Source: Bythopirellula sp. (GTDB taxonomy: Bacteria; Planctomycetota; Planctomycetia; Pirellulales; Lacipirellulaceae). Taken from it: a DNA stretch of 64,000 nt. The position numbers and the translations under genes are program-made. The notes below the pieces were generated by a model. That model saw only the letters and a list, made by a program, of their open reading frames with translations. It ran no database searches and was not told the DNA's origin. How positions within the stretch are numbered: the first letter of the stretch is position 1; the number at the start of each line of letters is the position of its first letter. This document shows positions 1-64,000 of the stretch, in pieces. Location: NCBI GenBank assembly GCA_965216565.1, contig OZ244170.1, positions 2,528,001 to 2,592,000 of the forward strand, in the 5' to 3' direction.

Positions 1-134
1 AATGTCGACTTGCCGGCACCATTGCGGCCTAGCAGTCCAATCCGCCCGCTCCGTTCAATTTGGCAGGAGACATCATCCAACAGACTGGGTCCCCGAAAGC
101 CTATGGAAACATTTTGAATAGAGACTAATGCCAT
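1..134 (-). CDS. ABC-F family ATPase (Uup-like), N-terminus only; runs off the window edge
   Basis: Not in the ORF track. Manual translation gives MALVSIQNVSIGFRGPSLLDDVSCQIERSGRIGLLGRNGAGKST, with a Walker A in the typical Uup N-terminal context. Confidence 0.8.
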   Translation of the reverse strand, partial: MALVSIQNVSIGFRGPSLLDDVSCQIERSGRIGLLGRNGAGKST

Positions 135-178
135 GGAGCGGATGGGCCCGTTGATCAATTGCGGTTTAGTAAAGCTAT

Positions 179-357
179 AGCCACAGAGTTCACAGAGATA
201 AAAGAGAAAGGATTATCCTCTCGGGCGAATTCTCGGGTACTGCCGGCGACTTCTCTTGGTATTACCTTTAAAGAATAGCCAATGCCAAACATAACAACTG
301 AGCTTGTTTCAAGCGAGACAAGTAGATGCCTAAATCTACTCGGTGCTCTCTGTGGCT
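179..357. repeat. Inverted-arm element with ~9-nt periodic arms (CACAGAG type)
   Basis: agccacagagttcacagag (179) is inverted relative to ctcggtgctctctgtggct (339-357). Confidence 0.6.
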
Positions 358-392
358 CATCAGAAGTACTGCTCAGGCGAAGCAAGTGTCGA

Positions 393-1433
393 TTACACCG
401 ACTGCGTTTCGAGATTGGCAGCCTGCGATTGTTGCTGCGGCTGGGCCGTGTGTCCTTCGCGAATCCAATCGAGAATTCGCCAATCGAGCCAACGGAAATC
501 GGGATCGCCGTTGCGAGCAGCCATGAATCCAAGGTGACCGCCACGGGGGACAGTGATGGTTTCAATCCATGAACTCTTTTCTGCTTTCATCAGCGGAGCG
601 ATGGGCACCACCGGGTCGTCTTCGCTAGTAAAGATGGTCACGGGCTGACGGATCGATGCCAGCTTGGGTCCTGGCGAAGCATCCAGATAGTAGGCTTCGG
701 TCGATTGATAGCCCCCGCTAGGTGCGATCACCCAGTCATCGAGTTCGCGTAATTTGCGAGGAGGTCGAGTAATGTTAGGCGGCTGTGATTCTGGGAAGTG
801 AAGCCAACGCTTCAGGTTTTGCTTCCAAAGCAAATTCACAAGATAGCGATCGTATCTACGGCTGATGCCGGAACGAAAATCGATTTCGATCTCAACAAGA
901 TCTACCGGCGGTGAAATCAGGAACGAGCGATCCAGATTTCCAACCCGCATCTCTCCTGCTTCGACGAGCATATTGAGAGCCAAGGTGCCACTCATTGAAA
1001 ATGCGGCAAGATTGGTATTGGTGTCGGGATACAGTTCGGCAATGTGCTCCAACGCCGCGGCAACGTCTTGCCAGCGTCCGCAATGAGTCGGCTTGCTGGC
1101 CACGCTAATGCCGTCGCCGCAACCGCGCATGTCCATTCGAAAAGCACGGTAACCTCGGGCCCCAAGCTTTTCGACCATTCGGCAAAGATAAGTGCTGGTG
1201 TGGCAACCCGCCAAGCCGTGAATCATCAAGACGTTTGGAAGCGCTGGATCGACGAATTCCGGCTGCTCTTCGTGCAGCACCAATTGATCGCCATCGCTTA
1301 GGTTAACGAAGTGTTTCTTCGCACTGTAAGGAGCATACTTACGCGGCCAGGTGATACCCATCACGGTCTGCGCGTGACGGTTCGCCATCATCGGATGGAC
1401 GTGAAATTTCCATTTTTCACTACGGTCTGCCAT
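393..1433 (-). CDS. YheT-family alpha/beta hydrolase
   Basis: HAQT, IHGLAG, FRMDMRGCG, nucleophile elbow AFSMSG, DDPVVP, GGHLGF. Confidence 0.85.
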   Translation of the reverse strand: MADRSEKWKFHVHPMMANRHAQTVMGITWPRKYAPYSAKKHFVNLSDGDQLVLHEEQPEFVDPALPNVLMIHGLAGCHTSTYLCRMVEKLGARGYRAFRMDMRGCGDGISVASKPTHCGRWQDVAAALEHIAELYPDTNTNLAAFSMSGTLALNMLVEAGEMRVGNLDRSFLISPPVDLVEIEIDFRSGISRRYDRYLVNLLWKQNLKRWLHFPESQPPNITRPPRKLRELDDWVIAPSGGYQSTEAYYLDASPGPKLASIRQPVTIFTSEDDPVVPIAPLMKAEKSSWIETITVPRGGHLGFMAARNGDPDFRWLDWRILDWIREGHTAQPQQQSQAANLETQSV

Positions 1434-1784
1434 GGCACTCGTGGGGGAAACGCGGCGGGGAATACTTGAACTTTAACTACCAGTTTACCAGATATATGTT
1501 CTTGTTCGAGGCCTGTACCCGAACAGGCCGATCCACTGTCTTAATTGCTACATGCGTCACGGTTTACCAGCCTCTGCTAACCACTGCCAGCAATCATTTG
1601 GTTGAGAGTGTCTCGCCCTCGGTCCGAAATAACCAACTAGAGCACAGCGTGTCGGCAGGCGACCGAGGCCGATTCTTTCCTTACGGAATCACCCACCGAA
1701 TAGGTCGCTGCCCAGCGTCAGTTGCTCTAACTTTGGCATCGGAAGTCCAAAGCACGCTTCTTGAAACTTAGCGAAAGGCACGTG

Positions 1785-2543
1785 ATGGATCGAGACTTAA
1801 TTGTGCCCCGAGTCGCATTTGTAATCAACCTCGCTTCCAGCGATTCGACTCGACTTAGCCCAGCCCGACTACGTCACTTAATTCATCTGTTCCGCAGCCA
1901 CCGCATTCATGCGACATGGGCGGTAGAAGATGCCAGCATGGCGGCGCTGCTGCAAGAGCAGTCTGCCGAATTGTCCGCCGACCACGTAGCGCTGAATCTA
2001 CGGCATCTCGAAACCGGTCCTCAACTTGCCGGCCGCGAGTTTAGTGCCAAATTGACCACCAGCATGAACGATTTGGCTTCCTCCTTAAGCGAACCCCCTC
2101 GTGTTGTTCTCAGTAATGGTACCGAGCTGCGCTCGCGGTTGCCCCTGCTGTCGAAGTGGGGAATCTGTTCCGTAGTTTCCACTGGGCAACATCGGTCCCA
2201 AAGTGCTCGGCCCCGTGCCCTCTCCTGCGGACTGTGGCAAGTGACGCCCAGCATTGAACTTCCCCGACGTGGCATGTGGCAGCGAATGACTCGACGAGGT
2301 CCTTCGGTACGAGAGATTTCTGCGGCCGCCGTGCAAGACACCGTCCTGGTGAGCGTGAATTCGACTGAATTCGAAAAACAAAGCGCCCGCCATGTTCAGT
2401 CGTTCGAGAAGTTCCTGCGCGAAGCGTCCTGGGGCGCCAGCCGAGGCCAGGTCGACCTGTGTTCGGTGATCGAGATTGTCGAAGGGCTAGCGGAGCGTCA
2501 TCAGGTGCGGCCCCAGCAATCGATTCTGAAAGTGGCTGCCTAA
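1785..2543 (+). CDS. Hypothetical protein, possible degenerate polysaccharide-deacetylase-like fold
   Basis: Long ORF; LFRSHRIHATWAV resembles the NodB-like ATWAV motif; start uncertain (1761/1785). Confidence 0.6.
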   Translation: MDRDLIVPRVAFVINLASSDSTRLSPARLRHLIHLFRSHRIHATWAVEDASMAALLQEQSAELSADHVALNLRHLETGPQLAGREFSAKLTTSMNDLASSLSEPPRVVLSNGTELRSRLPLLSKWGICSVVSTGQHRSQSARPRALSCGLWQVTPSIELPRRGMWQRMTRRGPSVREISAAAVQDTVLVSVNSTEFEKQSARHVQSFEKFLREASWGASRGQVDLCSVIEIVEGLAERHQVRPQQSILKVAA

Positions 2544-2562
2544 ATTAAACGCAGAGTTCTCC

Positions 2563-2623
2563 GTAGCTGGATTCGCCAGAATTCAGAAACTCCTGCGGAC
2601 TGAATTCTTGCGAATCCAGCTAC
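2563..2623. repeat. GTAG-type REP doublet (REPIN), copy 1
   Basis: GTAGCTGGATTCGCCAGAATTCAG - 13 nt - CTGAATTCTTGCGAATCCAGCTAC; near-identical copies at 34675 and 45029. Confidence 0.9.
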
Positions 2624-2651
2624 CACGGATGAGCCATCTCAGACGGTGGCC

Positions 2652-2834
2652 TTACTTCTGTTCCCGGAAGGTGCTGAAGCTGACGTAGCCGAGAATGATC
2701 CCCGCGATGATGCCGCCGATATTCATGGTCATCTGGGCACCGCCGAAAGGGATGCCGGCGACCAGGTCGAGCGTGAATAGGAGCGTCAATAGCGCGGCGA
2801 CGACCAAACCAAAGATCGTCAACGCCTTAGCCAT
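2652..2834 (-). CDS. Small two-TM membrane protein
   Basis: MAKALTIFGLVVAALL..., two hydrophobic helices, CAGGAG RBS. Confidence 0.75.
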   Translation of the reverse strand: MAKALTIFGLVVAALLTLLFTLDLVAGIPFGGAQMTMNIGGIIAGIILGYVSFSTFREQK

Positions 2835-3009
2835 ACCCGCTCCTGTACTCGTGGACACCTGCATCAGAGAAGCCTCAAAACTGGGCTCGAAACCTCTAGT
2901 ATAATTCGTGATTTTCGGCTGTCAGGGCTTGTTGAGGGCAAAGTGAGAAATTTGCTCCCCTTGAGAATCGGCGTAATTGGACGGCGATTGAGAGGAGATT
3001 CGGCTGGTT

Positions 3010-3606
3010 CTAGGAGGCAGTCGTCAGCGAACCGGCAGACTCCGTTGGCTCGACATCCAGGCCTCGCTCTTGGCGAATAACGCGCACTTGAGCCACAATC
3101 TCCTCGATCACCTGTTGATTGAGCATGATGTTTGTCCAAGCCCGAAAGTAAGTCCAACCCACCAGGGCCAGGCCCAATAGCGAGGCAACGAAGTGGTAGT
3201 CGGCCATTGCTTGAGTACCCTCTCGGCCCGTGCCAGGATCGGAGGCTGCTCCCAGGGCTCCGACGCCTACGACGGTTAGCATTCCCACCACGCACCAAGG
3301 GAATGTCTTCCGCTTGAGCTGAGTACTTTTGGCCAGCGATATCGGATCGAGGCCGTAGGTTTCCGTCACTTCCTTGCACCAGCGGCTCGTGCCAATGAAG
3401 TAGGTGACAACCACACTGTGCAGGAACACAACCGCCAATGCGGTAGCCGTGCCGGTGAGCATGTGAACTCCCCGTGCCTGAAGCGTGCCTTCCAACACTT
3501 CCATATCAGATAGATCGTAAAGATCGCCAATCCATAGCCCCAGGACAATCGAAGCCAGAAACAGGCCCAGCGAGAGAAACGCCAGCGTGGTAAATATGCG
3601 GGGCAT
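3010..3606 (-). CDS. Four-TM membrane protein, hypothetical
   Basis: 198-aa ORF with four hydrophobic segments and His residues in TM segments. Confidence 0.75.
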   Translation of the reverse strand: MPRIFTTLAFLSLGLFLASIVLGLWIGDLYDLSDMEVLEGTLQARGVHMLTGTATALAVVFLHSVVVTYFIGTSRWCKEVTETYGLDPISLAKSTQLKRKTFPWCVVGMLTVVGVGALGAASDPGTGREGTQAMADYHFVASLLGLALVGWTYFRAWTNIMLNQQVIEEIVAQVRVIRQERGLDVEPTESAGSLTTAS

Positions 3607-3771
3607 TGAGGGGTGAGGATTCAGGGGTCAGGGGATTGAGATTTGCCGGAGGCTTCTCTCTCAATTCTATCCGTCCAAGTCAAGTTGCGTTAGGGCCGTT
3701 GTTTGTTTGGGGGAATCGCTCTAGATTGATAACTGACCTGCCACAGCCCCAAACCTCCACGCATACACACT

Positions 3772-4797
3772 ATGTCGACCAAGCCGCTACTTGCAATCAC
3801 CATGGGCGATGCCGCGGGCGTGGGCCCCGAAGTCATTGTGAAGGCTTGGTCGGATGAACGAATTCACGAAGCCTGCCGACTGGTCGTTTTGGGGCACCCA
3901 GAGGTACTTCGCACCGCGGCCAAACTACTCCAGAGTTCACTTACCATTGAGGAGTGCCAAGACACCACCTCGGTTGCAGACGATCCGCAAATCATCTCGT
4001 GCCTTCCGATTGGCTCGGACGATGTGCTGGATGTGACACCCGGCAGCCTTGATCGGCGCACGGGTCATGCAGCCTACGAGGCAGTCATTCGAGCCGCCGC
4101 GGGCGCCAAATCGGGCGAGTTCCAAGGACTGGTGACCGCTCCCCTAAGCAAAGCCGGGCTGCACGCTGCGGGGCATATGTATCCGGGCCATACCGAATTG
4201 CTAGCCGAGCTTTGCGGTGTGGACAATTTTGCGATGATGCTTTATCTGCCGCCCGAGGAAGTGCCCCAATGTCCGGCCGGTTTGGGCGTGGCCCATGTGA
4301 CCCTCCACATGGCGATGCGGGACGTGTTCGACCACTTATCGTCCGAAGCGATCGCCGCGAAGTGTCAATTAGCTGCGCGGGTAATGGGCGAAGGGTTTAG
4401 ACTCGAAGCTCCGCGCATCGGGGTATGTGCGCTCAACCCCCATGCGGGCGAAGATGGCCTATTCGGCGACGAAGAATCCACCATCATCGCCCCTGGAGTG
4501 CAACAAGCGATCGATGCAGGCGTAAACGCCACTGGCCCCTTCCCCACCGACACCCTGATGGGCCGTGCCCGCGATGGAGAGTTCGACGCGGTTGTGGCCA
4601 TGTATCACGATCAAGGTCACATCGCCTTGAAACTGCTGGGGATGCACCGCGCAGTGAATATCACACTGGGCCTACCCATCGTGCGGACGAGCGTCGCCCA
4701 CGGCACCGCTTACGATTGTGCCTGGCAGGGCGTAGCCGAATCAACGGGCATGGTGGCGGCGATTCTCACGGCGACAAAGCTGGCGAATAAATCTTAG
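3772..4797 (+). CDS. pdxA: 4-hydroxythreonine-4-phosphate dehydrogenase
   Basis: ITMGDAAGVGPE, YPGHTELLA, LNPHAGE, AMYHDQG, RTSVAHGTAYD. Confidence 0.95.
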   Translation: MSTKPLLAITMGDAAGVGPEVIVKAWSDERIHEACRLVVLGHPEVLRTAAKLLQSSLTIEECQDTTSVADDPQIISCLPIGSDDVLDVTPGSLDRRTGHAAYEAVIRAAAGAKSGEFQGLVTAPLSKAGLHAAGHMYPGHTELLAELCGVDNFAMMLYLPPEEVPQCPAGLGVAHVTLHMAMRDVFDHLSSEAIAAKCQLAARVMGEGFRLEAPRIGVCALNPHAGEDGLFGDEESTIIAPGVQQAIDAGVNATGPFPTDTLMGRARDGEFDAVVAMYHDQGHIALKLLGMHRAVNITLGLPIVRTSVAHGTAYDCAWQGVAESTGMVAAILTATKLANKS

Positions 4798-4875
4798 CCC
4801 CTGGCTCCGCCGGGGGATGATCGTAGGCAATTCGCAACGAAAGAGTGTGTCATCCCCCGGCGGAGCCGGGGGCTA
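4795..4875. repeat. Long inverted repeat (26-bp arms), REP-like, between convergent genes
   Basis: tagcccctggctccgccgggggatga ... tcatcccccggcggagccgggggcta; includes the pdxA stop codon. Confidence 0.8.
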
Positions 4876-4901
4876 TTGACGTTTGCGACTTTCGGACGGG
4901 G

Positions 4902-5831
4902 CTATTGTCGTTTGGCTTCCATCAGTTCAAACACGAGCGCTGTTTCGTCGCTCCACTGGACGTCACCGGGACGGTATTCGAAGAGCGAATCCTTTAAGGC
5001 CGCGGCAAACTGCACTTCGAAGATTTCGTAGCGAAGTAGCGGATCCTTGGTCGGCAAAACTCCCGCTGCGCTCTGAGCCAATGCCGAATCGACAGAGCGG
5101 CGATGCTCGATCACATAGGGGAATAGATTGTTTTGTCCAACGAGTACGAGCACGTGGTGAGGAATTTGCTGGGGCCAAGTCGAAGCGTCCGCATCCTCTG
5201 AAATCTTGGGCCATTGGGATTGTAGTTGGTCAGGTCGCCAGTGACCCACCATCGCGTAGGCCGCCAGACCATTGAGCTGTGTCTTGCGACGGGGTGCGAA
5301 GGTATACCGGCGGAGCAAATCGGCAACCATCTCCGCGAGGCCCCCCTGCCCTTCTGTCATCGCGACCAATGAGGTCCAAGGCAGGGCTTGCCGCTTCGCG
5401 GCCAGGCGCGAGGAACGTCGTAAAGATTGCAGTCGACCTACATCTAACCGCAAGACTCGACGGCCACTGGGCAGTGTGCGATCCGTCCAGAGATGTTCGC
5501 CATCGAACACCTGGACGTAGCTGGCGGTCGTATCGGCAACCTGGCTTTGCATTTCCCAGCGTGTGCGGCGCTGATTGCCCACGCCGAGCTGCCAATACTT
5601 GCCAGACCCCATGACGGTGTCGTCGTAGAGTCGAGCTTGATGCCGTAGCCGAGCAGAAACGCTGGCACGCCGCTGGAGCGTGGCTAGCACTTCAGCCAGG
5701 AAGCGGTCGCCTTCCGACCCTTGCTGCGATGCAGGGACCTGTTTAGGCACAACCAGCGGAGTTTGAGCCACCGCCACAGGCAGGGCGCACACGACCGTCA
5801 GCGATAGCACTATGGCTGGCAAGCGTGGCAA
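4902..5831 (-). CDS. Secreted hypothetical protein, possible LolA-like fold
   Basis: Signal peptide (…PVAVA-Q); VQVFDGEHLW and C-terminal SLFEYRP resemble LolA-like carriers. Confidence 0.7.
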   Translation of the reverse strand: MPRLPAIVLSLTVVCALPVAVAQTPLVVPKQVPASQQGSEGDRFLAEVLATLQRRASVSARLRHQARLYDDTVMGSGKYWQLGVGNQRRTRWEMQSQVADTTASYVQVFDGEHLWTDRTLPSGRRVLRLDVGRLQSLRRSSRLAAKRQALPWTSLVAMTEGQGGLAEMVADLLRRYTFAPRRKTQLNGLAAYAMVGHWRPDQLQSQWPKISEDADASTWPQQIPHHVLVLVGQNNLFPYVIEHRRSVDSALAQSAAGVLPTKDPLLRYEIFEVQFAAALKDSLFEYRPGDVQWSDETALVFELMEAKRQ

Positions 5832-6147
5832 AGTTTTCTACCTCTAACGGTTTTACCGGTTTTACCAAAGATTCCGCTTCCCATCCGCCGACCATTAACT
5901 TCGAGGAGCGTACTTGAACCAACCCCAGGTACGCGATCGAGTCGCGATGGGTTGGCAGATTCTAGTGGGAGTTTGCCTTGCCGGTCCACGGCAACTAGCA
6001 GAAAGCTGGAGATGTTCGCTCCAACGATTGCTAGCACGGGCATAGCTTGCACAACAATTCACAAGAAGTTGCCATCTGACAGGGATGGGCTTCGAACGAG
6101 AAATCATCACTACACGCTCTCGCTGTTGACATGCGGAGGGGAACAAC

Positions 6148-7437
6148 ATGAACAGAAGAATAGCAATCTACGCCTTATGTACGTTGGCTGCGTTTGCACC
6201 CAGCGCCGGCTATGCCCAAATGTTGGCCGGTATGGGGCCACGCGTGGCACACAACCTGCCACCTGCACAGCGACTCATGGAACCCGGCCCCGGCGTCGGT
6301 GGACCAGGTCCTGGGGTACTGCACCCCATGGCAAGTCGTATGGCTGCCGGCGGAGGCGGAGGCGCTGTTTCGCCTACCATGGGCTACTCCCCAGGATGCC
6401 TGCCTGTGCCAGCGATGAACGCGACCTCTCAAATTGCCTTTCTCGGTGCCGAGGGTACTGAAGTGGCTTGGGATATCAGCGGTCAAGGATTGTTCGACTC
6501 GGTGCCCTTAGTGATGCCAGGTCGACAGAACTTTCCCCAGGCAGCCATCTACCGCTTGAAGCTGACAAATTTGCCGGACCGCCCCGGAACGGAGTTGTTT
6601 CCTACCCTGGAAGTCGCTCCCGTCACTCCGCGGACCGATGCCTATCTGGCACATGCACCAATTCCTATTCAGATTACAGACGAAGATTTGGATCAGGTCC
6701 TCAGTGGCAATTTTGTGACGAAGGTAATTTATCTACCAGATCCGGAGTTTCAAGAATTGGCTCTGGCCGGTGTGGAAACATTGGTGAGCACACGGCTCGA
6801 TCCGGGTGTCGATCCGATTTCCGAGGCCGACCGTCGCGGTTCTATCATGGCGATCTTGCGTATCGGTAACCTCGATCTCCAGCTCCCCGGCAACGGACTT
6901 GCTGGTCAAGGTGGAGTTACACATGCCGGTTACAACGAAGATGGCTCGCCCGTCGATCCGGTTGCCTACGATGGATACGGTTCGCAGTACTGTGGACCTC
7001 AAGGCATGGGCGGCCCTCAGGGAATGCAAACCGCCGGGTTTGCCCCTCAAGCCACTCCGCCACACTTGGTGTCGGGTATGACCACACCTCAATGGGGTAT
7101 GCCGCACGTGGGTACGCCGATTGGGCTACCCGGTCCGCCGCATCTTCCGATGGGTCACGAAGCCGGTTTGACTTCGCACACCATCAAGAACAAGACACGG
7201 GTGCGAATGCCACCTCCGGTTCACAACATGAGCATGACTGTGAAGCAACGTCCCGGAATGAACTATCCGCGTCCCGTCAATCACGTCAGCGTCTCTGAGA
7301 CGAATCGTGCTGGGCTGCGGTTGTTCGGTGGTCCGACCAATAATCGTGACGGCGGCAAGCCAACCTTGTGGCAACGATTGACTTCCAAGAAATGCGACGT
7401 TTGCGATTGTCCTAACGGAGAATGTGTGTGTCAGTAA
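6148..7437 (+). CDS. Secreted Pro/Gly-rich hypothetical protein with Cys-rich C-terminus
   Basis: Signal peptide (AGYA-Q), GGAGG RBS, core domain shared with the next gene, ends CDVCDCPNGECVCQ. Confidence 0.85.
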   Translation: MNRRIAIYALCTLAAFAPSAGYAQMLAGMGPRVAHNLPPAQRLMEPGPGVGGPGPGVLHPMASRMAAGGGGGAVSPTMGYSPGCLPVPAMNATSQIAFLGAEGTEVAWDISGQGLFDSVPLVMPGRQNFPQAAIYRLKLTNLPDRPGTELFPTLEVAPVTPRTDAYLAHAPIPIQITDEDLDQVLSGNFVTKVIYLPDPEFQELALAGVETLVSTRLDPGVDPISEADRRGSIMAILRIGNLDLQLPGNGLAGQGGVTHAGYNEDGSPVDPVAYDGYGSQYCGPQGMGGPQGMQTAGFAPQATPPHLVSGMTTPQWGMPHVGTPIGLPGPPHLPMGHEAGLTSHTIKNKTRVRMPPPVHNMSMTVKQRPGMNYPRPVNHVSVSETNRAGLRLFGGPTNNRDGGKPTLWQRLTSKKCDVCDCPNGECVCQ

Positions 7438-7522
7438 GCCTGGAGGTGGGAGGCTGGCGGTATTAGGTCCGAGTTTCCCACCGATCATTAACCAATCTTC
7501 AACTGACGATACACAACTAAAC

Positions 7523-8332
7523 ATGACAACGGTACGCTTTGGCTTAGGTTCCGAACTTGTTCGGACATTGGTCGCTGGCAAACTGCTATGGGCAGCGTTG
7601 GCGGGAATGCTGGTTTGCACTTCGGTGTGGGCCCAGTCTCCTCCAACACACTGGCTTCACGCTGGTGCCATGCCCCCGGGAGCGATTGGTCGTCAGCGAC
7701 TGATCCGAGGCGCTCCGTTGTCAGGGTACTGTCAGCCAGTCGAGATTCGTGCTCCCCAGGGGGCACGAATCGCGGCGGCGGCAGGATCCGGTTTTTACGA
7801 AGGTCGTGAAGACAAGCTACTGGTGGGACTCACGATCGCCACGGTCTATCGATTCAAGGTGACCGATATCCCCGACGCGCCAGGCGTTGAGCTCTTTCCC
7901 ACTCTCGAAGTGATCGATCGCTTGCATCCGCCCTGCGGAATGAAGCTGCGATTTCCTATTCCTGTGGAACTCACGCGGGAAGAATTGCTGAGCGCGGCCG
8001 AGGGACGATTTATCACTCGGGTGATCTATCTGGAAGATCCCCTGTTGGCGCTACCTCTCGACGAACAAGACGAGCAAAGGTGGGTGGAAGCCCGACCAGG
8101 CGACGATCCATTGGTGGTTGCCGATTCGCTCGGGCGACCCATGGCCATTCTGCGGCTCGGGGGTCGCGTGCCGATTGTCGACGCAGAGAATCCGGCATTC
8201 AACTACGGCGCACCACCGGTGCAAGTTTACGACGTACCAAACACGAATCATCGACCGGTCACCGAACGCCCACCCGAAGTGATCGAACTCTCTTCACGGT
8301 TTTCGGCGAAGAAACTACCGGGAAAGAAGTAA
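7523..8332 (+). CDS. Secreted hypothetical protein, paralog of 6148-7437
   Basis: Signal peptide (SVWA-Q); ELFPTLEV, PIP.., VIYLEDP and MAILRLG shared with the upstream ORF; start inferred. Confidence 0.8.
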   Translation: MTTVRFGLGSELVRTLVAGKLLWAALAGMLVCTSVWAQSPPTHWLHAGAMPPGAIGRQRLIRGAPLSGYCQPVEIRAPQGARIAAAAGSGFYEGREDKLLVGLTIATVYRFKVTDIPDAPGVELFPTLEVIDRLHPPCGMKLRFPIPVELTREELLSAAEGRFITRVIYLEDPLLALPLDEQDEQRWVEARPGDDPLVVADSLGRPMAILRLGGRVPIVDAENPAFNYGAPPVQVYDVPNTNHRPVTERPPEVIELSSRFSAKKLPGKK

Positions 8333-8337
8333 CCCAA

Positions 8338-9744
8338 GTGGCAAGTTTGAACAAACAGAATTCGACTCGTCCGATGGCGATTCCGCCTAGGGGAACAACA
8401 CCCCCAACGTGGTTTCGCTTGGGGTTGGTCGCCGCGGTGACGCTGATTCTCTGTTCGTGTCGCGCGACAAACTCGCCGACAAATTCTTCGACGATTTCGT
8501 TGAATTCTAATCCGGCCAAGTCGGATGCGGAAATCAGAGAATCAATCGTCTCTGCCGTGAAGTTAGTCGAAGACCGGCAAATTGTCCAAGCTGCACACAA
8601 GCAGGCGATACCGCTAAAGAAGGCGGCGGCAAAAGAATTGCCGGGGAAATCTTCCTCAGATAAAACAATTGTCGACCCAGGCGTGGTCAATGCGCTCTAC
8701 ACAGAAAACGTCGGCAGCAAAAAACAGACTTCCAAGACCCGGCAAGTCGCTCATGTCGAGCAAGTGGCTTGCGACTCTTGCAGTCCAGCCACGATGGGGC
8801 CCTGTGTAGTATGTATGCCCGAGGACTGTGGCATTGGCCCAGCCGACGAATACTTGTGCGATGGCGGCGACTTCGGACTGCCCGCAGGTGTGCGAGCTAA
8901 TTGGCAGATCGACGGTTTGGAGCAAGAAGACACTATCGCCCATTACGACACAGTCGATGGTCGTACAATCGTCGCGCCCAGTAACCGCGTTTGCATTTAT
9001 GCTCCGCGCTTTGGAGTCGTACGGAAGGCCATCGACCTGCATGCCTACAATCGCTACGAAATGCCCGGTGGCTTCGAGGCAGATCTTTCCTTGTCAGGCA
9101 TCGAGGAAGACGAACGGGCCGCGACATCGCTCAACCAACTCGAGCCGAACATCAACCGAGCTGAGAATCCTCCGAGCCTGATGCTGGAGCAGCAGAAGGC
9201 GGGTGAGTTGGCGCTGGACATCGAAGTCCGCGAGTACGATGGTGCACTGGCCGCCTATGCCGACTTGCAGATTATTCGCGCCGGCATCATCGACAACGAA
9301 GAGAAGGCCTTGATTGCTGAAGGGGTGGATGCGGCCATCACCTGGGCTGGCGACCAAGCTGCACAAGTGACAATCGACAAACGCAGAGCCCAGGCAGAGG
9401 TGAGCGTTGTCCAACCGGGCGTGGTGTATCACGACGAGCAGCCGAATAATCCAAGATTGCGGCTAGTGAAACTCGCCTCCACGGGCACCGCGTTGCCGGG
9501 CGACGAAGTCGAGTTCACTCTACGATTCGATAACATTGGCGACCGCGTGATTGGCAATGTGACCATCGTCGACAACCTGACAACACGGCTCGAGTACATC
9601 CCCGAGACCGCCCAGGCAAGCGTCGACGCCGAATTCTCGGCCGAGCCCAACAAGCACGGCTCAGTTATCATGCGCTGGGAAATCACCGAGCCCGTCGAAC
9701 CAGGCGAAGGCGGCATCCTGCGATTCAAGTGTCGGGTACGGTAA
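8338..9744 (+). CDS. DUF11-domain lipoprotein
   Basis: Lipobox-like LILCSC; C-terminal LVKLAS..ALPGDEVEFTLRFDNIG..VTIVDNL is a DUF11 repeat; start 8338 or 8374. Confidence 0.8.
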   Translation: MASLNKQNSTRPMAIPPRGTTPPTWFRLGLVAAVTLILCSCRATNSPTNSSTISLNSNPAKSDAEIRESIVSAVKLVEDRQIVQAAHKQAIPLKKAAAKELPGKSSSDKTIVDPGVVNALYTENVGSKKQTSKTRQVAHVEQVACDSCSPATMGPCVVCMPEDCGIGPADEYLCDGGDFGLPAGVRANWQIDGLEQEDTIAHYDTVDGRTIVAPSNRVCIYAPRFGVVRKAIDLHAYNRYEMPGGFEADLSLSGIEEDERAATSLNQLEPNINRAENPPSLMLEQQKAGELALDIEVREYDGALAAYADLQIIRAGIIDNEEKALIAEGVDAAITWAGDQAAQVTIDKRRAQAEVSVVQPGVVYHDEQPNNPRLRLVKLASTGTALPGDEVEFTLRFDNIGDRVIGNVTIVDNLTTRLEYIPETAQASVDAEFSAEPNKHGSVIMRWEITEPVEPGEGGILRFKCRVR

Positions 9745-9873
9745 GGCTTGAGGCTGTTGGCTGGAGGCGGTAGGCTCTTGGTTTCCGCCTTCGATCGATC
9801 CTGTCGCTGACGCTCGGGGCTAGCTGAGTTTTCCGCTCCCCCCTACCCTCCCGCCTGAAGCCTACCGTCTCAC

Positions 9874-10788
9874 ATGCCCTACCTCTCGTTTCTATTCATC
9901 TGCTGCATGTGGGGCACAAGTTTTATCATGATGGATCGGGCTGCGCATGCCTACGGTCCGCTGGCTATCGGCACGGGACGATTATTGGGTGGGGCGCTCA
10001 CGCTCGCCTTGTATTGGGCGTACACGCGCGAGCCGGCCAGGATTAGCAAACGCGACTGGGGCCACATCGTTTTTGTCGCGGCCATTTCCAATGCCTGGCC
10101 ATTCACAGTGCTGCCCTATGTCATGACGCAAGCCAACGAGCATGGCTACTTTGGGATGTTGGTCACTCTGGTGCCGCTGGTGACGATCGTGTTGGCAATT
10201 CCTATGCTCGGCATTTGGCCTACTGCCCGACAAGTGATCGGAGTGATGGGGGGGCTCATTTGTCTGGCCGGGGTAATGGTCGATGGAACACAACGAGGCA
10301 TCCCCTGGGGACTGTTGGCACTTGGTCTCACCGTGCCACTCACCTACGCCCTGGGCAATATTTATATCAAGTGGAAGCTCGATCACATGCATCCCTTGCC
10401 GTTAACCGTGCTGTTCCTTGCGGTTGGGGGTGTGTCATTGATTCCCCTGCAGTTTATGCCGGGCGTATTGACGGCGCTCAACCTGCAGGGCCCCCCGGAA
10501 CCGCAAGACTGGCTGCTGGCCACTGGCTCGCTGGCACTGCTCGCCATTTTTAGTACGGGTGTGGCGATCCTGATGTTTATCCATTTGGTAAAATACCAAG
10601 GACCACTCTTTGCCGGGATGGTGACGTACGTCATTCCGCTGGTGGCCCTGGCTTGGGGACAGTTCGACAGCGAGAAGATGACTTCGCTTCAACTCGCCGC
10701 CATGGGCGGTGTGCTGGCAATGGTCGCGCTTGTACAATGGGGCGCGGCTGGGGCGAAGCAAGATTTGCCCGAGCCCTTGTTGGATTGA
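9874..10788 (+). CDS. EamA/DMT family transporter
   Basis: CMWGTSF, about 10 TM segments, VTYVIPLVAL. Confidence 0.9.
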   Translation: MPYLSFLFICCMWGTSFIMMDRAAHAYGPLAIGTGRLLGGALTLALYWAYTREPARISKRDWGHIVFVAAISNAWPFTVLPYVMTQANEHGYFGMLVTLVPLVTIVLAIPMLGIWPTARQVIGVMGGLICLAGVMVDGTQRGIPWGLLALGLTVPLTYALGNIYIKWKLDHMHPLPLTVLFLAVGGVSLIPLQFMPGVLTALNLQGPPEPQDWLLATGSLALLAIFSTGVAILMFIHLVKYQGPLFAGMVTYVIPLVALAWGQFDSEKMTSLQLAAMGGVLAMVALVQWGAAGAKQDLPEPLLD

Positions 10789-10853
10789 AGATCCGGCGAT
10801 CCGTAGGATCGCGGCTACACTAGACCCTAGCCCCTAACACCTAGCCCCTTCTC

Positions 10854-11966
10854 ATGCATCCCTGGCTCGCAGCACGTACTGCTGAATTCGATAGCTCCGG
10901 CATCCGCAAGGTTTTCGACCTGGCGGCGAAGATGACCGACCCGATTAATCTCTCCATCGGCCAACCGGACTTTCCCGTGCCCGACACCGTGAAGGAAGCG
11001 GCAATCGATGCGATCAATGCCGACAAGAATGGCTACAGCGTGACGCAGGGAATTCCCGATCTGCGTGAGGCGCTGCAAGCGAAGATCGATAATCAATTTG
11101 GCCACGACGATCGCAAGGTGCTGGTGACGTCGGGGACGAGCGGTTCGCTGGTGCTGACGATGATGGCACTGGTGGACCCCGGCGACGAAGTGATTTGTTT
11201 CGATCCTTACTTTGTAATGTACCCGCCTCTGGTGGCGATGGTCGGTGGGAAGTGCGTCCTGGTCGATACCTACCCCGACTTTCGAATCGATCCGGAAAAA
11301 GTTGCCGCGGCGATTACGCCTCGAACGAAAATGATTCTGCTCAACAGCCCGGCCAACCCTACGGGCGTAGTTGCCACAGCAGACGAAGTCCAAGCGCTTG
11401 CCGAATTGGGGGACAAACACAACATTGCGTTGATCTCAGACGAAATCTATCGCGAGTTCTGCTACGACGCGCCGCTTGTGAGCCCCACGAAGTGGAACGA
11501 TCAAACACTGGTCGTCGATGGTTTTAGCAAATCGCACGCCGTCACTGGTTGGAGAATGGGGTGGGTCCATGGCCCGGCCGAGGTGATCGACAAGATCACG
11601 ATGCTACAACAGTACACATTCGTGTGCGCTCCGCATCCATTGCAATGGGCGGCACTGGCGGCACTGAAAACCGACATCTCCCCGCAAGTGGCAGAGTATG
11701 CTGAGCGGCGGGACCTGATTGTTGGCGGCCTGCGCGATGCCGGTTACGAGGTTGCCTCCACCGGCGGGGCGTTCTATGTATTCCCCAAGGTGCCTGCAGG
11801 CGGCGGCACTGGCACTGAGTTTGTCGAGCGCGCTATCGCAAACAATCTGCTCGTGATTCCAGGCAATATCTTTAGTGAGCGCAACACGCACTTCCGAATC
11901 TCGTATGCCGCGAGTGTCGAGACGATCGAGCGGGGCCTGGAAGTGTTGCGTGGACTGGCCAGTTGA
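10854..11966 (+). CDS. PLP-dependent aminotransferase class I/II (aspartate aminotransferase-like)
   Basis: INLSIGQPDF, NSPANPTG, ISDEIY, GFSKSHAVTGWRMGW. Confidence 0.95.
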   Translation: MHPWLAARTAEFDSSGIRKVFDLAAKMTDPINLSIGQPDFPVPDTVKEAAIDAINADKNGYSVTQGIPDLREALQAKIDNQFGHDDRKVLVTSGTSGSLVLTMMALVDPGDEVICFDPYFVMYPPLVAMVGGKCVLVDTYPDFRIDPEKVAAAITPRTKMILLNSPANPTGVVATADEVQALAELGDKHNIALISDEIYREFCYDAPLVSPTKWNDQTLVVDGFSKSHAVTGWRMGWVHGPAEVIDKITMLQQYTFVCAPHPLQWAALAALKTDISPQVAEYAERRDLIVGGLRDAGYEVASTGGAFYVFPKVPAGGGTGTEFVERAIANNLLVIPGNIFSERNTHFRISYAASVETIERGLEVLRGLAS

Positions 11967-12028
11967 TTTCTGGCCACGAGTGACGCGAATCTGCCCGAAT
12001 GTGCGTAGACGCAGTTTTGGGACTCCTA

Positions 12029-12103
12029 AGCCGACGGCGCTAGCCGCGGGTGCCGTGAAAATAAGTGCCGTTCTGATGCTATCCGCGGCTAGCGCCGTCG
12101 GCT
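12029..12103. repeat. REP-like inverted pair AGCCGACGGCGCTAGCCGCGG; single arm also at 53512-53535
   Basis: 21-bp perfect inverted arms; near-identical single arm after the histidine kinase gene. Confidence 0.8.
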
Positions 12104-12196
12104 CATCGGTGACTGCTTTATCCTTGAAACTGGCTCTTGTCTTGTAGAATAGGATGAACCTGATACTACCGCTTTTGCACTTAGACCTCGCACTCC

Positions 12197-13642
12197 ATGA
12201 AACGCTTTCCGCAGATACGACCCCTTTGTCTAGCTCTTCTATTGCTAAGTGGCAATTCGATTGCCGGTGGGCAGATTACGCTGTCGCAGGATTTCGATAG
12301 CGGTTCGTTGGATGTCGCTGCGTCGTCGGTTGTGGGAAACAACGTGAGCCTCGTCGGCAGGGAGACTTGGACCACGCGGAATAATTACCGCTGGGTCTAC
12401 TTCGAGGCGTCGAACGTCAACGGTGCCACTCCCCAGTTTTCGATTGACTCGACCAGTTTCTTGGGTTCGCTGACGAACCATCGTTACGTGTATAGCTACG
12501 ATCAAGAGAATTGGGAGTTCTTCGACAACGGGGGGACTTTCGGCGGGAATTATCAGTTCTCTAACAACTCTCCCTTCATACAGAACGATGTCTACATTGC
12601 CTATGGCCTGCCCTACCCTGTGAGTCGCACCGATAGCTATGTGCAGAATCTCGTGGCAAGTCCGCACGTGTCGCCGACAACTTCTGCCAATTCCAGCTTG
12701 GTTTTGGGACAGTCGGCGGCTGGCGTCGACGACGTGGGACGGATCGTGCCCACCCAGAACCTGTACGGCTTTAAGATTACAGATTCCACTTCCACTGCCA
12801 CAAAACAAAAGGTGCTGTTGGCATCGGGAAGTCACAGCGCAGAGACGGCCGGCAACTACGTTCTCGAAGGACTGTTGGACTTTTTGTTGAGTGGAGATTC
12901 CCGCGCCGATGCGTTGCGTCAGCACGCGGAGTTTTTTGTGTACCCACAAACCAATCCGGCCGGCAGATTCGGTGGCTACTACCGCAGCAATCCTGAGAAT
13001 CCAGACAAAGATTTTAACCGTTTCTTCAACAACCCGACAGGCTTTACCGACCTGACGGCGCTCACCTCTGCGATGCAAGCCGATACGTCGGGTGATGTCG
13101 ATGTGCTTCTCGACTTCCATTCCTGGTGGGGACCTTGGACGAACGACAACTTTATTTATACCTTACCGAGTTTGGTGAACGATCCGTTTTTCAGTGCACT
13201 GCAAAACTATCAACCGGAGATCTCTTCCACGGGCTCCAACGGTCAACCCGGAATGCTTCGCATCTGGGGTTCCAGCACTGCGGGCTTGAATGCGGAATTG
13301 GGCATGACGCCCGAGATTGGTTTTCAGCCGTTTGTGTATGAATCAGATCTATTAGGCATCGGCGAATCCTTCGGCCAAGCACTCTACGATACGATCGTCC
13401 CCGAGCCAACGTTTCCTGATGGCGATTTCAACATGGATTTTCGTGTAGACGGCCTCGACCTCCTCGCCTGGCAAACCAGCGGGTTGAGCGGCGCGGACCT
13501 GACTCTCTGGGAAGCCCACTATGGCGAGGTTGGTTCTCAAGTGGCCACAGCATCGACGGTGCCCGAGCCTGCGGGCTTGGTCTTACTACTAATCGCGGTG
13601 GGCACGATCAGCAGAGGACGCGATTGGATAAAACTAGCTTGA
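12197..13642 (+). CDS. Secreted M14 zinc carboxypeptidase (CCP/Nna1-like N-domain) with dockerin-like and PEP-CTERM tail
   Basis: Signal peptide, FDSGSL, HSAE, DFNRFF, DFHSW, GDFNMDFRVDGLDLLAWQ, VPEP-TM-RGR. Confidence 0.85.
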   Translation: MKRFPQIRPLCLALLLLSGNSIAGGQITLSQDFDSGSLDVAASSVVGNNVSLVGRETWTTRNNYRWVYFEASNVNGATPQFSIDSTSFLGSLTNHRYVYSYDQENWEFFDNGGTFGGNYQFSNNSPFIQNDVYIAYGLPYPVSRTDSYVQNLVASPHVSPTTSANSSLVLGQSAAGVDDVGRIVPTQNLYGFKITDSTSTATKQKVLLASGSHSAETAGNYVLEGLLDFLLSGDSRADALRQHAEFFVYPQTNPAGRFGGYYRSNPENPDKDFNRFFNNPTGFTDLTALTSAMQADTSGDVDVLLDFHSWWGPWTNDNFIYTLPSLVNDPFFSALQNYQPEISSTGSNGQPGMLRIWGSSTAGLNAELGMTPEIGFQPFVYESDLLGIGESFGQALYDTIVPEPTFPDGDFNMDFRVDGLDLLAWQTSGLSGADLTLWEAHYGEVGSQVATASTVPEPAGLVLLLIAVGTISRGRDWIKLA

Positions 13643-13888
13643 CTAGCTAGGATTTTGATCTGCCAGTCTCGCTGCTGCCGACATTCTCGCGACCGTGAAG
13701 AAGTGGCAACCTACTAGCGAGCGATGCACATGTGAGAAGAACTATGGGAGAACGCTCCAATAGTGGTTGCGGCTTTCGTTTTGGGTGCACTAGGATTCTT
13801 TGCTTCAATAGACGTATACAGCAAGACCTTCGAGCTAGAGAAGCGTACCGCCGAACTCGAAGCGACGTTGCGTAAAATCTCTACCACC

Positions 13889-13929
13889 AAACAAACCGAG
13901 CCCGGGAGAACCAAGATCTCCCGGGCTCG
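13889..13929 (-). terminator. Probable intrinsic terminator of clpX
   Basis: 13-bp perfect stem cgagcccgggaga/tctcccgggctcg followed by GTTTGTTT on the minus strand. Confidence 0.6.
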
Positions 13930-13983
13930 TTCTATAAGCAAGCGTAACTTAACCCCCGGTGCGTATAGCTCCGGGCTTGAACG

Positions 13984-15264
13984 TTACGCGCTCTTGGTCT
14001 GTGGCGGCTCGTCTTTAAAGAGCTTTGCGCGACCTTCGACAATGTCGTCAGTCACGGTGTAGCGATTGCCGCGGGGTTGGTCGGGCAGGTCAAACATGAT
14101 GTCGAGCATCACGTTTTCGATGATCGATCGCAGGCCACGGGCACCCGTCTCTCGTTCGGCAGCGCGACGTGCGATTGCTTGCAATGCTTTCTCTGTAAAC
14201 TTAAGATCGGCATCTTCCATCGAGAACATGTGCTGATATTGCTTCGTGAGCGCGTTTTTCGGCTCTTGAAGTACGCGAACCAGCGATTCTTCCTCGAGCG
14301 GGCCCAAAGAAGTTAGTACGGGCAATCGACCTACCAGCTCGGGAATCATGCCGTATTCGATCAGATCGTCCGAAGTGACGTGGGCCAGTGTTTCGCCCAG
14401 GCTCAAATCTGCCGCATCGGTTTCGTTTTGGCCAAAGCCCATCGATCGGCCACCCAGACGTTTGCCAATCACATCCTGAATGCCATCGAACGTACCGCCG
14501 ACTACAAACAAGATATTCGTGGTGTCGAGCTGGATGTACTGCTGCTCGGGATGCTTACGGCCACCTTGTGGAGGCACGTTGGCGGTGGTGCCTTCGAGCA
14601 TCTTCAAGAGTGCCTGTTGCACACCTTCGCCGGAGACGTCTCGGGTGATCGAGACGTTCTGGCTCGTCTTGCCAATTTTGTCGATCTCGTCGATGTATAG
14701 CACTCCGCGTTGAGCCGCTTCGACATCGAAGTCAGCCGCATGCAGGAGCTTAAGCAGCAAGTTTTCCACATCTTCGCCGACGTAGCCAGCCTCGGTCAGC
14801 GTGGTCGCATCGCCAATGGCGAACGGTACGTTGAGCGAGCGGGCCAAAGTGCGAGCGAGCAATGTTTTTCCGCAACCGGTGGGTCCGACTAGCAGAATGT
14901 TCGACTTGTCGATTTCGACATCCAGCTGTTCTTCGGCGGCCATCAGCCGTTTGTAATGACTATGTACCGCGACAGCCAACACACGCTTGGCAGATTCCTG
15001 ACCGATGACGTATTCGTCTAGCTCGGTAACAATCTCGCGTGGGCTGGGGATCTTGGTGAATAGTTGCTTGCTCGAACCGCGGCGTTTGCGTTCTTGATCC
15101 AAAATGGATTGGCAAAGCTCAATGCACTCGCCGCAGATGTAGACGTCTCCGGGCCCTTCGACCAGGGGGCCGACGTCTCGGTAACTTTTTCGGCAGAAAG
15201 AGCAGAAGGCATTTTTCTTGGACGTACCGCCACGTCTGCCAGTTAAATCTCGCCCTGAAGGCAT
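13984..15264 (-). CDS. clpX: ATP-dependent Clp protease ATP-binding subunit ClpX
   Basis: CSFC..C..C zinc finger, [45 protein letters not shown]. Confidence 0.98.
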
Positions 15265-15608
15265 GCTGTCTCCTTTGAGAGTGTGCTCAACTCAAGGGTC
15301 ATCACCGACCAGCGAGTCTTGCGCGAATCAATCATGGGTGTCGCTCGATGGAGTCATTTCGCTTAGTGCTTTGTCATTGCCAACAATAGGCGTTGTCAAA
15401 GCCCTAGAGCAAACTGTGCCATCATGCCTGGCGGGGCGTCCTTGTCCGCTCAGTGTGAGCAGTGCTTCGTTGGTCGTACTTACGCAGCCTCAACGAGAGT
15501 CGTTCATCGACCTTCTCACGGTGATTGTCCACTCCCGCTGTGGGAGGGTGAACAATCGAAACAGTCGGTCCTGCCCTCAACACCGGCCAAGTGCCTGTAA
15601 CAAGGGGT

Positions 15609-15869
15609 TTATCCGTTGCTGTTGTTACTCTTTAACTCCGACTTCAATTCACCTGCTAGCTTCGTTTTAATAGTTCGGAATTCTTCGTCGCTGAGCCCAC
15701 CCTCGGAATGAAGTTCGCGGAACTTTGACATCATCATACTCGACTCGGAGATGTCTTTGGCGGCACGATCCCGATACCTTCGCGCAAGGGCAACGCCTAT
15801 GGCAGTTAGCACGAAGATAACTGCAAACAGGATCGCTGCTTGCGACAAGGATTCTAACGCGTTGCTCAT
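15609..15869 (-). CDS. Small membrane protein with SHOCT-like C-terminus
   Basis: One TM followed by FRELHSEGGLSDEEFRTIKTKL. Confidence 0.75.
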   Translation of the reverse strand: MSNALESLSQAAILFAVIFVLTAIGVALARRYRDRAAKDISESSMMMSKFRELHSEGGLSDEEFRTIKTKLAGELKSELKSNNSNG

Positions 15870-16243
15870 CTATACCGGTTGCCGGTGACCCGGCTACCTC
15901 TTCTGAGCGCTCTGTGAAGAATTCGTCTGTCCGACTCTTGGTGAGCGCTGGTCCATATCCCCTATTCCCTACTTATTATGTCCCGATTGGCTCATCTCGG
16001 CAAGAAAAGTATCTCCGGGGTTTAGGGCCTCAGGCTGAAATATTGCCAAGTCCGCAAATATTGCCTGACTTGGCTAACTAAGCCCGTGGGCGTGGGTGTT
16101 TCAAGCTGCGGAAGCAGCATTTCCGATAGGGATGATAACGGACAGTCTTGGGAATTTCCGATGGTCGGAGGTTTCTGGGCTAAATTCTCGCACCACCGGT
16201 TAGGACCCTCCGATTTGAGATCCTGACGCTTGGGACACTGATA

Positions 16244-18052
16244 ATGACCGACCAAACGATTCGAACGGCAACTCGACGGGGCAAAGTTCGAACAAATCGG
16301 GGCCCTCGTCTGAACCGACTGCGCTGGCTCTTACTGCTGGTCTGTTGTACGTGTTCGGTGGAAAACGTGTTGGGCGCTGCGGCGCTGGAACCGGTTTATT
16401 GGAAAGAACGTCTCTTCTACGTCCCCTACCGCGTGAGCCAAACCAGTCGCGCGCTCGACCCCGTGCGCAAAGTTCAGCTGCTGATCTCCTCAGATGGCGT
16501 CAGCAACTGGAAGGTTCTGCAGCAGGCAGAACCCAATGTGCAAGGGTTTACCTACAACGCGCCGGCCGATGGGGAATATTGGTTTGCCCTGCGGCATCTC
16601 GATCGTCGCGGCAATCCCTGGCCTTCGCCAACGATCAATCCACAAATGCGAATTGTGATTGATACCGCCCCGCCACAACTGACACTCAATGCCGCCCTCG
16701 ATGCTAACGGTGCCGTGAGTGTTCGTTACGAAGCCAGTGATGTGAGCCTGCATGCCCCATCGCTGCATCTTGAAGTGCGACCCGAGGGCGGATCGTGGAC
16801 ATCCCTTCCTGCTACCTCCCACGATGTATCGCACCCCGATCGACTTGTTGGCCGTGTGAGATGGAACGCACCGGCGAACGCGAGAATGGTTGAGGTTCGC
16901 GGTTCGATAGCAGACCGGACGGGACTGCGGGGGGCGGCCAATGCCGAACTCGGGTTGAGTGGCCCGGCGATGAGTCGGCCTAGCGGCGCCAATATTGCCC
17001 AGAACTCGACAAGGTCGACCGTAGATCCCTTCAAGATTGAGGTTATCGAAAGCCAAGGTGCAACACCAGCATCTCGAGAGTGGCCACAAGCCGGCATGCA
17101 AGCGTCGCTTCCGCCTGCCAATAGCTTGTCGGCCTCAGACGTTCCGCCACCCACGCTCAATCCCTACTGTGCCGATCCCTACCGCAACGACGAAGAGGAA
17201 TTCGGTTCGACCACCCAAAGTGGACGGACGACCCAGGGTAAAACTCCTGCGCGGCTGATCGGCGATCTATCACCGAAAAATAAGCCCTTAGTGATCGAAC
17301 TGCCGGATGACTTTGCACCGACGCCACTTCCACCAATCAGTAAACTCGATAAGGGTTGGCAGGCGCCGAGTGCCACGCAAGTGACGAGCATTCGATCGGT
17401 GAACTCTCGAACCTTCGAAATCGAGTACGATTTAGAAACCATCGGACCCTGGGGAGTTTCCAAGGTGGAGTTATGGGGCACGCACGACGATGGCAACACT
17501 TGGCAGTCGTATGGCGTGGACGACGACAACCGCTCCCCTCTGCGAGTGAGCGTGCCGGGATCGGGAACGTATGGTTTTCGTATTGTCGTGCAGGGTGCCG
17601 GCACTGCCGTGACGCCACCGCCCCGCAATGGGGATAAGCCCGAACTAAATGTCGAAGTCGATCTTCAAACTCCAACGGCTGAAATTGTGTCGGTTGAACC
17701 AGGACGAGACGACCTCACGGGGCACCTGCAGATTCGATGGGCTGCCACCGATAGTAATCTGGAGCGTCGGCCGATTAGTCTGTTTTATGGTTCCTACGCC
17801 GAAGGGCCTTGGTCGGCGATTGCGACGCAACTCCCCAATACGGGAAGCTACACCTGGCGGATGGAGCGGCACTTGCCGGATCGTTTCTACATCCGCCTAG
17901 AGTCTCGTGACATTGCAGGCAACGTGGCCGCGGCCCAAACCGATACACCGTTCGAAATCAAACGCCCTCAGCCAACCGGCACATTGCGCGGTGTACGGCC
18001 TGTGGATAATGTGAATGGACTGTACGAGACAGCAGATAGTAGCGCTAGGTAG
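16244..18052 (+). CDS. Secreted protein with duplicated Ig-like beta modules and Pro-rich linker
   Basis: Signal-like segment; N- and C-terminal halves are similar (VQLLISSDGVSNW / VELWGTHDDGNTW). Confidence 0.8.
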   Translation: MTDQTIRTATRRGKVRTNRGPRLNRLRWLLLLVCCTCSVENVLGAAALEPVYWKERLFYVPYRVSQTSRALDPVRKVQLLISSDGVSNWKVLQQAEPNVQGFTYNAPADGEYWFALRHLDRRGNPWPSPTINPQMRIVIDTAPPQLTLNAALDANGAVSVRYEASDVSLHAPSLHLEVRPEGGSWTSLPATSHDVSHPDRLVGRVRWNAPANARMVEVRGSIADRTGLRGAANAELGLSGPAMSRPSGANIAQNSTRSTVDPFKIEVIESQGATPASREWPQAGMQASLPPANSLSASDVPPPTLNPYCADPYRNDEEEFGSTTQSGRTTQGKTPARLIGDLSPKNKPLVIELPDDFAPTPLPPISKLDKGWQAPSATQVTSIRSVNSRTFEIEYDLETIGPWGVSKVELWGTHDDGNTWQSYGVDDDNRSPLRVSVPGSGTYGFRIVVQGAGTAVTPPPRNGDKPELNVEVDLQTPTAEIVSVEPGRDDLTGHLQIRWAATDSNLERRPISLFYGSYAEGPWSAIATQLPNTGSYTWRMERHLPDRFYIRLESRDIAGNVAAAQTDTPFEIKRPQPTGTLRGVRPVDNVNGLYETADSSAR

Positions 18053-19550
18053 ATTCTTGACGTCGACGTGCAAATACGCAAACGCTAGACATTGCCAACA
18101 GCACTCCCGATGACGGTTCCGGAAGACTGTATAATCCCGGGACTGAGTTATTTCCAAAGAATCTGCCGAAACCGGCGCGGCGGGCAAAATCTCTGACGAT
18201 GATCTCGAAGAAATTCGGCGTCGTAGGTAGTGGAGCGCTCAGTTCTAAGCCAAGTTCGTAGAATTGCGCGGCATTCTGGGCACCTTCGACGCTGACGAAA
18301 TAGTCGCCCGGTTCGAAGAGAAACAACTCGTCGATCAATTCGCTACCTCCCAGGCCTGAGCTATTGGCTGACTCTAATATTGTCGTGCCGTCTTGATCCC
18401 ATAAAGTCAGGGAAAGGTCACTCTGTGCTGAGGTATTAAACGGCGACTGCGAACCCCCTTGCGGACCTTCTTGGTAGGTGGGGCCCAGCGGAGTTAGCTG
18501 CAAATCGATGATACTTGGCGCCAAAACCGTAAAGCGGAAGAAGTCGGTATCGCTGTCGTCGTCGATGCTGACAAAGTCGGTCTCATGGAACTCGACTAGC
18601 GTGTCAGCGGCATCCGAACCGAGGGTGACAGACTGCCCAGGCCAAAAGCGGCCAAGAGGGGTTGAGTCGAGATAGCTCTCATTGCCATCGCCTTCCTCGA
18701 AGACATCGCCATACAAGCGGTGGGCACCGAGAATATCGTCCAGTTGGGGGCCATCGAAATCGACTGCCAGGAATGGCCCCATCAAAATATCGGCATCTGA
18801 CGAAATCACGTGATTGAATCCCAATCCATGGCCCACTTCATGCATTATCATGTTGCGAAAGCGAATGAAATTGTTCTCCGGGTTTCCCCAACGGTTGATC
18901 TCGTCCGTATCGATCACCATATCTGAAAAGTTGGGAAAGAAGTTATAGGCCAAGAAAGTCGGGCTGATTTGGCCGTCGATCGAATGACCTCCGATGCGAT
19001 GGTCGCCACGAGCCGTCGAAAATCCTGCAGAATTCGGCAGCCGCGCACCGTCGTCGGGAACATGAGTGAAGTTAATTCCCGAGAGTTCGTCCCATCTTTC
19101 AAAGGACGATTCAAAAAGTTGAAACCAATCGCGCTGAGTAATGTCGGCACCGCCGGGGCTCGTGCCGCCGTGGTGTATACCGTCTAAAAAGGAGATCAGA
19201 TTACTGGGTGTTGCCGGTTCACCAAGTCCACTCGGGAGTTGAGTCCCATCTGGCACGATACTCCAGGTGAGCTCTGCCGGCTGACCGAGGCCAGAGGGAC
19301 CCGAAGAAGTGTTGGTCCAACCTTGGCCAAAGGTTTGAAACGCATCTAGCGCATCGAATTCCTTCCAATCCATATCCGTTTGGGGACTCATCAATCCGTG
19401 AACGTGACATCCACATGCTTGACTGTCTGATGCCAAGCAGTTGTGGCATACCGCTGCATAGCCTACGGAACACAGGAGCGACAGTCCCACACCCAGAATT
19501 AGCCGATAGAAATTGCCGAATCCTTGAACAGAAGTGCACCGACCTAGCAT
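18045..19550 (-). CDS. Matrixin (M10) metalloprotease with PPC-like domain and PEP-CTERM
   Basis: HEVGHGLGFNH, Met-turn ILMGP, DTDFFRF, LPEP-TM-RRR. Confidence 0.9.
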   Translation of the reverse strand: MLGRCTSVQGFGNFYRLILGVGLSLLCSVGYAAVCHNCLASDSQACGCHVHGLMSPQTDMDWKEFDALDAFQTFGQGWTNTSSGPSGLGQPAELTWSIVPDGTQLPSGLGEPATPSNLISFLDGIHHGGTSPGGADITQRDWFQLFESSFERWDELSGINFTHVPDDGARLPNSAGFSTARGDHRIGGHSIDGQISPTFLAYNFFPNFSDMVIDTDEINRWGNPENNFIRFRNMIMHEVGHGLGFNHVISSDADILMGPFLAVDFDGPQLDDILGAHRLYGDVFEEGDGNESYLDSTPLGRFWPGQSVTLGSDAADTLVEFHETDFVSIDDDSDTDFFRFTVLAPSIIDLQLTPLGPTYQEGPQGGSQSPFNTSAQSDLSLTLWDQDGTTILESANSSGLGGSELIDELFLFEPGDYFVSVEGAQNAAQFYELGLELSAPLPTTPNFFEIIVRDFARRAGFGRFFGNNSVPGLYSLPEPSSGVLLAMSSVCVFARRRQEST

Positions 19551-19736
19551 GTAGTCTTCCTTGTTTGCTGGAGCCCCTAGACTGGATGTGTGGCCGCAGG
19601 ACCACTTTCTATAAGCTAACGATGGATGTCGGTGTATTCAAGGAAAAATCACAAGTTCGGAGGAGTAGGGACGAGTTTCGCCTGGATAAATTTTGCGTTA
19701 GATTAAGCGAGTCTCTGAATCGATCCGCGAGAAACC

Positions 19737-20849
19737 ATGGCCAAATCGTCTTCAACCATTGTCAGCAGCCTGAATTATCTGTCATCGCCAGATGGTTACG
19801 CTCTAGGTTCAGTCTGTGCGGTTGTGGGCGACGATGCGTTTCTCCGGCAGGAAGTTCGCCAGTCTCTTGCACAGAGCACCGATGAGGGCGATGGGGAACT
19901 CACATTGGAAACCTGCGCAGGGAAGTCGGCCGAGTGGCGAAATATCGTCGACCTGCTAAGAGAACGTTCGTTGTTTGGCGGAGGAAGTCGCACGGTGATT
20001 GTGGAAGACGCCGATCCCTTTGTAAAAAACTATCGAGACAAGATCGAACTATACGTGGAAGAGGCCAGCGGCGATGGGTTGTTGATTTTAGAACTGAATT
20101 CCTTGCCGGGAAACACGCGGCTTGCCAAGTCGATTGCCAAGCACGGACTGACGATTCGATGTTCTGTACCTGATCGTGGCAAAGAGCTCAAAGAGTTTGT
20201 CAATTCGCTCAAGAAGTGGCTCATAGATATCGCCAAAGAAAAGTTTGAGGTAGTCTTGCCGACAGCTGCGGTGGACTTGCTGCTCGATCTATTGCCCACG
20301 GAGGTTGGCATTCTGTATCAGGAAGTCGACAAGCTCTCGCTGCTTGTGGGCGAGGACAGAAAGATTGGGGTAGAGCTAGTCCGCGAACATGTTGGCAGCT
20401 GGCGAACTCGTAAGACTTGGGACATGATCGATGCTGTTGCAGACGGCCAGGCCGACGAAGCACTTCGGCAACTCGACCGATTGATTGCAGCGGGCGAAAA
20501 ACCTCATGCCCTGCTTCCACAAATGGCTTCGACGCTGCGTCGATTTGCCGCGGCTGCTCGGCAAATTGAACAGGCAGAACAACGCAAACAGCGAGTCTCG
20601 CTCCAAGGGGCACTGAAAGAATCTGGCATCATCCCCTTCAAGGTTGCTGCCGCTGAGCAGCAGTTGCGACAAATTGGACGACCTCGGGCCAAGCAGCTCA
20701 ATCGCTGGTTGCTAGCGGCTGACTTAGCCCTGAAAAGCCACAACTCGACGGACGAGCGGGCCCGTCGAGAATTGGAAACCCTCATCGTGCGACTTTCGAA
20801 GCACGCCCAGCCCGTGCGGAGTGCGGCGAAAAGCTCCTCACGCAGATGA
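19737..20849 (+). CDS. holA: DNA polymerase III delta subunit
   Basis: VGDDAFLRQE, SLFGGGSRTVIVEDAD, LYQEVDKL, WDMIDA, LLAADLALK. Confidence 0.9.
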   Translation: MAKSSSTIVSSLNYLSSPDGYALGSVCAVVGDDAFLRQEVRQSLAQSTDEGDGELTLETCAGKSAEWRNIVDLLRERSLFGGGSRTVIVEDADPFVKNYRDKIELYVEEASGDGLLILELNSLPGNTRLAKSIAKHGLTIRCSVPDRGKELKEFVNSLKKWLIDIAKEKFEVVLPTAAVDLLLDLLPTEVGILYQEVDKLSLLVGEDRKIGVELVREHVGSWRTRKTWDMIDAVADGQADEALRQLDRLIAAGEKPHALLPQMASTLRRFAAAARQIEQAEQRKQRVSLQGALKESGIIPFKVAAAEQQLRQIGRPRAKQLNRWLLAADLALKSHNSTDERARRELETLIVRLSKHAQPVRSAAKSSSRR

Positions 20850-20852
20850 AAG

Positions 20853-20895
20853 CCCCCTCTGCTAACCCCTCCCCCGAAAACCGAGGAGGGGGGAC
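20853..20895. repeat. C-rich/G-rich hairpin repeat (CTAACCCCTCCC...GGAGGGG); second copy 48598-48633
   Basis: Both copies share CTAACCCCTCCC plus a complementary G-rich arm. Confidence 0.6.
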
Positions 20896-21058
20896 TTGGA
20901 AGTGATAGCAGTCGCATTTCCCAATGTACTCGAGAGGCACTGAGGTTGTGTTGGGTCGATTCGATTTGTACGATCCCCCCCGCTCATCATCGACTGCTAT
21001 CTCTGATGATAGTACTCCGTCTCTATCACTCAAGGCATTGTTCGCCAATAAACAATCC

Positions 21059-22573
21059 ATGATCTCAGTAGGTTTCAACATACCGGCGTTGTGGCGTCAG
21101 CTTACCTTTGCCTCTTTGATGCTGCCGCTGTTGATCTGTGCCGGATGTCAGGTGCCGGGGTCGACGACAAACTACGCAAAGAACACGGCCAACCCTTTTG
21201 AGACTGGCCAACCAGTCGAAGCGAGTGAAGTCGAAAAGCCCGTGATACAAACAGTCTCGGCAGAAGAGCCCTCTCAAAAAACATCGCAGGCCGATCTATC
21301 GAGCGTATTGGATGAGCTGGACGAAATCGGCGACGTCGATCCGCTGGCGCGAGAAAAACTGACTAACGATCTTCGCGATGTGAAGCCCGAGCTGTGGCCG
21401 TTGATGATCCAGCAGTTCAAGTCGGCTATGGCGTTTCGCAAACAACTCTCTGAGGAAGACACTGAGTTGGTAGGAGCTACGGTCCCCCATCAGCCAGACC
21501 ACGCGCAACAGAACAAAATCAAAGCGTCGACGGCGTCGCACTCAGCCAGTTCGTCAGACAATGAATCAAAGCCGTTATCAAACAAACCAATGGCTGGTGC
21601 AGCAACTGAAACGCCCTCCTCGGCACCGGTGATCGTCAGCGATGCAAGCCCTGCAGCGCCGACGGCAAAGATGATGGCTTATCCCACAACGTCATCGGAA
21701 GCGATGACTACTCCCCCAAGCTCGACATTTGCCGCTAATGATTCGGCATACAATGCCGCTCAGCCCCTGCCGACTCCCCCGACGCACAATCCTTCGCAAG
21801 CGATAGCAACCGCCCACAGCGATCCGCTAATTCGCCCAGCCACCTATGTTAGCACGTCCCCAACGACGACGGGCGACTGGCAGCAACATCTACAACAGGC
21901 CATTGGCAAGCTGGAATCAACTGTCAGCGATCGACCGGCGAGCACGGCTGAACTGCATGAGCACGTGCAACTCCGCATGCTTTATCTGTTGGCCGGCCAG
22001 CGGGGCGAAGCGATGCTACCCGTCCCGGGCGCTACGCCTACGATGCAAGACTATTGGTCGAAACAATTGTTTGCCATTTCCACGCACCTCGATCATCAAC
22101 AACAGCCCGACCAAAAACGGCGCGCGGCCAGCAGTCTCATCCATCTCGATCAGGCGCGGGCCAAACTGGCCGAACTAGCGACGCTGCAGATTCGCAATCT
22201 CAGTTTTGTCGATTCTGTCAGCGGTTACGGTACCTACGAAATTCACGAGTCGAAAGAATTTCGTGCGGGTGACCCGGTCACACTTTATACCGAAGTGGAA
22301 AACCTTCGCAGCGAATCAACACCCAAGGGCTACCAAGCCTCGCTTTCTACCAGCTACGAAGTCGTCGACGCCAGTGGGCAGCGCGTCGATGGCCGACAGT
22401 TCCCCGACGTGGAGGATCTCTGCCAGAATCCTCGCCGCGACTTCCACATGCAATATGGTGTGTCGCTCCCCACGCGGATCTATCCCGGCGAGTACCAATT
22501 GCGGCTGACCATCACCGACCAGCTCAGCCACAAAATCGGCCAGGCCACCGTGCCGTTTGTGATTGTGGAGTGA
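21059..22573 (+). CDS. Hypothetical lipoprotein
   Basis: Lipobox-like LICAGC, Ser/Pro/Thr-rich linker, C-terminal Ig-like segment (PGEYQLRLTITD); start inferred. Confidence 0.75.
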   Translation: MISVGFNIPALWRQLTFASLMLPLLICAGCQVPGSTTNYAKNTANPFETGQPVEASEVEKPVIQTVSAEEPSQKTSQADLSSVLDELDEIGDVDPLAREKLTNDLRDVKPELWPLMIQQFKSAMAFRKQLSEEDTELVGATVPHQPDHAQQNKIKASTASHSASSSDNESKPLSNKPMAGAATETPSSAPVIVSDASPAAPTAKMMAYPTTSSEAMTTPPSSTFAANDSAYNAAQPLPTPPTHNPSQAIATAHSDPLIRPATYVSTSPTTTGDWQQHLQQAIGKLESTVSDRPASTAELHEHVQLRMLYLLAGQRGEAMLPVPGATPTMQDYWSKQLFAISTHLDHQQQPDQKRRAASSLIHLDQARAKLAELATLQIRNLSFVDSVSGYGTYEIHESKEFRAGDPVTLYTEVENLRSESTPKGYQASLSTSYEVVDASGQRVDGRQFPDVEDLCQNPRRDFHMQYGVSLPTRIYPGEYQLRLTITDQLSHKIGQATVPFVIVE

Positions 22574-22736
22574 TTAGGCTGTAGGCTTGAGGCTGGGGGC
22601 GGGAGTGTGGCCACCGCTTGCGGTTTAGCGGCAGCGAGTCGTTACTGCTTTTCCCGCGATTCACTTTCTGCTGTCCCCATGGCTTTCGACTCGCTAAAAT
22701 CAGAACTCTGATTTCTAAGCAGCGAGCGAACCAAGC

Positions 22737-23516
22737 ATGAAAAACACCGCACTTGTTACCGGCGCTTCGGGCGGCATCGGCCGCGATTTGGCGACGATCC
22801 ACGCGGCCCAAGGTGGCGATCTGGTGATTGTTGCCAGGAGCGGCGACGAACTTGAGCAGCTCAAGAGCGAGCTAGAAACTGAGCACGGCACAACCGTGCT
22901 GTGTCTAGCGGAAGATCTAACGGCCGAGGGTGCCATTGAAAGGATCCACGAAGCGATTGAAAAAGAGAATATCGAGATCGAAGTGCTAATCAACAACGCC
23001 GGCTTTGGAGGGCACGGGCTGTTTCATGAAAGGGAATGGGCCAAGGACGAGGCGATGATCGAGTTGAACGTCACCGCGTTGGCAAAGCTGACGCATGTGA
23101 TTCTGCAAGACATGGTTCCGCGCAAGCGGGGCAAGATTCTGAACGTGGCCTCCACGGCGGGAATGGTACCCGGTCCGTTGCAAGCCACCTATTACGCCAC
23201 CAAAGCGTTCGTGCTTTCGTTTTCCCAAGCGCTGGCCGAGGAATTGGCTGACTCGAATATTACCGTGACCGCCCTCTGCCCGGGTCCTGTGAAAACGGGC
23301 TTTGCCGATCGTGCCAATATGGAAGGCATCGATGCGTTTGAGAAAAACGCCGCCGACTCGATGAGCGTGGCCAAGCTCGGCTACTCCGCTATGCAAAAGG
23401 GAAAGCTGGTGGTCATCAACGACTGGATGCTGTCGATCGTACTAAACTGGCTGGTTCCGCTCATGCCACGCCGCTGGGTGCTGAAGTTTTCGCGCCAGGC
23501 GATGGAGAAGAATTAG
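22737..23516 (+). CDS. SDR family oxidoreductase
   Basis: TGASGGIG, NNAGFG, YYATK. Confidence 0.95.
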   Translation: MKNTALVTGASGGIGRDLATIHAAQGGDLVIVARSGDELEQLKSELETEHGTTVLCLAEDLTAEGAIERIHEAIEKENIEIEVLINNAGFGGHGLFHEREWAKDEAMIELNVTALAKLTHVILQDMVPRKRGKILNVASTAGMVPGPLQATYYATKAFVLSFSQALAEELADSNITVTALCPGPVKTGFADRANMEGIDAFEKNAADSMSVAKLGYSAMQKGKLVVINDWMLSIVLNWLVPLMPRRWVLKFSRQAMEKN

Positions 23517-23524
23517 ATTGCAGC

Positions 23525-23618
23525 GGACAGGATGACAAGATTGGCGGGATTTACTGGATCACAGTTGATCCTTTCATATGTTCATCCAGTTCATCCCAGA
23601 AATCCTGTCATCCAGTCC
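23525..23618. repeat. Inverted-arm element, GACAGGATGAC family, copy 1
   Basis: ggacaggatgacaagatt... / ...aatcctgtcatccagtcc; ~9-nt CAGGAT periodicity. Confidence 0.8.
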
Positions 23619-23626
23619 ATATAAAC

Positions 23627-24604
23627 TTATATCTCTACGAGCACCTTGCCCACGGCGTCGCCTTCTACTGCCTCGTGCGCTGCAACGGTTTCGGCCAGGG
23701 GGAATCTGGGGCCCAGGTCGTGGGTGAGTTGGTCTTCCTCCAGCCAGTCGGTGATCTGCAGCACGGCTTGGCGTTCTAGTTCCAGGGGGGTGAGGAACGT
23801 GAGTACGTGCTGAACGACGATCGCTTTGTACATCATCGTGTAGAACGGCACCGTCGGTTCGGGCTCCGCCTGCGAGGCGTAGGTGGCGATGGTGCCGCCG
23901 GGCTTGATGGCGGCGATCGACGCTTCCAGGTTGCCGCCGAATTCGACTTCGACGATGCGGTCGACGCCCTGCCCCGATGTGATTTCTTGAACGCGACTGC
24001 CCACATCTTCGGATTTGTAGTTCAACACATGATCGGCCCCCGCAGTGTGTGCTAGTTCAGCCTTCTCGACACTACTGACCGTAGCGATCACGGAGGCACC
24101 GGCGAGCTTAGCGAATTGCACCGCATAGCGACCCACGGCCCCCGCCCCACCGGTGACGAGAATGGTTTGCCCTTCCACTGACCCATCGGCAAACACACTC
24201 GGATAGGCAGTGAGCGCCGGAATTCCCAAGCAGGCGCCGGCCGCAAGTTCAACATGATCGGGCAGACGAACGGCGCATTCAGCCGGTAGCACAACGTATT
24301 CCGCAGCCGTGCCAAAGTCGCGTTGCCACTGAGCTTTGTAAACCCACACGCGTTGGCCTTCGCGTTCCGAGTCGACATCGTCTCCCACGGCGTCGATCGT
24401 TCCTGCTCCGTCGAAATGCGGGATCACCCGCTGGGCATCCAATCCGCCGCGTCCCCCCTGGCGGCGTTTTACGTCGACGGGGTTCACTCCAGACACTTCG
24501 AGCTTCACCCGTACCTCACCGGCAGCGGGTTGCGGGTCTTCAACGTCGCCGTACTGGAGTACTTCGCGAGCAGTGCCCTGCTTTTCGTACCAAATGGCTT
24601 TCAT
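23627..24604 (-). CDS. NADPH:quinone reductase (zeta-crystallin-like MDR)
   Basis: GVNPVD, IPHFDGAG, GIPALTA, TGGAGAVG, GKVLV. Confidence 0.92.
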   Translation of the reverse strand: MKAIWYEKQGTAREVLQYGDVEDPQPAAGEVRVKLEVSGVNPVDVKRRQGGRGGLDAQRVIPHFDGAGTIDAVGDDVDSEREGQRVWVYKAQWQRDFGTAAEYVVLPAECAVRLPDHVELAAGACLGIPALTAYPSVFADGSVEGQTILVTGGAGAVGRYAVQFAKLAGASVIATVSSVEKAELAHTAGADHVLNYKSEDVGSRVQEITSGQGVDRIVEVEFGGNLEASIAAIKPGGTIATYASQAEPEPTVPFYTMMYKAIVVQHVLTFLTPLELERQAVLQITDWLEEDQLTHDLGPRFPLAETVAAHEAVEGDAVGKVLVEI

Positions 24605-24670
24605 GAATGGGTCTCCAAAATTTGCTATTTCGAACGATTAGGCTAATGGATTAGAACCACAAAGACAGTT

Positions 24671-24745
24671 GGACAGGATGACAGGATAGGCAGGATCAAC
24701 GGGATTCAATTCTCACGATATTCTATTAATCCCAGTCATCCTGTC
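24671..24745. repeat. GACAGGATGAC family, copy 2
   Basis: ggacaggatgacaggataggcaggatcaacgggat ... atcccagtcatcctgtc. Confidence 0.8.
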
Positions 24746-25333
24746 TTACTTCGTGCTCTTTGTGTTTTTGTGGTTCAAATTCAAATCATACGTCCTTGCA
24801 CGGATGCTCTCGGGCAAGGTGGTGGGCGAGGCAATGACGATTGTTGTGTCTGTGAGTGTCGATAGTAATTGACAAACCTTGTCCGCCGCCGTTGGGTCGA
24901 GTTCCGCGAGTGGCTCGTCGAGCAACAGCAGCTTCGGACCGGTAGCCAAGGCGCGTGCGAGTGCCACACGGCGAATTTCTCCGCCGGAGAGATTCAAGGT
25001 CGACCGCGAGGCGAGGTGATCGATACCGAGCGCTGTCAGTAGTTCTTGCGGGTGGGTTCCGTTCCGCTGGGCATAGGTGACGTTGCTAAGGACCGTGCCG
25101 CGGAATAGCAGAGGCTGTTGATGGACGAAAGTTTTCTGCGGCAAGCTGGCCTCAACCCGGCATTGCCCGGTGTAGGTATTTTCCAGCCCGGCTAAAACGC
25201 GTAGCAACGTTGTTTTACCCGAACCGTTCGCACCGACGACCGCTACCGTCTCGCCCGCTTCCACCTGGAACTGATCGATCCGGCAGATGGTTTGCGATTC
25301 TTTCTCAACCGTGAGCTGAGCAATCTGGATCAT
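24746..25333 (-). CDS. tupC: Tungstate ABC transporter ATP-binding subunit
   Basis: GANGSGKT, LSGGE, LLLDEP; ATGA overlap with the permease stop. The 26089 start in the ORF track is spurious. Confidence 0.8.
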   Translation of the reverse strand: MIQIAQLTVEKESQTICRIDQFQVEAGETVAVVGANGSGKTTLLRVLAGLENTYTGQCRVEASLPQKTFVHQQPLLFRGTVLSNVTYAQRNGTHPQELLTALGIDHLASRSTLNLSGGEIRRVALARALATGPKLLLLDEPLAELDPTAADKVCQLLSTLTDTTIVIASPTTLPESIRARTYDLNLNHKNTKSTK

Positions 25334-26025
25334 CGCTGTTGCTCCCGGCTTAGCCAACCAATGGTTGCGGCGACCACCAACGCAATAATCAGCAGAATCA
25401 TTCCCAGTGCCATGCCACGGGCCAGTTCGCCTTTGCTGGTTTCCAGGGCGGCGGCTGTGGCCAGTGTGCGAGTGCGGTGGAGAATGTTTCCCCCCACGAT
25501 CATGGCGATGCCCAGTTCCGTCACGCAACGGGCGAACGCGGTGAGCAGCGCGAGAGTCACGGAGGTGCGCGCTTCGGAAATATAGGTGGCCCAACGTCGC
25601 CATCGGCTGACGCCCAGTGTCCAAGCCGTCTCGGCAACGCGAGGGTCGAGCGATTGGATGCCGCCATGGCAGATGCCTACCACAATCGGAATTGCCAGGA
25701 GCAACTCGCCGAAAATGATTGCCTGCGGGGTGTAGAGCAATTCCAAGGCTCCTAGCGGACCGCGTCGGGAGAACAGACCATAACAGAGGATTCCCACAAA
25801 CACCGTGGGTAGTGCCATGCCGGCGCGAAACAGAATCACCAGCAATCGATTGCCTGGGAACTGCGTGCGAGCAAGCCAGATGCCCAGGGGCAACCCTAAC
25901 ACCATGGCCAGCGCAACGGCGGTCGACGAAATCCACAGGCTCCGCCAGGCCGCGGAATAGACGAGCGATTCGCCAGCGAGCATCATGCGGAATGCTTCGG
26001 AAAGTCCGTCGGTGATCTGTTGCAT
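25330..26025 (-). CDS. tupB: Tungstate ABC transporter permease
   Basis: GMALPTVFVG, SRRGPLG, ELGIAMIVGGNI..RTRTLATAAALETSKG. Confidence 0.9.
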   Translation of the reverse strand: MQQITDGLSEAFRMMLAGESLVYSAAWRSLWISSTAVALAMVLGLPLGIWLARTQFPGNRLLVILFRAGMALPTVFVGILCYGLFSRRGPLGALELLYTPQAIIFGELLLAIPIVVGICHGGIQSLDPRVAETAWTLGVSRWRRWATYISEARTSVTLALLTAFARCVTELGIAMIVGGNILHRTRTLATAAALETSKGELARGMALGMILLIIALVVAATIGWLSREQQR

Positions 26026-26033
26026 GCCGGCGT

Positions 26034-26858
26034 CTATTCGATGTGGTGGGCGGGGTGAAACAACTGTTCATCTGCCAAACGGTATTCACCGATGGCGCGT
26101 TGAGTGGAATTGGTGATTAAATACTCGAGCAGCTTCTCGGCGAGGTCGACTCTTACAGCGGAGTGTACCTGAGGGCTGACAACAATTGCACCGTAAGGAT
26201 TCTCTAGCGCTGGCGAATTGCTCACGAGCGGGACCAGCTCGATTTTGGAGCGGAAGTGCAGGTACGTTCCCCGATCGCAGAGAATATAGGCCTGTAGCTC
26301 GTCGGCAATCACTAGCGTGCTGCCCATCCCCTGCCCTGTTTCAATATACTCGGGCCAGTCGGGACGTCCGCCGGTGCTCTCCCAGAGAGCGAGCTCGCGT
26401 TGATGGGTGCCGCTGTCGTCGCTCCGGGAAACGAATCGATGGCCACTGGCGGCAATTGCTTGGAGTGCCTTGCCGGGGTCGAGTCCTTGGATTTTCGCAG
26501 GATCGTCCGCCGGCCCCAGGATTTCGAAGTGATTGAACATAATATCCTCGCGTCGCAACCCAGTGCCTGCGGCAAGGAACGCTTCTTCCGCAGCTCGGGC
26601 ATGCACTAGCACCAAATCGGCATCGCCCGCGGCACCCAGTTTGAGAGCCTTACCCGTTCCGACAGCCACGACGTCGACCCGCACGTTCTGCTGTTGTTCG
26701 AAGGGTGGCAAGAGCATTTCCAGCAGTCCGGAGTCGCGTGTGCTGGTGGTGGTGGCGAGTCTGAGGACCTGTTGCTGAGAATCGGAATCCTTCGCGCAGC
26801 CCAGAGCTGACGTCATGGCGAGAAATAGAACGAGGAAGGTTGATCTTAGGTTTATCAA
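26034..26858 (-). CDS. tupA: Tungstate ABC transporter substrate-binding lipoprotein
   Basis: Lipobox ALGC; TupA signature LATTTSTRDSGLL, VGTGKAL, FVSRSDDSGTH, GQGMG, DRGTY. Confidence 0.92.
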   Translation of the reverse strand: MINLRSTFLVLFLAMTSALGCAKDSDSQQQVLRLATTTSTRDSGLLEMLLPPFEQQQNVRVDVVAVGTGKALKLGAAGDADLVLVHARAAEEAFLAAGTGLRREDIMFNHFEILGPADDPAKIQGLDPGKALQAIAASGHRFVSRSDDSGTHQRELALWESTGGRPDWPEYIETGQGMGSTLVIADELQAYILCDRGTYLHFRSKIELVPLVSNSPALENPYGAIVVSPQVHSAVRVDLAEKLLEYLITNSTQRAIGEYRLADEQLFHPAHHIE

Positions 26859-27026
26859 AGTGGAGCCTTGCAGACGGCTGAAATTGTTTTTGCTTTTGGC
26901 GGGGCACCGGCGATCTGTCGGATCGCGGCTATTCGCGGCTAATGCTATTCACGGCTAATATTGTGATATGACGATCTCTTCTGATTGGACATTGTGTCAT
27001 TGATCGAGGAACATTAGACAATATAT

Positions 27027-28667
27027 ATGACTGACTATACCAAGATTTCACAAGGCACCGTGTACGATCCTGCTAATGGGGTAGATGGTGACGTCCGCGA
27101 TTTGTGGATTGCTGATGGCAAGATCGTTGATCCGCCCACCGATCCTGCCGTGCGGCCCAATCGGGTGATCGATGCCGAAGGGCTGGTGGTGATGCCGGGC
27201 GGCATCGATATGCATTGCCATATCGCTGGCCCGAAAGTGAATGCGGCTCGTAGAATGCGTCCCGAGGATCGCGGCGAAGCACTCCGCCGCACCGACACGT
27301 TGCGCAGCGGAACCATGGGGAGCGTGCCCAGCAGTTTCGCTACGGCCTACAAGTATGCGGGATTGGGTTACACCACCGCCTTCGATGCAGCCGTCCCACC
27401 GCTCGGTGCTCGACATGCCCACGAAGAGCTAGCCGACACGCCCTGCATCGACAAGGGATTCTATGTCCTCTTGGGCAACAACCAATACGCCATGCAATCG
27501 ATTGCCGATGGCGAGCCGGAACGTCTCGATGCGTTCGTCGCCTGGCTGCTAGGCACCGTCAAAGGATTCGCACCGAAATTGGTAAACCCGGGCGGCGTGG
27601 AAGTTTGGAAACAAACTGGCGGCGGGCATCAACATGGTCTCGACGAGGCGGTCGATCATTTTGGGGTCACCCCACGGCAAATCATCACCGAGATCACCGC
27701 CGCGGCCAATCGGCTTCGTCTGCCCCACCCGGTTCACATTCATTGCAACCAACTCGGCATGCCGGGGAATTGGCAGACGACACTCGACACGATGAAAGCC
27801 CTCGACAGCCAGCGGGGACACCTCACACATATTCAGTTCCATAGTTACGGTGGCGGCGATGCGGACGAGACGACGTTCTCCAGCAAAGTGCCAGCGCTTG
27901 CCGATTATGTGAATTCCCGGCCCGAGCTCACCGTGGACGTGGGCCAAGTGATGTTCGGCGAAACCACCAGCATGACGGGTGACGGACCGCTGGGGCATTT
28001 TCTTTCGAAGGTGTACGGCCAGAAATGGTTTTCCAAGGACGTCGAGCTGGAGGCCGGCTGCGGCATCACGCCAATCACTTACAAAAACAAGAATCTGGTG
28101 AACGCCATCCAATGGGCGATCGGGTTGGAGTGGTACCTACTCGTCGACGATCCTTGGAAAGTGGTGATGAGCACGGATCACCCCAACGGCGGATCGTTCT
28201 TGGCGTACCCGCAAATTGTACGGCTGCTGATGGATCGCACTTATCGCTCCGATGTGCTGAAGACGTGCCCGCAGGCTGTCCGCGAACGGACTACGCTGGG
28301 AGACCTCGACCGTGAGTACTCACTTAGCGAAATCGCCATCATCACCCGCGCCGGCCCGGCAAAGATTTTGGGGCTTACTGAAAAAGGCCACCTGGGAGTG
28401 GGCGCCGATGCCGACGTGACGATTTACACGCCCAACGAGAATCGCGAAACGATGTTCGAGCTACCGCGGCTGGTGATCAAAGCGGGACAGGTAATCGTAG
28501 AACAGGGCGAAGTGCGCACGCCCATCCAGGGTAAAACGCTCCACGTGGCCCCCGATTACGACCGCGACCGCGAAGTTGATATTCGCAATTGGCTGGAAGA
28601 GAGCTATTCACTTCGACCGTCGAACTACGGCATCGGGGCGATTGAGGGGGCGGAAGTTGTGGGGTAG
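27027..28667 (+). CDS. fhcA: Formylmethanofuran dehydrogenase / formyltransferase-hydrolase complex subunit A
   Basis: IDMHCHIAG, YAGLGYTT, KLVNPGG, HIHCNQLGMPGN, THIQFHSYG, STDHPNGG, ITRAGPA. Confidence 0.93.
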   Translation: MTDYTKISQGTVYDPANGVDGDVRDLWIADGKIVDPPTDPAVRPNRVIDAEGLVVMPGGIDMHCHIAGPKVNAARRMRPEDRGEALRRTDTLRSGTMGSVPSSFATAYKYAGLGYTTAFDAAVPPLGARHAHEELADTPCIDKGFYVLLGNNQYAMQSIADGEPERLDAFVAWLLGTVKGFAPKLVNPGGVEVWKQTGGGHQHGLDEAVDHFGVTPRQIITEITAAANRLRLPHPVHIHCNQLGMPGNWQTTLDTMKALDSQRGHLTHIQFHSYGGGDADETTFSSKVPALADYVNSRPELTVDVGQVMFGETTSMTGDGPLGHFLSKVYGQKWFSKDVELEAGCGITPITYKNKNLVNAIQWAIGLEWYLLVDDPWKVVMSTDHPNGGSFLAYPQIVRLLMDRTYRSDVLKTCPQAVRERTTLGDLDREYSLSEIAIITRAGPAKILGLTEKGHLGVGADADVTIYTPNENRETMFELPRLVIKAGQVIVEQGEVRTPIQGKTLHVAPDYDRDREVDIRNWLEESYSLRPSNYGIGAIEGAEVVG

Positions 28668-28676
28668 TTTTATCTG

Positions 28677-28768
28677 GCCCGCGAATAATGCGGATGGACG
28701 CGAATCTATTGAAGCTCCGCTCGCAACCATCGAGAGATATTCTCGCCTAACCGCGCACATTCGCGGGC
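28677..28768. repeat. Inverted-arm element with ~9-nt periodic arms (CGCGAAT type)
   Basis: gcccgcgaataatgcggatggacgcgaat ... cacattcgcgggc; related tracts at 11973-12000 and 26922-26959. Confidence 0.6.
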
Positions 28769-28775
28769 AACGCTT

Positions 28776-30275
28776 TTACTCTTCGCAGCTAACGGTTGCT
28801 TCCACCTCGTGGACGATCACGATGTCGTGTACGCCCTCGGCAAGCTGTGTGTTCGTGGGGCCAGCCGCCAGATGCGAACCGCCAACGATGACGATGCGGT
28901 CGCCCTCTTTCGCTAATCCCTCGTGGACCGCCCAGTTGTTGGTATGCCGAATGAGCTGCTCGACGTCGTTGGCAGGAGCATCGCGTAGCGGCGTGACGCC
29001 CCAGTAAAGGCACATTTGCCGGAGGGTCGTTTCGTTTTCACTAATGCCAATCGTTGGCACAAAACTACGTTGTTGAGATAGAGCCAACGCTGTGCGGCCG
29101 GAATGGCTAGAAACTACCACCAACTTAGCGCCCAGTTTATGGGCCATCGTTCCCGCTCCACGAACCACGGCACTAGTGACCTGATGGAGGCCATCTGCAC
29201 CTTTTGAAGGCAGTTCGCGCAACGGCTGACCGACCATGCTAGCCTCTGTGGCCATAGCGATGCGGTTCATCATCGATACCGCTTGTACCGGGTAGCGACC
29301 GATGGCGGTTTCTCCCGAGAGCATACAGGCATCCGCTCCATCGAGAATGGCATTGGCCACGTCTGTGGCTTCGGCCCGAGTAGGACGCATCGACTCGTGC
29401 ATGCTCTCCAGCATTTGCGTGGCGATGATTACCGGCTTGTGAAATTCCTGGCAGGTACGGATGATTCGCTTCTGTTCCATCGGCATCTGAGCGACGTCGA
29501 TTTCGACACCCAGATCGCCGCGGGCGACCATAATTCCGTCCGCTTCGTTGACAATTTCGTCCAGTCGCTCGAGTGCTTCGCCTTTTTCGATCTTGGCAAT
29601 CACGCGGGCACTGGATCCTTCCGAGTTGACAATATTTTTTAATGACCGCACTTCGTCAGGCGAGCGAACAAAACTGAGGCTGACAAAGTCGACGCCCGCC
29701 TTCGATGCCCAGATCGCATGTTGATGATCTTCCACACTAATAGCGGGAGCACTAAGTTTGACACCCGGGAGGTTAATCCCCTGCCGGCTGCGAATTGTCC
29801 CGCTTTGCACCACACGCATCCGCACACGATCGGCAGAAGTTTCTTCGACCTCCATCGTGACGGTGCCATCGGCCAGCATGATCCGATTGCCTACTTTCAG
29901 CTCGCGGACGAGGGGCTCGTAGCTTGTGGTAAGCTCATTGCGAGAGTTGGATTCTCCTGTGACGAAGAAGTAATCTTCATCGCGATGGCATTCGAGACAA
30001 TCTTCCTGTAGCTCGCCCAGCCGGAACTTCGGTCCCGCCAAGTCGGCCAATATTGCAATGGGTTGATTGAGTTTCTGCCCTACGCTGCGAATCCGCTCGA
30101 CGATCGGCTGCAAATCATCGGGCCCACCGTGGGCCATATTCAAGCGAAACACATCGGCTCCGGCCTCCACGAGAGCCGCCAATTGATCGAACTCCTGGCA
30201 GGAAGGTCCGACTGTCGCGATGATCTTGGTGCGCGAAATCTGATTGTGGACTTGCGCGAATTGATTCTCTGGCAT
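28776..30275 (-). CDS. pyk: Pyruvate kinase
   Basis: TKIIATVGP, FRLNMAHG, IAKIEK, MVARGDLGVE, ATQMLESM, MLSGETA; start inferred at MPENQ. Confidence 0.97.
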   Translation of the reverse strand: MPENQFAQVHNQISRTKIIATVGPSCQEFDQLAALVEAGADVFRLNMAHGGPDDLQPIVERIRSVGQKLNQPIAILADLAGPKFRLGELQEDCLECHRDEDYFFVTGESNSRNELTTSYEPLVRELKVGNRIMLADGTVTMEVEETSADRVRMRVVQSGTIRSRQGINLPGVKLSAPAISVEDHQHAIWASKAGVDFVSLSFVRSPDEVRSLKNIVNSEGSSARVIAKIEKGEALERLDEIVNEADGIMVARGDLGVEIDVAQMPMEQKRIIRTCQEFHKPVIIATQMLESMHESMRPTRAEATDVANAILDGADACMLSGETAIGRYPVQAVSMMNRIAMATEASMVGQPLRELPSKGADGLHQVTSAVVRGAGTMAHKLGAKLVVVSSHSGRTALALSQQRSFVPTIGISENETTLRQMCLYWGVTPLRDAPANDVEQLIRHTNNWAVHEGLAKEGDRIVIVGGSHLAAGPTNTQLAEGVHDIVIVHEVEATVSCEE

Positions 30276-30642
30276 GTAGGACTCTAAAAAGGAAAGAGGG
30301 TCGCCTGATTGGCCGGGCGACATTTTGGTCGACGACCCTGTCGTGGAATCGGTTGTAGATTCGGCTGTAGAAACTGATGCGGTAGACACTATTGTTATCC
30401 TGAACGTTTGTTTTGGGAATAGAAGGTTTATCCAGGGTGACCGTAGAGACTGCGATACAAGGTCTTTAAAATCTTGGAAAACCGACCGACTCTTGCCGCG
30501 GCGGCGGTGTTCAATCATACTCCTCTCCCATACACGGTTTGCGGACGGGCGGCTAAATGTTTCCAGCACCACCGCCCCGATGGACCGTCTTTCTCGCTAG
30601 AATCGTCAAGACCATCACCCTCCCCGAGTCGACCCCTCCCCT

Positions 30643-31467
30643 ATGACTGCGAGTTATTGGCAGAATAAGGTTTGTCTGGTTACAGGGGCATCGTCCGGTT
30701 TGGGGCTAGTGCTCGCCAAGACTTTGGCAAGCCGGGGAGCAACGCTGGTCATGGTTTCGCGTACCGCCGACTCTCTTAAGCAGGCTGCCAGCGAAGTTGC
30801 GATGTGCGGCGGCAAGGTTGAGTTCGAAACCGCAGACGTTACCAGCCAGGCAGATGTTGAGCGGTTGCTGACGAAGATCGACGAGCAGTTTGGGAGGCTC
30901 GATCTGCTTTGCAATTGTGCGGGGAAGTCGACACGCGGAAGTATGCTGGAAACGAGCATTGACGATTTCCAGGCTCAGCTTGATATCAATTTCCTGTCTG
31001 CCGTGCGAATGACACGGACCTTTGCCAAGCTGTTACTCAAGAGCGGCGGTCATGTGATAAACATCGGATCGTTGGCCAGCAAAGTGGCACCGCGCTTCCT
31101 GGGAGGTTATCCGGCAAGCAAGTTCGCGTTGGCCGCATATACCCAACAACTCCGTTTGGAATTGGGGCCCCAGGGTTTGCACGCGATGCTGGTGTGCCCC
31201 GGTCCCATCCAGCGCGAAGACAACGAACCTCGCTATGCGGAAGAGTCCCAGGGACTCCCGGACGAAGCTCAGCGCCCTGCGGGAGGCGCGAAATTGCAAG
31301 GGATCGACCCCGCATGGCTCGCGGAAAAGATCTTAGCGGCCTGTGAATCGCGCCGAGCTGAATTGGTGATTCCCTGGAAGGTGCGCGTTCTGCTATTACT
31401 TAGCCAAATCTCTCCTCGCCTAGGTGACTGGCTACTGCTGAAGTTCACCGGCGGGCGACAAAAGTAG
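30643..31467 (+). CDS. SDR family oxidoreductase
   Basis: TGASSGLG, NCAG, YPASK. Confidence 0.92.
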   Translation: MTASYWQNKVCLVTGASSGLGLVLAKTLASRGATLVMVSRTADSLKQAASEVAMCGGKVEFETADVTSQADVERLLTKIDEQFGRLDLLCNCAGKSTRGSMLETSIDDFQAQLDINFLSAVRMTRTFAKLLLKSGGHVINIGSLASKVAPRFLGGYPASKFALAAYTQQLRLELGPQGLHAMLVCPGPIQREDNEPRYAEESQGLPDEAQRPAGGAKLQGIDPAWLAEKILAACESRRAELVIPWKVRVLLLLSQISPRLGDWLLLKFTGGRQK

Positions 31468-31484
31468 CCATTCAAAGAAATGAA

Positions 31485-31553
31485 GACAAGATGACAAGAT
31501 TTTCAGGATGTACAGGATAAGCTTACCTGGGTTACTACTGAATCTATCCTGTC
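31485..31553. repeat. GACAGGATGAC family, copy 3 (degenerate)
   Basis: gacaagatgacaagattttcaggatgtacaggat ... atcctgtc. Confidence 0.7.
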
Positions 31554-31592
31554 TACTTTCTCTCGGTGCTACGTGGGGAAAATAGATTTCTT

Positions 31593-32615
31593 TCAAACCG
31601 TAAAGCTCAGCACCATGAACGCCAAATAGAGCCCGAGCAGTACGAAGCCAAAGCCGCGTTTCATTTCATCTTTGGAGAGAAAGATTCCTGCGCGGAAGAC
31701 GATTAGGATCAACAACATACAAGGGAACAGAACACGAAAAAAGTTGTTCGTCGCGGGCAAGCCCGTCGGTGTCACGGCGGCCGAGGCACCAGCCACGAAA
31801 AGGACATTCAAGATATCGGCACCAATCACGTTGCCCACGGCTAGATCGCCGTGCTTTTTCAGCGCTGCAGTAACAGCGGTGACCAGTTCTGGCAGCGAGG
31901 TCCCGAAGGCCACCAGGGTTGCTGCGACAATACCGCTGGGGATCCCCATTCGCGTCGCCGCCACCTTAATCGCTGGTATCAACATATGACTCGCGCCTAC
32001 GACCAGAATAACGGCCAGCAGGAGCTTGACGACAACGATGGTCATCGAGGCGTCTTTGTCTTTCTCAAATTCATCCAACGCTGCCGAACCACCATTGGTC
32101 CCAGCCCAGCGAACTGATAGCCAAAGATAAACGGCTAGCAGCACGAGAAACACAAAGCCCATCATCTGTGGCAAATGGCCACCTACTTCAAACGGATTCA
32201 CTCCCGTCGCCCAAGGCCAGCATGCAGCCACCAACAAGAAGCCGGCCCCAAATTGCAACCAACCTTGTCGATTGACGATGTCGCGGGGCAACTTCAACGG
32301 ATTGATCAAACAAGCGATGCCCAATATGAGCCCAGTGTCGCAGATGATCGAACCCACCGCGTTTCCCAGGGCGACGTCGGGATCTCCCTTGAATGCAGCC
32401 AACACAGATACGGCTGCCTCGGGAGTGGTCGTGCCCAGGCTCACGATGGTGGCCCCGATAATTACCTTCGGCAAACCGGACCGCTCGGAGAGCACCACTG
32501 CCTCGCCCACCAGCCAGTCTGCCGCTTTGCCCAAAATCGCGAGGATAATGGCAATCTCCGCAGCCAGCGCCCAACTGAGTTGCTCCGTAAAGAACTCGAA
32601 TAGTTTTTCTTCCAT
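31593..32615 (-). CDS. Calcium/sodium antiporter (CaCA, YrbG-like)
   Basis: Alpha repeats GTTTPE / GTSLPE, GNAVGS / GNVIGADILN. Confidence 0.92.
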   Translation of the reverse strand: MEEKLFEFFTEQLSWALAAEIAIILAILGKAADWLVGEAVVLSERSGLPKVIIGATIVSLGTTTPEAAVSVLAAFKGDPDVALGNAVGSIICDTGLILGIACLINPLKLPRDIVNRQGWLQFGAGFLLVAACWPWATGVNPFEVGGHLPQMMGFVFLVLLAVYLWLSVRWAGTNGGSAALDEFEKDKDASMTIVVVKLLLAVILVVGASHMLIPAIKVAATRMGIPSGIVAATLVAFGTSLPELVTAVTAALKKHGDLAVGNVIGADILNVLFVAGASAAVTPTGLPATNNFFRVLFPCMLLILIVFRAGIFLSKDEMKRGFGFVLLGLYLAFMVLSFTV

Positions 32616-32779
32616 CGGTGAGGGGCAAAAGGTCGGGGGTGAAGGGGCGGGGGCAAACCTGACTGGGCGTTAGTAGTAAAGCTGACTGCCAAGAATGTCA
32701 ATGGGCGGCGGGGCTCGAGCAGCAGGGCAAGCGAATTACAAATTTGCCTAGAGACTACGGACTGAGGTCTACGGCCAAC

Positions 32780-32827
32780 AAAAAAAGGATCCGCTTGGCC
32801 TCTGCGGGAAAGCCAAACGGATCCTTT
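32780..32827 (-). terminator. Intrinsic terminator
   Basis: Minus strand AAAGGATCCGTTTGGC-loop-GCCAAGCGGATCC followed by T7. Confidence 0.85.
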
Positions 32828-32963
32828 GGGGTCGGTTTCAAAATCTGCGGGGGACGTTTTGAAACCTCACTACTGGGAACTCCGGCAACGCCTGAGCCGT
32901 CGTCTGGTCTTCCCGTGGCGGGTTGAGGTTGCCAGACGAGCAGCGTTTGCCGGTGGAATCGTT
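32780..32963 (-). ncRNA. Candidate ~184-nt three-hairpin sRNA
   Basis: Bounded by a sigma54 promoter and a terminator; three strong stems; CCCGC in each loop region. Confidence 0.6.
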
Positions 32964-32973
32964 AGATAGTTCA

Positions 32974-32989
32974 AGCAGTTCGCGTGCCA
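32974..32989 (-). promoter_or_regulatory. Sigma54 (-24/-12) promoter
   Basis: TGGCACG-CGAA-CTGCT vs consensus TGGCACG-N4-TTGCW; invariant GG and GC at the correct spacing. Confidence 0.7.
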
Positions 32990-33109
32990 AAATCGAAACG
33001 GATTCGGAGAGAATCGGATTCGACACTTCAACAACGCAGAATTACCCAACGGATTTCGTTTAGATTGCGTTTGCAACGAGAACGTGCGCTGTTGCCATAT
33101 TTGTAACTC

Positions 33110-33568
33110 TTACACGTCGGCTTGCTTCGAATCGAGATTTCGCAACACACTTGCTAGCATTGCCAGGAAGACGGGGCCCGTTTTCTGAAACTCGCGGTCC
33201 TCGGCCTGACAGAGCAGTAAGTAGGACGCTTCTGCAGTTCGAAAGCCACGCAACCAGCAGGTATTGGTGAAGTCGAGGCAGTAGAAGCTGACGTTGAAGC
33301 CTTCGATATCGGTCTGCTCCAACGTTTCCCGCATCGGCTCGGCTTCGATCTCATCGTAGAGCGATCTCAGCGTACTGAGAGCTTCGTCGAACAAGTCTTC
33401 CAGCTCAACCTCCTGTGGATGCTTGCTAAGCTGCCAGAAGGCCGTCTCTGGGCTGGAAACAATGACCTGTCCGGTGGAGGTCTTGCCGACCTCAGCAGAA
33501 TCTTCTTCCAGTTTCCAGTTTTCAGGATATTCAAACCGAATATCGAGTCGATCAAAAACGGCGGGCAT
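33110..33568 (-). CDS. Hypothetical protein (possible DcrB/PsbP-like fold)
   Basis: 152-aa ORF, FEYPENWKLEE N-terminus, acidic. Confidence 0.75.
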   Translation of the reverse strand: MPAVFDRLDIRFEYPENWKLEEDSAEVGKTSTGQVIVSSPETAFWQLSKHPQEVELEDLFDEALSTLRSLYDEIEAEPMRETLEQTDIEGFNVSFYCLDFTNTCWLRGFRTAEASYLLLCQAEDREFQKTGPVFLAMLASVLRNLDSKQADV

Positions 33569-33673
33569 GCTTCGATTACCTACGTATCAAGTATTGTTCT
33601 AGCTAGCACTATTTTATCAAACTCGGGCTGTACTGCCCATAGGTCAGCGCGATGCCGTTGCACCGGAGGAAAG

Positions 33674-34645
33674 GTGCTTGCTACTCTCCTGAGCCTATTC
33701 CGACCGTTCCTAGGTGACTTAGTGAAAAAGTGCTTTCTCAAACCTGATCAGCAACTACGTTCCGCAGTCGTTGTGCTGCTGCTAATCGCCGGGGTTGGTT
33801 GTGCCTCGATGCGCAAGCAAAAAGTGGTTCCGGAATCGATCACCGCTTGCCGAGAGATGTCGCGGCAAGGCGTGGCCGCAATGGAAGTTGGTCAATGGGA
33901 TCAGGCTCGCGAAATTCTGGAAAGCGCTGTTACTACGAGCCCCACCGACATCGACGCGCGACGTCACCTAGCTGAAGTGCTCTGGCAAACAGGCAACCAT
34001 CGCGATGCGGTGGTTCATATGGAGGCAGCGGTTCGGCTTGATCCGCGACACGCTCCAACGGTTGTGCGATCTGGCGAAATGTTGTTGGCCAGTGGTGCCA
34101 CCGACCGTGCGCTGCAGCGGGCCGAAGAATCGATCGTCCTCGATAGCCGACTAGCCGGCGCTTGGGCCCTGCGGGGAAGGATTTATCGTCAGCAAGGAGA
34201 ACCCTCTCGCGCCCTTGCCGATTTGCAACAAGCGTTGCGCTACAATCCCCATGCAACCGACGTGTTGCTGGCCATGGCGGAAATTCATTTTGAAATGGAC
34301 CATCCGCAACGCTGTTTGACCACCGTCCATCACTTACTCGACGTCTACGCACCAGGAGAGGAGCCCCAGCAAGCACTGTGGCTAGAGGGCTTGGCTTACC
34401 AGTCGCTAGACCGACCTCACGAAGCTGCCGAGAGTTTATACGCGGCCAGCTTGCGGGGGCCACCTCATGCTGAATTGCTCTATCGGTTGGCAGTGGCCGA
34501 ACAAGCCGCTGGTCGGACAGATTCGGCAGCTGATACTGTGGATCAGGCCCTGGCACTCGATTCGGGACATCAGCCAAGCTTGAACTTGCAGTCAAGTTTG
34601 AGGGTTGCCCGTGCAGGTCAATCCGATGGCGTTTTGCTGCGTTAG
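33674..34645 (+). CDS. TPR-repeat lipoprotein
   Basis: GGAGGA RBS plus GTG, lipobox-like AGVGC, multiple TPR helices (AWALRGRIY..ALADLQQAL). Confidence 0.85.
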   Translation: MLATLLSLFRPFLGDLVKKCFLKPDQQLRSAVVVLLLIAGVGCASMRKQKVVPESITACREMSRQGVAAMEVGQWDQAREILESAVTTSPTDIDARRHLAEVLWQTGNHRDAVVHMEAAVRLDPRHAPTVVRSGEMLLASGATDRALQRAEESIVLDSRLAGAWALRGRIYRQQGEPSRALADLQQALRYNPHATDVLLAMAEIHFEMDHPQRCLTTVHHLLDVYAPGEEPQQALWLEGLAYQSLDRPHEAAESLYAASLRGPPHAELLYRLAVAEQAAGRTDSAADTVDQALALDSGHQPSLNLQSSLRVARAGQSDGVLLR

Positions 34646-34674
34646 ATGCCCACTCGGTAAACCTTGTCCAGGTT

Positions 34675-34735
34675 GTAGCTGGATTCGCAAGAATTCAGTC
34701 CATCTCGGAGCCTGAATTCTTGCGAATTCAGCTAC
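34675..34735. repeat. GTAG-type REP doublet, copy 2
   Basis: Same 24-bp arms, 13-nt spacer. Confidence 0.9.
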
Positions 34736-34940
34736 ACGGAGTGCGATTGCTCATGCTCCGCCCCGCTATTCCACGGATCATTTCAGTACAACCGGTACAA
34801 CCGGCACCCTCATACCCACCTTGGGGGAATTCTCTCTCCTGACGATCAGTCGTAAGGTATGTTTCTGTGGTGCAGTTCATACGGCACCTCCACTCTCAAT
34901 CTCGAGCTTTGACTCTCAAGATCCCGCCTAGGAGCCTACC

Positions 34941-35177
34941 ATGACGCCAATTATCTCGCCTGAAGCACCTTCTTTTGTTGATCGTCGGAAAAGCAATGGT
35001 TCGGCTACCGGGGTCGTGGGTGAACGTCGACAATTCACCAACAGTCACGAAGAGCTCTCCTCAGAGGCAGCGGAATTGGCCCGTGCCATCGATCAGTACA
35101 AGCTGACGCATCGCCGCCGATTCATCAACTTCGAAGAAATGCTATCGATCGTCAAAACGCTGGGTTACAGCAAGTAG
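34941..35177 (+). CDS. Small hypothetical protein (DRR/ERR motifs plus helical domain)
   Basis: AGGAG RBS; FVDRRK..GERRQF..ELARAIDQYK..RRF..LGY. Confidence 0.8.
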   Translation: MTPIISPEAPSFVDRRKSNGSATGVVGERRQFTNSHEELSSEAAELARAIDQYKLTHRRRFINFEEMLSIVKTLGYSK

Positions 35178-35251
35178 CGAACGCTCGCGGAGTGAGTTCC
35201 TCATTGAGGCAAGAGCCGTAGAGAACAGTATTCTTGCGTCTATCGTAGGCC

Positions 35252-35788
35252 TCATTGCTCTAAAGTGCTTTGAACTTTCTCTTTCCAAAGAAAGATCGCT
35301 CCCAAGCACAAGGTCGAGAGCACTCCGAACGTTAGTAGTTCTATTACCCAAACTTGAAAGTTGTGGGTGCTCCAGAGCGGATCGAGCTGCATATGGGCGA
35401 GCCACGGGAGAGGCAGTGCAACACGCGCATCAGAAAACGGCTGAAACGCAGCCAGCCCTTTGCCATGTTTGTAGAGGGTATCTAAGAAATAGTGCGAATA
35501 CATCGCCATCGTTCCTGCAATCAAGAACGGCCAGTTGCCCGCGAAGGTTTGTCTGAGAATGGTGAACCGCGCCACCAGGCTGTAACAGACGACAATTACT
35601 AAGCCAGAAAACACACTGTGGCTGATGTCGTATCGGGTATGCCCCCAGAAAGGGAATGGCAAGTCAGGAATATTCGCAGCCACAATCATCGCACAGAGAA
35701 TCTTGCCACGCTCGGCAGAGGTTTGATTGCTCCGCCACAACGTCACTGCAATGGTGGCACCGACTATGCTATGACCTACAGGCGACAT
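35252..35788 (-). CDS. Membrane-bound metal-dependent hydrolase (YdjM-like)
   Basis: MSPVGH, ANIPDL, ISHS, YSHYFLD. Confidence 0.8.
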   Translation of the reverse strand: MSPVGHSIVGATIAVTLWRSNQTSAERGKILCAMIVAANIPDLPFPFWGHTRYDISHSVFSGLVIVVCYSLVARFTILRQTFAGNWPFLIAGTMAMYSHYFLDTLYKHGKGLAAFQPFSDARVALPLPWLAHMQLDPLWSTHNFQVWVIELLTFGVLSTLCLGAIFLWKEKVQSTLEQ

Positions 35789-35906
35789 GTTGGGATGAGT
35801 CTCTAGCTGTCTGCGAAACGAGAACAATTCAGTCTACCTGGGCTAAGACGACTTGGCCCGAAACAAAGTTCCTTTGCAAACTGCCGTAGCTAACTACAAT
35901 CCCAGC

Positions 35907-36365
35907 ATGCCAATATTTGACTATTCCTTTGAAGTAGACGCCCCGGTCTCGGACGTGCGTGAGTTCCACAAAGATACGCGTGCGCTGAAACTGCTGACGC
36001 CGCCACCGACTATTGTGCAGATGCACAGCATCGAGCCCCTGGGCGAAGGCTCTGTATCTCGCTTTACGCTTTGGGTGGGCCCATTGCCACTACGCTGGGA
36101 AGCGGTTCATCGTGATGTTTCCGAACACGGATTTACTGATGTGCAGCGCTCAGGCCCTGCCGCCAAATGGGAGCATACGCACTCGTTCGTACCAATCGCA
36201 GAGAGTCGAACCCAAGTACGCGAGCATGTTGAATACGAACACAAATCGGGCCTCTGGGGGCTCGTCACTCGACTGCTGTTTGCGAAACCGAATCTCTACC
36301 TGATGTTCACGTACCGAAAGCTGGTGACGCGACGCCATTTACGCTCCACAGCTCAAGCAAGTTAG
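35907..36365 (+). CDS. SRPBCC family protein
   Basis: LKLLTPP, WEAVH, FTDVQRSGP..WEHTHSF, MFTYR. Confidence 0.88.
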   Translation: MPIFDYSFEVDAPVSDVREFHKDTRALKLLTPPPTIVQMHSIEPLGEGSVSRFTLWVGPLPLRWEAVHRDVSEHGFTDVQRSGPAAKWEHTHSFVPIAESRTQVREHVEYEHKSGLWGLVTRLLFAKPNLYLMFTYRKLVTRRHLRSTAQAS

Positions 36366-36508
36366 CCCTGTTTGGCGAATAAGGATTGATCTCTCCACTA
36401 GCCGGACCGCCACGCGGTCCGCCGAATTTCGGAGGCAAGCGTGCCTCCGGCTATCGGAAAAGCCAGATTGTTTTCTTAATCGATGTGCCCATCGAGCAAC
36501 TGTGGGGA

Positions 36509-37930
36509 CTAGAATCGTCCTTCAAGATTGAAACTGATCCCATGCGCCCAATAGCTGGTTGAATTGTTGGGGAACGCCGGGAGTGCTGCTCCTACGAGGG
36601 TCCCGGGGGGAATCTGCGTAGGATTGACATTGCGGTCGATCTGCTCTGCGGCCCGCATCACATGGCTCCAAAGCAGAATGTTGTAGCCGAACGTGAACGA
36701 AATCTGATCGGTGATCCTTCGATTGAGCGTAACGCCAAATTCAGAGACGGTGTTGAACTCGGTTTCACGATAGACACCCCGATTGCTATCTTGAACTAGC
36801 AATCCGACTGAACTGGTGTTGATACTGGCACCATCGTCGGTCGTCGTGCGACCGGCAATTTGCGTTTCGGAAAGGCTGCCACCAAGGGCGATCTTGGCGC
36901 TGAGCACACAGCTCCAGATGTGATCCATTTGCTGTTGAAGCTCGAAGCCAATCTCTCCCCCATGAAAAGTATTTCTCGTATCGAACGAGTCAGACAAGTC
37001 TACAACGGTTCCCAAATCTGCATCCTGCAAAGAAGTGGAAGAATGGTTGATATTGACCGACTCTCCCAAATAGGCGAACCGATAGCCCAGCAAATAGTCG
37101 ATGCGGCATCCGGGTGTTCGTTTTAGCAGCCGCCGATAGGCCAGCACGGAAGAATGCAGTTCGGTGACAGCCCGCAGATGCAGCGAACCGTCTGATATGC
37201 CAGGGGCCGCGATGAGTCTGGCATCTTCCGCAGCCGTATCTACGTTGAAAAATGGCCTCGCTAGAACGGGATAATCGTCCTGCGCTCCGAAGAAGCTCTC
37301 TTCCTTCTCTCCCAAAAAGAAATAAGTCATCTGCACTGCTGAACTTTGGTTTGAGTCGAGCCACATGCCCGTATCGAACTTCCCGCCACCGCGCGCTTCG
37401 CCATTGATGCTCGACCCGCCAAAGATGGCTGTCGTGTTCGCGTTGCCAAGTTCGCCTATCCCGTTGGGATCGCTGCTTGTGGTTGCCAACACAGGAAGAT
37501 CAGACGACTTGGCCCACCACAATAGGTAACCCGCATTGAACCAACCACGCGATTGCCGGCATGGGGTGCAGTCGAGGCACCCTGTTCCACAACAGAGATC
37601 ATCATGGCAATAGTTGGCATTCACTTGCTCATCGTACACGTCCTGGAAGCTCAGTCTGTCCTCGGGATCAGGCTCATCGTAGAACCTTTCACTTTCGCCA
37701 GACTCTTGCGCCACTTCGGTTGTAAGGGCGTCGAATAGATCGTCCTCGGCAAGATCGTTCTCGGCTAGATCGTCCTCGACTGGCGCTTCGCTCGACTTGC
37801 TTGAGCTTTGTCCGTAACCAGCAGGCATAGCGCCATCGCAAACGAGTAGAGCAGCGAGGCAAAGCCCCGTGGTGAGGTACTGTGCTAGATTGCGTTTGGG
37901 GAAGTTACGCGATTTGATCGATGAGTACAT
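36509..37930 (-). CDS. BBP7-type outer-membrane beta-barrel protein
   Basis: YLLWWAK..LPVLATTS, LARPFFNV, NTFHGGEIG, GYNILLWS, C-terminal Phe. Confidence 0.8.
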   Translation of the reverse strand: MYSSIKSRNFPKRNLAQYLTTGLCLAALLVCDGAMPAGYGQSSSKSSEAPVEDDLAENDLAEDDLFDALTTEVAQESGESERFYDEPDPEDRLSFQDVYDEQVNANYCHDDLCCGTGCLDCTPCRQSRGWFNAGYLLWWAKSSDLPVLATTSSDPNGIGELGNANTTAIFGGSSINGEARGGGKFDTGMWLDSNQSSAVQMTYFFLGEKEESFFGAQDDYPVLARPFFNVDTAAEDARLIAAPGISDGSLHLRAVTELHSSVLAYRRLLKRTPGCRIDYLLGYRFAYLGESVNINHSSTSLQDADLGTVVDLSDSFDTRNTFHGGEIGFELQQQMDHIWSCVLSAKIALGGSLSETQIAGRTTTDDGASINTSSVGLLVQDSNRGVYRETEFNTVSEFGVTLNRRITDQISFTFGYNILLWSHVMRAAEQIDRNVNPTQIPPGTLVGAALPAFPNNSTSYWAHGISFNLEGRF

Positions 37931-38178
37931 ATTCTCAGCCCAGAGTACGTGAATAGAGCCTCTGAGACATTTATCGTGAGAGTTGCCTACCGAGCGTTAA
38001 ACTTTGTGTAATCGGAAAGGCTTCACAATGATTGCACGTACCCAGTAGAGAGAGCAAAGCTCGAAAACCCTGCGTTTTCAGAGAAAAATGGTAACCACAT
38101 TTGAAACTAAGTGGCTAGCAATGCTGGCAGTGTCTGCCTGAATGTTGCTTGCACAGTACCAATCGAGTCCCGCCAATC

Positions 38179-41100
38179 CTAGGCGTTGGGATCGCTGCTG
38201 CCGCTTACCGTGTCTTCAGGAAGCGTTTCGAAATTCCCGGGCACAGAAACATCTTCATCGTCTGATTCCCACTCGTCACCACGGATGTTCTGAAAGATTA
38301 GGGCCAAAAGCTTCATGCACCACACCACCGAGAATGTCGCGGAAATCAGTCCCCCAATCAACATCGGGCTGAAGAAACTCTTCGCAGAAATCATCATATA
38401 GAAGGCAGCGATACCAGCCACGATGCAGACGAGAAATTTGCTGACGGCGCTTTCCTTGTATCGACGCTTGCTATGTTTGGCAATTGCGCGGCGGGCACTG
38501 CTGTTGGCTAGTTCTCGCATTGCGCGGATGTCCGTCGGCAATGGTGGCTTCTTTGAGGAGACTTTCAGCGACTCGAGATCCAGTGGTGCCAAATCTTCCT
38601 GCTGTTCAACCTCCTGGGTCGCGACTTCGTCTTTCGCCAAAGAGACTGGCTCGACAAAGCTCGTGGGCTGCTGCAAACTGGGCGACGAGTCGCCGCGTAC
38701 GCGACTCATCATGCTTTGCATATAGGCTTCCAGAGCTTCGTCCTCAGAGCTCTCTGGTAAGGCGTCGTTCGACAGGTTGTCCGCAGTTGCCGCCGGGGTG
38801 TTGGCGATAGAGGACGTCTGATGTTGCAAGTCGTCGGAGGACTCTTCCGAAATCATGCCGCCGAATTGGTCAATAAACGAAGGCGGCTGAAACTCTTCAA
38901 CTGGCTCCTCTGGCTCTTGCTCCGACGTCGCCGATTGCTCATCGTCCTTCCAGACAGACATCTCTCGAAGCCGGTCGAGTGCCTCAGTGGGATCGCCTTC
39001 TGTAGAATCGTTTTCAGATAGTTCAGCAGAGTCGGTGCTTACGGTACTTTCTTGAGGCTCCTCCTGGGGCAACTCCTGGGACAACGCCTCTGGGCCATCG
39101 CTCTCTACTGAATCCTTTGCCTCGGCAGGCGGAGCGGCTTGTACGGGAGAATCTGAAACTAACACCTCGGTAGGTGCCTGTTGGCTGCTATGCTGTTGTA
39201 GCAGTTGCTGTTCAGCCACGCGGAGACAATCCTGAGCGGCTGCTAGATCACGCTGAGCAGACTCGAATCGAGCTGTGATGTCGGCAAGTTGCGACTCTGT
39301 GGATTCTCGTTCGGCTTGCGAAGCTTCCAGCTCTTCGGCAAGTTGTTCAAGCCTTCCCTGTTGCGAATCTAGCTCTGTTTGCAATTCTTGCTTAGCAAGC
39401 TCCAGTGATTCGACGACTTGCGAATCGTTTGCAGGATCTTCCGAAGAGTTCTCAAGCTGCACCCGCAGTTCGGCTAGCTCCTGTTCCGCTTGCTCAAGCT
39501 GCTGGGCCAGCTTGTCGCGCTGCTCGGCAGTCTCTGCAATCGTGCTCTCAATGTTATTTACACCATTGAGTTTCAATTCAAGTTGATCGCGCAATTCAGA
39601 CAAAGCCTGCTCAGTCTCCAGGTCCTTCGCATGCAGCTTGGCGATCTTTTCGTTGGCTTGATTCAGCTCACTCTGTGAACTGCGGAGATCTACCTCCAAC
39701 AGTTCAATTCGCTCCTTACGCTTAGCGGAGATTTGAGACTCTTCGTTCCATCGCTCTGTTTCTGAGTCGAATTCTTGCTCCAGATCCCGAAGCTTCTGCT
39801 GCCACTCGTCGAGCTCGTCGGAAAGCTGGCTCTTCGTAGTTTCGTATTGACTCGCATCCTGTTCGAGTGTGGCTTGGGAATTCCGAGACTTCTCAAGCTC
39901 GGCAGTCAGATCAGCGATTTGACTCTTCTGCTGAGCAATCGAGTCCTCCAGCTCTTGGCGGCACTGCTGATCCAGACTTGCGGCACTGTTGAGAGATTCG
40001 AAGCGTTCCCCAAGTTCAGCGGACTCTGCCATCAACCTATCAGCGAGTTGCTCGTGCTCTGCAGCCAACTCTTCGGCTTTAGACTTCTCCTCGAGAACCG
40101 ATTTCAATTTGTTCTGTAGCGATTGAATCTGCTTGTCCCGATCGGTCAGCGATTCCTCAAGTTCAACCACCTGACGGCTACGATTTGACCCCTCGGCGAG
40201 GTATTGCTCCCGTTCGCTGGTGAGCTCTTTGACCTTCTCTTCCAGTTCCTGATTCGCTTCAACTTGTAAGAAAGCACTCTCTTCAAATTCTTGAAGCGTC
40301 TCGCAGAGGCTCTCATGTTCTGATTGAAACTTTTCAACCGTTTTATCGCGCTCAGCCAATTGCTTCTCTAGCGACTCCAGCCGTTCGATGACTTCTGCTT
40401 TAGCGGACTCAAGCTCATGGTGTTGGCTTTCATGGCCGGCGAGGTCTGCTCGTAGCGCCTCGATGGTTGCGAGATTTTCCTGAGACTGTTCCCTTGCAGC
40501 CTGCTCGCTCGACTTTGCTTCCTCAAGCTGCTGCTCAAGTTCTGCCAAGTTGTTCGCAGCAGCTTGCTTTGCGGCTTCGAGTTCTTCGTCTTTGGAACCT
40601 TGCCCGGCAAGCTCCTCGCGGAGATTTTCAATCGTTGCCAGCTGGCTCTCTGAATCGGCACGAGCCAACTCCTCATTTTCCAATGCTTGGTGGAGTTGCT
40701 CTTGCAATTGAGCGATATGACTTGCTTTGCCGGCAAACTCCTGCTCCAAAATCTCTTTCTGCTGCAATTCAGCCCGCAAAGAATCGATGGTGGCCACGCT
40801 TTCAGCAAGTTTTTCCTGCGCGGACTTCTCGGCGAAAGCTGCCTTGGATAGGTGTTCCTGCAGCTGTTCCAACTCGGCCTTGCTGTCGGCAAGTTGTTGT
40901 TCCAGGTGTTCTTGTCTCTGCAAAGCCTCATCTTGGAACTGAGATAGGTGATCGCGCTGCTGTTCCTTGATCGACAGCTCTGAGTGGAGGTGCTCGATCG
41001 TGGTCACATATTTTGCATTCTGCTTTTCTGCTTCGCCAGCAGTTAGCTCGTAGGACTGTAGTTGGTCTTGTAGCGAACTGATGGTCTGCTCGCTCGCAGA

Positions 41101-42555
41101 GTACTCTTCCCGCAGGGAATCAATTTTCTCAACAAGATTGTTCCTTGCCTCCTGCAGCTCTTTCTTTTCGTCCTGCAGCGTCGTCAACTGGCTTTGCAAT
41201 GCATCAAGTGCCTGCTGCGATTCACCTTGTTGCGATTGCGACCGTGCCTCGGCGGCTGCCAACTCAGACTCAAGCGTCTCGATCGTTAATTGTCGCTCGC
41301 TAATATCTTGCTGCAGAGACTCCAGCTGCTCGCTGGAAGTTGCATGCCGCGATTGCAGTTCCGAATATTGCTTTTGCGAGACAGACAATTCACTTTCTAG
41401 GCTCGCAATTCTCGATACCGATTCGGCTGAGTCTTGTTTTAGTTCTTGGAGCTCACTGGTTGCTTTTGCGAGATCTTCGCGAAGTCCTGCGATCCTGCTT
41501 TCAGCTTCGGCCAGGCTCGATTCAAGTGCCTGATTTTTAGTGAGGTGAGCTTGATGTTGCTGCTCAAGTTCCTGGCGTTCTTGAGAGAGCGCGAAGTACT
41601 CGCTCTGCAGCGACTGCTTGGATTCCTCTGCATCCGAGAGGGCCGATTCCGCAGCGTTGGCTTTTTCGAAGGAACACGTCACTTCGCCGATCAGACGATC
41701 GATGGTACTTGCCGATTCTTGTCGTTCTGCTTCACTCGCGTCTTTCAACTCACGCAGTTGTGTCGCGAGCGAATGCTTCTCCTCGTGGGCTGAATACAAT
41801 TGCGATTGAATCGATTCAATTTGCTGTGTGTAGTTATCCGAGTCGTGGCGGAGCGTGCGCAGTGACTCAATCAAACCCCGGCAGCGAGTACGGGCATTGA
41901 GGTTTGCCGTCCACAGCCGCTGCAGCTTTCTCTCTGTTCGTTCTTTCCCTTGATCCTTTGATTTAGGCCGAGTGGTCTTCACTATCGGAGTTGGTCGCGG
42001 ATCTTTAGCGATAGGACGAGGCACAACGGGAGAGACTGGCGCCGTGCTGGAGTCGAACGCTGGAGTGCTCGTCTCGTCGGTCGAACTAGCCAGTACCGTG
42101 GGTGCAACTGACGCAGAATCCTTCGAATCGGCGGGCGTTGGGGTTGAGGTGACCGAAGACGGCTCCAGGGTGGGTGCTTCGAAACAGAGCTCCACGGGAC
42201 CGAAAGTAAGGGTATCCCCAGGTTTGGCAGTTGCTTTGGAAAAATCCTCGCCATTGAGCAGCGCACCGGGAGCCCAACGCGTGACTTCAAGTTGTTTGCC
42301 GTCGTTGACAATCAAGCAGTGCAAAGGGCGAATACCCTCTGCCTCGAGATAGATTTGGCACTGTGGACTCGATCCGATCGTGAATCTTCCCGGAGAGAGT
42401 TCCCAACTCTTGCGCGGTTCGCCCTGTTGGACAAGCTGCCAGTTTCCTAGGGAATCGGCGCTAGCGCAAACTCCAGCGTTTGAGTCGGCCGTGTTACTAA
42501 AACTAAGCGTTGACATGATATTCAGTGTTCGATTCAAGGGAGATTGTTTGGCCAT
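38179..42555 (-). CDS. Giant FHA-like domain / coiled-coil protein with C-terminal TM pair
   Basis: N-terminal FTIGSSPQCQI..HCLI..LNG; long E/Q/L heptad-rich region; two hydrophobic helices near the C-terminus. Confidence 0.85.
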   Translation of the reverse strand: MAKQSPLNRTLNIMSTLSFSNTADSNAGVCASADSLGNWQLVQQGEPRKSWELSPGRFTIGSSPQCQIYLEAEGIRPLHCLIVNDGKQLEVTRWAPGALLNGEDFSKATAKPGDTLTFGPVELCFEAPTLEPSSVTSTPTPADSKDSASVAPTVLASSTDETSTPAFDSSTAPVSPVVPRPIAKDPRPTPIVKTTRPKSKDQGKERTERKLQRLWTANLNARTRCRGLIESLRTLRHDSDNYTQQIESIQSQLYSAHEEKHSLATQLRELKDASEAERQESASTIDRLIGEVTCSFEKANAAESALSDAEESKQSLQSEYFALSQERQELEQQHQAHLTKNQALESSLAEAESRIAGLREDLAKATSELQELKQDSAESVSRIASLESELSVSQKQYSELQSRHATSSEQLESLQQDISERQLTIETLESELAAAEARSQSQQGESQQALDALQSQLTTLQDEKKELQEARNNLVEKIDSLREEYSASEQTISSLQDQLQSYELTAGEAEKQNAKYVTTIEHLHSELSIKEQQRDHLSQFQDEALQRQEHLEQQLADSKAELEQLQEHLSKAAFAEKSAQEKLAESVATIDSLRAELQQKEILEQEFAGKASHIAQLQEQLHQALENEELARADSESQLATIENLREELAGQGSKDEELEAAKQAAANNLAELEQQLEEAKSSEQAAREQSQENLATIEALRADLAGHESQHHELESAKAEVIERLESLEKQLAERDKTVEKFQSEHESLCETLQEFEESAFLQVEANQELEEKVKELTSEREQYLAEGSNRSRQVVELEESLTDRDKQIQSLQNKLKSVLEEKSKAEELAAEHEQLADRLMAESAELGERFESLNSAASLDQQCRQELEDSIAQQKSQIADLTAELEKSRNSQATLEQDASQYETTKSQLSDELDEWQQKLRDLEQEFDSETERWNEESQISAKRKERIELLEVDLRSSQSELNQANEKIAKLHAKDLETEQALSELRDQLELKLNGVNNIESTIAETAEQRDKLAQQLEQAEQELAELRVQLENSSEDPANDSQVVESLELAKQELQTELDSQQGRLEQLAEELEASQAERESTESQLADITARFESAQRDLAAAQDCLRVAEQQLLQQHSSQQAPTEVLVSDSPVQAAPPAEAKDSVESDGPEALSQELPQEEPQESTVSTDSAELSENDSTEGDPTEALDRLREMSVWKDDEQSATSEQEPEEPVEEFQPPSFIDQFGGMISEESSDDLQHQTSSIANTPAATADNLSNDALPESSEDEALEAYMQSMMSRVRGDSSPSLQQPTSFVEPVSLAKDEVATQEVEQQEDLAPLDLESLKVSSKKPPLPTDIRAMRELANSSARRAIAKHSKRRYKESAVSKFLVCIVAGIAAFYMMISAKSFFSPMLIGGLISATFSVVWCMKLLALIFQNIRGDEWESDDEDVSVPGNFETLPEDTVSGSSDPNA

Positions 42556-43234
42556 TCTGCGTACGGCGCAGCCTGGGCGCGATCTTTTCCCGCAAGAAAA
42601 TGTAGGTTATAGAAACCGCCTGTTGGCGAAGGCCCCTCAGTCGAGGCAGACTGATCCGCAATATGCGATCAACTGGAAACTCATGCATCGCCTGAAACCC
42701 AGCAAGCGTTCCGGCTGTAGTGATTGTTTCGGTTGCAACTGAAACAGTCATTCCCACGTCTTTCAGCAGCCGATGATCGACGAGGGGTGATAGGCTAAGC
42801 GGCCCTTCGCTCTTGGGTTCAACGGGCCCTAGGTAACGCCGGGATTGTCCAACAGAAACTGCTAGTGAAAAAAGTCACAATCTTTCGCCGAACACGCCAG
42901 CGGTACGCGGAAGTGATTGCAAAATAAGGATTTAGTGAAAAACCGGCGGCCCACCCGAGGCAAAAGGGCCGACATTTAGCAAGTTGAGACCTTTTTGGCC
43001 TAACTTGCGTACTATAGTTACGGTGCAACCCCTAGATCGGCCTCACAAGGAGCCGAAGGGGAATTATTGGAACAGACTGTATATGACCCGAGTGAAACGC
43101 GATCGGATCGCTTTGCCGGGTGGCAATTAAATTGAGGCAATCGCGACGACCCGAGAGAACACCCCCTACAAGAATTCAAGGTTATTAGATTTCAAGGAAC
43201 GTGGTGTCGCGATTCAACTGAGAAGAGTGGAATT

Positions 43235-43678
43235 ATGGCTCGTAAAGATTCAATCATGAAGCTGCACGCGCTGCTAGTTAATCGTCGCGATGCGCTTCGA
43301 AAGGCTCTGGCTGGCGACTTGAGCTTGCTCAAGGCACTCCCCGATCAAATAGGTGGCGACGTCGTCGATGCTGCGTTGGATGCAGCCCAGGACGAAATCA
43401 GTTCCAAGCTAGCAGAAGTCGAAAGTCGAGAGCTGGCCCAAATCGAAGGTGCGATTGAACGCGTCCGCGAAGGCACCTACGGTCAATGCCAAGTCTGCAA
43501 CGGCAAGATTCCGCTGGCCCGCTTGAACGCTCTGCCCTATGCCATGACTTGCATCGAATGCCAGCGTGCCGCGGAAACCGGTGAAGGCGGTCCCGCCACA
43601 GGAGCCGATTGGAGCCGCGTTATGGATACCAGTTTAGGCGATAGTGAAGTAAGAATAAGCGACATGGAAACCAGCTGA
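43235..43678 (+). CDS. TraR/DksA family C4 zinc-finger protein
   Basis: GDVVDAA, YGQCQVCNGKIPLARLNALPYAMTCIECQ. Confidence 0.92.
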   Translation: MARKDSIMKLHALLVNRRDALRKALAGDLSLLKALPDQIGGDVVDAALDAAQDEISSKLAEVESRELAQIEGAIERVREGTYGQCQVCNGKIPLARLNALPYAMTCIECQRAAETGEGGPATGADWSRVMDTSLGDSEVRISDMETS

Positions 43679-43821
43679 TCTAGGGCTGTTTGCAAAAGAA
43701 CTTACTTCCAACAGATTGGCAGTGTTATAATCAATGCTCTGCTCCTTGCGTGGCTTTTTTGATAGGCCACGTTAGGGGCATGAGCCTTTTTTCTTGATAC
43801 ACATTGTCTGAGGAGTCCGCA

Positions 43822-44988
43822 ATGTTGCCGCGTCCTGCAGTTCGGCTGAGCCCTTTCGTTCGACAAAGCAGCCTCCTCACTCTTGGCGCCGTGTTCGGCT
43901 TGGTCGTACTCGCCAGCAGTTCTGCAAGCGCTCAACGTTTTGCGCTGACTTCCGAGACTCAGGTAGACCGCGAACAACTATTTGCCGACTTGGCTCGCGA
44001 TGTCGAACAGCTAGATCGCGAATTGGGAATCTACAAACGAGTTGCAAAACTTGTTTCGCCATCGGTCGTTCATGTCGAGTCAACACCCCTACCCGAATAT
44101 CGCTTTCGCCGCGATGTGGAAGAAGCCGGTTCGGGAGTGCTCGTGCGATATGACGGACAAGACTATGTGCTAACCAATCGGCACGTGATTAAGCATTCGC
44201 GCGAAGATCTGATTCGGCTGGAGGTGCATGACGGTCGTCAGTTGAACCCCACTCAAATTTGGAGCGACACCGAAACGGATGTCGCGGTACTCAAAGTCAC
44301 CGCCAGTGGTTTGATACCGGCCAAGATTGGGAATAGTCGCTCGACCGAGATCGGCGAAATCGTCATGGCCTTCGGCAGCCCATTCAATCTTCGCCAGAGT
44401 GTGACCCGCGGAATCATCAGTGCCAAGGGAAGATCGAATTTGGATTTGGGCGAGGGCGAAGTCGACTATCAAAACTTCATCCAAACCGACGCCGCGATTA
44501 ATCCCGGCAATAGTGGAGGCCCACTCGTGAACCTCCGCGGCGAGGTCATTGGCCTGAACACAGCGATCGCCAGTAGCTCGGGAGGCAACGAAGGGATCGG
44601 TTTTTCAATTCCCATCAACGTTGCCGTGCGAATTATGCGTGAACTCATCGAAACGGGTGGCGTGGAACGAGGGTTCTTAGGCGTGAAGCTCGACGCACGC
44701 TTCGATGGTGCGTCGGCACGCTACTTGGGATTGCCACGACTGATGGGAACTCGAGTGACCGAGGTCACAGCACGTTCGCCCGCAGCCGAAGCAACTCTCA
44801 AAGAGGACGACGTGATCCTCCGTTTTGACGGGCTCAAGGTCGAAAACATGCAGCACCTGATCAATCTTGTGAAACGCACCGAAATTAATAGCAAGGTGCA
44901 GCTCATGGTCTTCCGCGATCGGCAGGTGCAGAAGTTTCAGGTCCATATTGGACGCCGAGAAGATTACCTAGATGCCTCGGTGGAGTAG
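43822..44988 (+). CDS. HtrA/DegP-like serine protease with one PDZ domain
   Basis: GSGV, LTNRHV, DVAVLK, QTDAAINPGNSGGPL, GFLGV. Confidence 0.95.
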   Translation: MLPRPAVRLSPFVRQSSLLTLGAVFGLVVLASSSASAQRFALTSETQVDREQLFADLARDVEQLDRELGIYKRVAKLVSPSVVHVESTPLPEYRFRRDVEEAGSGVLVRYDGQDYVLTNRHVIKHSREDLIRLEVHDGRQLNPTQIWSDTETDVAVLKVTASGLIPAKIGNSRSTEIGEIVMAFGSPFNLRQSVTRGIISAKGRSNLDLGEGEVDYQNFIQTDAAINPGNSGGPLVNLRGEVIGLNTAIASSSGGNEGIGFSIPINVAVRIMRELIETGGVERGFLGVKLDARFDGASARYLGLPRLMGTRVTEVTARSPAAEATLKEDDVILRFDGLKVENMQHLINLVKRTEINSKVQLMVFRDRQVQKFQVHIGRREDYLDASVE

Positions 44989-45028
44989 AATACTCTGATC
45001 TGCTTAGGGCGAGCAACACTCTCTAAAC

Positions 45029-45089
45029 GTAGCTGGATTCCCAAGAATTCAGAAATTCTCATTGGCTGAATTCTTGCGAATCCAGCTAC
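45029..45089. repeat. GTAG-type REP doublet, copy 3
   Basis: Same arms, 13-nt spacer, between convergent genes. Confidence 0.9.
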
Positions 45090-45100
45090 GGTCCTCGGTC

Positions 45101-46030
45101 CTACGGTGCCTGCTGGAAACTTCGCGTCATGCAATCGAAGGCGCCCGCCACGTCGAGTTCTACAGCGACGTCGATATTGGGCTGTTCGATACTATTGCGG
45201 CGGCGGTCGAACACCGTAGCTGCGTGGGTAAGATCTCCCGCTACTTCGACATCGCCAAAGAGACGCTCGGTGGTAATGAGTTCGGGGTGCAGAGCTACCG
45301 CCACTGCGATGGCCTCGGGTGCGAACATGCCTTCCAGACCCAGCACCTGTCGGTGCGCTCGGTAAGCGGCGGGCATGATCTTGTGCAAAACTCGGCCGGT
45401 ACGTGACGAATCGTCCGGGAGTTGGTTGAGATAGTCGAATTCCAGGATGGCCGTAGTGGTCACATCGATAGGGAGCAAAGTCTTGGTGATCGGGAGATCA
45501 AACACAAACTTCGCTGCATCAGCATTACAATAGAAATTGAATTCTGCGGCGGGGGTGATGTCGCCGGGGCCGAGGTAGGTCCCACCCACAATTATCAGGT
45601 GCCTGATCTGCAAGGCTAGATCGGGCTCCAGTTTGAAGAGCGTCGCCAAATTCGTCAGCGGTCCGCCGGCGATAATGGTGAGGTTGTTCGGGGCGTTGCG
45701 GATTTCGTCGGCGATTACCTTGGTCGAGGGATGCACATGATGCAGTTCGGCACCGCGGACGTCGGCACCACACAGGCCATCTTCGCCGCACAGATCTCGC
45801 CTGTCTGTGCGCAGCATTCGCTCGGGGTCGGCTGCCCCAATTCGCGGCCAGTGGGGTGGATCGAGTTGTTCGATCAGAGCCTGGGTGTTGCGAGTCGCCT
45901 GTTCCGCAGAGACGTTTCCGCCGGTTGCGGTGACTGCCACCACTTCCAATTCAGGATTCCCTAACGCCAGGCAGAGTGCCAACGCGTCGGAGACGCCGGG
46001 ATCGATGTCCAATAAAATCTTGCGTGCCAT
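45101..46030 (-). CDS. Nucleoside hydrolase (IUNH family)
   Basis: LLDIDPGVSDALAL, GGNV, GPLTNLA, AEFNFYCN. Confidence 0.88.
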   Translation of the reverse strand: MARKILLDIDPGVSDALALCLALGNPELEVVAVTATGGNVSAEQATRNTQALIEQLDPPHWPRIGAADPERMLRTDRRDLCGEDGLCGADVRGAELHHVHPSTKVIADEIRNAPNNLTIIAGGPLTNLATLFKLEPDLALQIRHLIIVGGTYLGPGDITPAAEFNFYCNADAAKFVFDLPITKTLLPIDVTTTAILEFDYLNQLPDDSSRTGRVLHKIMPAAYRAHRQVLGLEGMFAPEAIAVAVALHPELITTERLFGDVEVAGDLTHAATVFDRRRNSIEQPNIDVAVELDVAGAFDCMTRSFQQAP

Positions 46031-46253
46031 AGGCTTCGTGCCGCTCGGGAAGAATGAGCTTCTATCAAGGGGGAGCTTCTATCAAAGGATCGTGATTCTA
46101 TGATTTCTGCGGAAGCGAAGCAAGCAGGAGAGAGTTTCTGTAGCGAACAAGAGAATGTCTCGTGAACAGGACTTCCAAGCAGCAAGAGTTGGCATAATTT
46201 GCTATGCTAACGGCAAGTTCGATTCCACATACTATTGGTAGATAACATTTCTG

Positions 46254-47276
46254 ATGAGCAGCGACTTTAATTCTTTGTTGGGGCGGATCTCGGCTGGGGA
46301 AGATCTCTCTAGTTTCGAGATGACCGACGCGATGAGCCAGGTGATGACCGGGGGTTGTAGCGAAAAGCAGATCGCCATGCTGCTGACTTCGCTCCGTGCC
46401 AAGGGCGAAACCGTGGAAGAGGTGGCCGGTGCCGCCGCGGCCATGCGGAAGCACATGACGCCGATTCGCAGCCGTCACGAGAAGTTGCTCGATACTTGTG
46501 GCACCGGCGGCGGGGGAAGTTCAACCTTTAACATCAGTACGACCGCAGCCCTGGTGATTGCGGCTTCAGGCGTCCCGCTGGCCAAGCATGGCAATCGTAG
46601 CGTCACCAGCAAGAGTGGTTCTGCCGACGTTCTCGCTGCTTTGGGAGTGAATATCGAAGCGAGTGTCCCGCAGGTGGAACGCTGTCTCGACGAATTGGGC
46701 ATTTGCTTCTGCTTTGCGCCACTCATGCATCCAGCCATGAAGCATGTGGCCGCAGTGCGCAAGCAACTTGGTGTGCGAACTATCTTCAACTTACTGGGGC
46801 CGCTGGCGAATCCGGCCGGGGCTAAGTACCAGCTACTAGGGGTAGGCATGCCCGAACTCAGGCCACTCATTGCATCGGCTCTCCGTCTCCTGGATGTCCA
46901 GCGGGCACTGGTCGTCAGTGGTCGCGATGGACTGGGCGAAGTGACACTGGCTGACGTGACGGACGTAACGCAAATCATCGGCAATCAAGAATCGGAATTT
47001 ACTTGGAGCCCACCTGATTTTAATCTGCAATTGACTGAGCTAGACACGATTCGCGTAGACGGCCCCGAGCAAAGTGCCAGCGTCGTGAAAAACGTGTTGG
47101 GCGGAGAGAAATCGGCCGCCCGCGATATCGTTCTGCTCAATGCCGCGGCGGGATTGCTTGCTGCTGATTGTCTGCAGGATCCGACGGAAGCCGCTGGCCT
47201 GGCTGCCGAAACGATTGATAGCGGCGCGGCTGCAAATCTGCTTGAGCGATTAGCTAAGCTCTCGCATGTCAAGTGA
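46254..47276 (+). CDS. trpD: Anthranilate phosphoribosyltransferase
   Basis: DTCGTGG, FNIST, KHGNRSVTSKSGSADVL, RTIFNLLGPLANP. Confidence 0.97.
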   Translation: MSSDFNSLLGRISAGEDLSSFEMTDAMSQVMTGGCSEKQIAMLLTSLRAKGETVEEVAGAAAAMRKHMTPIRSRHEKLLDTCGTGGGGSSTFNISTTAALVIAASGVPLAKHGNRSVTSKSGSADVLAALGVNIEASVPQVERCLDELGICFCFAPLMHPAMKHVAAVRKQLGVRTIFNLLGPLANPAGAKYQLLGVGMPELRPLIASALRLLDVQRALVVSGRDGLGEVTLADVTDVTQIIGNQESEFTWSPPDFNLQLTELDTIRVDGPEQSASVVKNVLGGEKSAARDIVLLNAAAGLLAADCLQDPTEAAGLAAETIDSGAAANLLERLAKLSHVK

Positions 47277-47296
47277 AGTAAAGGGAACATCGGAAC

Positions 47297-48103
47297 GTGC
47301 CTCGAACTCCCGTTAGCCGCGATCTCACCGGCCAGATGGTCTTTCTCGGTACAGGCACCTCCGTCGGCGTGCCGGCCATTGGCTGCGTATGCGATGTTTG
47401 CACCAGCGACGATCCCCGCAACAACCGCACCCGCTGCTCGGTAATTCTCGGTCTGCCCGAGGGAAATTTGCTGATCGACACGCCCCCCGACCTACGGCAT
47501 CAACTGCTGCGGGAAAAAATCGGACTAGTCCACGCGGTCGCTTACACACATTCGCACGCCGACCATCTGTTCGGCCTCGACGACCTGCGGCTGATGCAAT
47601 TCTACCTAGGCGGTCCAGTCACCTTGTACTGCGAACCGACGGTCGAAGCACGAATTCGCAAGTCCTACGACTACGCCTTCGGCAACGCCGACATGCTGCA
47701 TGCCGGGGCAGTCCCCAAGCTGGAGATTCACGAGATCGGCCTAGAACCGTTCGAAGTGCTGGGGGCTAGAATTGTTCCCCTGCGGTTAAATCACGGCCCG
47801 CACTGCCAAGTACTAGGCTTCCGCATCGGCAACGTGGCGTATTGCACCGACACGAATGCCATTCCCGCCGCGAGTATGGAGCTGCTGCAAGACCTGGACG
47901 TGCTGGTGCTCGATTGTCTGCGGCACGATCCCCACGCGACGCACTTTGGTCTGGACGAAGCCTTGGAAGTCGCGGCGGAGCTGGCGCCAAAGCGGACGCT
48001 CTTTACACACATGTCGCACTCGCTCGACCATGCGGAGACGAGTGCGAAGCTTCCTGCGGGGATTGAGCTGGCTTACGACGGGCTGGTGCTGCCGTTGAGT
48101 TAG
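47297..48103 (+). CDS. MBL-fold metallohydrolase (PhnP-like)
   Basis: LGTGTSVGVP..C.C..C, THSHADH..GLDDLR, YCTD, FTHMSH, AYDGL. Confidence 0.92.
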   Translation: MPRTPVSRDLTGQMVFLGTGTSVGVPAIGCVCDVCTSDDPRNNRTRCSVILGLPEGNLLIDTPPDLRHQLLREKIGLVHAVAYTHSHADHLFGLDDLRLMQFYLGGPVTLYCEPTVEARIRKSYDYAFGNADMLHAGAVPKLEIHEIGLEPFEVLGARIVPLRLNHGPHCQVLGFRIGNVAYCTDTNAIPAASMELLQDLDVLVLDCLRHDPHATHFGLDEALEVAAELAPKRTLFTHMSHSLDHAETSAKLPAGIELAYDGLVLPLS

Positions 48104-48151
48104 CTGGTTCCATTTCAATCTTCGGTAGTCTGCGTGTCTTCATGCTTAGTC

Positions 48152-48535
48152 CTAAACTGCGGCATTGCCGGCTTCGTACTTGCTCGGCTTTCCGTGAATC
48201 CGAGCGTACAACATCAGATGGGCGAAGTTCGAGATTGCGAGCACCAGCAAAACGGCGCCGATCTTGGTGCTGAGTAGTTCCATCGCATCGATGCTCGTAG
48301 CGGCACGACCCCCAAGTTGAAGCGCCAGCAGGATCAGTCCGATGTGGAGCAAGTAGAAGCCAACCGAGAGGAGGTGGCTGATGGAGCTAGCCAGCTCTTC
48401 GTTGCCCTTGCATCCACGGGTGAGAAATATCTTGCCATTGACTCTCAGTCTTTGTGCCACCCAGATGGTGACGGGGATACTCACTGCCAGGTAAACGGCG
48501 TAAGCGGTAGGCATAATCGAGGCTGTGGTAAACAT
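48152..48535 (-). CDS. Three-TM membrane protein, paralog 1
   Basis: YLAVSIPVTIWV..NGKIFL..LSVGFYL..LSTKIG. Confidence 0.8.
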   Translation of the reverse strand: MFTTASIMPTAYAVYLAVSIPVTIWVAQRLRVNGKIFLTRGCKGNEELASSISHLLSVGFYLLHIGLILLALQLGGRAATSIDAMELLSTKIGAVLLVLAISNFAHLMLYARIHGKPSKYEAGNAAV

Positions 48536-48643
48536 TATTGTGCTCCTTTCAGGTGGTGGGTGCGGCTTGCAGGAGGAGGCGAAGCTTACCCCTTCAACCC
48601 TCCCCTAACCCCTCCCATTCAAGGGAGGGGGATTTGTTTTCAC

Positions 48644-49015
48644 TTAGCCAAAGTAATTTCGTCGGCGCAGCTTATTCCTTGAATTCGTTGTGATCTTGGT
48701 AAACACGATCATATTTCCGAAGTGCATGACGCTGAGCACTACCATCACGATGCCGATTTTCATCGAGAGGAATTCAATCGACTGCGCGAGGTTGTGCGGC
48801 TTAGTTCCATATTTCAGAGCGATAGCCACAAAGGCGATGTTCACCAGATAGAAGCCGACGATAAGTAGATCGTTGACGGCGTCGGCTAGCTTTTCGTTTC
48901 CGTGAAAGCACTTCAGCAAGAAGATGCGACCTCGATGGTGCAGGGTATATCCAACCCACACCGTGATCAGAATACTTACCACCAGATAGATTGCGTAAGT
49001 GATCGGAAGACTCAT
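48644..49015 (-). CDS. Three-TM membrane protein, paralog 2
   Basis: YLVVSILITVWV..RGRIFL..LIVGFYL..LSMKIG; AGGGGAGG RBS. Confidence 0.8.
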   Translation of the reverse strand: MSLPITYAIYLVVSILITVWVGYTLHHRGRIFLLKCFHGNEKLADAVNDLLIVGFYLVNIAFVAIALKYGTKPHNLAQSIEFLSMKIGIVMVVLSVMHFGNMIVFTKITTNSRNKLRRRNYFG

Positions 49016-49240
49016 AACAACCTCCCCTTTCACAGGAAGAACCGCATTTCCAAAGCTTGAGTAACCAAGAAGCTAGACAGTTCGTGAAGTTTCGCCCGAC
49101 CGTGCCCCCTGGCCTGCGGTCGGAAGTTCGTGCTACTGCGTTGGTGGGTCTATTTGTTCTGACGAAGCAGCAACGCAGACGCCAGATAGAAATCTTGCTA
49201 TAATCGAAAAAGTCACCACCACTTTGGAGTATCAGGAATC

Positions 49241-49486
49241 ATGGTCGTCTATCGCACATCTGCAGACATTCCCGAAGATCGGCGTCTTATCCTGAATCTG
49301 CCGGCGGATATTCCTACGGGTGAGGTGGAGGTGGTGGTTACCGTTGCTCCTAAGACATGCGAGGAATCGCAGCCAGGTAGTGTGCGTCAGCTTTTTGGCA
49401 GCTTGAAGAGCCAGAACCCGAAGTCGGGCGATAATGATCAGATCGATCAAGATCTTGGCAATGCATATCGTGGGAAAGAAGAGTAA
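49241..49486 (+). CDS. Putative antitoxin
   Basis: 81 aa, directly upstream of a PIN gene; LNLPADIPTGEVEVVV. Confidence 0.7.
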   Translation: MVVYRTSADIPEDRRLILNLPADIPTGEVEVVVTVAPKTCEESQPGSVRQLFGSLKSQNPKSGDNDQIDQDLGNAYRGKEE

Positions 49487-49495
49487 GGGTGCAGA

Positions 49496-49891
49496 ATGCT
49501 GCTGGATACCTCCGGGCTTCTATGTTGCTTAGACAGTAGCGAAGAGCGACACGCAACGGCCATAGAATTGTATGAGGCTGCATCTCAGCGTATTACCCAC
49601 AATTATGTTTTTGCTGAGCTAATTGCGCTTGCGCAGGTTCGAGGTGTGGCAAGACAGGAAACGATTCAGTTAGTCATTACGCTAGCAAGCGATTCAGATG
49701 TCGAAGTCGTCTGGGTGGATCGGCTGCTCCACGAAGAAGCATTGAAGATGCTACTAGCACAAACAGATAAATCGTACTCTCTTTGCGATGCTGTGAGCAT
49801 GACTCTCATGGCCAAACGCGGCATTTCGGAAGCTCTGACGACCGATCGGCATTTTGATCAAGCAGGCTATCGCCGACTGTTGAGCGAATAG
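49496..49891 (+). CDS. VapC-type PIN domain toxin
   Basis: LLDTSG, VFAEL, YSLCDAVS, ALTTDRHFDQAGY. Confidence 0.92.
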   Translation: MLLDTSGLLCCLDSSEERHATAIELYEAASQRITHNYVFAELIALAQVRGVARQETIQLVITLASDSDVEVVWVDRLLHEEALKMLLAQTDKSYSLCDAVSMTLMAKRGISEALTTDRHFDQAGYRRLLSE

Positions 49892-49951
49892 GGATCCAGC
49901 GGTAACTCTAGCCCCCTGGCCCCTGCCCTCTCCCCCCGATACCTTAGAAGT

Positions 49952-51778
49952 ATGTCTTCGTCCTCTTACGAATATGATGTCCTGGTCATCGGTGCCGGTC
50001 ATGCCGGTACGGAAGCGGCGCTGGCGGCTGCGCGATTGGGGGCGAAGACGGCGCTACTCACTACCAATTGCGACACTGTTGGCCAAATGAGTTGCAACCC
50101 GGCCATCGGCGGAGTCGGCAAGGGTCAAATTGTTCGCGAGATCGATGCCCTCGGTGGCGCGATGGGTCGGGCCATCGATGCCACCGGCATTCAGTTCCGG
50201 ATGCTCAATCGTCGCAAGGGACCGGCTATGCACAGTCCACGGGCGCAGGCCGACAAGAAGCTCTACCAGGCTGAAATTAAGCGGATGGTTGAGGAGCAAG
50301 AAAATCTTTCGCTGCGGCAAGAAGTGGTTGAGGACTTGGTTGTCGAAGAAGCGGAAAGCGGAAAGCAAAAAGCGATCGTCGGTGTGAAAGTCCGAGGCGA
50401 CGTCGAGTATCGGGCGCGGGCTGTAGTGCTCACCACCGGCACATTCTTGCAGGCGTTGATGCATACAGGCGAGGCGAAGACGGCTGGCGGCCGCGCTGGA
50501 GAGGGCACTTCCAAAGGTATTAGTGGGGCGCTTACGCGATTGGGTGTTCGGCTGGAGCGATTCAAAACCGGTACGCCGCCGAGACTCAACGGCCGCACAA
50601 TCGACTATAGCCGCATCGAAGAACAGCCGGGCGACGACGAGCCTCAGCCCTTCTCGTTTCTCAACGATGCAATCAACGTCGCGCAGATGCCCTGCCACAT
50701 CACGTATACCAACGAGGACGTCCACAATCTGATTGTCGCCAATCTACAGCGAGCACCGATGTACAGCGGGCAGATTGAATCCAGCGGCCCGCGTTACTGC
50801 CCCTCCATCGAAGACAAGGTCATACGGTTTGCTGAGAAGAACCAACATCAGCTATTTCTCGAACCGGAAGGTCGCAACACGCTTGAGGTGTACGTCAACG
50901 GTCTCTCCACAAGTTTGCCGCGGGATGTGCAGGACCAGATTTTCGGTTTGATTCCGGGACTGGAAAAAGCTGAAATCATGCGTTATGGGTATGCAGTCGA
51001 GTACGACTACGCACCGCCGGATCAACTCCAGCCGAGTTTGGAATCGAAGTCGGTGAATGGTTTGTACTTTGCGGGGCAAATCAATGGGACGACCGGTTAC
51101 GAAGAAGCGGGTGCCCAAGGTCTGATCGCGGGAGCCAACGCAGCATTCGCATTATCTGGCAAGGAGCCTCTGGTCTTAGATCGCGATCAAGCTTACATGG
51201 GCGTACTGATCGACGATCTAGTAACCTGCGGCGTGGATGAGCCTTACCGGATGTTTACTAGCCGGGCAGAGTACCGCTTACTCTTGCGGCACGACAACGC
51301 TGACCGACGGCTGACGCCATTGGCCCATGAAGTCGGTTTGGTCGGTAAAGTAAGGTTTGAGAAAATCAGTCGTAAAGTGGCCGAGATCGAGCGTGTCTGT
51401 CGCTTGCTCAGCGAGACTCGACAAGCAGGCACGGCACTGGCCACGTTGATGCGCAGACCTGAAGTGGAATGGCCCGATATTGTGGAGCGATTACCGGAAC
51501 TTGAATCGATTGATCCAGCGGTGGCCGAACAGGTCCGTAACGACCTAAAGTACGCAGGCTACGTCGCACGACAAACAGTGGAAGTAGAACGTCAACATCG
51601 GCTGTCTAGGAAACGCATTCCCCGAAATTTTGATTATGAGCGGCTCAGCCAGCTTCGCGCCGAAGCGAAGGAAAAATTTCAGCGCATCCAGCCGGATAAT
51701 CTGTCTCAGGCCAGCCGGATCAGCGGAATTACGCCCGCGGACATTGCCCTACTGATGGTCCATTTAGAAGCTAAATAG
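49952..51778 (+). CDS. mnmG: tRNA uridine-5-carboxymethylaminomethyl(34) synthesis enzyme
   Basis: [65 protein letters not shown]. Confidence 0.98.
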
Positions 51779-52181
51779 TCTGTTGTACCCATCTTTTTCT
51801 TGTTATCGCTCCTCAGGGAAAATGCTCACGGAGGGCGTTGATTCTTGCAAAGTATTTGATAGCAAGGGATTGCGCCTATTCGATCAATGTTGACGGGCTG
51901 GTTGTTGCCGTTATAATTCGGCAGTTGGCAATTCAGGGAATTCTGGCAGTTACGGATAAACTTGCCATCTAAATAGCTTCGACTATCTGTGACGAACAGA
52001 AACGTTTTAGAAGTTTGCGTATCTCGGGTTGTTAGCGATAGTTTTTCGGGGCTGGTAAGGAAGCAAAGCAAGAAGCTAGTCCGATAGTTGTGCTATCGGA
52101 ACTCAATAAATGGAACTTTCAGGCCCCCGAATTCGGTCGAGGGCCCCAGACCATCGACTAAGGAGAGAGGTGGTTCACGTC

Positions 52182-52763
52182 ATGAAAACCGTTTTCACTA
52201 CTGGCGAAGCAGCCAAGATCTGCAAGGTGAGCCAGCAAACGATCATTCGCTGTTTCGACTCCGGTCAGCTCAAGGGCTTCCGCGTACCCGGCAGCCGGTT
52301 TCGCCGGATCCCTCGCGAGCAGCTCTACACGTTCATGCGCGATAATGGCATCCCCACCGATGCCCTCGATAGCGGTAAGCGCAAAATACTAGTCGTCGAT
52401 GACGACGAAGACTTGGTAGAACTGATCTGCGACGCACTGGAGCGCGATGGTCGATTCGAAGTTCGCAGCGTAAACAACGGTTTTGGTGCGGGCATGCTCA
52501 TTAAAGAGTTTCGCCCCGACCTGATCGTCCTGGATGTGATGCTCCCCGATATCAATGGCAAGGAAGTTTGTACACTGGTTCGCAGCGAGCGTAGCATGGA
52601 CGAAGTTCGCATCATCTGTATTTCTGGGATGGTCGAAGCGGATAAGATCCAGGGACTCCGCGACGCGGGTGCCAACGACTTCATGAAAAAGCCGTTCGAT
52701 GTAGACGACCTGATGGCGCGCATCTGTCAGCTCTTGGAAGTCGAAGCCACTTCGCCTAGCTAG
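52182..52763 (+). CDS. Response regulator: N-terminal excisionase-like HTH plus C-terminal receiver domain
   Basis: FTTGEAAKIC..RRIPR; ILVVDDD, LDVMLP, KP. Confidence 0.92.
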   Translation: MKTVFTTGEAAKICKVSQQTIIRCFDSGQLKGFRVPGSRFRRIPREQLYTFMRDNGIPTDALDSGKRKILVVDDDEDLVELICDALERDGRFEVRSVNNGFGAGMLIKEFRPDLIVLDVMLPDINGKEVCTLVRSERSMDEVRIICISGMVEADKIQGLRDAGANDFMKKPFDVDDLMARICQLLEVEATSPS

Positions 52764-52797
52764 AGCAGTCCCTCCGCCACCTGTTAGGATCCTGACC

Positions 52798-53514
52798 ATG
52801 GCGGCAGAATTAAGGGACAAGGATTTGTTGGACGAGTTGGAACGGCAAAAGCTGGAGGCGATGAAAGAACTCGCCTACGGGGCCAGCCACGAGATCAACA
52901 ATCCTCTGGCAAACATCGCAGCTCGCGCCCAGAATCTGCTGCGCGACGAACAGTCTCCTGAACGACGTCGCTCGCTCGAAGCAATTCATCAGCAAGCGAT
53001 GCGCGCTCACGAAATGATTTCTGACCTGATGCTATTCGCGCGACCGCCAGCGCTTGCGCTGGAGACGGTCAATTTGGCTGAGGTCGCCACGGAGGCCATC
53101 AGTGCTGTGGACGCGGATCTCGATCGATTGCAGATTCGTGTGACTTTACGCGCCGAGGATGCGGAGGCTTACTTGCAAGGCGATCGGCAACAGTTGTTAG
53201 TGGCCATTGGTGCTTTGCTGCGGAATTCGATCGAGTCGATTGGAACCAACGGCACCATCGAACTCGAAGTGCGCAAATCGGCGGAGCATGAGCAAGTATC
53301 CCTCGAAGTAGTCGATTCAGGTCGCGGAATTTCCCCTGAGGTTCGAGAACACTTGTTCGACCCGTTCTACTCCGGACGCGAAGCTGGCCGGGGCTTGGGT
53401 TTTGGAATATCGAAATGTTGGCGAATCGTTACCGATCACGGTGGCAGCTTAGTGGTCGACGGATCACTCCAGGAGGGTGCTCGAATTACAATGCTCTTAC
53501 CGCAAAAAGCCTGA
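52798..53514 (+). CDS. Histidine kinase (HisKA + HATPase, no sensor domain)
   Basis: ASHEINNPL, LRNS, DSGRG, FDPFYS, GLGFG. Confidence 0.92.
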   Translation: MAAELRDKDLLDELERQKLEAMKELAYGASHEINNPLANIAARAQNLLRDEQSPERRRSLEAIHQQAMRAHEMISDLMLFARPPALALETVNLAEVATEAISAVDADLDRLQIRVTLRAEDAEAYLQGDRQQLLVAIGALLRNSIESIGTNGTIELEVRKSAEHEQVSLEVVDSGRGISPEVREHLFDPFYSGREAGRGLGFGISKCWRIVTDHGGSLVVDGSLQEGARITMLLPQKA

Positions 53515-53615
53515 GCCGACGGCGTTAGCCGCGGGTTGCACTTGATTGAGAATTATCACCTGCTCCCTCTCACACACGTCACAGCGGATTTGCAACTAGC
53601 GCGTTGAGCTCAGAT

Positions 53616-54227
53616 CTAGAGCAGGTCTTCCCCATACCCTGGCGGGAAAGGATTTTCTGGTGATTCATCTTCCTCCGACAATGGCTTGCTTTGTTTTTTC
53701 TGAACCTGATCCGCTCCGTCCGGCAGATTCTGAGAGAATTCTCCCACCCAATAGTCGATATCGGTTCGACTAAGCTGACCGATCGGTTTTTCCGGCCCAG
53801 GTCGATTGTTTTCCTTGCGATTTTGAGCTCGGCGTTCCCAGATTTGGGAATACCAGACGTCGCTATCAATGGGTCGGGCCTTCCGCCGACGTGCCGCACG
53901 CTGGATGCGATGATCGCTGGAGACAACAAGCAGTTTTCTAGGGGTACTATGCTGGGCAATCAATTCTTCGATCAGCGTATCGGCATCGGGATAGTCGCGC
54001 GCATAGCGGACAAGTAGTCCTTCATGCTGCATGGTATCGGGCAAACCCGGCGGAGCGTCATTGGCATCGAAGACAATCGTCGTGTCGCGATGTCTTTGGA
54101 AATCGATCGACGCCGCAAGAAAGCGCAGCAGCGCTTCACGAGAGCGTTGAAATGATCCCGGGCCGGTGCCTTTGCCAAAGATGCCGGTCACGTGTAGCAG
54201 GTTGTAGCCATCGATTAACAGTGCCAT
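53616..54227 (-). CDS. YacP-like NYN domain protein
   Basis: LLIDGYNLL, IVFD, ADTLIE, VVSSD. Confidence 0.88.
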   Translation of the reverse strand: MALLIDGYNLLHVTGIFGKGTGPGSFQRSREALLRFLAASIDFQRHRDTTIVFDANDAPPGLPDTMQHEGLLVRYARDYPDADTLIEELIAQHSTPRKLLVVSSDHRIQRAARRRKARPIDSDVWYSQIWERRAQNRKENNRPGPEKPIGQLSRTDIDYWVGEFSQNLPDGADQVQKKQSKPLSEEDESPENPFPPGYGEDLL

Positions 54228-54275
54228 GCCTCTATTGTAGGACAAAGACTGTGTAGGGCGAATCTGATTCGGATG

Positions 54276-54420
54276 AAACACAAAGGCCGCGGAGAGGCGG
54301 AGAAATTGCAGAGTCAGCTAGAATCGGCGATACGAAGTTAAGTTGAGAATAGCTGCTGAGAAACAAACAATGGAAATCTAGCTCCGCGGCCCTCAGCGAC
54401 CCTCCGCTGCCTCTGCGTTT
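54276..54420. repeat. Inverted-arm element with ~9-nt periodic arms (CGCAGAG type)
   Basis: aaacacaaaggccgcggagaggcggaga...gcagag / ctccgcggccctcagcgaccctccgctgcctctgcgttt. Confidence 0.6.
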
Positions 54421-54432
54421 TACTCTTCAGTA

Positions 54433-55722
54433 CTACCGACGACCGGTCGGCACCTGGCTTTCGCCGTAACTCTGCCAATCGGAGTACTCGTCGAAAAAAT
54501 ATCTGGAGATCTGATGATCGACGCGGAAAATCGAGGCCAGCAACGCGGCGCGAATCCACATGCCATTGCGGGCTTGGCGGAAATACATCGCTCGCGGGTT
54601 GTTGTCGACTTCCGGTGGAATCTCGCCAAAGTGTTGATCACGGGGGAACGGATGCAAAATCGGTGCGTATGTTTTCATCCTGTTGACTAGACTTTGGGAA
54701 AGCTTGTAGCGATCCAAGTCGATTTTGGCGAAACCGGCTTCGTCGTCCGGTGCGTTGTGTTCCTTTTGAATCCGAGTCATGTAAAGTGCATCGATTTGTT
54801 CGATCACAGGCTTGCCGTCCACCTTGTCTTCGAACGACTCGACTTCTACGAAGCGCACATTTTGAGCGGCCAGCCGCGACTTCAGGTCTTCTCGCAAGGC
54901 TAGCACCGGATCGTTGGGAGCAATGAATACCAGGGTGACGCCTTTGTAGAGAGCCAACAAACTTGCCAGCGACCGTACCGTTCGCCCTCGTCCCACATCG
55001 CCACAAAAGCCATACGTCTTATGCGACAAACCTTTCGATAGGTCGGGATAGTCATCACGTAGTTCGTCGAGCCGAGTGACAACCGTTGTCGCTTTGGGGT
55101 TCGAAAATTGGAAGGTCCTCTGCAGCGTGTAGATATCCAGGAGCGCTTGGGTCGGATGCTCGTCGGCACCCGAACCGGCGTTCACGATCGGCACACTACG
55201 ATTACCTGAGCTTTCTAAATCATTCATCACATAGGCACAGGCCTCGGCCAGCTTCGCCATTTTGCTGCGCATGATGATCAAGTCAAAGTAACTGCTGAAC
55301 ATTCTGATCGAGTCGAATCGTGTTTCGCCCTTCGTTTCAGACGACGTCGTTGGATCGCGGACTTCGTTGCAGGTGATGCCCAAGATTTGGCAAGCAGCCA
55401 TAAACGATAGAAAAGTACGCGTTGAAGGTTGAGTGAAGTACAGCATCGCCCGCTTGTGATGGAGCAGGTTGATAAGGAAATCTTGACCCTCGCGGAGCTT
55501 GGAGAGAATGCGGATTTTATCGGCCGTCTCAGCCAATTCCTCCAAGACATCCACGGAAAACTGGCTGCCGAAAATAACGTGCCGCAAACGCTCGTCACGC
55601 TCTAGCTCGGGGATCTTCATCCGCTGGGGTCGCTCGATGAGCGATTGGTAGCCTAGCAGGTCGAGATCATCCTGAGTCGGCTGCGGATCATTTGGCGACC
55701 GAAGCCCTGTATCGTCCGACAT
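54433..55722 (-). CDS. pyrB: Aspartate carbamoyltransferase catalytic subunit (atypical, extended)
   Basis: PSTRT, SETKGET, IIMR, HPTQALLD, GRTV, TRIQKE, HPFPR, YFRQARNG; start inferred. Confidence 0.85.
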   Translation of the reverse strand: MSDDTGLRSPNDPQPTQDDLDLLGYQSLIERPQRMKIPELERDERLRHVIFGSQFSVDVLEELAETADKIRILSKLREGQDFLINLLHHKRAMLYFTQPSTRTFLSFMAACQILGITCNEVRDPTTSSETKGETRFDSIRMFSSYFDLIIMRSKMAKLAEACAYVMNDLESSGNRSVPIVNAGSGADEHPTQALLDIYTLQRTFQFSNPKATTVVTRLDELRDDYPDLSKGLSHKTYGFCGDVGRGRTVRSLASLLALYKGVTLVFIAPNDPVLALREDLKSRLAAQNVRFVEVESFEDKVDGKPVIEQIDALYMTRIQKEHNAPDDEAGFAKIDLDRYKLSQSLVNRMKTYAPILHPFPRDQHFGEIPPEVDNNPRAMYFRQARNGMWIRAALLASIFRVDHQISRYFFDEYSDWQSYGESQVPTGRR

Positions 55723-55803
55723 GGTTTGTTCCATTCTTGGGGGCGGGATTTCTATTGGTTTATCGCATACCGCGCGAATGGTCGTCAAGTTGTGACTGGG
55801 AGT

Positions 55804-56023
55804 GGACAGGATGACTGGATTTGCAGGATTAACGGGGATGGCTCGCTCAGACACCGGCATGCTCGAGTACTGCTAAGCAGGATCAATGGGATGGAGTTCA
55901 ATAAGTATGCAATAGGAGACTTTGTTGGAGCGTAATTCGTGGCCTGACGACCTTGATAGACTTCTTTGGTAAAGACCGTGAGGCGGGAATCCTGTACATC
56001 TTGCAAATCCAGTCATCCTGTCC
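55804..56023. repeat. GACAGGATGAC family, copy 4 (long spacer)
   Basis: ggacaggatgactggatttgcaggat ... atcttgcaaatccagtcatcctgtcc. Confidence 0.85.
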
Positions 56024-56036
56024 AGAAAAAGAAGTC

Positions 56037-57656
56037 TCAGTCCGAGACCCGCCAACGGACCTGGAATCGCCACATCATGCTGAGCAGCAACGCACCATTA
56101 TAGAGCAGCGTGAAGACCAGATAGCCCCAGAAGACGCTAACATGCACCAAGGGTGGCGTGGGCTGATCGCTGACTTGTAGCGGCAGGTTGAAGACTGCCG
56201 CGAAGGGGCTGAACACTTCGAACAATTGCACAACCTGAGCGGCGGGACCGTTCGGGACGAAGGAATCGACGAATCGATCTGCTGCGACCGGGCCCAGGAA
56301 TAACGTCACGATTACTAGATAGGTAGCCATCAGGCTGGTTGACGTGCGTTGAAATATCGAGGAACAAAACAAAGCCGTCATGGCGGTCGTGAGGCAAGTG
56401 CAGGCAAATACCAGGAAGTACCCTCCCATGGTCGGCAGGTTCGACCAATAGTCGAGTGGCATCACACACGCCAGCAGGACAGGCCACATCAGGAATGAGG
56501 TTAACACGCTGGAGACTCTCAATCCCGAAAGCAACTTGCCCCACAGCATCTGCCAGGGAGTGATCAGCGTGTTCAGCAATAGATCGAGTGTTTCGCGTTC
56601 GCGTTCGCTTGTGACGCTACCCGCCGAGAACACGGGGCCGACCAGCATATTGAAGAGCAAGACATAGGAAATGTACCAAGGCGCCAATTGCTGCTTGATA
56701 TACAAACATGCCGCCATGATGGGTAGCGCCAGCACCATGCTGATTTGGATCACCAAGCGCAGCATCAGTGTGCCTTGACTGAAAATCTCGCTGCGGATTT
56801 CCTTGTCGTAGATTGGGTTGGCGTTCTCGTGGAGAAAGTCGGTACGCCGGGGCGGGGCGAACAATCGGTCTGGGAATTCATCGCGTTTGATATACAGTCC
56901 CACCGCTTGTTCGGCTTCGGTCTCCAGATCGATAACTTGCTTCCCCTCACTGCCCAGTTCCGGAGCCTTGAGTAAACGCCGCGCCGTATCGACCCATAAA
57001 ATGGCACCGATTGAGATGCAAACCACCGGCACCACGGTAAATATCACCAGCAGTCGAGCCTCACCCATGCGTTCCAACGATTGCCAAATCAAGACGCCCA
57101 CCAGTGCCAAGGGCAGGATCATCAGATACGAAACCACGAGTGCGGCGCTTGTACGCTGAAAGAAGCTGCTACACCACAGGCTGATCATGGCGAATAGCGA
57201 GATTGATAGGATCATTGCAAAATAGGCGGCCGCCACTTCGGAAAAGTGTGCCCCGCCTAACGGCAAACACAACATTACGATCGGCAACGAACAGATCATC
57301 AGCTCCGCAAGCGGGCAGAGCGAGGCAGCAAACTTACCCAGCACAATCGCTCCTGGCTTGAGCGGACTGGCTAGGAGCATCTCGTAACTCTTCCGTTCCT
57401 TCTCGCCCGTGATGGCTCCCGAAGCAAAGCTGGGTGCCATCAAAGACATCAGCAGATATTGGCCAAGAAAGATCAGATTCACCAGCGACTTGGCTTTGCC
57501 GGAACTCGCCATATCGAGCCGCTCCTCCGAGGGCCACGCGGCATAGACCAGCAAACCCAAGAACAGCACATAAGCAAACAACAGCAGAAAGCTACGCAGG
57601 GTGCGTAGGTTCACCACCAGTTCGCGCTGCAGGACTGGGTTTTCGAATAGATACAT
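56037..57656 (-). CDS. ABC-2 type permease with internal duplication
   Basis: NPVLQREL..GAITGEKERKSYEMLL..GK and NPIYDKEI..GSVTSERERETLDLLL..GK. Confidence 0.88.
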   Translation of the reverse strand: MYLFENPVLQRELVVNLRTLRSFLLLFAYVLFLGLLVYAAWPSEERLDMASSGKAKSLVNLIFLGQYLLMSLMAPSFASGAITGEKERKSYEMLLASPLKPGAIVLGKFAASLCPLAELMICSLPIVMLCLPLGGAHFSEVAAAYFAMILSISLFAMISLWCSSFFQRTSAALVVSYLMILPLALVGVLIWQSLERMGEARLLVIFTVVPVVCISIGAILWVDTARRLLKAPELGSEGKQVIDLETEAEQAVGLYIKRDEFPDRLFAPPRRTDFLHENANPIYDKEIRSEIFSQGTLMLRLVIQISMVLALPIMAACLYIKQQLAPWYISYVLLFNMLVGPVFSAGSVTSERERETLDLLLNTLITPWQMLWGKLLSGLRVSSVLTSFLMWPVLLACVMPLDYWSNLPTMGGYFLVFACTCLTTAMTALFCSSIFQRTSTSLMATYLVIVTLFLGPVAADRFVDSFVPNGPAAQVVQLFEVFSPFAAVFNLPLQVSDQPTPPLVHVSVFWGYLVFTLLYNGALLLSMMWRFQVRWRVSD

Positions 57657-57868
57657 CGGTCTCTCGCAATACCGCCGAGGTGCCAAACGGACGCTATTAA
57701 ACCACAACCACTGCGGAAGCACAAAGGAACACACGAGGACTCTGTAAGGCGCCTAGACAGGCTATCCACGCCTGGTAGGAAATCGAGTTTCTCTAGATTC
57801 TCTTACCACTTCTCAGCTATGAAGGGCGTTTCTTGCAAGATCCAGCTCTCGAACCGTTCACTCGTGGA

Positions 57869-58183
57869 TTATTCGGCCGCTGTGATCTCCAGTTGCACAT
57901 GCAAGGGGAACTTGCTGTCCTTAAATTCTTCAGCGGGCAGGATGATTTCGAGGCGGTTGAATTCGGCTAAGAGGTTGGTCACTGCAAACCGGCCCGTTTC
58001 TTGTTGGCCCTCGAGGGCCTTGTCGTTGAGGACGATGGCAGCCTGGGCCGGATGGGGCTCGACGACTAGAAAGACGCTTTCCCCGGCGGCATTGCCCGCA
58101 GGCCAATTGAATTTGCGCTTCCAGCTATTCCGACCGTCGCGCTGCTCGAAGTCCCAGGGATGTCGCAGGCGGATGGAGTGCAT
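57869..58183 (-). CDS. Small hypothetical protein (beta-sandwich-like)
   Basis: MHSIRLRHPW..RKFNWP..LND..N.LEI; fills the intergenic gap. Confidence 0.65.
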   Translation of the reverse strand: MHSIRLRHPWDFEQRDGRNSWKRKFNWPAGNAAGESVFLVVEPHPAQAAIVLNDKALEGQQETGRFAVTNLLAEFNRLEIILPAEEFKDSKFPLHVQLEITAAE

Positions 58184-58232
58184 GGAAAAGACCGGGGATC
58201 AGAAGTCAGACGTTAGGGAGCAAAACGCCCAA

Positions 58233-59864
58233 CTACTGCGGGACGTAGCTCGCTGTGACCGAGACCTCGCGCACTTGGCGGGTATCGGGCTCATACATAC
58301 GAATCTTTACCTGAATGCCCCGGAGAGGTACGTCGTATGGCGGGGAAGTTTCACGTTCGCCTAAGTCGTCGACGCCGTTGAGGGGAATATCATTGGAGTG
58401 ATCTACCCACAAAAGATTCCCACCTCCGGTGGTGATCGCATCATCTAGCCCGTTGGTGCCTTCGTCGATACTAAACGTTGTGCCATTGTCGTAGTAGTCT
58501 TGATCCTGGTTCAACCCATCGTATTCGTAGTGAAGTGACCAGGTATCGTAAACAACGGGTGGACGCCTTAGAAGATGAGTAGGATCAGTGGTAAGATTAG
58601 GTTTCCAGCCAAGCCTATGTTCCTCTTGAAACGGACGGGGCGGGAATCCGAGACTAACGTTGGGATCGTAGTCGTAGCTGTCATCCCATCCAAGATCAAC
58701 ATATGCACCAAAGCCGACAACGTTGCTGAGGTCCGCAGTGATGGCGTTACCCACGGTGAACAGGCTGTCGGCAACAGGCTCAATAATAGATCCTGCGTAT
58801 TCAAGCAGTGGCGCGCCTGGATCATAAACCAAAACATCGAACGCCAAGACATTATTGAGTATTTGATCTTCGCCTACTCGATTCAAGCCGAGAGGTACGA
58901 GCGAGGTATTGGGATCGCCAGCTTCTCCTGTCAGCAAGCCATTACGAATTCTGAAAGGAAATTGGTGGGGGAAACCTCTAGCTAGATTTGAGTTAAAGTT
59001 GTAGTAGTGTGCAAAGCGGTTCTCTCGCTTCGTAAGATCGCCCAGGGTATTTGCAACCCAAATAAACGTACCGGGGGTTGTTTCCTCAACATGCACCGAC
59101 ACATCGCATTGGTCGTAGAACTGTTCGTAGTTGAACACTCTCTGCTGACTACCTGAGCCACTTACGAAGGGCGGCAGATTGCTATTAAAATAACCCAAAT
59201 CAACCCAAGGCGCGACCACCAGCTCGCGGCGATACAGTTTCCGCATCCCGGGCTCGTCTGGCGGTGGACTATTGAGATCGTTCTCCACAGCAAACCAGAT
59301 GACCTCTGCCACGGAGGATTCGATCGTTTTTGGAACGTTACCGGGTTCGATGAATCGCGCGCGGAATGGTGAATTCTCCTGACGGACGGTTAGGGCGATG
59401 ATGTCGTCAAAGTCTCCCAAACCTGTGGCATCAGTCGTCAGTTGTGGACCTGGGATCGGGACGTTCGCATTCGGGTCCTGGCTGCCAGGGATCTGAGAAA
59501 TCGCGTAATCCAGTTCTCCATTGCCTGCATTACCATCAGTCAATGGACTCGGGTTTCTATCGGAGTAATTCCCTTCGACGATTTCCAGATATCCTGTGTC
59601 TTCGTCGGGGCGTTGCCAGGGTAGCGTGGGGCAGGTGGCGTGGGTGAGGTCGTTGTAGAGCTGGGCTCGCACGTCGCGGAGTTCGCCGCTGAGCTCGATC
59701 GTAGCCTGGCGAATGCGCACGCCGGCACCGATGTTGGCAAACAGCGTCACCACAGCGGCCATCATCAGTAGCGTGATCGCCATGCCGATGAGCATCTCCA
59801 CCAAAGTGAGTGCCCAACGCTGATCGGTCAGAAAGTGTCGGCTCGTCAGAAAAGTTCGTGCCAT
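58233..59864 (-). CDS. Large prepilin-type (PulJ/PilW-like) protein
   Basis: A|LTLVEMLIGMAITLLMM methylation-like motif; C-terminal PLRGIQVKIRMYEPD. Confidence 0.85.
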   Translation of the reverse strand: MARTFLTSRHFLTDQRWALTLVEMLIGMAITLLMMAAVVTLFANIGAGVRIRQATIELSGELRDVRAQLYNDLTHATCPTLPWQRPDEDTGYLEIVEGNYSDRNPSPLTDGNAGNGELDYAISQIPGSQDPNANVPIPGPQLTTDATGLGDFDDIIALTVRQENSPFRARFIEPGNVPKTIESSVAEVIWFAVENDLNSPPPDEPGMRKLYRRELVVAPWVDLGYFNSNLPPFVSGSGSQQRVFNYEQFYDQCDVSVHVEETTPGTFIWVANTLGDLTKRENRFAHYYNFNSNLARGFPHQFPFRIRNGLLTGEAGDPNTSLVPLGLNRVGEDQILNNVLAFDVLVYDPGAPLLEYAGSIIEPVADSLFTVGNAITADLSNVVGFGAYVDLGWDDSYDYDPNVSLGFPPRPFQEEHRLGWKPNLTTDPTHLLRRPPVVYDTWSLHYEYDGLNQDQDYYDNGTTFSIDEGTNGLDDAITTGGGNLLWVDHSNDIPLNGVDDLGERETSPPYDVPLRGIQVKIRMYEPDTRQVREVSVTASYVPQ

Positions 59865-60063
59865 CAGGATAGCTCTCTTGTTAGAAAAGTCTCGCGAAAC
59901 GGAGACTTCGCTCTGTTCCCAATCTATCTGGCCAGCGTCCCCCAATCGTGGATAGTCCGTTGGCCCTTCAGTTTGCCTGCTCTCAATACTCTATTGCACC
60001 GCAGAATGGCTCAAAAGTCAAGTTTGTGAGGGGCTAGGAGCTGGAGGCTAGGGTTTAGGGCAC

Positions 60064-60093
60064 AAAAAAACCGCAGCCAAACTGGCTGCGGTT
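60064..60093 (-). terminator. Intrinsic terminator downstream of fliA
   Basis: AACCGCAGCCA-GTT-TGGCTGCGG followed by T7 on the minus strand. Confidence 0.85.
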
Positions 60094-60169
60094 AGTTTCA
60101 AATTGAATTTGGTGGAAACAAGACGGCTCAATTATGAAGCTGCTCAGCGGCAATCAATGCCATTCTCCC

Positions 60170-60215
60170 AGCCCCTAGCCCCTAGCTCCTAGTCTCTAGC
60201 ACCTAGCACTAGCCC
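60170..60215. repeat. Heptameric tandem tract (CCCCTAG-like); inverted partner at 60029-60061
   Basis: agcccctagcccctagctcctagtctctagcacctagcactagccc; similar tracts at 10820-10849 and 62365-62399. Confidence 0.7.
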
Positions 60216-61001
60216 CTACGTTCCAAACTCAGGACGTCTACGACCCAACTGACCTTGGAGACGTTGGACAATCGCACTATGCATCTGGCTCACGCGGCTT
60301 TCGCTGAGGTCGAGCGTCGAGCCAATTTCCTTCATCGTCATCTCTTCGTAATAGTAGAGAATAATGATGAGCCGCTCGTTGCGATTGAGACCCTTAGTGA
60401 CCATCCGCATGATGTCCGACTTCTGGATGCGACGCGTTGGGTCTTCACCCTTTTTGTCTTCCAGGATATCGATCTCGCGGACATCCTTGTAACTGTCTGT
60501 TTCGTACCATTTCTTGTTCAGGCTAATCAAACCGACGGCATTGGCGTCTGTAATCAACTTTTCCAACTCGGGGACGGTCAGCTCCATTTGGTTGGCCAAT
60601 TCGATCTCGGTAGGATGCCTGCCGAGTCTGGCTTCTAGCTGCTTGACGGCTTCGTTCAGTTTGCTTGCTTTGGAGCGAACCAACCGAGGAACCCAGTCCA
60701 TGCTCCGCAACTCGTCGAGCATGGCGCCACGAATACGTGGCACGCAGTAGGTTTCGAATTTCACACCCCGAGACATATCGAAAGCTTTGATGGCATCCAT
60801 CAAGCCAAATACGCCTGCCGAGATGAGATCGTCGAGTTCTACTCCGTCTGGCAATCGCGACCAAATGCGTTCGCCATTGTACTTCACCAGCGGAAGATAA
60901 TTTTCGACCAGCCGATTGCGCAAATCGCGACAGCTTGGGTCTTTCTTATACTGTTGCCAGACTTCAGCAATTTCTTCTTGTTGGGCGACAGTCGTTGCCA
61001 T
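60216..61001 (-). CDS. fliA: FliA/WhiG family sigma factor (sigma28)
   Basis: DDLISAGVFGL, KFETY..RIRGAMLDELRSMDWVPR, LSESRVSQMH; GGAGGA RBS. Confidence 0.97.
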   Translation of the reverse strand: MATTVAQQEEIAEVWQQYKKDPSCRDLRNRLVENYLPLVKYNGERIWSRLPDGVELDDLISAGVFGLMDAIKAFDMSRGVKFETYCVPRIRGAMLDELRSMDWVPRLVRSKASKLNEAVKQLEARLGRHPTEIELANQMELTVPELEKLITDANAVGLISLNKKWYETDSYKDVREIDILEDKKGEDPTRRIQKSDIMRMVTKGLNRNERLIIILYYYEEMTMKEIGSTLDLSESRVSQMHSAIVQRLQGQLGRRRPEFGT

Positions 61002-61136
61002 GCAATCCTCCGTGATGCTCTTCCTTGTGGAGGCCCGTAAGTAGTTGGGCATTCCCCAGGAAGCTGACTATGCGAAATTCCGTTTCCGCATTATTTGATA
61101 AGTTCTGTACAATTCTCTGCGATAGTCGCAGTTGAA

Positions 61137-61388
61137 TCAGCTAATCGGTTCCGTCTTATTCTGGCTTGGCGAAAGTGCCTCCAGTTCCTCTCCCACGAGT
61201 TTGACTACCGAATGATCGACCGTTGATTGAGCAATCATTCCGATAACCAGCCCCACGATGCCTAGCACACCCATCCAAGCAATCGCTGTGAGCATGGTTT
61301 CCTCGAAACTGGAGTGGTTCTTTATAGCTCGCAGCAGAACGACAAGCATCGCCACCAATGCCATGATTGCCGCATACGTGCGAGCCAA
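61137..61388 (-). CDS. Small two-TM protein in the flagellar operon
   Basis: TTG start after GGAG; two hydrophobic helices. Confidence 0.65.
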   Translation of the reverse strand: MARTYAAIMALVAMLVVLLRAIKNHSSFEETMLTAIAWMGVLGIVGLVIGMIAQSTVDHSVVKLVGEELEALSPSQNKTEPIS

Positions 61389-61482
61389 GATTACGTCTCC
61401 CGGGGGCGTTAAACTCTTCGCAATTCCGCCATCTTGACGGATGTTTGCAAACCTTCTGACTTTCAATCTGTATCGTCATTTC

Positions 61483-62355
61483 CTACGCCGATTGTTGAAG
61501 GTGTTTTAGCGAATAGTCTAATTTTTCCGACAGTGCTGGCATGGTTCCAAAGGATGTGCGTCCACTGGCAACGCGTCGGCTACTGACCACGCTTTCGCTC
61601 AGCAGGTCGCTAGCCAAGAGTCGCACGGCGCGCGTGTACTCTCTCTCACCGATAGCACCTACAGGCACCGGTTGAGACTCGACGACTCCCACACCTAGGA
61701 AACGCAAGCACGTGGCTGCGAATCGCGCGGTGATCCGGGCTGCAGAATCTTCGTTGTCGCATTGGTTCACTACTAGCTTGAGCTGGTTATCTGCATTTCC
61801 CCGACTAGCATGTTTCACCATGGTGTAGGCATTTGTGATCGATCTTTCTTCGGACGTAGTCACTAACACAATTTGCGCCGCAGCCTGCCACCAGTTCTGA
61901 ACCCATGGCGTCATGCCATTCCCAGTATCCACAAGAACGATATCTGCCAACGATTGCAGGCCTGTTAGCTCTGAGTGCAGACGGTTGAACGTTTCTCGGT
62001 TGAGCTCTGGCAGAGCATTCTCCACTGGGTTACCCGGCAACAGCAGTAGGCCATCGTCAAGCGTGCGGAGGGTTTCCTTCACCGTAGCGTCGCCACTTAG
62101 AACCGTCGACAAACTGCAGCGATTGTCGCTGCGATGTTGGTTGCTCAACAAGGGGGATTCAAGATTCGCATCGACGACAACAACCCGTTTGCCCAAAGCT
62201 ACCAGTTCCAAGGCCACGTCGGTCATCAGCGCAGATATACCCGTCGAAGCATCGCTACCGCTGATGGCAATCAGGGGAAGCCCTGGTGCCAAGGACGGCC
62301 GCGTATCGATCGTATCGCGGACTAGTTTACGGAGATGGTCGGCTTGGTCGGTCAT
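61483..62355 (-). CDS. flhG: FlhG/FleN (MinD-like) protein with degenerate P-loop
   Basis: MTDQADHLR N-terminus, VVVDAN, LVDTGNG, AYTMVK, LVVN; lies between flhF and fliA. Confidence 0.8.
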   Translation of the reverse strand: MTDQADHLRKLVRDTIDTRPSLAPGLPLIAISGSDASTGISALMTDVALELVALGKRVVVVDANLESPLLSNQHRSDNRCSLSTVLSGDATVKETLRTLDDGLLLLPGNPVENALPELNRETFNRLHSELTGLQSLADIVLVDTGNGMTPWVQNWWQAAAQIVLVTTSEERSITNAYTMVKHASRGNADNQLKLVVNQCDNEDSAARITARFAATCLRFLGVGVVESQPVPVGAIGEREYTRAVRLLASDLLSESVVSSRRVASGRTSFGTMPALSEKLDYSLKHLQQSA

Positions 62356-62434
62356 TGGTGAGAGGCTAGGTGTTAGGGGCTAGGTCTTAGGGACTAAGGA
62401 AAACTTGCCATCCGCTTGCGGTTTCGCGGCCGAA

Positions 62435-63541
62435 CTATTTATCTAAAATAAGCTCCGCCAAAGAGCTATCTTGTGCGAGGCGGATATCGTCGGGCACGTT
62501 TTGGCCATCGGTCAAATAGCTGATCGGCAAATCGCAACTGCGCGAGACCGATACCAAGTTCCCCAGCGTCATAGCCTCATCGATTTTGGTGACTAGGATC
62601 GAGGTTGTCCCGACCTTGGAAAATCGATCGGCGATGTTCACCAGGCTGCGAGCCCCGCCGACCGCACTAACAACCAAATGCACTTCGGCCGGCTTTGCCT
62701 CGGCCAACATAGAGCGAAGTTCTTGAATTCGCACTTCATCGCGTGGGCTTCGGCCAGCCGTGTCCATCAGCACTAGATCTAGGTCCGCCATTCTCGCAAC
62801 GGCTTCCCGCATTTCGCGTGGTGTGCTGACTACTTCCATCGGTAGATCGATGATCTCGGCGTATGTCCGCAATTGTTCGACGGCAGCGATTCGATAGGTA
62901 TCAACGGTAATTAATCCCACACGCTTGTTCTCGCGGAGGCGATAGTTTGCGGCCAGCTTAGCAATGGTCGTTGTCTTACCCACGCCCGTTGGTCCAACGA
63001 GCGCAACCACCCTGCCCTCTCCCACCGAGGTTTCGATGGGGTTGGTCGTCTTGAATTCTGAACTCAGGTATCGCTTCACATCTTGGCGATATTCGGGTGC
63101 CGTCAGGTCTGAACCACCGCTCTGCTGTAACTGTTCGATATATTGTTGAGCAATGCTCTCTTCGACGTCCGACTCTATGAGATCGGTGTAGACCTCAAAC
63201 AAAGCCTCAGGCAGATACTCAGTTTCCCGGTGCAAAGGAATGCCGTGACCCGATTCCAATCCAGTGTGCAGTTCCTGGAGGCCTTCGTATTCCGCGCTCT
63301 GCAGATCTTGCTGATACTGCTGGGCGTAAGTTGCCTGGAACGAATCTGCCATCGCAATTTGACTCGGCACTTCCATTTCGATAGATGCCGCGATTTCATA
63401 CTCACGTCGACCGAGCATGCGACCGAGAAGATTCGCATTCAACTCGCGCGTGTGCAGTACCGTGGCCTCAGGTCCAAGCTGCTCCCGCACTAAATTGAGC
63501 GCTTGCTGCATCGTCTTGGCTCGAAAAGTTTCGATCTTCAT
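62435..63541 (-). CDS. flhF: Flagellar biosynthesis GTPase FlhF
   Basis: MKIETFRAKTMQQAL, GPTGVGKTTTIAKLAA, DTYRIAAVEQL, DTAGRS, TKIDE, GQNVPDD. Confidence 0.97.
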   Translation of the reverse strand: MKIETFRAKTMQQALNLVREQLGPEATVLHTRELNANLLGRMLGRREYEIAASIEMEVPSQIAMADSFQATYAQQYQQDLQSAEYEGLQELHTGLESGHGIPLHRETEYLPEALFEVYTDLIESDVEESIAQQYIEQLQQSGGSDLTAPEYRQDVKRYLSSEFKTTNPIETSVGEGRVVALVGPTGVGKTTTIAKLAANYRLRENKRVGLITVDTYRIAAVEQLRTYAEIIDLPMEVVSTPREMREAVARMADLDLVLMDTAGRSPRDEVRIQELRSMLAEAKPAEVHLVVSAVGGARSLVNIADRFSKVGTTSILVTKIDEAMTLGNLVSVSRSCDLPISYLTDGQNVPDDIRLAQDSSLAELILDK

Positions 63542-63552
63542 GTTTTGAAATC

Positions 63553-64000
63553 CTAGGCGTCTGACGCTAATCCGACTGTGGCGATCTGAGTATCTCTCGT
63601 GACTTCGTTAAAGCTAAGGACCACCAACTGCGACAAGTGGCTCTCGGTGATTTGTTTCAAGGCAGCCCGTATCTGGGGGCTGACCAGCACGATGGGCGTA
63701 TGACCGGCGGTGGTTAGTTTTTGCAGTTCGTTGGCGATGGCGTTGCAAGTGGCCTCGATCGCTTGCGGCGACATGCGGATAAACAAACCTCGCTCGTTGT
63801 GCTCGAACCCAGCGCGAATGCGATCTTCCATGGCAGGATCGAGAGTGATGACGTGCAACTTGCTCTCGGCATCCCGATAACGAGTACAAATTTGTCTTGC
63901 CAGTCGGTGGCGAACATATTCGGTGAGCAGCACGGGGTCCTTTGTACGACCCGCGTAGTCGCCAAGCGTTTCGAGAATCAACGACAGCTGGCGTACGGAA
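63553..64000 (-). CDS. flhA: Flagellar export protein FlhA, C-terminal part (runs off the window edge)
   Basis: ILETL..LTEYVRHRLARQI, VLSFNEV; upstream of flhF. Confidence 0.93.
   Translation of the reverse strand, partial: SVRQLSLILETLGDYAGRTKDPVLLTEYVRHRLARQICTRYRDAESKLHVITLDPAMEDRIRAGFEHNERGLFIRMSPQAIEATCNAIANELQKLTTAGHTPIVLVSPQIRAALKQITESHLSQLVVLSFNEVTRDTQIATVGLASDA

Follow-up and report, generated by a model that had tools for sequence, protein, structure and literature searches.

A predicted sigma-54-dependent small RNA gene of a new structured family in the order Pirellulales

On the minus strand of the window, i.e. the whole stretch of 64,000 nucleotides of Bythopirellula sp. DNA that was analysed, a gap of 495 nt separates a 152-aa ORF (33568-33110) from a Na/Ca-exchanger gene (32615-31593). 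Family and order refer below to Lacipirellulaceae and Pirellulales, as given by the named record and NCBI taxonomy. An initial annotation had predicted in this gap an sRNA of ~184 nt, stand-alone and driven by sigma-54, whose apical loops are C-rich. Read along the minus strand, the gap contains a palindrome, a sigma-54 element, a long hairpin (H1), a second hairpin (H2), a terminator hairpin and a U7 tract, and the promoter, both hairpins and the terminator lie where the annotation had placed them. The sigma-54-type promoter TGGCACgcgaaCTGCT (equal to TGGCACGCGAACTGCT; 32989-32974, minus strand) has GG at -24/-25 and GC at -12/-13, and the position of this GC (32976/32975) puts the predicted transcription start near A32963. 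It is the single match to TGGCACN5YTGCW in the window (1 versus 0.19 expected), and no sigma-70-like promoter was found within 32300-33600. The putative enhancer (bEBP) site is the palindrome TGTAAGAGTTACA (33114-33102, minus strand), the start of which lies 125 nt upstream of TGGCAC. This palindrome overlaps the stop codon of the upstream ORF (33112-33110).

The predicted sRNA transcript, with its ends set by the promoter and the U7 tract, runs from 32963 to 32780 on the minus strand and measures ~184 nt. Among sequencing runs, sampled words of the locus occur in none of four possible RNA runs; four runs of a single study do contain the locus, but these are not recorded as RNA. H1 (32953-32882) consists of a basal stem CCGGCAAACGC/GCGUUGCCGG, an internal loop GGCUCAG on the 3' side and, at its apex, the mini-hairpin CCCGCCACGGG of the form CCC-N5-GGG (32922-32912), which is followed by AAG. 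H2 (32866-32834), with the arrangement GGUUUCAAAA-cguccCCCGCAGA-UUUUGAAACC, displays the 8-mer CCCGCAGA at 32851-32844. The intrinsic terminator hairpin (32827-32784) has 19 pairs and a 6-nt loop, CCCGCA, within uuCCCGCAGAg (32808-32801), and its U7 tract occupies 32786-32780. As the initial annotation had pointed out, CCCGCAGA is present twice, at 32851-32844 in the loop of H2 and at 32808-32801 in that of the terminator. Three apical regions of this RNA carry CCCGCCAC, CCCGCAGA and CCCGCAGA; the frequency of the 8-mer in the window is nevertheless at chance level (3 versus 3.65 expected). The 184-nt RNA folds at -76.9 kcal/mol, compared to -52.9±4.1 kcal/mol for dinucleotide shuffles (z -5.9), and none of the 200 shuffles was as stable. 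No single motif is significant within the window alone; significance comes from conservation.

The 152-aa hypothetical gene (33568-33110, minus strand) lies directly upstream on the same strand, outside the RNA, and forms part of its conserved context. Within the genus, 26 of 27 genomes carry it. Its product belongs to no Pfam family and shows only feature-level likeness to DcrB/Alr1449-type proteins.

A BLASTN search over 61 related genomes yielded two real relatives only, G017 and G035, and both loci have the sigma-54 element and a near-identical terminator. A match in a third genome (G002, locus L011) spans merely 39 bases, and many other matches lie above an E-value of 0.003. Of 401 genomes of the order, 8 were matched by a pattern scan for the terminator, which gave no matches in the controls. 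Applied to a species-level genome collection, the same scan found 14 loci. Almost all of these bear the label Planctomycetota or Pirellulales, and one of them is from Adhaeretor mobilis HG15A2, where the orthologue belongs to locus L051 of NZ_CP036263. One scan locus carries the label of a Granulosicoccus MAG; its sequence is identical to that of G017. Inspection of the region downstream of the 152-aa gene within the genus revealed the sigma-54 element and the RNA in 25 of 27 loci (22 by regular expression and three with TGGTAY variants); the other two of these 27 loci, in G001 and G006, have neither the sigma-54 element nor the RNA. In total, 35 distinct orthologous transcripts of 185-370 nt were collected.

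A covariance model (R1) built from six sequences matched the RNA in 39 of 41 sources, the two misses being the two promoter-less loci, and it found the window's copy at 32781-32959 on the minus strand (28.9 bits, E 1.5e-5). Its match in Adhaeretor mobilis HG15A2 is at G325:C1:4612160-4612391. The RNA is single-copy in its own genome. Among 119 other genomes of the family, R1 detected the RNA in 78, from 14 of 24 genera; each has a single copy apart from one genome (G022), which has two. Strict filters were used for this count, under which the window's own divergent copy was missed. A second model (R2), comprising a junction and the terminator and built from eight sequences of several families of Pirellulales, matched 80 of 151 sampled Pirellulales genomes (spread over 56 of 95 genera and 24 of 30 families) and none of 150 sampled genomes elsewhere in the phylum; the E-values of both models are rough, and the sampled genomes are related, which makes these counts not independent. 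Five genomes from four genera without an R1 match were tested, and all five have the 152-aa gene with the next gene adjoining it and no promoter or RNA in between. The RNA gene was therefore lost in these genomes. As predicted from the models, this is a single-copy RNA family which, among the sampled genomes, is restricted to the order Pirellulales and occurs in about half of those from this order.

Typical members of the family are more elaborate than the window's copy. A short helix is formed between the 5' end and the segment that precedes the terminator. H1 has a covarying basal stem, an internal loop GACCCAG and an apical loop CCCGCA. It is accompanied by a three-way junction, made up of the closing helix CUCGU/ACGAG and, enclosed by it, the hairpins GCGUCG-nnGUAU-GACGC and CCCGUCACGGG, and by a variable linker between this junction and the terminator. 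The sequence of the terminator, GGGUCCGGUUGGC-AUCCCUCGCAGG-GCCAACCGGGCCC-U(n), is maintained throughout the order. In the junction and loops, the unpaired bases UCUUAG, GUAU, CCCnnCACGGG and CAGUUUUU are conserved between families. The length of the RNA varies from 185 to 370 nt through inserted domains. The CCC-N5-GGG mini-hairpin was present in all 16 distinct loci of the terminator scan and was seen in every inspected family member, with up to three similar mini-hairpins per RNA; it lies within the separate three-way junction in most relatives and on the apex of H1 in the window's copy. The latter is an outlier without the three-way junction, the most conserved domain of the family, and is a reduced variant that has lost the junction.

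Covariation was assessed in an alignment of 25 sequences with an R1 E-value below 1e-9. In this alignment, which was fitted to the model and therefore favours the structure, 92.6% of the cells were paired versus 81.2% in shuffles, and 42 of 60 pairs had changes on both sides versus 19.0±2.6 in shuffles (none of 500 reached this number) and 12-18 in slid controls. Each of the nine helices has one or more compensatory pairs, and in helices 2-4, which make up H1, 16 of 17 pairs had changes on both sides. Helix 7 is the CCC-N5-GGG mini-hairpin. Helix 8 is the terminator, which shows covariation as well as G-U pairs; the frequency of G-U pairs in this stem points to selection at the RNA level. Consensus folds based on MAFFT alignments missed H1 as a result of the length variation, which was resolved by the model-based alignment.

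These comparisons bear directly on the prediction made for the window. The promoter, helices and terminator of the proposed sRNA are conserved and covarying across the order, and promoter, stems and CCCGC-type loops are kept in Pirellulales relatives, the retention that the annotation had named as a check. Of the three hairpins that it described, H1 and the terminator proved to be conserved; H2 is lineage-specific. Only three genomes (G017, G020 and G019) show a hairpin where H2 lies, with loops that differ from that of the window, and the duplication of CCCGCAGA is consequently considered lineage-specific as well. H1 apices are CCCGCA in most genus members, and terminator loops in other families are CCCGCAGA, CCCCGCGAG or CCCUCGCAGG. 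C-rich apical loops of the CCCGC type are thus, across the predicted folds, a family trait.

The sequence comparisons also speak against the reading that there is no RNA gene here at all, and that the locus holds chance hairpins, a small protein gene or DNA-level palindromes. Two ORFs of 62 and 68 aa (32838-33026 and 32870-33076) do overlap the region, and single motifs do not stand out within the window. However, both ORFs start upstream of the promoter and belong to no Pfam family. The longest ORF within the window's transcript has 16 codons, two orthologues lack any ORF, and the 35 transcripts, which differ by indels, share none; coding-type conservation of the 62-aa ORF, an outcome that would have spoken for a protein gene, was not found. 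Together with helices that use G-U pairs and covary, this makes the absence of an RNA gene barely credible.

No known RNA family was recognized, in agreement with the initial annotation. Rfam 15 gave no matches for the window at gathering threshold and none for 32600-33250 at E-values up to 10. For seven typical members, searched at E-values up to 1, five chance-level matches were obtained (18.9-28 bits, compared to gathering thresholds of 40-100). That the RNA is a divergent form of 6S, or acts as a decoy of the sigma-54 holoenzyme, has been considered, as the length is similar to that of 6S, 6S is otherwise unaccounted for (there is no match to RF00013 anywhere in the own genome), and GGCAC(G), resembling a -24 box, is often found in the 5' strand of H1. 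However, 6S was absent from the matches of both the window region and the seven typical members at the E-values given, and the GGCAC positions covary as base pairs. Furthermore, the predicted fold is a tandem-hairpin or multibranch structure rather than a rod with a central bubble, and occurrence in 80 of 151 genomes of the order and in none of 150 outside it is unlike that of a housekeeping RNA. A relationship to 6S is therefore regarded as highly improbable.

The annotation had further named a cis-acting leader or attenuator of the downstream antiporter as an alternative. A co-oriented Na_Ca_ex gene (31593-32615 on the minus strand of the window) is indeed next downstream in three cases, namely the window, G017 and Adhaeretor mobilis. 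This arrangement is not general. The conserved neighbourhood comprises a divergent TPR gene, sometimes the 152-aa gene, the RNA and then SDR and pyruvate kinase genes, with the Na/Ca exchanger inserted only in some lineages, and several loci lack a co-oriented upstream gene. In five loci (L049, L050, L052, L054 and L055) the gene directly downstream is a convergent SDR gene, and for this reason the RNA is not taken to be a leader. In addition, a terminator with a 19-bp stem and U7 closes the RNA 165 nt before the exchanger ATG, and roughly half of the genomes sampled across the order have the RNA while the exchanger is downstream in only 2 of 15 related loci examined. A role as leader or attenuator is accordingly very unlikely.

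The sigma-54 promoter was kept in 16/16, 25/27, 10/10 and 19/20 loci of four inspected sets. The first set comprises the distinct sequences of the terminator scan, in which TGGCAC-N5-xTGC lies 208-393 nt before the terminator end, and the second the loci of the genus; the third derives from the order-wide R1 search (three loci of the window's own family and seven of other families), and the fourth consists of further loci from 19 families. A palindrome of the type TGTAA-N3-TTACA was found in 15 of the 16 terminator-scan loci, at 56-158 nt (mostly 102-158 nt) upstream of the promoter. It was matched by regular expression in 7 of the 10 loci of the third set, the other three showing TGCAA-N3-TTACA variants, and with at most two mismatches in 16 of the 20 further loci, at 103-155 nt upstream, ten of these being perfect. 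The consensus within the genus is TTGYAA-N3-TTRCAA. The initial annotation had singled out other upstream elements, GTTAC-N7-GCAAC (33107-33091) and GTTGCAAACGCAAT (33077-33064); both are present in the window, but neither is kept in any orthologue, and the conserved site is that at 33114-33102. On this comparison, the palindrome TGTAA-N3-TTACA is the conserved candidate enhancer site of the RNA gene.

The genome encodes one rpoN (one PF04552 match) and has 16 strong bEBP (PF00158) matches. Among 165 strict sigma-54-like sites in this genome, the exact palindrome occurs at the right distance only at the RNA promoter. A relaxed scan gave five sigma-54-like sites with a palindrome-like element, two of them inside genes. 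At one site (2,639,822), upstream of a BON-domain operon, the promoter is present in 17 of 20 genus loci and the palindrome is not conserved, indicating that this operon belongs to a different regulon. In 120 genomes of the family, the exact palindrome combined with the promoter pattern gave six matches in five genomes versus four control matches.

Candidates for the activator were sought among the bEBPs. The nearest one (2.601 Mb, 40 kb away) is part of a flagellar cluster and was discarded, and no bEBP gene was found within 3 kb of the RNA at the related loci examined. Comparison of two genomes with and two without the RNA revealed one bEBP of the own genome with reciprocal best hits in both RNA-containing genomes and in neither of the others. 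This protein of 347 aa has no receiver domain and is encoded at ~3.283 Mb, within a PEP-CTERM/exopolysaccharide locus. As a possible activator of the RNA gene it is a weak lead from a four-genome sample.

A sigma-54-dependent sRNA gene of a new family is thus predicted with high confidence. The gene itself, the logic of its promoter, the structure of the RNA and the independence of the unit from its neighbours are borne out by comparison across genomes; the RNA presumably acts in trans. In the proposed mechanism, an enhancer-binding protein would bind the palindrome TGTAA-N3-TTACA ~125 bp upstream and, once bound, switch on sigma-54 RNA polymerase at TGGCAC-N5-CTGC. Transcription would start near 32963 and stop at the U7 terminator near 32780, and the exposed C-rich loops of the CCCGC type, including the terminator loop, may then pair with G-rich mRNA segments without Hfq. 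A stand-alone sigma-54 sRNA gene that most likely acts by Hfq-independent pairing through its C-rich loops is, taken as a whole, the explanation that is somewhat favoured. Pairing as such, considered as the mode of action, is put at slightly short of an even chance.

The motif statistics are consistent with pairing. CCCGC occurs in 24 of the 35 transcripts versus 17.4±2.9 in shuffles and its complement GCGGG in 2 of 35 versus 14.3±2.7, the significance of these differences being overstated as the sequences are related. Of 30 occurrences of CCCGC, 18 are unpaired in MFE folds. The own genome gave no match to an Hfq or ProQ domain. An anti-Shine-Dalgarno function was also considered and dropped, since CCUCC is at shuffle level (12 of 35 transcripts versus 10.2±2.6). 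A crude target scan near ORF starts, performed without gene annotation, gave 4 of 179 sites for TCTGCGGG compared to 10 of 156 in the control, and 162 of 3052 for NTGCGGG compared to 143 of 2691, i.e. no enrichment of the loop complement. Besides this outcome, two observations count against pairing: the family terminator loop may be largely self-paired (CCU/AGG), and what the order as a whole retains is a three-way junction whose invariant bases are unpaired, along with the sequence of the terminator stem. Such a pattern is more usual in RNAs that bind a protein or ligand than in sRNAs of the seed type.

As the close competitor of pairing, binding of a protein or ligand is a possible, though doubtful, mode of action. 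The corresponding hypothesis retains the same gene and sigma-54 control, and holds that the RNA is a ribonucleoprotein or decoy that sequesters or scaffolds a protein, or a ligand sensor, with the three-way junction, the CCC-N5-GGG mini-hairpins and the sequence-conserved terminator as binding parts, comparable to GlmY, CrcZ and Y-like RNAs. Besides the conservation across families of unpaired junction and loop bases and across the order of the terminator sequence, it would account for the size variation of 185-370 nt via inserted domains, for the presence of up to three similar mini-hairpins per RNA and for the negative outcome of the crude target scan. The presence of 12 CsrA paralogues in a genome without detected Hfq or ProQ also fits. 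However, GGA, the CsrA motif, is under-represented in the transcripts (103 occurrences versus 125.5±7.6 in shuffles) and is not conserved in the junction hairpin loop; because of this depletion a CsrA-type sponge is unlikely, despite the 12 paralogues. Moreover, the window's copy lacks the junction, yet has intact promoter, enhancer site and terminator, and no linked candidate partner gene was found among 83 ORFs around 15 loci. Weighing these points, a ribonucleoprotein, decoy or sensor function is judged rather unlikely, and that the family represents a new class of structured, sigma-54-gated ribonucleoprotein regulator instead of a simple antisense sRNA is likewise suggested with considerable reserve. 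If it did, the junction, three CCC-N5-GGG mini-hairpins and terminator would form a module that binds or senses a Pirellulales-specific protein or small molecule. The RNA would then be the sole dedicated output of one activator recognising TGTAA-N3-TTACA, and the junction-less copy of the window a natural minimal variant that shows which parts are essential.

A literature search found no paper on sigma-54-dependent or other sRNAs in Planctomycetes/Planctomycetota. The present analysis provides a covariation-supported RNA family defined by two covariance models, with promoter logic and a candidate activator site, which could be submitted to Rfam. Cultured strains such as Adhaeretor mobilis make the activator (among ~16 bEBPs), the signal and Hfq-less sRNA action accessible to experiment. 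Dissection of the RNA is aided by natural variants, namely the junction-less copy, the forms of 185-370 nt with insertions, and the genera that lost the gene and kept its neighbours.

The favoured pairing function finds parallels among C-rich-loop RNAs. Hairpins H7, H13 and H14 of Staphylococcus aureus RNAIII, as well as RsaE/RoxS, represent C-rich-loop sRNAs that act independently of Hfq. Likewise, several apical loops of the Pirellulales RNA, including the terminator loop, display a C-rich motif in a host without detectable Hfq. However, the motif is CCCGC(A) and not UCCC or CCCC, and is not clearly anti-Shine-Dalgarno; control is by sigma-54, and the crude target scan lent no support.

Pxr of Myxococcus xanthus is a sigma-54-dependent sRNA. 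It has been described as an RNA with tandem stem-loops, present in single or few copies and restricted to a lineage, with a direct mechanism that is still unclear (PMC5568312). Tandem stem-loops, single or few copies and lineage restriction are shared with the Pirellulales RNA. The two show no homology, and the Pirellulales family is larger, has a conserved three-way junction and does not lie beside an activator gene.

In Enterobacteria, expression of GlmY and GlmZ depends on GlrR and sigma-54 (PMC3045617, PMC7073468). Sigma-54 and a two-component-type activator drive an sRNA in this system, and GlmY acts as a protein decoy, which recalls the ribonucleoprotein or decoy function discussed above. 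No match in sequence or structure was found to GlmY/GlmZ; the Pirellulales RNA is single-copy per genome and not one of a homologous pair, and RapZ- or glmS-type context is lacking.

The site bound by LuxO in Vibrio is TTGCA-W3-TGCAA, which is resembled by the Pirellulales half-site TTGYA, with half-sites spaced two bases wider. The sRNAs Qrr1-5 of Vibrio are controlled by LuxO and sigma-54 (PMC10162802). Compared to Qrr, the Pirellulales RNA is longer (185-370 nt versus about 100), adopts another fold and has no Rfam match. It belongs to a different phylum, and no Hfq domain was found in the Pirellulales genome. The likeness lies in the gene design: both are stand-alone sRNA genes with a sigma-54 promoter and a single conserved palindromic activator site ~100-150 bp upstream, and in either case one activator appears to have the sRNA as its dedicated output.

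The gene directly upstream of the RNA (window 33110-33568, minus strand) encodes a hypothetical protein of 152 aa, which is kept in 26 of the 27 genus genomes and is also found in genera lacking the RNA. No Pfam family was found for this protein; in the protein atlas its clusters are restricted to Planctomycetota, and a feature-level resemblance to DcrB/Alr1449-type proteins was indicated. In many genera, the RNA has a divergent TPR-repeat gene as its conserved neighbour on the upstream side; in the window this gene is located at 33419-34645 on the plus strand. Its longest ORF shares 150 nt with the 152-aa gene, and the true start of the TPR-repeat gene is therefore probably later. At the other end of the RNA gene, in the relative G397, a near-perfect inverted repeat of 79 nt is located just 3' of the terminator (locus L044, 1410-1488). 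It matched a microRNA precursor model at chance level on both strands.

The post-transcriptional machinery of the source organism looks unusual. Its whole genome harbours twelve CsrA-domain paralogues; neither an Hfq domain nor a ProQ domain was found in it, and it yielded no Rfam match to 6S RNA.

A second sigma-54-type promoter, TGGCACacgaaTCGC, is present in the same genome beyond the window (G000:C1:2639699-2641218; locus L195, 3700-5222), where it precedes a short ORF for a membrane protein and a gene encoding a BON-domain protein. Of 20 loci from the genus, 17 retain this promoter. In the source genome it is preceded by a palindrome-like element, which is not conserved among these 20 loci; the BON-domain locus is therefore a predicted sigma-54 operon separate from the RNA gene.

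Among the enhancer-binding proteins (bEBPs) of the source genome, a receiver-less protein of 347 aa with AAA+ and HTH_8 domains (L193, 5474-6517, minus strand, within G000:C1:3277000-3289000) had reciprocal best hits in both RNA-positive and neither of the two RNA-negative genomes compared. Next to its gene are an ECF sigma factor gene, three genes for PEP-CTERM proteins, one for a stand-alone receiver protein, and Wzz/GNVR chain-length and tyrosine-kinase-like genes. A histidine kinase and receiver-bEBP pair resembling FlrBC/FleSR is encoded 40 kb away from the RNA gene, within a cluster of flagellar genes (FlgN, rod protein, FliF; G000:C1:2594000-2606000, L194).
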